Positions 1-20,792 are shown, numbered from the stretch's first letter. The stretch: DNA of 20,792 nt from Candidatus Heimdallarchaeota archaeon (GCA_046761065.1 JBHIFL010000070.1:1-20792), one strand, 5' to 3'. A program made the numbers and translations. The notes: generated from the letters alone by a model not told the origin.

Positions 1-15
1 AAGTGAGTTCATCAT
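1..15 (-). CDS. Possible 5' end (MMNSL...) of a gene running off the left edge
   Basis: The minus strand reads ATG ATG AAC TCA CTT from 15, with a GGGGAG purine tract at about 28-33 upstream. Only five codons are visible. Confidence 0.3.
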
Positions 16-206
16 ATCTTTAGATATCTCCCCTTAATATTGGTGTAACAGAGTATTAGTTAGTCATATTTAAAAATCGTAGAAGAACAACAATTTGTTG
101 TAAAAAAATTAACAAAAAGGAACACAAAGTACCCAATTTGACTATATCTAACTACTCCTTGAGAATAAGAATAAAATTAAATTATTTCAATACTGAATAT
201 CGAAAC

Positions 207-992
207 ATGATAGAAATTCGATTCCTTAGCAATGTGGAAACAGTTCTTAAGAATCGAAGGCAACTCTTTGCCAATATTCACGATAAGCGCTATCTTACAC
301 AATATTTAGTTGATTTTCAGATCGCCATTGTCATATTCACCTTCATTTACGGGGCTTCTATGGGTCTCTATGCGGGAGGCTTACAAATTCTTTATTCCGC
401 CCTTAAGATTCCAATATTATTGTTACTTACCTTGTATATTTGCGTGCCCACATTCTACATCTTGGACAGTCTCGTTGGCGGAGTCTTATCATTACGACAA
501 ACGCTGACTCTTCTTATCGCTGGTTTTACTATCATGGTTACCATCCTTTTTGCCTTTTTACCTGTCACGCTGTTCTTTCTTCTCACCACCTCAGAATATG
601 CGTTCATTGTTCTTCTAAATGTCGCCGTATTTGGACTAGGCGGAATAGGCGCCCTCATGTATTTCCTACAAGGTTACAATACAATATACACTCTTGAAAC
701 AGAACCAGGTCCCCAAATTACTGATACTGGCCAATGCCCCTCATGTGACCAGCCTATCAGCCCAACCCAAACTTTCTGTCCTTCATGTGGCACACGCTTC
801 ATGCGCACGCCCGAAAAAGGCTTCCAAGCTTCTTCACTGCCTATTCTTATTGGTTGTTTCACCTTAATCTTTGTGGGAAACCAACTCGCGTGGATTCTCC
901 GCCCCTACTTTCACTTTTATCCGTCGTTCATTCGACCATTGGGAGGTAATTTCTACACCGCACTTTTGAAATTATTACGTTCCTTGATCTAA
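207..992 (+). CDS. Multi-pass membrane protein (about 5 TM helices) with a zinc ribbon (2x CPSC) in a loop
   Basis: ORF 138..992; the ATG at 207 (MIEIRF) is the likelier start. Hydrophobic helices include IAIVIFTFIYGASMG, ALKIPILLLLTLYICVP, FTIMVTILFAFLPVTLFF, IVLLNVAVFGLGGIG and ILIGCFTLIFVGNQLAWILRP. CPSC-x10-CPSCG lies at 735-788. Confidence 0.8.
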   Translation: MIEIRFLSNVETVLKNRRQLFANIHDKRYLTQYLVDFQIAIVIFTFIYGASMGLYAGGLQILYSALKIPILLLLTLYICVPTFYILDSLVGGVLSLRQTLTLLIAGFTIMVTILFAFLPVTLFFLLTTSEYAFIVLLNVAVFGLGGIGALMYFLQGYNTIYTLETEPGPQITDTGQCPSCDQPISPTQTFCPSCGTRFMRTPEKGFQASSLPILIGCFTLIFVGNQLAWILRPYFHFYPSFIRPLGGNFYTALLKLLRSLI

Positions 993-1486
993 CTTTAGTT
1001 GGATAAAGGAATCTATTCAGCTATGAGATTAAATCTAATAAACATATTAATTCAATGAAGTATCTTTTTCAGAGAATTGTTAAAATGCTAGCTAAAAAGC
1101 TTCCAAAATTTATGACCGTTACAGCTAGATTTGTCATTAAGATCTACTAGCCGAGGCAATAGTTGCTGTGAATTAGTCAATTTATACACGTAGGTGTAAG
1201 AACATTGCTATTTATAGAAAAAACGCCATAACATACCCTTCTATGAATGAAGGGCAAGAAACATGCTCTAACACTAATTTAGTTAGTTTAAAAATGTGAA
1301 CAGTTGCTAAGTATATTTTCGATTCATACTGATCCTAAAATACTGTTAGGTGAAATTGTTATTAAATAGGGCTGACATGTTTCTTCCCAAACTTGATCCC
1401 TAAAGATCAACAATCTTCCTACTGACAAGACTAAAAGTTATACCATGTTATCACTTAGACGGCACTAATACAATTAATGGATCCGT

Positions 1487-2056
1487 TTAGAAATTTGTGT
1501 ATCTGTCGTCCTTCCAAGGATCTGCTGTATTGCTATAGCCACGCTTTTCCCAAAATCCTAACTCTTGGATTTCCGTGAATATGATTTTATGCACCCACTT
1601 AGCGCTTTTATAGGCATATTTTTTTGGAACAACTAATCGCACTGGCCCCCCATGAACTGCTTCTAGCTCTCTATCCTCATGCTTGTAGGCAAACAATACA
1701 TCTTCATTCATTAATTCTTCAAGTGGAAGTGAAGTAGAATAGCCTCCATAACATTGGATGGTGACGAATTTGGCATTAGGCTTCGGTTTTGCAAGCTCTG
1801 TGATTGTTGTAAAGGCGATCCCTTCCCATTTGTTGTCAAACCGACTCCAACCAGTCACACAGTGAAAATCACTGGTATCAATAGTACTTGGGAGCGCTAA
1901 AAACTCTTCAAAAGTTAAATGTAAGGGGTTTTCTACTAATCCCTCAACATTGAGTTCCCATTCTTCTATAGGAATTTTTGGGATATTACCCACATGTAAC
2001 ACGGGGAATTTTGTAGTTATTGTCTGATTTGGTGGAATTCTATCTCTTTGGTCCAT
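1487..2056 (-). CDS. Sulfite oxidase-like molybdopterin-dependent oxidoreductase (YuiH/MsrP-like single domain)
   Basis: Motifs DFHCVTGWS (Mo-ligand Cys), HGGPVRLVVPKKYAYKSAKW and GFWEKRGYS; AGAGG ribosome-binding site upstream. Confidence 0.93.
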   Translation of the reverse strand: MDQRDRIPPNQTITTKFPVLHVGNIPKIPIEEWELNVEGLVENPLHLTFEEFLALPSTIDTSDFHCVTGWSRFDNKWEGIAFTTITELAKPKPNAKFVTIQCYGGYSTSLPLEELMNEDVLFAYKHEDRELEAVHGGPVRLVVPKKYAYKSAKWVHKIIFTEIQELGFWEKRGYSNTADPWKDDRYTNF

Positions 2057-2096
2057 AGTAGAACCTCTATTTAGATATTGAAGCTCTAATAATCAG

Positions 2097-2110
2097 ATGA
2101 TAAACTTTTG
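2097..2110 (-). promoter_or_regulatory. Putative archaeal BRE/TATA promoter for the molybdoprotein gene
   Basis: The minus strand reads AAAAGTTTATCA about 40-50 nt upstream of the ATG at 2056. Confidence 0.35.
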
Positions 2111-2457
2111 ATTTTAGAGAAGTTTGAAATTGGCACACGCTGCCATATTAACGTTGTGCAAATTCTAATCAGGCATAATCCATCCTAAAGTCTTTTATTT
2201 AATTTATTGGATACAAAAATCCCGTGAGAGTACATTAACTAATTTAATATGAGTCCCGCATTCTTTAAACAGATAGCATTGTTGTTTAAACTGTATAATG
2301 CTTAATTTATCATAACTCCTGTGCCTATTTATGTTTATACCCGAGATAGACAAATATTAGAAATTGATTATAATTCAGAAACAATATTAGCAAATGAAGA
2401 ATCGTCAATAATGGTTAAATCTTATCCATTGATCAATATTGTTGGACTGGATGTCTT

Positions 2458-4332
2458 ATGGATAAAGTCAAGGTCTTACTTGATACAAATTTCTTTATTT
2501 ATGTCCTTCAAGACAATCATACTAATTTTGACATCATAGGTGACACTTGTCAACGATTAGGATATGAGCTTTACACTACTAATGATGTCTGGCATGAAAT
2601 TCAGCGGCAATATATGCGAACAAAAAGCAAACCTTACATCACAGACTGGATTGATTTATCAAAGCGTAAAAGTGAGTTTACTAGTTTCCAAAGTCAAGCC
2701 AAACAATTATTAAGAAGCTTACCGCAAATCCCAGATCTTAGTTTAGTTTTTGCTGCGAAAGAGATAGGTGATAGGGAGGTTCGGATTGTGAGTAGTGATT
2801 ACAAACTACTTGATTCCATTCCGTACCTCGCTCCAGAGATTCATGGAATAGCCAACAGCGTATTTGCTTTGGAATTACATGAAAAAGAAACTGATCCGCA
2901 ACAAAAGAAAAAACTCTATCGAATTCATGAAGAAATCTATTCGAAGGAGATCGAATATAGCCTTGAGCGTAAAGAGGTTTATTATCCACTTAGTAAGATC
3001 AAACTAATTAATGAACAAGCGATTAATGTGGTAAGACAGATTCACTCGCCTCAGTTGGCACTTCCAATGTTTGCTCATGAGGAGCTTGTCGATCTCGGTC
3101 CCGGGGTTCTCCTTGTCAAATCGATCGAGAATATCCGTGAACGCGAATCGTTTGTCGAAGATATTGAAGCAGAGCGCTATGATATGGTTATCCATGAGAT
3201 AGAAGAACTTCAACAGCGTATTGATGCTGATCTTGCTGTCTACTTACTTTCACTTGATCCCACTGTATATTCCGCCCTTATTCGGCAAATAAGTGCGGAT
3301 CTCGTTTTATTCCGATATTTCTGTGCCCTGGCTCGTCTTTACCGCGGCCAAACGGGGGATATTGAAATGGCACTTCAAGAAATTGAAAAAGCCGTGGAAA
3401 TTCTCAAATACACGAGCAATCCCAGTTTGGATCTCCGAATCATCGTTCCCTTCCTTCAAAACATTTTATTAATTTTGAATGAAGAATTTGAACGCGCAGA
3501 GCAATATTTTTCGCTCCTTCAATCCAAAGCTGAAGAATGGGGCTTTGAAACCGAACTGAAAGCCAGTGAAGGGATATACTTAGCCTTAGTTGCTTTGAGA
3601 GGTTATGAATCGGCTGATATTCCAACGCTTCGAGATCCTTCTCTTGTCACCACCTTTTTGTTAGATCTAGCACGACACCAATTTGCGCGCGCGGCTTTTA
3701 CCCCAGCTGCTCAAGTTCTTCAACAAGTAGTTGCTGTTTCTACGAAATATGAGTTACAAGCTGCAATGATTGAAACGTTAAGTGCATTACTCTTATTATA
3801 TTATGCCAACCCCGACAATAAACAACTCTCTTATTCAATAATGGAGGAAATTTTTAGGATCTATAACAAAAAAGGCTGGCGCGACAATTTTATCACAAAT
3901 ATGCATAAAGAGTTGTCTGAGCCCCAAAAACCGCTATACCGTCTTCAAAAGAAAAGATTTACTTCATTGGAGCGCCTACCAAAGAAACTGACAGGATCTT
4001 GGATGGATGTGTTCTGTGTAGAAAAATTACCGGAGGAGAAAACTGTTCTTTTGTACGTTAGAAATTGGGAACTTGATGCGAACTTGGGAATCTTTGTAAA
4101 CCATCATCAAAGTCCCCTAAAAGTGACAGCCGGGGACAGAATTCGATTGGCGGCAGGGAAATATAAATGCTTGATCCCAAAGAGTGCGATTGAAAAGAAA
4201 CATTCTACTCGTTTGTGTGTAGTACCTGACGAACGGAGTGAGATTTTAACTCGTGGCAGATCCGGGTTTCGCGTATTACGTACTGTTGGATCTACCAGTA
4301 TCGAGGTTGCCCAAAAGTTCAAACAATCTTAG
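2458..4332 (+). CDS. PIN-domain ribonuclease fused to a helical (TPR-like) region and a C-terminal beta-rich domain
   Basis: PIN signature VLLDTNFF (D9), VWHEI (E47), PDLSLV (D93), IVSSDYKL (D114). Amphipathic helix pairs follow (ALQEIEKAVEI, FERAEQYFSLL, FTPAAQVLQQVV) and then a beta-rich, basic C-terminus. Confidence 0.8.
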   Translation: MDKVKVLLDTNFFIYVLQDNHTNFDIIGDTCQRLGYELYTTNDVWHEIQRQYMRTKSKPYITDWIDLSKRKSEFTSFQSQAKQLLRSLPQIPDLSLVFAAKEIGDREVRIVSSDYKLLDSIPYLAPEIHGIANSVFALELHEKETDPQQKKKLYRIHEEIYSKEIEYSLERKEVYYPLSKIKLINEQAINVVRQIHSPQLALPMFAHEELVDLGPGVLLVKSIENIRERESFVEDIEAERYDMVIHEIEELQQRIDADLAVYLLSLDPTVYSALIRQISADLVLFRYFCALARLYRGQTGDIEMALQEIEKAVEILKYTSNPSLDLRIIVPFLQNILLILNEEFERAEQYFSLLQSKAEEWGFETELKASEGIYLALVALRGYESADIPTLRDPSLVTTFLLDLARHQFARAAFTPAAQVLQQVVAVSTKYELQAAMIETLSALLLLYYANPDNKQLSYSIMEEIFRIYNKKGWRDNFITNMHKELSEPQKPLYRLQKKRFTSLERLPKKLTGSWMDVFCVEKLPEEKTVLLYVRNWELDANLGIFVNHHQSPLKVTAGDRIRLAAGKYKCLIPKSAIEKKHSTRLCVVPDERSEILTRGRSGFRVLRTVGSTSIEVAQKFKQS

Positions 4333-4337
4333 TGTCG

Positions 4338-4378
4338 TTGATAAGTCAAGTTATCAAGTGTTTTAAGCTGTTTTTTCA
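4338..4378 (+). terminator. Possible terminator after the PIN gene (inverted repeat plus T-tracts)
   Basis: TTGATAA-N6-TTATCAA at 4338-4357, followed by TTTT and TTTTTT tracts. Confidence 0.35.
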
Positions 4379-4607
4379 GTGTATTCTATTCGAAATGCAC
4401 ATATATTTCGGGGACTCGTCAATTTTCTTCTCGGGCTTCAGCGGTGTCTACTCAAAACTCATGTAAAAATATGATGATATGTGAACTTATACAGAAAAAG
4501 GGTTATTACTAGAGAACCCTTCATTATTGCAGGATAAATCTCTGAAGTAAAAGATTTTCATAGTGAGTTTACAATGCAATCACATCTACAGCTGGCACAA
4601 AGATGAC

Positions 4608-4628
4608 GTTCGAACAAGAATTATATTG
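4608..4628 (+). promoter_or_regulatory. Putative BRE/TATA promoter of the macroglobulin gene
   Basis: GTTCGAAC-AAGAA-TTATATTG lies about 30 nt upstream of the ATG at 4657. Confidence 0.35.
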
Positions 4629-4656
4629 TAGAATCTGAAGAAAATTAAAACATAGG

Positions 4657-7600
4657 ATGCGAGAAAAAATGCATATGAATAATTCAACCAAATTGATGGG
4701 ATTAGTTCTTTTAATTTTATTTTCTTTATCGATTCCCACCTCACTTAGTTTAGTTTCTGGGCAAAAGGAACCTGTTGATGAGAGTAGATCGCCTAATGCG
4801 ATTGGATTAGATACGTATACAGGTGGTTATGACAATAAACCCGCACCGCCCCTCCCTGAACAGATTGCCCCTCAGCCTCAATGGGATTTTTTGCTTAATC
4901 AGGATGTTGAACCCGTCAGACCCTGGCCCGCCGATTCAAACCTAGTCGTGAATATTGATACAGACCGAAGAACATACACCCCTGGTGATTTTATCAACTT
5001 CGTGATTTCAGTAACTTCTGAGTTTCGAGTGGTTCCCGAAGCCAAGGTGAATGTCAGTCTTTTTGAAGGGGATGCATGGTGGTGGTATGCCCCCGTTTAT
5101 TATGAATTCAAACTCCCTTCTATGCTTCAATCCATGATTCTAACTACTGATGAAAACGGCCGAGCCACAGGCAGCTTTAAAGTTGCAAAAGAAGGAGCTT
5201 ATTCAATCCATGCGGTTGTAACCGGTGGAAACATTACGCAAGAAATTTTCTCCACAGGTTATACCTATGCACAAGCTTACAAGACCATTCAAGTCTCAGA
5301 CCTTGCAACTTTCTGGCGAGTCCCATACATATGGGCCCTTGATGAAGAAATAACTAGTTATATCGTGGTACGAAAGACTGCCGACTTTTCCAAGCCAGTA
5401 ACTGATGCCAGCGTATCTATTACCCTATTCACAGGTGGAAGGTGGGAAGGAGAACCACAGACTGAAACCCTAGTCTATACTGGCTCAACAAATGCGGCTG
5501 GTCTAGTAGTAGCAAAATTTTCTGTTCCGAAACGAATCGTTACTGACGATTATTTCTCGAATTATGGTTATGCAACACTTACTGTTGAAAAGGACAATAA
5601 ATCGACACATACTACCCAATGGATCTCTCTGCTCCCCAGTTCGTCCTCTTGGGATATGTATTACGGGGAGGCTTCTTGGCCAGGGAAATATGAGTTTGTC
5701 GTAACGACTGACAAATCTGTGTACCAACCTGGTCAGTCAATCCAAACGCGTGTATTAGTTTTTGATAACTCCTATTATAATGTCTCCCGACGAGCGGCCT
5801 CAAAACTCCCTGTGATCGTTGACTTTATCGATCCCGAAGGGTTTCACGTCTCTCGCAGTCAAAGTACAACCGATGATAATGGAATCCTGACCAACGTCTT
5901 CAGTTTGGATAAAGACGCTGTACCTGGGAATTATTTACTCATTTATTCTGCAAGTGGCTCCGAAGTAACCATAAAAATCCCGGTGCGGTTCTACCAACGT
6001 CCAGCTTTTCGTGTGTCCATCGAGGCAGGGCGATACTATCAACCTGGCCAGACCATTGTTGGAAATATCACGGCAGAATATTATTTCGGGCAACCTGTCC
6101 ATGGAACATATGAAATTCACCTTTACCAACCAAGTGAAGGGATTTACTTAGAAGAGGAATCCGTTTCAATCGTTCCTGTTCCTACAGTACCTAGTAATAA
6201 TGAGTCCGAAACTCAAGAAAACGAAGCAAAATACAAGGCTATCGAACTAGCTACAGTCTCAGGGGAGTTGGATCACGATGGGTTCGGTAGATTCTCCATT
6301 CAAATTCCAAAGTCATTGGAACCGTATCCCGGGATGGGGCTTCAACTTAATGGAACGGTTACGGATGTAGCGGATCGGAAAGTGTCTACCTCCCAGATAA
6401 TCAGCGTGTCCCCTGAGATCTTTGTTTGGGCCTACGCTGACCCATTCAATGTTGAACTGGGTGAAGAGGTGATGCTCCACTTCTATGTTTCGGATGGTTG
6501 GTGGTGGCGAGGCAGCCCCCCTGCAGAGTCCTCCGTAGCTTACTCTGATATTGAGGTTCAGATCTACTCTAGACGCAATGGTAACCTGGGAAATCGGGTT
6601 TTTTCGGCTTCAACAACCACGGATCAGTTTGGGCAAGGTGAATTGGCCATTAAGCTCCCCGATGGTGTTGCAGCAGAGTACAAAGCCTTTATTGCAGTCG
6701 TTAAAGCAACAACGAAGGACGGGCGAGTTGGTGAAGGCCAAACATGGTTCCAATACTCCGTACTTGATTTTGACCTCTCCGTCACTCCAACACAAAGCAA
6801 TCCGGGTGACGAGGTGACGGTTACATTAACCTTGTCGAACAAATTAACAAGCTACCCCGAACGGGCTGAAGTTTTTGTATCTGCCCACGATTCAGATTAC
6901 GAACGGGTTGGTGAAGCTCAATTGACCCTCGACGGTATTAAATCCCTCACCATCCATCTGTCACCGTTAGCTCCGGAAGGAATGTACCAGCTCTATGCTT
7001 GGGTTGTAAATGATTACGATCCCTACCGATATGGCCTTTATCGTGACTACGGGTGGGCAGAGGCAACATTCATGGTAGGACAAATTTCTGAACTTCATAT
7101 AACCTCTGATCGTACAACTTACAATGTTGGGGAAGTAGCATCCATAAGCATAGAGACCATTTCAGCTTCGTCTGAAGAGATTCTACCAATATACTTCGAG
7201 ATCTCGAAACGTGGGCTCATGTTCATCACCATTTTAGATAGTCCAAGTGTTACGCTGGATTTACCGCTGACTTACAACCATGCACCTAAACTCTTTCTTA
7301 ATGCATTTGCCATTGGAGCTTCTGGAACCTTTTTAACGGCTTTCAGCGAGATTCAGATAGATTTTGACCTCACCGTGAATATTTCTACTAACAAAGAGAC
7401 ATATGAACCTGGTGATCAAGCAACTATTACAATAACAGTAGAAGATGGAAATGGGTTACGAATCCCTGCGTTAACAAGTTTGGTACTCGTGGATTCTTCG
7501 GTTTATGGAGTCGTTCCCGACCCTGAATGGGAAAAGGACGCGTTCATGGAGGAAGATTTCTATTCCTCCCTTACCACGAGGATAAGTTGGGTTAGTTCGC

Positions 7601-10600
7601 AAGGAGTGTACCCTTATTGGGGGATCCTGTACTACGGGGTTCCAGAGGGAGTGGGGGTCCTACGTGGAGAGGAGCAAGTCGTTGTAGAGACACTTCTGGC
7701 CACTACCACACCGGGGATGGCTTTGACTGAAGTGAAAAGTCAGGAGTTTCCCGAAGTTCAGGAAGTTGAAATTCGCAAGGAATTACCCGAATCAGCGTTT
7801 TGGTTTCCAAAACTTGTGATAGGGTCTAGCGGGGAGCGATCTCTCACGGTGAAACTCCCTGATAATATTGGTGAATGGACAATTCGGACTGTCACCAACG
7901 TCCAAGGGTATGGATCTCTTGACAAGATTACTATCACTACCTTTAAGGACTTCTTCATTGAATTGAAGCACCCTCTGTTTGTCTACCAAGACGACATGTT
8001 TGAGATTCAAGGAATTCTATACAATTATGGCCGGGATGCCTCAGCTCAAGCGAGTCTTCGGTTTGAAGGGGAAGGTCTCGCCAACTTAGTGAATGCTCCT
8101 ACTCAAATTGTCCCAGTTTTTACAAACGAAATAACAATTGTAAGCTGGTATGTTTTTGCCTCTGAACCCGGGCAGATCTACGCAATTGCCACCGCAGCGA
8201 CAAATGACGAACGGACGGATGGCCTCCAAAAGCCACTAACCATCAAACCCAATGCCGTCTTGTTCGAGGATCGCTTCGCTGGAGTTGTGAATGAAACCCA
8301 TCTCACTTATTATCTATATACGCAATCAATTCAGCATTCTGCCCGATTGACCATCGTGCCGGGCTTCACAGGGGCAGCTTTAGAAGGATGGCGGCGTTTA
8401 ATTGGATACCCTTATGGCTGCACTGAACAGACAATGTCTCGCTTGTTACCTTCTGCGCTTGTTTACAAATATCTTCAGGAAACGGGACAGCTCGACAGTG
8501 ATACTCAAACACTCATCGAAGATATGATCATTGCGGGGATAACTCGGCTGTATGCATTTCATCATCGTGATGGAGGATGGGGGTGGTGGGAGAAGGATGA
8601 ATCCAACGTCCATATGACGGCTATTGTATTATTTGGATTTGGGATCCTAAAGGAGCTTGGGTTTAGTATTGATTTCCAAATGATCAATTCGGCAATCGAT
8701 TACCTATTTCGTCAACAACATGAGGGGCATTGGTCAATGGAAGGTCGTGGCTGGGAAATAGGATCATTAGAATTGACTGCTTATATCATCCGGTCAATTC
8801 TAATTGCAGATCCTTCATACGCTTCAGAACGTCACATCAAAGACGCCTTTGCATTCCTTGAAAACGCGTGGGCGTCGTCCCGGAATCCCTATCTAGGAGC
8901 CCTTCTAGGCCAGGCCATCTTACGTACTGGAATGCATCAAACCCTATTTGAGCGAATTATTAACTACTTGGCGAGTTCTTATAATGTCGAAGGCGGCAAC
9001 ATGATCTACTGGGGGGAAACGGAGTGGTGGCACTGGCATTCCTTGGGTGGGCCTGTGGAGACCACGGCTATTGTGATCCAGTTGCTCCTAGAAGCGGAAC
9101 GCACCGAATATTTTCTACATGTAAATCGCGCTGCTAATTGGCTTATGTCTCGCCAGAACCGCTTTGGCTGGGGCACCACCGCAGATACAAGTGCGGCAAT
9201 CCTAGCCATTACGACGCTAGCAAAACTGGGCGGCGCTGACATTGATAATACGGTCTATATCACCGAAAATGGACAGTTAACTCATGAATTCCACTTTACA
9301 TCGGCTTCCCAAGCTCAACGGGTTCGGCTTAGTCCACAAGTGGGGCTAAACACCGTTGAACTTGAAAAAGACGGGATTGGAATAATCTTCTATCATCTCG
9401 AAATATCAAGTTATGTTCGAACCGAGCTTCAACTAAAGAGTCCTTCCACACTAGAAGTCACTGTAAACACTTCATTCCCATTGTTAATTGACCTTCAATT
9501 TGATGAAACAAGTCCAGTCCTGCCAGTTGATGTTGTGGTTCATCTAGAGGAATGGGACGACTCTCTAGAATTAGTGTCCGATCCTAAAATTCACTTTGCC
9601 CAGCTATCCTCATCAACAGGCGTCAATTTTTATTTTGCTCCAAAAGAGACTGGGACCTTCCTGATAAATCGAATCCGGGTACAATACAACCTTGCTTGTC
9701 GCGAAGAGTTGTCGAACCGTGCTCCGGCTACCCTTTCCCAGACCCATGGTCCCATAACAATCAGAGTGCAAAAACAAAGTTCCACGCCCACGCAAACCCA
9801 ACAGGTATGGTTCTCTTCTTTCCAATTCAATCAACTGAAAACCCAGAGAGGGGCCCAACAAAGTACAGGCAAAAGCACAATAACTATTGCTAGGACTTAT
9901 TCAAAGTCAACAGGAATTAAGATTGGAGAAACCATCTTTGTCACAATTTTGATTACAAACGAATTGGACCAACTCATGTCCTATTTAGTGGTCGAAGAAC
10001 CCCTCTTGCCGTGGTTTGCCCTTGATGAATATTCGTTGCATTCTAGTGAGTACAGTTGGACGGTTACAAGTGACCAGTTGACCTTCTTTATTCCTTCCCT
10101 CGAAAGCGGGCAGGATGCAAAAATCGAATATGGAATCATCGCAATTGGAAATGGAGATGTTAGCGCCGCAGCCACAGTAGTTTCCTCTATGTATAGTGCC
10201 TTGGTATACTATGGCACTCCAAATCGACTGATCACTGTGGATATTCCCCTAGTGACCTTTACGAATGGGATTCCACGCCTTGATACTACTCCTCCGATTA
10301 TTTCTGATGTAAAAATTTCTAACACACAACCAAAAGTCTCAGAACGAGTCAAAATCAGTGCACACGTAGTGGATGATCAGGCGGTACAAGATGTTCTGCT
10401 ATGGTACAAATCAGAACACGAAACGGCATGGAACAAACAGTTAATGACACTAACTTCTTCGGTGGAACCGTTATATACCATAGAGCTTCAGTTCAAAACT
10501 GAAGGCTCCATTTTAATCCTCATCCAAGCAGTAGATTGGGCGCAAAACAGCAATTCAACAGACGAATATCGATTGATTGTAGAAGGCGGTAAAAGAGGAA

Positions 10601-10758
10601 CACAGTTACTTCCTCTTATAGGTCTTGGTGTAAGCACAGCCCTTATTGCATTTGGAGTGATCTTCTATAAGATTTTCTATCAACGGAACGCTCATGCAGC
10701 CCCTAAAGGAGATAAATTTTTACCAAAATACATTAAAAGCAATATAAGACCAAAATAA
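4657..10758 (+). CDS. Alpha-2-macroglobulin family thioester-containing protein, secreted and C-terminally membrane-anchored
   Basis: N-terminal signal peptide; repeated MG-domain openings (TDRRTYTPGD, TDKSVYQPGQ, YYQPGQ, SDRTTYNVGE, TNKETYEPGD); IRKELPESAFWFP...LPDNIGEWTIR A2M segment; thioester YPYGCTEQTMS at 8407-8439; TED motifs DGGWGWW, VETTA and WGTTADTS; receptor-binding-like domain (YLVVEEPL...SMYS); TM helix at 10606-10668 and a basic tail. The start could also be the ATG at 4669 or 4675. Confidence 0.95.
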   Translation: MREKMHMNNSTKLMGLVLLILFSLSIPTSLSLVSGQKEPVDESRSPNAIGLDTYTGGYDNKPAPPLPEQIAPQPQWDFLLNQDVEPVRPWPADSNLVVNIDTDRRTYTPGDFINFVISVTSEFRVVPEAKVNVSLFEGDAWWWYAPVYYEFKLPSMLQSMILTTDENGRATGSFKVAKEGAYSIHAVVTGGNITQEIFSTGYTYAQAYKTIQVSDLATFWRVPYIWALDEEITSYIVVRKTADFSKPVTDASVSITLFTGGRWEGEPQTETLVYTGSTNAAGLVVAKFSVPKRIVTDDYFSNYGYATLTVEKDNKSTHTTQWISLLPSSSSWDMYYGEASWPGKYEFVVTTDKSVYQPGQSIQTRVLVFDNSYYNVSRRAASKLPVIVDFIDPEGFHVSRSQSTTDDNGILTNVFSLDKDAVPGNYLLIYSASGSEVTIKIPVRFYQRPAFRVSIEAGRYYQPGQTIVGNITAEYYFGQPVHGTYEIHLYQPSEGIYLEEESVSIVPVPTVPSNNESETQENEAKYKAIELATVSGELDHDGFGRFSIQIPKSLEPYPGMGLQLNGTVTDVADRKVSTSQIISVSPEIFVWAYADPFNVELGEEVMLHFYVSDGWWWRGSPPAESSVAYSDIEVQIYSRRNGNLGNRVFSASTTTDQFGQGELAIKLPDGVAAEYKAFIAVVKATTKDGRVGEGQTWFQYSVLDFDLSVTPTQSNPGDEVTVTLTLSNKLTSYPERAEVFVSAHDSDYERVGEAQLTLDGIKSLTIHLSPLAPEGMYQLYAWVVNDYDPYRYGLYRDYGWAEATFMVGQISELHITSDRTTYNVGEVASISIETISASSEEILPIYFEISKRGLMFITILDSPSVTLDLPLTYNHAPKLFLNAFAIGASGTFLTAFSEIQIDFDLTVNISTNKETYEPGDQATITITVEDGNGLRIPALTSLVLVDSSVYGVVPDPEWEKDAFMEEDFYSSLTTRISWVSSQGVYPYWGILYYGVPEGVGVLRGEEQVVVETLLATTTPGMALTEVKSQEFPEVQEVEIRKELPESAFWFPKLVIGSSGERSLTVKLPDNIGEWTIRTVTNVQGYGSLDKITITTFKDFFIELKHPLFVYQDDMFEIQGILYNYGRDASAQASLRFEGEGLANLVNAPTQIVPVFTNEITIVSWYVFASEPGQIYAIATAATNDERTDGLQKPLTIKPNAVLFEDRFAGVVNETHLTYYLYTQSIQHSARLTIVPGFTGAALEGWRRLIGYPYGCTEQTMSRLLPSALVYKYLQETGQLDSDTQTLIEDMIIAGITRLYAFHHRDGGWGWWEKDESNVHMTAIVLFGFGILKELGFSIDFQMINSAIDYLFRQQHEGHWSMEGRGWEIGSLELTAYIIRSILIADPSYASERHIKDAFAFLENAWASSRNPYLGALLGQAILRTGMHQTLFERIINYLASSYNVEGGNMIYWGETEWWHWHSLGGPVETTAIVIQLLLEAERTEYFLHVNRAANWLMSRQNRFGWGTTADTSAAILAITTLAKLGGADIDNTVYITENGQLTHEFHFTSASQAQRVRLSPQVGLNTVELEKDGIGIIFYHLEISSYVRTELQLKSPSTLEVTVNTSFPLLIDLQFDETSPVLPVDVVVHLEEWDDSLELVSDPKIHFAQLSSSTGVNFYFAPKETGTFLINRIRVQYNLACREELSNRAPATLSQTHGPITIRVQKQSSTPTQTQQVWFSSFQFNQLKTQRGAQQSTGKSTITIARTYSKSTGIKIGETIFVTILITNELDQLMSYLVVEEPLLPWFALDEYSLHSSEYSWTVTSDQLTFFIPSLESGQDAKIEYGIIAIGNGDVSAAATVVSSMYSALVYYGTPNRLITVDIPLVTFTNGIPRLDTTPPIISDVKISNTQPKVSERVKISAHVVDDQAVQDVLLWYKSEHETAWNKQLMTLTSSVEPLYTIELQFKTEGSILILIQAVDWAQNSNSTDEYRLIVEGGKRGTQLLPLIGLGVSTALIAFGVIFYKIFYQRNAHAAPKGDKFLPKYIKSNIRPK

Positions 10759-10804
10759 ATGAATAAAATCTTGAGAGAGTTTACCAGAAAGTAAATGTTC
10801 ATAA

Positions 10805-11617
10805 TTACAATGTAATTTGAAGCAGATCCTTTGCAATGAAGACCTCACCATTAAACTTAGCGCGCACTATTTTTAGAATTTCTTCTTCTCTGTTAGTGGT
10901 TTCAGGATAGAAATGCGTTAGACAGAGTTTCTTCACCTTGCAGGCTTGTGCTAAGACTGCGACTTTGGTTGGAGTACTATGACCTCTAAGTAGCTCTTGA
11001 GGACTGTCATCCATAAAACTACACTCGTGTACAAGGAGATCCGCCTTTGTAGCAAGCCGTTTTAAGTTCTCACAGGGCGCAGTGTCTCCTGAATATACAA
11101 TGGCCTTGTTTTCAATCACAAATCGGTAAGCAACCGCTTCGATCCTGAAATGATCCACTTTTGTACAAGTTACCTCCCAATTTGGTCCTCCTATAATACG
11201 CCCTTCTTCAACTTCTGCTACTTTAAAGTCAGTTCGCCCCTCCAAGTAGGGAAAGAGGTTTTGGACAATAGCATTACAGAAGGCGTAAGTTCCTTGGGGT
11301 CCAAAAATTTTCAAATCGTGCGGAGATGGATATAGGGCTTTGGCTTGAAAAAGGGCAGGCACATCAGAAGTATGATCTACATGTAAATGGGATAGAAAAA
11401 GATGTGAAATCTGAGTGTAATGATTTCCTGACCGAACAATTTGTCTAAGGACTCCACTGCCACAATCAATTAAAAAGTAGAGCTGAGTTCCTTTATCAGT
11501 TAATAATAGCCCTGGAGCATTTCGATCCTCCTGGGGGATAGCAACTCCCGAACCTAGGATCGTTAAGATTGGGTTACAATATCCCTGTGACCTTGTTTTT
11601 ATGATATTGTTAGACAT
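10805..11617 (-). CDS. MBL-fold metallo-hydrolase, RNase Z/ElaC-like (short form)
   Basis: Motifs TILGSG, LIDCGSG, SHLHVDH (HxHxDH), YSGDT, HECSF, HST and LTHF. The ORF is open to 11755, but the ATG at 11617 fits the fold better. Confidence 0.88.
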   Translation of the reverse strand: MSNNIIKTRSQGYCNPILTILGSGVAIPQEDRNAPGLLLTDKGTQLYFLIDCGSGVLRQIVRSGNHYTQISHLFLSHLHVDHTSDVPALFQAKALYPSPHDLKIFGPQGTYAFCNAIVQNLFPYLEGRTDFKVAEVEEGRIIGGPNWEVTCTKVDHFRIEAVAYRFVIENKAIVYSGDTAPCENLKRLATKADLLVHECSFMDDSPQELLRGHSTPTKVAVLAQACKVKKLCLTHFYPETTNREEEILKIVRAKFNGEVFIAKDLLQITL

Positions 11618-11859
11618 TTTTATTAGGGCTTCCTTCGATTTCTTTTTCAGCCCTCTTCTTGAACATTCGGATGATTTTCCTAGATAATCAGAAAATTGAA
11701 CAGCCAATGATTGAACTTTTCTATTAAAAACTTTTTTAGTTCGAACTGTAAACATACATTTAGGTATCTTTCCTTAGGATTAATGTGGGAATTTATCCTT
11801 TTCAGTTCGATTATCGAATTGAAGCTTCAATAACGCTCACTCTGTTTTCCTTTATCCGG

Positions 11860-12285
11860 ATGTGGACGGTTAAAAGAGTGGAACTGATTGCTGATGCAGT
11901 AGAGGTGTTCATTTCAAAAGACTGCGCATTTTGCGCCCTAATAGATCCTGTTCTTAGGTATGCTGTTCAGCTAGGGTATATCGGACTCGTCCGACGGATT
12001 GAATTCCAAGATAAGCAGCGTTACCTCCGAACCATCGAAGAAATAGCTAAGAAATACCAACAAAAGCGTACATACCCCATCTTATTGGTTTTTCATGAAG
12101 GCAAAGAAGTTATGGTCCCCGCACACGTGATCGACGAGATAATCGACATTATGACTTCCCTAGATGACCAAACCGTCCTACGAATTATTGTTGGGGAATT
12201 AACATGGGAATCTTTAGGAGATACTCTAGTGCAACCTACATCTAAGTTGATCCTTGGCATCTCTGATGCTCTGAAAAATCCCTAA
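11860..12285 (+). CDS. Thioredoxin/glutaredoxin-like CxxC protein
   Basis: VEVFISKDCAFC (strand followed by CxxC) and a downstream TYPILLV cis-Pro-like motif. The start is uncertain (11785 GTG, 11860 ATG or 11878 GTG). Confidence 0.6.
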   Translation: MWTVKRVELIADAVEVFISKDCAFCALIDPVLRYAVQLGYIGLVRRIEFQDKQRYLRTIEEIAKKYQQKRTYPILLVFHEGKEVMVPAHVIDEIIDIMTSLDDQTVLRIIVGELTWESLGDTLVQPTSKLILGISDALKNP

Positions 12286-12461
12286 CTCATTTTAATTTTC
12301 TTATTTAATTCTTGTAGATGCGTTAATGTTCGAAATTTTTTTTTAAGAATGTTCCTGCCAAAATCAAACCGATTAAAACTCTTAAAATCCCCATAGAGGA
12401 TCTCACATCGTACCAAGCTAGGTTCATACAACCCCCTTAGTTGTGATTTATGCTGCTCTAC

Positions 12462-13445
12462 TTAAAGAGCAATTTCAGTTCCGATTTGCCGCTCGCAGGC
12501 TTTTTCATAAACTAATTTGGCAGCAGCAGCATCTTGAATGGCTAAACCTACAGATTTGAATAGAGTAATCTCATCATCGGTCTCTCTCGCTATTTTCTTT
12601 CCACTAGCTATTTCACCAAGTTCCGCATAGATATGATCTTTTGTTATAGCTCCCTCTTGGAGCGGGATAATAAGATCGCCCGCCTCTTCCAAGCAAGCTT
12701 CTTTTGAATCGACCACTATTTTCGCTTTTTTTACAATATATGTATCAAGTTCCCGCGTCGTAGGCTTGAAGCTGCCAATTCCGCAGATGTGCGTTCCTGG
12801 CGCGACCCATTCCCCCTTGAAGACAGGAGTTTGTGATGTAGTTGCAGTTAAAATGATATCAGCTCCTTCTACTGCTTCCTTATTGCTAGATACAGGGTTT
12901 ATTTGAATGTCTAACTTTTCAGACATTTCTTTTACGAAGGAATTTACCGCAGCTTTGTTGATATCAAAAATTTTGCATTGCTCAACCTTGCTCGTGTTTG
13001 TTGCCGCCCACAGTTGCGTTCGGGCTTGGACACCAGCACCGAACAAACCAACCGTCTTGGAATCTTTTCGTGCCAAATGGGTTATAGCCACTCCACTAAC
13101 GGCTCCCGTGCGGACAGCTGTCAGATAAGTGCCATCCATTATTGCAAGGACTTCACCGGTTTCAGGATTCTGAAGTAAAATGGTACTGAGGATTGTGGGC
13201 AAATTATGCGTTGTAGGGTTGTCTGAATAGACTGTGACAATTTTGCACTCGAGGGATTCTTCGTTAGGAAGGAATGCCGGCATATATAATGCAATTCCAT
13301 TGTGTTCGCGGACTTCGATGGTATTCCTTATTGGAGTAATGGCATTTCCTTCAGAAAATTCGATGAATGCGTTTCTGACAACCTCAATACACTCTTTCAT
13401 TGTCAATATGTGCTCAACATCTGTTCGTGATAGGATCCGAACCAT
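12462..13445 (-). CDS. Ornithine cyclodeaminase/mu-crystallin family protein (archaeal alanine dehydrogenase-like)
   Basis: Motifs LTAVRTGAVSG, GLFGAGVQARTQ (Rossmann), ATTS and ITLFKSVGLAIQDAAAA; GAGGAGG RBS upstream. Confidence 0.93.
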   Translation of the reverse strand: MVRILSRTDVEHILTMKECIEVVRNAFIEFSEGNAITPIRNTIEVREHNGIALYMPAFLPNEESLECKIVTVYSDNPTTHNLPTILSTILLQNPETGEVLAIMDGTYLTAVRTGAVSGVAITHLARKDSKTVGLFGAGVQARTQLWAATNTSKVEQCKIFDINKAAVNSFVKEMSEKLDIQINPVSSNKEAVEGADIILTATTSQTPVFKGEWVAPGTHICGIGSFKPTTRELDTYIVKKAKIVVDSKEACLEEAGDLIIPLQEGAITKDHIYAELGEIASGKKIARETDDEITLFKSVGLAIQDAAAAKLVYEKACERQIGTEIAL

Positions 13446-13665
13446 TCGGTTAAAACCTCCTCATCCAACATGATTTGGGTTTAATTTTCTTATTTTTTTC
13501 GTGATCTACCATGTTATTAACCGAATTCATTCCATTTGAAGATGCCCACTAGATGTATATAAAACTAGTTTTCAAGTTTTATCGATTTTGGGTTCTTTCT
13601 TAAGGCTTAATAAGGGATCTACTCTCGAATTTTAGCCATGTTTTTCAGCTAGGAGGATCTGAAAA

Positions 13666-14865
13666 ATCGGTAAAGGGATTTATCCTGTTTCTACGGAGTT
13701 CTATTTCTTAACTGGAACGGCGACGGCCTTATTTCTGGCTAGTCAAATAATTGAGCCCATCTTCCCTCTCTACATCATCCAATTGGGGATCTCTACTTTT
13801 GAGTTGGGACTGATCGTTTCCATTCTCCCCCTCACAACCATTATTGCTAAGATCCCACTTGGAATATTGGCTGAACGGGCGGGAAAATGGCCAGTTATTC
13901 CTCTTGCCTTATCTGGACAAGGCTTATGCTTGCTATTTTATTCGTTGGTTACAAGGTCTTGGTGGTTCTATCCGATCAGGATTTTTCACGCCCTCATCTT
14001 GGCCGCCTTTTTGCCTACCGTTCTTGCCCTAGTTTCAGATCTAGCTCCTAAGGGGAAAGTTGGTGATAGGATGGGCCGATTTTTAACTTCATTCGGGATC
14101 GCTTATATGGTTGGCCCTTTTCTTAGCAGCTTTCTCTTAAAATACGTCGACTATCGACTACTCCTCCGAATAGCTGCAACAATCCCACTGATAAGCGTTA
14201 TTCCCTTCTTTTTGGCTCGCTACAAAGGTTTACTAATATCTTCTGAGGAGCAAGACCGGTGTGAAGCGCAAAAAGTCAGTTCTCTGAGTTCTATCCGTTC
14301 TTTTGCGTTTTCAAGAAACATACTAGTGCTATGTTACCTTCGTATAATTTTTTCCTTTACAAATGCATTTTTACTGACCCTTTTTGCAGTATATGCCTCA
14401 GAAAGCCTTCTCCTAACTTCATCTCTGATTGCCATTCTCTTTGGTATCCGAGGGGCAACAAACACAATGTTTCGTTTCCCTGTGGGTGTTCTAACGGATA
14501 GAATTGGATATAAGCTGCCCCTCGGTCTCGCATTTTTACTATTAACATTCATTAATTTTACATTCTCAGAATCCCGAAATGTTTACATCTTATCCTTAGC
14601 GATGGCCATTTATGGCTTGGGCCATGCTATGAGAGCCGTGTCAGAATGGTCCCTCCTTGGGATTAGCACACCAAGCGAAGTCAGCAGCGTAGCTACAGCT
14701 TACTTGTCAACTATGTTCAATATCGGAGAAGCATTTGGAGCGGTAACGGCCGGAGCTCTTTCCTTGATCCTCCCCATCCCATATATCTTTAAAATTGCCT
14801 CTCTAATACTTTTTTCAGGAATCTTCATTGCGTTTTTAATAAAACAAGATGTCAGAAAACATTAG
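13666..14865 (+). CDS. Major facilitator superfamily transporter
   Basis: MFS motif A appears twice (GILAERAGK, GVLTDRIGYK). The frame is open from 13663 and encodes an extra TM helix before the TTG at 13783. The start is placed tentatively at ATC 13666, 9 nt after AGGAGG. Confidence 0.88.
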   Translation: MGKGIYPVSTEFYFLTGTATALFLASQIIEPIFPLYIIQLGISTFELGLIVSILPLTTIIAKIPLGILAERAGKWPVIPLALSGQGLCLLFYSLVTRSWWFYPIRIFHALILAAFLPTVLALVSDLAPKGKVGDRMGRFLTSFGIAYMVGPFLSSFLLKYVDYRLLLRIAATIPLISVIPFFLARYKGLLISSEEQDRCEAQKVSSLSSIRSFAFSRNILVLCYLRIIFSFTNAFLLTLFAVYASESLLLTSSLIAILFGIRGATNTMFRFPVGVLTDRIGYKLPLGLAFLLLTFINFTFSESRNVYILSLAMAIYGLGHAMRAVSEWSLLGISTPSEVSSVATAYLSTMFNIGEAFGAVTAGALSLILPIPYIFKIASLILFSGIFIAFLIKQDVRKH

Positions 14866-14942
14866 AAGAAATATAATGACATTATTTCGCCAGACACATT
14901 TGCTTAAATGCCTACGTGACTTTGGTTAACATCCTTTTTTAC

Positions 14943-15974
14943 CTAACTTATTGCTTTCTCGCCAAAGAGGTTAACGAGGAAATCTAAATCCCTCTCTGTT
15001 CGTGCAAAAACTCCTACGTTGCCAAGGCGAATATTCTTAAGACCAGCTTCTTTCATCACGAGAAAACTTTGCACGATTTCTTGTAATGTAGGTGATCGCA
15101 CCTTTTTGAGTTTGTACTCAGGGAAAAACGCCAAAAGGGTTGTTGGGATAGAAGGATCCGTTTCCGCGATCAGTTCAGCGATTTTCTGATGTTGATCCGT
15201 CTCAACCCATGTTGGGATAAACAACATCAAAACTTCTAAAACGAACCCTGCATCGACCGCGCGTTGAATGCTGGTAAGAATATGGCTATTGGTAGTCCCA
15301 CATAACTTGTGGTACACCCTCTCGTCATAGGCTTTGATATCCAGCCAAAAGGAATCGACTCCCCCAGCTTTTAAAACCTCTAAATTCTCATCTGTAAGTC
15401 CGTACCCATTGGTTTCGATTAGGACCCAAACATTACACGCATCCTTTATCTTCTCAGCTGCCTCCGCATAATAATCCGCCTGACAGACGATATCTCCTCC
15501 GCTAAAGGCAACAATATTTCTCGCAGGGCCCCATCCTTGCGGACTAAGAACCACTTGCCCAATTTCGAGCTTATGAGGGCACCAAGGGTGTCTCTGCCCT
15601 TGAATACAACGCCCGCAATGGTGGCAGAGATCGCCCGCATGGTACATCGTGCTACGCTCTCGAGGTTCCTGCACAGTCACATCGTCGGCATATCCCGCAA
15701 TAATTTTTACCAGTTGTGACGTTGAAACCCAGTCTCCTACGGCTACTTGTGAAAAGGTGTGTGAATGGCATTTCAGGCAGGTATGATTGCAGCCCGACTG
15801 ATAAATAGAAAAATAGTCTTCCGGCCGACTTAAGTGCATAGAAGCGATCAACCGCGAGTACTCCCGTCTATCTTTTTTAAGGGTTGCTTGACACGCGAGT
15901 TGAAATCCGTGTGAAGTAGAAACAAGGCAAGATCCTCTAGTAAACCCTTGTTGTCGCATTACACATTGTTGCAA
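14943..15974 (-). CDS. Radical SAM protein, PFL-activating-enzyme-like family
   Basis: CNHTCLKC (CxxxCxxC), AFSGGD, IETNGY and WLDIKAYD motifs, plus an extra Cys cluster CHHCGRC...WCP. Confidence 0.92.
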   Translation of the reverse strand: MQQCVMRQQGFTRGSCLVSTSHGFQLACQATLKKDRREYSRLIASMHLSRPEDYFSIYQSGCNHTCLKCHSHTFSQVAVGDWVSTSQLVKIIAGYADDVTVQEPRERSTMYHAGDLCHHCGRCIQGQRHPWCPHKLEIGQVVLSPQGWGPARNIVAFSGGDIVCQADYYAEAAEKIKDACNVWVLIETNGYGLTDENLEVLKAGGVDSFWLDIKAYDERVYHKLCGTTNSHILTSIQRAVDAGFVLEVLMLFIPTWVETDQHQKIAELIAETDPSIPTTLLAFFPEYKLKKVRSPTLQEIVQSFLVMKEAGLKNIRLGNVGVFARTERDLDFLVNLFGEKAIS

Positions 15975-15991
15975 CTAAAATGCCCCAATTG

Positions 15992-16576
15992 CTAATCAAT
16001 CGATCTCACGGAAGTTTTACGGTAAAAATGCCAAGCAAGGAAATACGTTATTATTACAACAATAGCTCCACTGATATACCAGAATGAGCTAAAAAATGCA
16101 GAAAAGTTATACATAGCATGAAGCACCACCGCTATTAAATAGAACTGGATTGTGCGCCTAGTTGCAATCCCATAGGTGGTGGTTGATGTACTTGCAGCAT
16201 GAAAGAACAGGCCAGGTAATCTGATGGGTAGTGACGCTCTGATAACTAGAATATATAACACAAATTCCGAGAGGCCAAACCCCAAACCAACTAGAAAACC
16301 TAGGGTAAATAAGGATCTCTCCGTCTCGCCATGTCGATAGAACATAGGATATGCTTTTGCATATTCTTCAATGAGCGGTGTGAAAAGTGCGACGGAGCAT
16401 AATGCGGCTAAGAATCTTGGCAAAATGGCACATAGAGGTTCTGTGAGAGTTCCAATAAAAAGCGTAAAGGGAACGCTTATTATTATTCCAGAGATTAAAA
16501 AGAATAGTTTCTCTTTTTCGTCAGGTTTATGGGTAGTTATTATTATTTTATCCTGTACATATTGTTCAATACCCAA
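15992..16576 (-). CDS. prsW: PrsW-family intramembrane glutamic/metalloprotease
   Basis: PLIEEYAK (EExxK), GFGLSE, FHAAST and LHAMYN motifs in a multi-TM protein; TTG start with an AGGTGA RBS. Confidence 0.85.
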   Translation of the reverse strand: MGIEQYVQDKIIITTHKPDEKEKLFFLISGIIISVPFTLFIGTLTEPLCAILPRFLAALCSVALFTPLIEEYAKAYPMFYRHGETERSLFTLGFLVGLGFGLSEFVLYILVIRASLPIRLPGLFFHAASTSTTTYGIATRRTIQFYLIAVVLHAMYNFSAFFSSFWYISGAIVVIITYFLAWHFYRKTSVRSID

Positions 16577-16736
16577 TAATTATCACCTAAAGTTTCTGAT
16601 CAAGTTCAACAAGCTTTATATCTTCTTTTTATGTATGACCACTTCTTCCAGCATCTCTTAACTTCAAAAATATATACATTTTGACCTTTTTTTATTTGCA
16701 AAGAAGAACACATATTTACATCTGCTTAGACCCAAT

Positions 16737-17267
16737 TCAGCCATAGAATTTTTGTTTGACTTGTACGTCCGAGAGTAATACCAACCACAAGGTCACTAGT
16801 AGAATAATAACAGGCTATCTCCGGTGTAAAAATGTCTCAACGGTTTGGAGGCTGATTATGGATTTTATGTTTAGGTAGTCACTGAAATCTATCGAGTAAC
16901 TACCCTGTTGTACTTTCTCTACCTCGCTCGTTTCAAGATTAACTTCTACAACTTGGTCATCATATCCATGGGTTTGGTCGTGGTCCCTTTCCACATCATA
17001 TATCACTCCATCAGGTATACTGATGCCCTTTGACTGCGTAAACGGCTGTGTTCCATGAGAGTGCGGCAAGTCGCGCCTTCCCGATATTTCACCACCATAT
17101 GTCTCAACCTGCCACCAGTCAGCATATCACTCCGCACCATCGTCATCGTGGTAAAGGGTCACGTGGAATTCGAAAGTATTCCCATACAGTTTTTCAAAGT
17201 CTGTATCAACGACGTTGGCTTCGCGCAGGTCGAGATTTTCCTCTTGGATTGCCATGAATATGCTCAT
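16737..17267 (-). pseudogene. Interrupted gene for a small extracytoplasmic beta-rich protein with a C-terminal hydrophobic anchor
   Basis: One minus frame from ATG 17267/17255 reads ...LDLREANVVDTDFEK...FHVTLYHDDDGAE*YADWWQVE...RRDLPHSHGTQPFT...HDQTHGY...FLHRR*PVIILLVTLWLVLLS...FYG*. In-frame stops are TGA at 17127-17129 and TAG at 16815-16817. An orphan AGGAGGAG RBS at about 17340-17348 has no intact start behind it. Confidence 0.7.
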
Positions 17268-17418
17268 GTTAATGCTTATGTCTAAAGAACAACTCCCGTT
17301 AGACAATAGAGGCCATTTAAAACAATTGACTTTTTATATCTCCTCCTTAAATTCCCCCAGTTAACTTTTAATTTAAGAAATTTTCATTAAAAGATTGTGT
17401 TCTTCTGGACGATGAGTC

Positions 17419-17836
17419 CTACCATAACTGCTCTTCTATTCGTCCTTGAAATTCCTGAAATTGCGATTTAAAAGCCCTCCCGTCACCATTACTGTTCAAA
17501 ACTCTAAGCTTTGTTAGAATATTTTTAAGGGTTTCAGATTTATTATCTGATGAGATCCAAACCATTCCGCTGAGCTTGCTAATTAAAATCAATTTTGATA
17601 GCTTAAGTAACTTCCTACACATTTCACATCTGGAAGACAATAATGCTCTTCAAATAAATCTTAAGCAAACCACTGTCGAAAAGAGTTAATGTGCTAGCAT
17701 CTGTTATAACTGTAAACCGATTTCCACAAGGTCATTCCCACGTACCGGGTTCCAATATCAAAAAGAACCTATCCCGGGAGACCTGTTTTTAGAGCTCAAA
17801 CTCGCATCGACTTGAAGTTCTATCAAGCACTTTCAT
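17419..17836 (-). pseudogene. Possible decayed Cys-containing gene remnant
   Basis: From ATG 17836 the frame reads MKVLDRTSSRCEFEL*...LEPGTWE*PCGNRFTV..., and a shifted 73-codon frame (17419..17640) carries CEMC. No family is recognised. Confidence 0.25.
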
Positions 17837-17873
17837 TGATTACCAATCATTGTTTTATCGAACTTTACGTGCT

Positions 17874-18137
17874 CTACCGGCCACTTCGTTCATCTAACTG
17901 TTCTTGCAACGTTTCTACCCTCTCTTCTAATGTGATTATTCTCTCTTCTAACTCAGAAATCTGTTCTTGGAGCGCTATTATAAGCACAAGCAAGTTACCC
18001 TCTTCGGTCGTAAAGATATCTTGTGGCAGAGATCTCCTTTCGAAGGTCAACTCATTCAATAATGTTTTAACCGCTTTTCTTTGGGATCCTCGGATTAACT
18101 TATCTCTTATCTTTTTGATTTTCACTTCTAGTTCCAT
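17874..18137 (-). CDS. Small protein with a C-terminal leucine-zipper-like coiled coil
   Basis: GAGGTG RBS 5 nt before the ATG; heptads in LQEQISELEERIITLEERVETLQEQL. Confidence 0.8.
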   Translation of the reverse strand: MELEVKIKKIRDKLIRGSQRKAVKTLLNELTFERRSLPQDIFTTEEGNLLVLIIALQEQISELEERIITLEERVETLQEQLDERSGR

Positions 18138-18244
18138 GAAAACACCTCACGAAGAGTATTAGTGACCACAACGCTAACGAATAGCTAGATTCCCAATAAA
18201 ATTTCAGGTGTTCATCATCGAGTTATGTGGCCTAAAGTGGTTCT

Positions 18245-18907
18245 TCATTTCTTTTCATCAGAAAGTAAAAAGTCCCAGCTTGTCAAATTTATGGTGATCT
18301 CAAAATTATCACCGTCCGGACAATTTACCTGTAAACTGACGTGGTCTTTGTCTTGAGAAGTGATGATTGGAGTGAGACAGCCTTCTTTGAGTTTCTGTAC
18401 AAGGAATGCTACAAAATGATCGGTTACAAGCTCGAGACTTCCATTGATAAGCTGTTCCCCCAGTTTTCCTAGAAACACTCGGACTTCTCGCCCATCCCGA
18501 AATCGTTCGACCAATCCCACTTTTTCAAACTGGGTCAAATGGTATCTAACCGTATCATGATGAACTCCTACCATATTTGCTATTTCTTGTTGGTTCATAC
18601 CCGGAGTATTTATTACTAGTCGAAAGATTGCTTGTGCGGTTTTACTCCTCAGCGCCGCAAGCGCCCTCGCACTTTCAACACTTGATAACTTCCGGGGATA
18701 ATAGATCCGCTTCCCCCCAAATTTAGTGGAATTAATGAGCCCTTCTTTCTCCAATTTCCGCAGATGCCAATCCAAGGTCCCTTGGGATGTGGCCAACTCT
18801 GAGGCAATTCGGTAGCAATGTATTCCGGGTGATTCACACACCACTTCATAAATCCGGCGGCGAATGGGATTTAACAGTAGGCTCAAACGTTTTTGAAATC
18901 TGGGCAT
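18245..18907 (-). CDS. Tandem winged helix-turn-helix transcriptional regulator (ArsR-like, archaeal double-wHTH type)
   Basis: Two repeats: RRRIYEVVCESPGIH...GTLDWHLRKLEKEGLI and IFRLVINTPGMNQQEIA...TVRYHLTQFEKVGLV, then a short C-terminal domain. Confidence 0.9.
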   Translation of the reverse strand: MPRFQKRLSLLLNPIRRRIYEVVCESPGIHCYRIASELATSQGTLDWHLRKLEKEGLINSTKFGGKRIYYPRKLSSVESARALAALRSKTAQAIFRLVINTPGMNQQEIANMVGVHHDTVRYHLTQFEKVGLVERFRDGREVRVFLGKLGEQLINGSLELVTDHFVAFLVQKLKEGCLTPIITSQDKDHVSLQVNCPDGDNFEITINLTSWDFLLSDEKK

Positions 18908-19125
18908 AAATTCATCAACTACGGCTTCTCAACCCTCTTTTTCTTAACTATCACATCACTTTAAAAGGTTCTCCCCTTACTATTTAAGTCCTTTCCTCGT
19001 TTTTATCCTCCAATCCATCGAAAACTAGTACCAATAACTCTCGGATTTGTTTGTATGCTACGTTATAATGTCACTAAATTGCTTGGGGGATAAATCCAAA
19101 ACGTTTATGTGGTAAAAAAAATCCC

Positions 19126-19195
19126 ATGAGGAGGAAGTGGATTCCCGAAAGGAATCGGGTGGTGAAGTAATCCCTCTCCAGGCCTACCCACCCAT
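19126..19195. other. GC-rich structured element in the divergent HTH/acs intergenic region
   Basis: GATTCC-CGAAA-GGAATC hairpin (19140-19156) and GGGTGG/CCACCC complementarity (19157-19162 with 19188-19193), set in AT-rich flanks. Confidence 0.35.
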
Positions 19196-19334
19196 AGATT
19201 AATACCTATACAAACAAATATATACTTAACGAATAAAATATATATGAATGTGGCGTTGGAATTTCTGCTTAGATGCTTTTTAGGCGCTCTCTTCTTCAGA
19301 TTTTATCTTGAATTATAAAAAATGGTGACTCAAT

Positions 19335-20792
19335 ATGACATCATCTAACCAACCCTCGGAGAAAAAAGACATCGATGTTCTGTTAATTGAAAAACGTATC
19401 TTTGATCCCTCGGATGATTTCGTCAAAGCAACCCATGTTTGGAAGTGGATGGAGCAACACAGGATTAAAGATCTTCAGGAACTCCTTGCCCGGTGCCAAG
19501 ACTACGAGTGGTTCTGGGGCGAAATGGCTAAAGATGTTGGCATCAGCTGGGTTGAGCCCTACGATAAGGTCGTCGACTGGAACCTACCTTGGGTTAAATG
19601 GTTCGTTGGGGCGAAATACAACATCGTTTTGGACACCCTCGATAAACACGCCACCTCTGAGCGGAAAGACAAGGTGGCCTACATTTGGGAAGGGGAACCT
19701 GAAGGAGAAGTCCGTAAGCTGACCTACGGGGATCTATATGCGGAAGTCAACAAGTTAGCGAATGGTCTCAAGAGCCTTGGCGTCAACAAAGGCGATCGGG
19801 TTTCCATCTATCTCCCCATGATCCCTGAACTCCCCATCGCCATGCTGGCCTGCGCCAAAATTGGTGCCATTCATTCCGTGGTCTTTTCGGGGTTCTCCGC
19901 CCTCGCGTTGGCCAACCGTATCTGCGACTGCGAAAGTAAGGCCGTCATCACCTGTGACTCCTTCTATCGCCGCGGGAAAACCATCCCCCTGAAAACGCAA
20001 ACGGATGAGGCCATGGTAGCGGTTAAAGAATGTGCCTGGGGCGGCTCCCCTGAGCACGTCATCGTGTTTCGCCGGACTGGCGAAGCGGTCCCCTGGACTG
20101 ACGGCCGCGACCTGTGGTGGCATGAGCTTACTGCCCCCCAATCCACCGAGTGCCCCACCGAAATCCTGGATGCCCAAGACCTTCTGTTCCTCCTCTATAC
20201 CTCTGGTACCACCGGCAAACCAAAAGGCATCCAACACGCTCATGGCGGTTACGCCGTGGGGACGGCCACTACGCTCAAATGGATCTTTGACCTCAAAGAT
20301 AACGACACGTACTGGTGTGCTGCAGACATAGGATGGATCACGGGCCACTCCTACATCGTTTATGGGCCTTTGCTCTTAGGGGTCACCAGCATCATGTATG
20401 AAGGGGCCCCCACGTTTCCGGATCCAGGCCGCTGGTGGCGAATCATTGAACGCTATGGAGTAACTGTCTTCTATACTAGCCCAACAGCGGTGCGCCTGTT
20501 CATGCGGTATGGTGAAGACGTCTTGCAAAGTGTTGATTTAAGTTCACTCCGCTTACTCGGATCTGTTGGAGAGCCAATTAATCCCGAGGCGTGGATCTGG
20601 TACTACAAGTACATCGGTCAAGAAAAATGTCAGATCATGGACACCTGGTGGCAGACTGAAACTGGTATGCAGATGATCACCCCCCTCCCCATCACCCCGT
20701 TGAAACCCGGATCGGCAACCTTCCCCTTCCCTGGGATCCGGGCTGATGTGTTCGATGAGGCCGGCAATTCGATCCAGGGCGCTGGTGGAGCC
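19335..20792 (+). CDS. acs: Acetyl-CoA synthetase (AMP-forming acetate--CoA ligase), truncated by the window end
   Basis: Translated by hand from ATG 19335 (GGTGA RBS at 19324): IWEGEP...LTYGDLY...[13 protein letters not shown]...HSVVFSGFS...[12 protein letters not shown]...[20 protein letters not shown]...[12 protein letters not shown]...DTWWQTETG. It is absent from the ORF track because there is no stop in the window. Confidence 0.96.

What the first reader, a model, noticed from the sequence alone, without database searches (positions are those of the whole stretch)
4657..10758. Giant archaeal-type alpha-2-macroglobulin/thioester protein with an intact GCTEQ: candidate cell-surface protease-trap or covalent-tagging defence system
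Seen: a 2033-aa ORF with a signal peptide, MG-domain repeats, the PYGCTEQ thioester motif (Cys codon at 8419) and the TED helical motifs. I could find only one other Cys in the protein, which points to selection on the thioester Cys. Known: CxEQ thioester proteins (A2M, complement C3/C4, CD109, insect TEPs, E. coli YfhM) trap proteases or tag targets covalently, and bacterial ones are often lipoproteins encoded next to pbpC (PBP1C). Here there is no lipobox Cys and no pbpC neighbour, and the genomic context looks archaeal. Inference: an archaeal surface innate-defence protein, relevant to the origin of eukaryotic TEPs and complement if the host is Asgard-related.
Basis: partly seen in the sequence, partly recalled or inferred. 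Interest (0 to 1): 0.88.

Follow-up and report, generated by a model that had tools for sequence, protein, structure and literature searches.

The report
Membrane-anchored thioester macroglobulin of Asgard archaeon
This gene encodes a 2,033-residue cell-surface protein of the alpha-2-macroglobulin/complement family with an intact thioester site, from an Asgard archaeon; it is most likely a membrane-tethered trap for foreign proteases, and the tests possible here show no special kinship with animal immune proteins.

Summary

The host is an Asgard archaeon. The closest homologues are labelled Hodarchaeota or Heimdallarchaeota, and the genome carries two eukaryote-like actins and two Snf7 genes.

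The protein belongs to a clade of about 1,950-2,080-aa proteins found in several Asgard lineages, including the cultured Promethearchaeum syntrophicum and Lokiarchaeum ossiferum. All 57 aligned members keep GCxEQ, the signal-like helix and the C-terminal anchor. Distribution is patchy: 34 of 301 sampled genomes of the phylum have a match.

AF2 models match native (not activated) A2ML1, A2M, CD109 and TEP1. A disordered, hypervariable loop lies at the bait position. dN/dS is 0.19.

Trees put the Asgard proteins on one side of a well-supported branch, apart from bacterial A2Ms. By profile scores they are closer to a bacterial YPYGCxEQT class (about 280 bits) than to animal TEPs (160-191 bits). 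The link to eukaryotic complement is therefore not supported, though no eukaryote-inclusive tree could be built.

Archaeal A2M homologues with CxEQ were published in 2021 (PMC8416519). This scan has already reported the same family on other DNA.

Verdict: real, a new member of a known kind, moderate interest.

The parts
4657..10758 (+). Whole gene, 2,033 codons plus stop. Alternative starts at 4669 (Met5) and 4675 (Met7).
   Evidence: dN/dS 0.19 against the orthologue in L109
4657..4761 (+). N-terminal signal-like region (aa 1-35, hydrophobic core aa 12-35, no Cys and so no lipobox)
   Evidence: an N-terminal hydrophobic segment is detected in 54 of 57 homologues
4939..7596 (+). N-terminal array of beta-sandwich macroglobulin (MG) domains including the bait-region domain (aa ~95-980)
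   Evidence: AF2 model me5846e9c6095, pLDDT 78.6. Foldseek matches ECAM, the C3/C5 beta chains and A2ML1 at E 1e-24 to 1e-27. Pfam MG2 347-430, MG3 (below cut-off) and A2M_BRD 813-951.
6142..6231 (+). Disordered acidic insert specific to this lineage (aa 496-525)
   Evidence: 92% gaps in the other homologues; pLDDT <40; high dN
7606..7791 (+). Bait-like loop (aa 984-1045): disordered, variable in sequence and length, lying between the BRD and the MG7 (A2M) domain
   Evidence: Lowest conservation in the protein, with 46-75 aa in homologues. pLDDT 23-37. dN 0.196 against 0.086 gene-wide.
7795..8040 (+). A2M (MG7) domain, aa 1047-1128, containing the invariant LPDNIGEWT motif
8362..9228 (+). Thioester domain (TED), an alpha/alpha toroid, aa 1236-1524
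   Evidence: Pfam TED_complement 6.9e-31. Helices 207-495 of model m6a4d304c7628. VIA Z 27.3 to the C5 TE domain and 25.2 to C4Adg.
8416..8430 (+). Thioester motif G-C-T-E-Q (aa 1254-1258); the Cys1255 codon is at 8419-8421
   Evidence: Y1251, P1252, G1254, C1255, E1257 and Q1258 are invariant in 57 homologues. dN = 0 in this window.
9244..9771 (+). Beta-strand region after the TED: presumed second half of the CUB domain plus one beta-sandwich (aa 1530-1705)
   Evidence: strands 501-676 of the model; weak BatD hit
9781..9870 (+). Disordered Q/S/T-rich linker (aa 1709-1738)
   Evidence: pLDDT <50; low conservation
9880..10236 (+). DUF11/bMG10-like beta-sandwich (aa 1742-1860). It falls inside the range that aligns up to the C-terminal receptor-binding (MG8) domain of A2ML1.
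   Evidence: Pfam DUF11 3.4e-5 (at its cut-off) and bMG10 0.0073 (below cut-off); model range 15-831 aligned to A2ML1 731-1454
10255..10581 (+). Extra membrane-proximal Ig-like beta-sandwich (aa 1867-1975), with no Pfam family
10606..10674 (+). C-terminal transmembrane helix (aa 1984-2006)
   Evidence: a C-terminal TM is present in all 57 homologues
10675..10755 (+). Short basic cytoplasmic tail (aa 2007-2033)

Best explanation
The gene encodes a type I membrane protein of the alpha-2-macroglobulin/thioester-protein (A2M/TEP) family on the surface of an Asgard archaeon related to Heimdallarchaeia. After export, the large ectodomain stays tethered by a C-terminal helix. The ectodomain consists of an MG-domain array, a bait-region domain, MG7, CUB, a TED and C-terminal beta-sandwiches. 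Inside the TED, Cys1255 and Gln1258 would form a buried thioester (inferred from the invariant motif and the native-like fold, not shown). An exposed, disordered, fast-evolving loop (aa ~984-1045) occupies the bait position. When a foreign protease cuts it, the protein would rearrange, expose the thioester, and link the protease covalently through a lysine amine. That would immobilise the protease at the membrane, as described for monomeric traps such as E. coli ECAM, A2ML1 and CD109. No histidine is conserved at the position of the catalytic His of C3/TEP1. This favours amine-directed, A2M-like chemistry over hydroxyl tagging in the manner of C3.
For: Family identity: the Pfam hits MG2, A2M_BRD, A2M and TED_complement are all above cut-off. 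Sequence hits in the PDB are A2ML1 3e-34, A2M 6e-32, TEP1 1e-30 and CD109 1e-23. Fold: the C-terminal half has pLDDT 84.6 and pTM 0.78. It superposes on native forms: A2ML1 Z 28.8 at rmsd 3.9 A over 645 residues, frog A2M Z 28.7 at 3.1 A, CD109 Z 28.4, TEP1 Z 28.3 and ECAM Z 24.4. Activated forms fit only at rmsd ~14 A. Native C3/C5 give TM ~0.55 against 0.25 for C3b. Thioester: GCxEQ and the preceding YPYG are invariant in 57 homologues, with dN = 0 and dS = 0.45 in that window. Bait: the loop between the BRD and MG7 is the least conserved stretch, varies from 46 to 75 aa, has pLDDT 23-37 and a dN twice the gene mean. Topology: the signal-like N-terminus and C-terminal TM are detected in 54 and 57 of 57 homologues. 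Selection: dN/dS is 0.19. Chemistry: the position aligned to the TEP1 His is Glu here and R/S/G/E across the family. Host: two actins at 454 and 445 bits, two Snf7 genes, and homologue labels.
Against: Nothing biochemical is known for any member of this clade. Thioester formation, bait cleavage and protease capture are all inferred. dN/dS in the bait-like loop is 0.31, so the loop is fast-evolving but shows no positive selection at this resolution. No protease, protease-related partner or PBP1C-like gene is linked to the gene. The alignment around the catalytic-His position is gapped and of low confidence. The family was not found in most sampled genomes of the phylum, so it is not essential for an Asgard cell.
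Confidence: 0.6

Rival explanations
1. Covalent tagging or adhesion. The surface-tethered thioester attaches the archaeon covalently to another surface, such as a syntrophic partner cell, a virus or a mineral or organic particle. This would resemble C3/TEP1 opsonins or the thioester adhesins of Gram-positive bacteria, rather than trapping of soluble proteases.
For: The protein is membrane-anchored on a long stalk made of two extra beta-sandwiches and a flexible linker, which suits reaching outward. Sequence and fold similarity to TEP1 is as strong as to A2M. From my own knowledge, not tested here: cultured Asgard archaea live in close contact with partner cells.
Against: The family has no conserved His at the C3/TEP1 catalytic position that promotes reaction with hydroxyls. 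A bait-like disordered loop and a bait-region domain are retained, as in protease-triggered traps. No ANATO or C345C/NTR domains were detected.
Confidence: 0.22
2. A structural or self-directed envelope protein. The thioester cross-links the protein to the archaeon's own surface layer or to neighbouring copies, building or repairing a protective coat, with no role against foreign proteins.
For: It is a large multi-Ig-like surface protein with a membrane anchor. It occurs in nearly all sampled genomes of two families (19 of 21 and 5 of 7) and as a single copy in this genome.
Against: It was not found in 267 of 301 sampled genomes of the phylum, including five genomes that are 95-99% complete. 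That does not fit a core envelope component. The predicted conformation is the spring-loaded native state of protease-triggered TEPs.
Confidence: 0.1
3. The Asgard clade is the evolutionary source, or the closest prokaryotic sister, of animal TEPs and complement.
For: With matched profiles, the Asgard clade scores slightly higher than the bacterial class against animal A2M/TEP1/A2ML1 (191/166/164 bits against 173/149/145 bits). It is far from enterobacterial ECAM (45 bits). VIA Z is higher to animal TEPs (28-29) than to ECAM or the Salmonella A2M (24).
Against: Asgard and bacterial proteins score much higher against each other (median 274-284 bits) than either does against animal proteins. The YPYGCxEQT signature is shared with bacteria. 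The 15-20 bit difference is small. From my own knowledge, not tested here: TEPs are reported essentially only from animals among eukaryotes, which argues against vertical descent through the first eukaryote. Distribution within the Asgard phylum is patchy.
Confidence: 0.07

Closest known systems
Archaeal alpha-2-macroglobulin homologues described by Makarova et al. 2021 (PMC8416519)
   Same: Archaeal proteins with Ig-like/MG domains plus a TED carrying an intact CxEQ, and typically a signal peptide. That paper counts 27 such proteins in 24 archaeal genomes, and its phyletic table lists 2 in Heimdallarchaeota LC_3.
   Different: The paper discusses mainly Halobacteria and Methanomicrobia and their gene neighbourhoods. 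It does not describe the ~2,000-aa clade with a C-terminal anchor that spans several Asgard lineages. The neighbourhood features it reports (arCOG14565, other Ig-domain surface proteins, antimicrobial-peptide transporters) were not noticed in this window, but I did not test for them specifically.
Animal monomeric protease-trapping TEPs: A2ML1 (PDB 7q1y) and CD109 (8s3o); also A2M (7von, 6tav) and insect TEP1 (4d94)
   Same: They are the best sequence matches among solved structures (E 3e-34 to 1e-23). The native MG7-CUB-TED-MG8 arrangement is the same (Z 28-29, rmsd 3-4.7 A over ~600-660 residues). The thioester motif and a bait loop are present. CD109 is also membrane-tethered.
   Different: Identity is only 17-21% in the structural alignments. 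The motif is GCTEQ in a YPYGCxEQT context, which is the prokaryotic signature. The protein is anchored by a C-terminal TM helix rather than GPI. It has extra C-terminal beta-sandwich domains and about 340 extra N-terminal residues. There are no disulfides (2 Cys in total), and Pfam A2M_recep is not detected.
Bacterial A2M class with YPYGC[VT]EQT (MG2 domain-containing proteins of Acidobacteriota, Ignavibacteriota and others, ~1,500-1,800 aa)
   Same: They are the closest non-archaeal relatives by profile score (median 274-284 bits over MG7-CUB-TED). They share the thioester context motif and the same core domain hits.
   Different: They fall on the opposite side of a strongly supported branch (100). 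They are about 300-500 aa shorter. I did not check whether they have a C-terminal TM anchor.
Enterobacterial type 1 A2M: E. coli ECAM/YfhM (5a42, 4ziq) and Salmonella SaA2M (4u48)
   Same: Monomeric, membrane-tethered, thioester-bearing and bait-triggered. The overall fold is shared (Z ~24; N-terminal half E 1e-27).
   Different: Sequence similarity is weak (2e-8 over ~110 residues; 45 bits with the profile). Here there is no lipobox and no pbpC, and the anchor is at the C-terminus.
Complement C3/C4/C5
   Same: MG array, CUB and TED. The native-state fold matches (TM ~0.55; Z 26-27.7).
   Different: No ANATO or C345C/NTR domain hit. No conserved catalytic His. Sequence similarity is much lower (C3 5e-16).

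Membership tests
A2M/TEP (thioester-containing protein) superfamily | Array of macroglobulin (MG) beta-sandwich domains | tested here: met
   Pfam MG2 7.6e-21. The AF2 N-terminal half is all beta-sandwich and matches ECAM, the C3 beta chain and A2ML1.
A2M/TEP (thioester-containing protein) superfamily | Bait-region domain followed by an exposed, cleavable bait loop before MG7 | tested here: inconclusive
   A2M_BRD 1.3e-19. A disordered hypervariable loop lies at aa 984-1045 in the expected place. Cleavability was not testable.
A2M/TEP (thioester-containing protein) superfamily | Alpha/alpha-toroid TED inserted in a CUB domain | tested here: met
   TED_complement 6.9e-31. Helical domain 207-495 of the model is flanked by beta strands. 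Z 27.3 to the C5 TE domain.
A2M/TEP (thioester-containing protein) superfamily | CxEQ thioester motif | tested here: met
   GCTEQ at aa 1254-1258; Cys, Glu and Gln are invariant in 57 homologues
A2M/TEP (thioester-containing protein) superfamily | An actual Cys-Gln thioester bond and covalent capture of a target | not testable with these tools
   Needs methylamine, heat-fragmentation and protease-adduct assays
A2M/TEP (thioester-containing protein) superfamily | C-terminal receptor-binding (MG8, A2M_recep) domain | tested here: inconclusive
   No Pfam A2M_recep hit. A beta-sandwich at aa 1742-1860 with a weak bMG10 hit lies in the range aligned to the C-terminal end of A2ML1.
Enterobacterial type 1 A2M (ECAM/YfhM) | N-terminal lipobox (lipoprotein anchor) | tested here: not met
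   No Cys in the first 1,254 residues; the anchor is a C-terminal TM helix
Enterobacterial type 1 A2M (ECAM/YfhM) | Gene adjacent to pbpC (PBP1C) | tested here: not met
   Neighbours are a PIN/TPR-like protein, an MBL-fold protein, OCD, MFS, radical SAM and PrsW. No transglycosylase or transpeptidase gene appears in 16 Asgard loci.
Complement C3/C4/C5 | Anaphylatoxin (ANATO) and C345C/NTR domains | tested here: not met
   No such Pfam hits at E <= 0.01
Complement C3/C4B/TEP1-type thioester chemistry | Catalytic His about 110 residues after the Cys, which directs reaction to hydroxyls | tested here: not met
   The position aligned to the TEP1 His is Glu1367. That column is R/S/G/E/N across 57 homologues and no His is conserved at aa 1352-1377. 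The alignment there is gapped.
   support 99; SH-aLRT 99
Known anti-phage defence systems (PADLOC) | Match to a PADLOC model for the protein or its neighbours | tested here: not met
   0 families for the protein and four neighbours

The most novel reading that the evidence does not exclude
The Asgard membrane-anchored thioester proteins are the closest prokaryotic relatives of animal TEPs, either as the source of a transfer into an early animal or holozoan ancestor or as a remnant of an archaeal-host surface immunity module. They would then act as a genuine self/non-self covalent tagging system on the Asgard cell surface. The slight excess of Asgard-to-animal over bacterial-to-animal profile scores does not exclude this.
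Probability: 0.07. Interest if true: 0.85.

Novelty: new member of a known kind. Interest (0 to 1): 0.4.

Why it matters
The A2M/complement family is a pillar of animal innate immunity, and in prokaryotes only enterobacterial members have been studied biochemically. This gene belongs to an archaeal branch that is under purifying selection and is carried by several Asgard lineages, including the cultured P. syntrophicum and L. ossiferum. Its function can therefore be tested directly by thioester chemistry, protease capture and surface localisation. If it is a tethered protease trap, it would show how wall-less archaeal cells that live in close contact with bacteria protect an exposed membrane. 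The more exciting idea, that it bears on the origin of eukaryotic complement-type immunity, is not supported by what could be tested here and needs a tree that includes eukaryotes.

Tried and rejected
- **Eukaryote-inclusive phylogeny.** No tool gave me eukaryotic TEP sequences by reference, and the PDB search returns no reusable sequences. I therefore used only matched-profile bit scores.
- **The search for related loci on genome contigs.** The two conserved patterns are shared with bacteria. These loci served as the bacterial sample for the tree, not for distribution. Because they were selected by the YPYGC[ITV]EQ pattern, their uniform motif is circular.
- **Conserved partner gene.** None spans the family. 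Hodarchaeales-type loci have PolB and an MFS transporter upstream, which is ordinary synteny. Loki/Hermod-type loci have a membrane-tethered wHTH upstream, and this was not found in the window's genome with that query.
- **Upstream 624-aa ORF.** No BLAST link to neighbours of other loci. The Atlas suggests a PIN plus TPR-like cytoplasmic protein.
- **PADLOC.** No hit.
- **NCBIfam.** No meaningful hit.
- **RNA evidence.** No RNA holder is listed for this stretch.
- **Anchor module in other proteins.** The C-terminal 294 aa gave only marginal hits (1e-4) to one other ORF in the genome. This was not pursued.
- **Low Cys content as evidence of selection.** Rejected, because homologues have 1-14 Cys. 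Invariance of the thioester Cys is the valid argument.


Full report
**1. Observation**

The + strand ORF 4657..10758 is open for 2,033 codons. It contains PYGCTEQ at aa 1252-1258, and the Cys1255 codon is at nt 8419. There is exactly one other cysteine, Cys1681.

Pfam places these domains above their curated cut-offs:
- MG2 at aa 347-430 (7.6e-21)
- A2M_BRD at aa 813-951 (1.3e-19)
- A2M at aa 1047-1128 (1.5e-17)
- TED_complement at aa 1243-1519 (6.9e-31)

MG3 (aa 449-549) scores just below its cut-off, DUF11 (aa 1743-1844) scores exactly at its cut-off, and A2M_recep is not detected.

A hydrophobic stretch at aa 12-35 looks like a signal peptide and contains no Cys, so there is no lipobox. 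This gives a type I membrane topology. Other gene callers start the protein at Met5 (2,029 aa) or Met7.

**2. Host and surroundings**

The window is a whole 20.8-kb contig of a 4.4-Mb, 234-contig genome bin with 91% completeness and 8% contamination.

The nearest homologues are 89% and 85% identical over the region searched. NCBI labels them Candidatus Hodarchaeota and Candidatus Heimdallarchaeota. The 89% homologue lies in a contig that is syntenic over at least six genes.

The genome also encodes two full-length eukaryote-type actins (454 and 445 bits on Pfam Actin) and two Snf7/ESCRT-III genes. It is therefore an Asgard archaeon. The DNA occurs in hydrothermal-vent metagenome runs from a single study.

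The neighbours in the window are:
- a molybdopterin oxidoreductase domain protein
- a 624-aa protein with a weak PIN hit, which the Atlas places with TPR-like proteins
- a convergent MBL-fold gene
- an ornithine cyclodeaminase
- an MFS transporter
- a radical SAM protein
- a PrsW-like protease
- a double wHTH regulator
- an acetyl-CoA synthetase

There is no PBP1C-like gene and no PADLOC match.

**3. The family**

A search of 5.8 billion proteins returned about a hundred proteins, most of them full length at about 1,950-2,080 aa, with the same Pfam content. Where they carry names, they come from Hodarchaeales, Heimdallarchaeota, Kariarchaeaceae, Thorarchaeota, Lokiarchaeota and Hermodarchaeota. 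They include the cultured Promethearchaeum syntrophicum (P0058) and Lokiarchaeum ossiferum (P0091).

In an alignment of 57 full-length members:
- Y1251, P1252, G1254, C1255, E1257 and Q1258 are invariant.
- All 57 have a C-terminal TM helix, and an N-terminal hydrophobic segment is detected in 54 of them.
- Cys content ranges from 1 to 14. In three members the thioester Cys is the only Cys.

The family is not universal in the phylum. A profile search of 301 sampled genomes found it in 34. It is concentrated in a few families (19 of 21, 5 of 7 and 4 of 68) and was not found in others (0 of 76 and 0 of 29). A TED Pfam scan of five genomes that are 95-99% complete, drawn from the negative groups, was also empty. 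The window's genome has a single copy.

**4. Structure**

I folded two halves with the 57-sequence alignments.

The C-terminal half (aa 1030-1985) has pLDDT 84.6 and pTM 0.78. It shows, in order: MG7, beta strands, a 290-residue helical TED, more beta strands, a beta-sandwich, a disordered Q/S/T-rich linker, and two further beta-sandwiches before the TM helix.

| Matched structure | State | Z | rmsd (A) / residues aligned |
|---|---|---|---|
| Human A2ML1 | native | 28.8 | 3.9 / 645 |
| Frog A2M | native | 28.7 | 3.1 / 601 |
| CD109 | native | 28.4 | 4.3 / 660 |
| TEP1 | – | 28.3 | 4.7 / 631 |
| Human A2M monomer | native | 27.7 | 4.3 / 651 |
| ECAM | native | 24.4 | 5.1 / 581 |

Protease- or methylamine-activated forms fit only at about 14 A rmsd. 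Foldseek agrees: native C3/C5 give TM ~0.55 and C3b gives 0.25. The predicted state is therefore the spring-loaded native one.

The N-terminal half (aa 95-1045) has pLDDT 78.6 and is a string of beta-sandwiches that match ECAM, the C3/C5 beta chains and A2ML1. Its last 60 residues (aa 984-1045) have pLDDT 23-37.

**5. Bait-like loop and selection**

The stretch at aa ~985-1030, between the BRD and MG7, is the least conserved part of the alignment. Its length varies from 46 to 75 residues.

Against the orthologue in L109, the gene as a whole has dN 0.086 and dS 0.44, so dN/dS is 0.19. The 50-codon window holding the thioester has dN = 0 with dS 0.45. The bait-like window has dN 0.196 and dN/dS 0.31. 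The loop evolves fast but shows no positive selection at this resolution.

A second disordered, fast-evolving insert (aa 496-525) is specific to this lineage.

**6. Chemistry**

In the phmmer alignment to TEP1, the catalytic His of TEP1 aligns with Glu1367. In the alignment to human A2M, the corresponding Asn-containing stretch falls in a gap. Across the 57 homologues no His is conserved anywhere in aa 1352-1377.

From established knowledge of C3, C4 and A2M, this His directs the thioester toward hydroxyl groups, and proteins without it react mainly with amines. By inference, the chemistry here is A2M-like.

**7. Relationships**

Among solved structures, animal TEPs score far better than enterobacterial A2Ms: A2ML1 3e-34 against ECAM 2e-8. 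The nearest non-archaeal sequences, however, are bacterial MG2-domain proteins of Acidobacteriota, Ignavibacteriota and others that share the YPYGCxEQT context.

Matched 13-sequence profiles of the MG7-CUB-TED core give the following scores in bits:

| Target | Asgard profile | Bacterial profile |
|---|---|---|
| Human A2M | 191 | 173 |
| TEP1 | 166 | 149 |
| A2ML1 | 164 | 145 |
| CD109 | 160 | 156 |
| ECAM | 45 | 100 |

Asgard and bacterial proteins score a median of 274-284 bits against each other. Animal TEPs are therefore roughly equidistant from the two prokaryotic groups, and those two groups are closer to each other.

In trees of this core, the Asgard proteins fall on one side of a strongly supported branch and the bacterial proteins on the other side of another:
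- FastTree, 132 rows: support 99 for the Asgard side and 100 for the bacterial side.
- IQ-TREE quick with LG+G4, 49 rows: SH-aLRT 99 for the Asgard side and 100 for the bacterial side.

A Nanobdellota protein and a set of ~2,550-aa proteins of unnamed origin branch between them. The trees are unrooted and contain no eukaryotes, because no tool provided eukaryotic sequences by reference. The question of eukaryotic origin therefore stays formally open. Nothing here supports a special tie between Asgard and eukaryotic proteins.

**8. Gene context across the family**

I compared 16 loci and found no partner that spans the family.
- Hodarchaeales-type loci have a family-B DNA polymerase and an MFS transporter upstream.
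- Six Loki/Hermod-type loci have a ~170-188-aa protein directly upstream on the same strand. It has a winged-helix motif and, by hydrophobicity, apparently two C-terminal TM helices, and no Pfam family. I did not find it in this genome.
- In the window's own lineage, only the convergent MBL-fold gene and the nearby 624-aa protein recur.

**9. Literature and earlier notes**

Makarova et al. 2021 (PMC8416519) already report archaeal A2M homologues with a TED and an intact CxEQ: 27 proteins in 24 genomes. They are mostly from Halobacteria and Methanomicrobia, and the supplementary table counts two in Heimdallarchaeota LC_3. Full-text searches for Asgard together with macroglobulin or thioester found no paper on this clade.

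This scan has already reported the same family from other genomes, with the same reading. Those are AI notes and not independent evidence. I reached the same points on this window with my own tests.

**10. Verdict**

The gene is real, intact and under purifying selection. It is a member of the A2M/TEP family in an Asgard-specific branch that is anchored by a C-terminal helix.

- The most likely mechanism is a membrane-tethered, bait-triggered covalent protease trap (about 0.6).
- The main rival is a covalent tagging or adhesion role (about 0.2).
- The suggested link to the origin of eukaryotic complement is unsupported (about 0.07).
- Novelty: new member of a known kind.
- Interest: moderate. 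The family is untested biochemically and can now be tested in cultured Asgard archaea.

Noticed in passing
L094:6365-6877, L101:6228-6785, L100:6243-6776, L107:2227-2790 (+); L095:13104-13670, L102:13972-14496 (-): In six Loki/Hermod-type loci a ~170-188-aa protein sits directly upstream of the A2M orthologue on the same strand. It has a winged-helix DNA-binding motif and, by hydrophobicity, apparently two C-terminal membrane helices. It may be a membrane-tethered regulator of the gene. It has no Pfam family and was not found in the window's genome.
   Followed up: partly
P0105-P0107; L005 (Nanobdellota) and P0102: A2M relatives of ~2,550 aa and unnamed origin, and a DPANN (Nanoarchaeia) A2M, branch between the Asgard and bacterial groups. 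There may therefore be a wider archaeal branch of the family.
   Followed up: partly
window 6142-6231: A disordered acidic insert (aa 496-525) within the N-terminal MG array is specific to this lineage. It is absent from 92% of homologues, has pLDDT <40 and a high dN. It could be a second exposed loop.
   Followed up: partly
window 2458-4332 (+): A 624-aa protein with a borderline N-terminal PIN hit, which the Atlas places with TPR-like proteins. It stays close to the A2M gene in the two nearest relatives (L109 2650-4518, L110 6736-8619), though other genes lie between them there. Function unknown.
   Followed up: partly
window 10805-11755 (-): An MBL-fold (Lactamase_B_2) gene convergent with the A2M gene is conserved in that position in L109 and L110. 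The products of the relatives also carry a precomputed Anti-Pycsar Apyc1 Pfam hit. PADLOC found nothing.
   Followed up: partly
window 14943-16576 (-): A radical SAM gene followed by a PrsW-like intramembrane protease gene. The same pair is present in L110 (22068-23704).
   Followed up: no
window 18245-18907 (-): A 220-aa protein with two winged-helix domains of the haloarchaeal HVO_0163 type, an archaeal-style regulator.
   Followed up: no
G000:C20:30439-30687 (L113): Besides two intact actin genes (C42, C5), the genome has a short actin-like fragment with four in-frame stops. It is a probable pseudogene remnant.
   Followed up: no
G000:C21:25860-26411 (L117, L118): A 616-aa ORF gives marginal matches (E 1e-4 and 7e-4) to the membrane-proximal Ig-like domain of the A2M protein. 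This domain may be shared among surface proteins.
   Followed up: no
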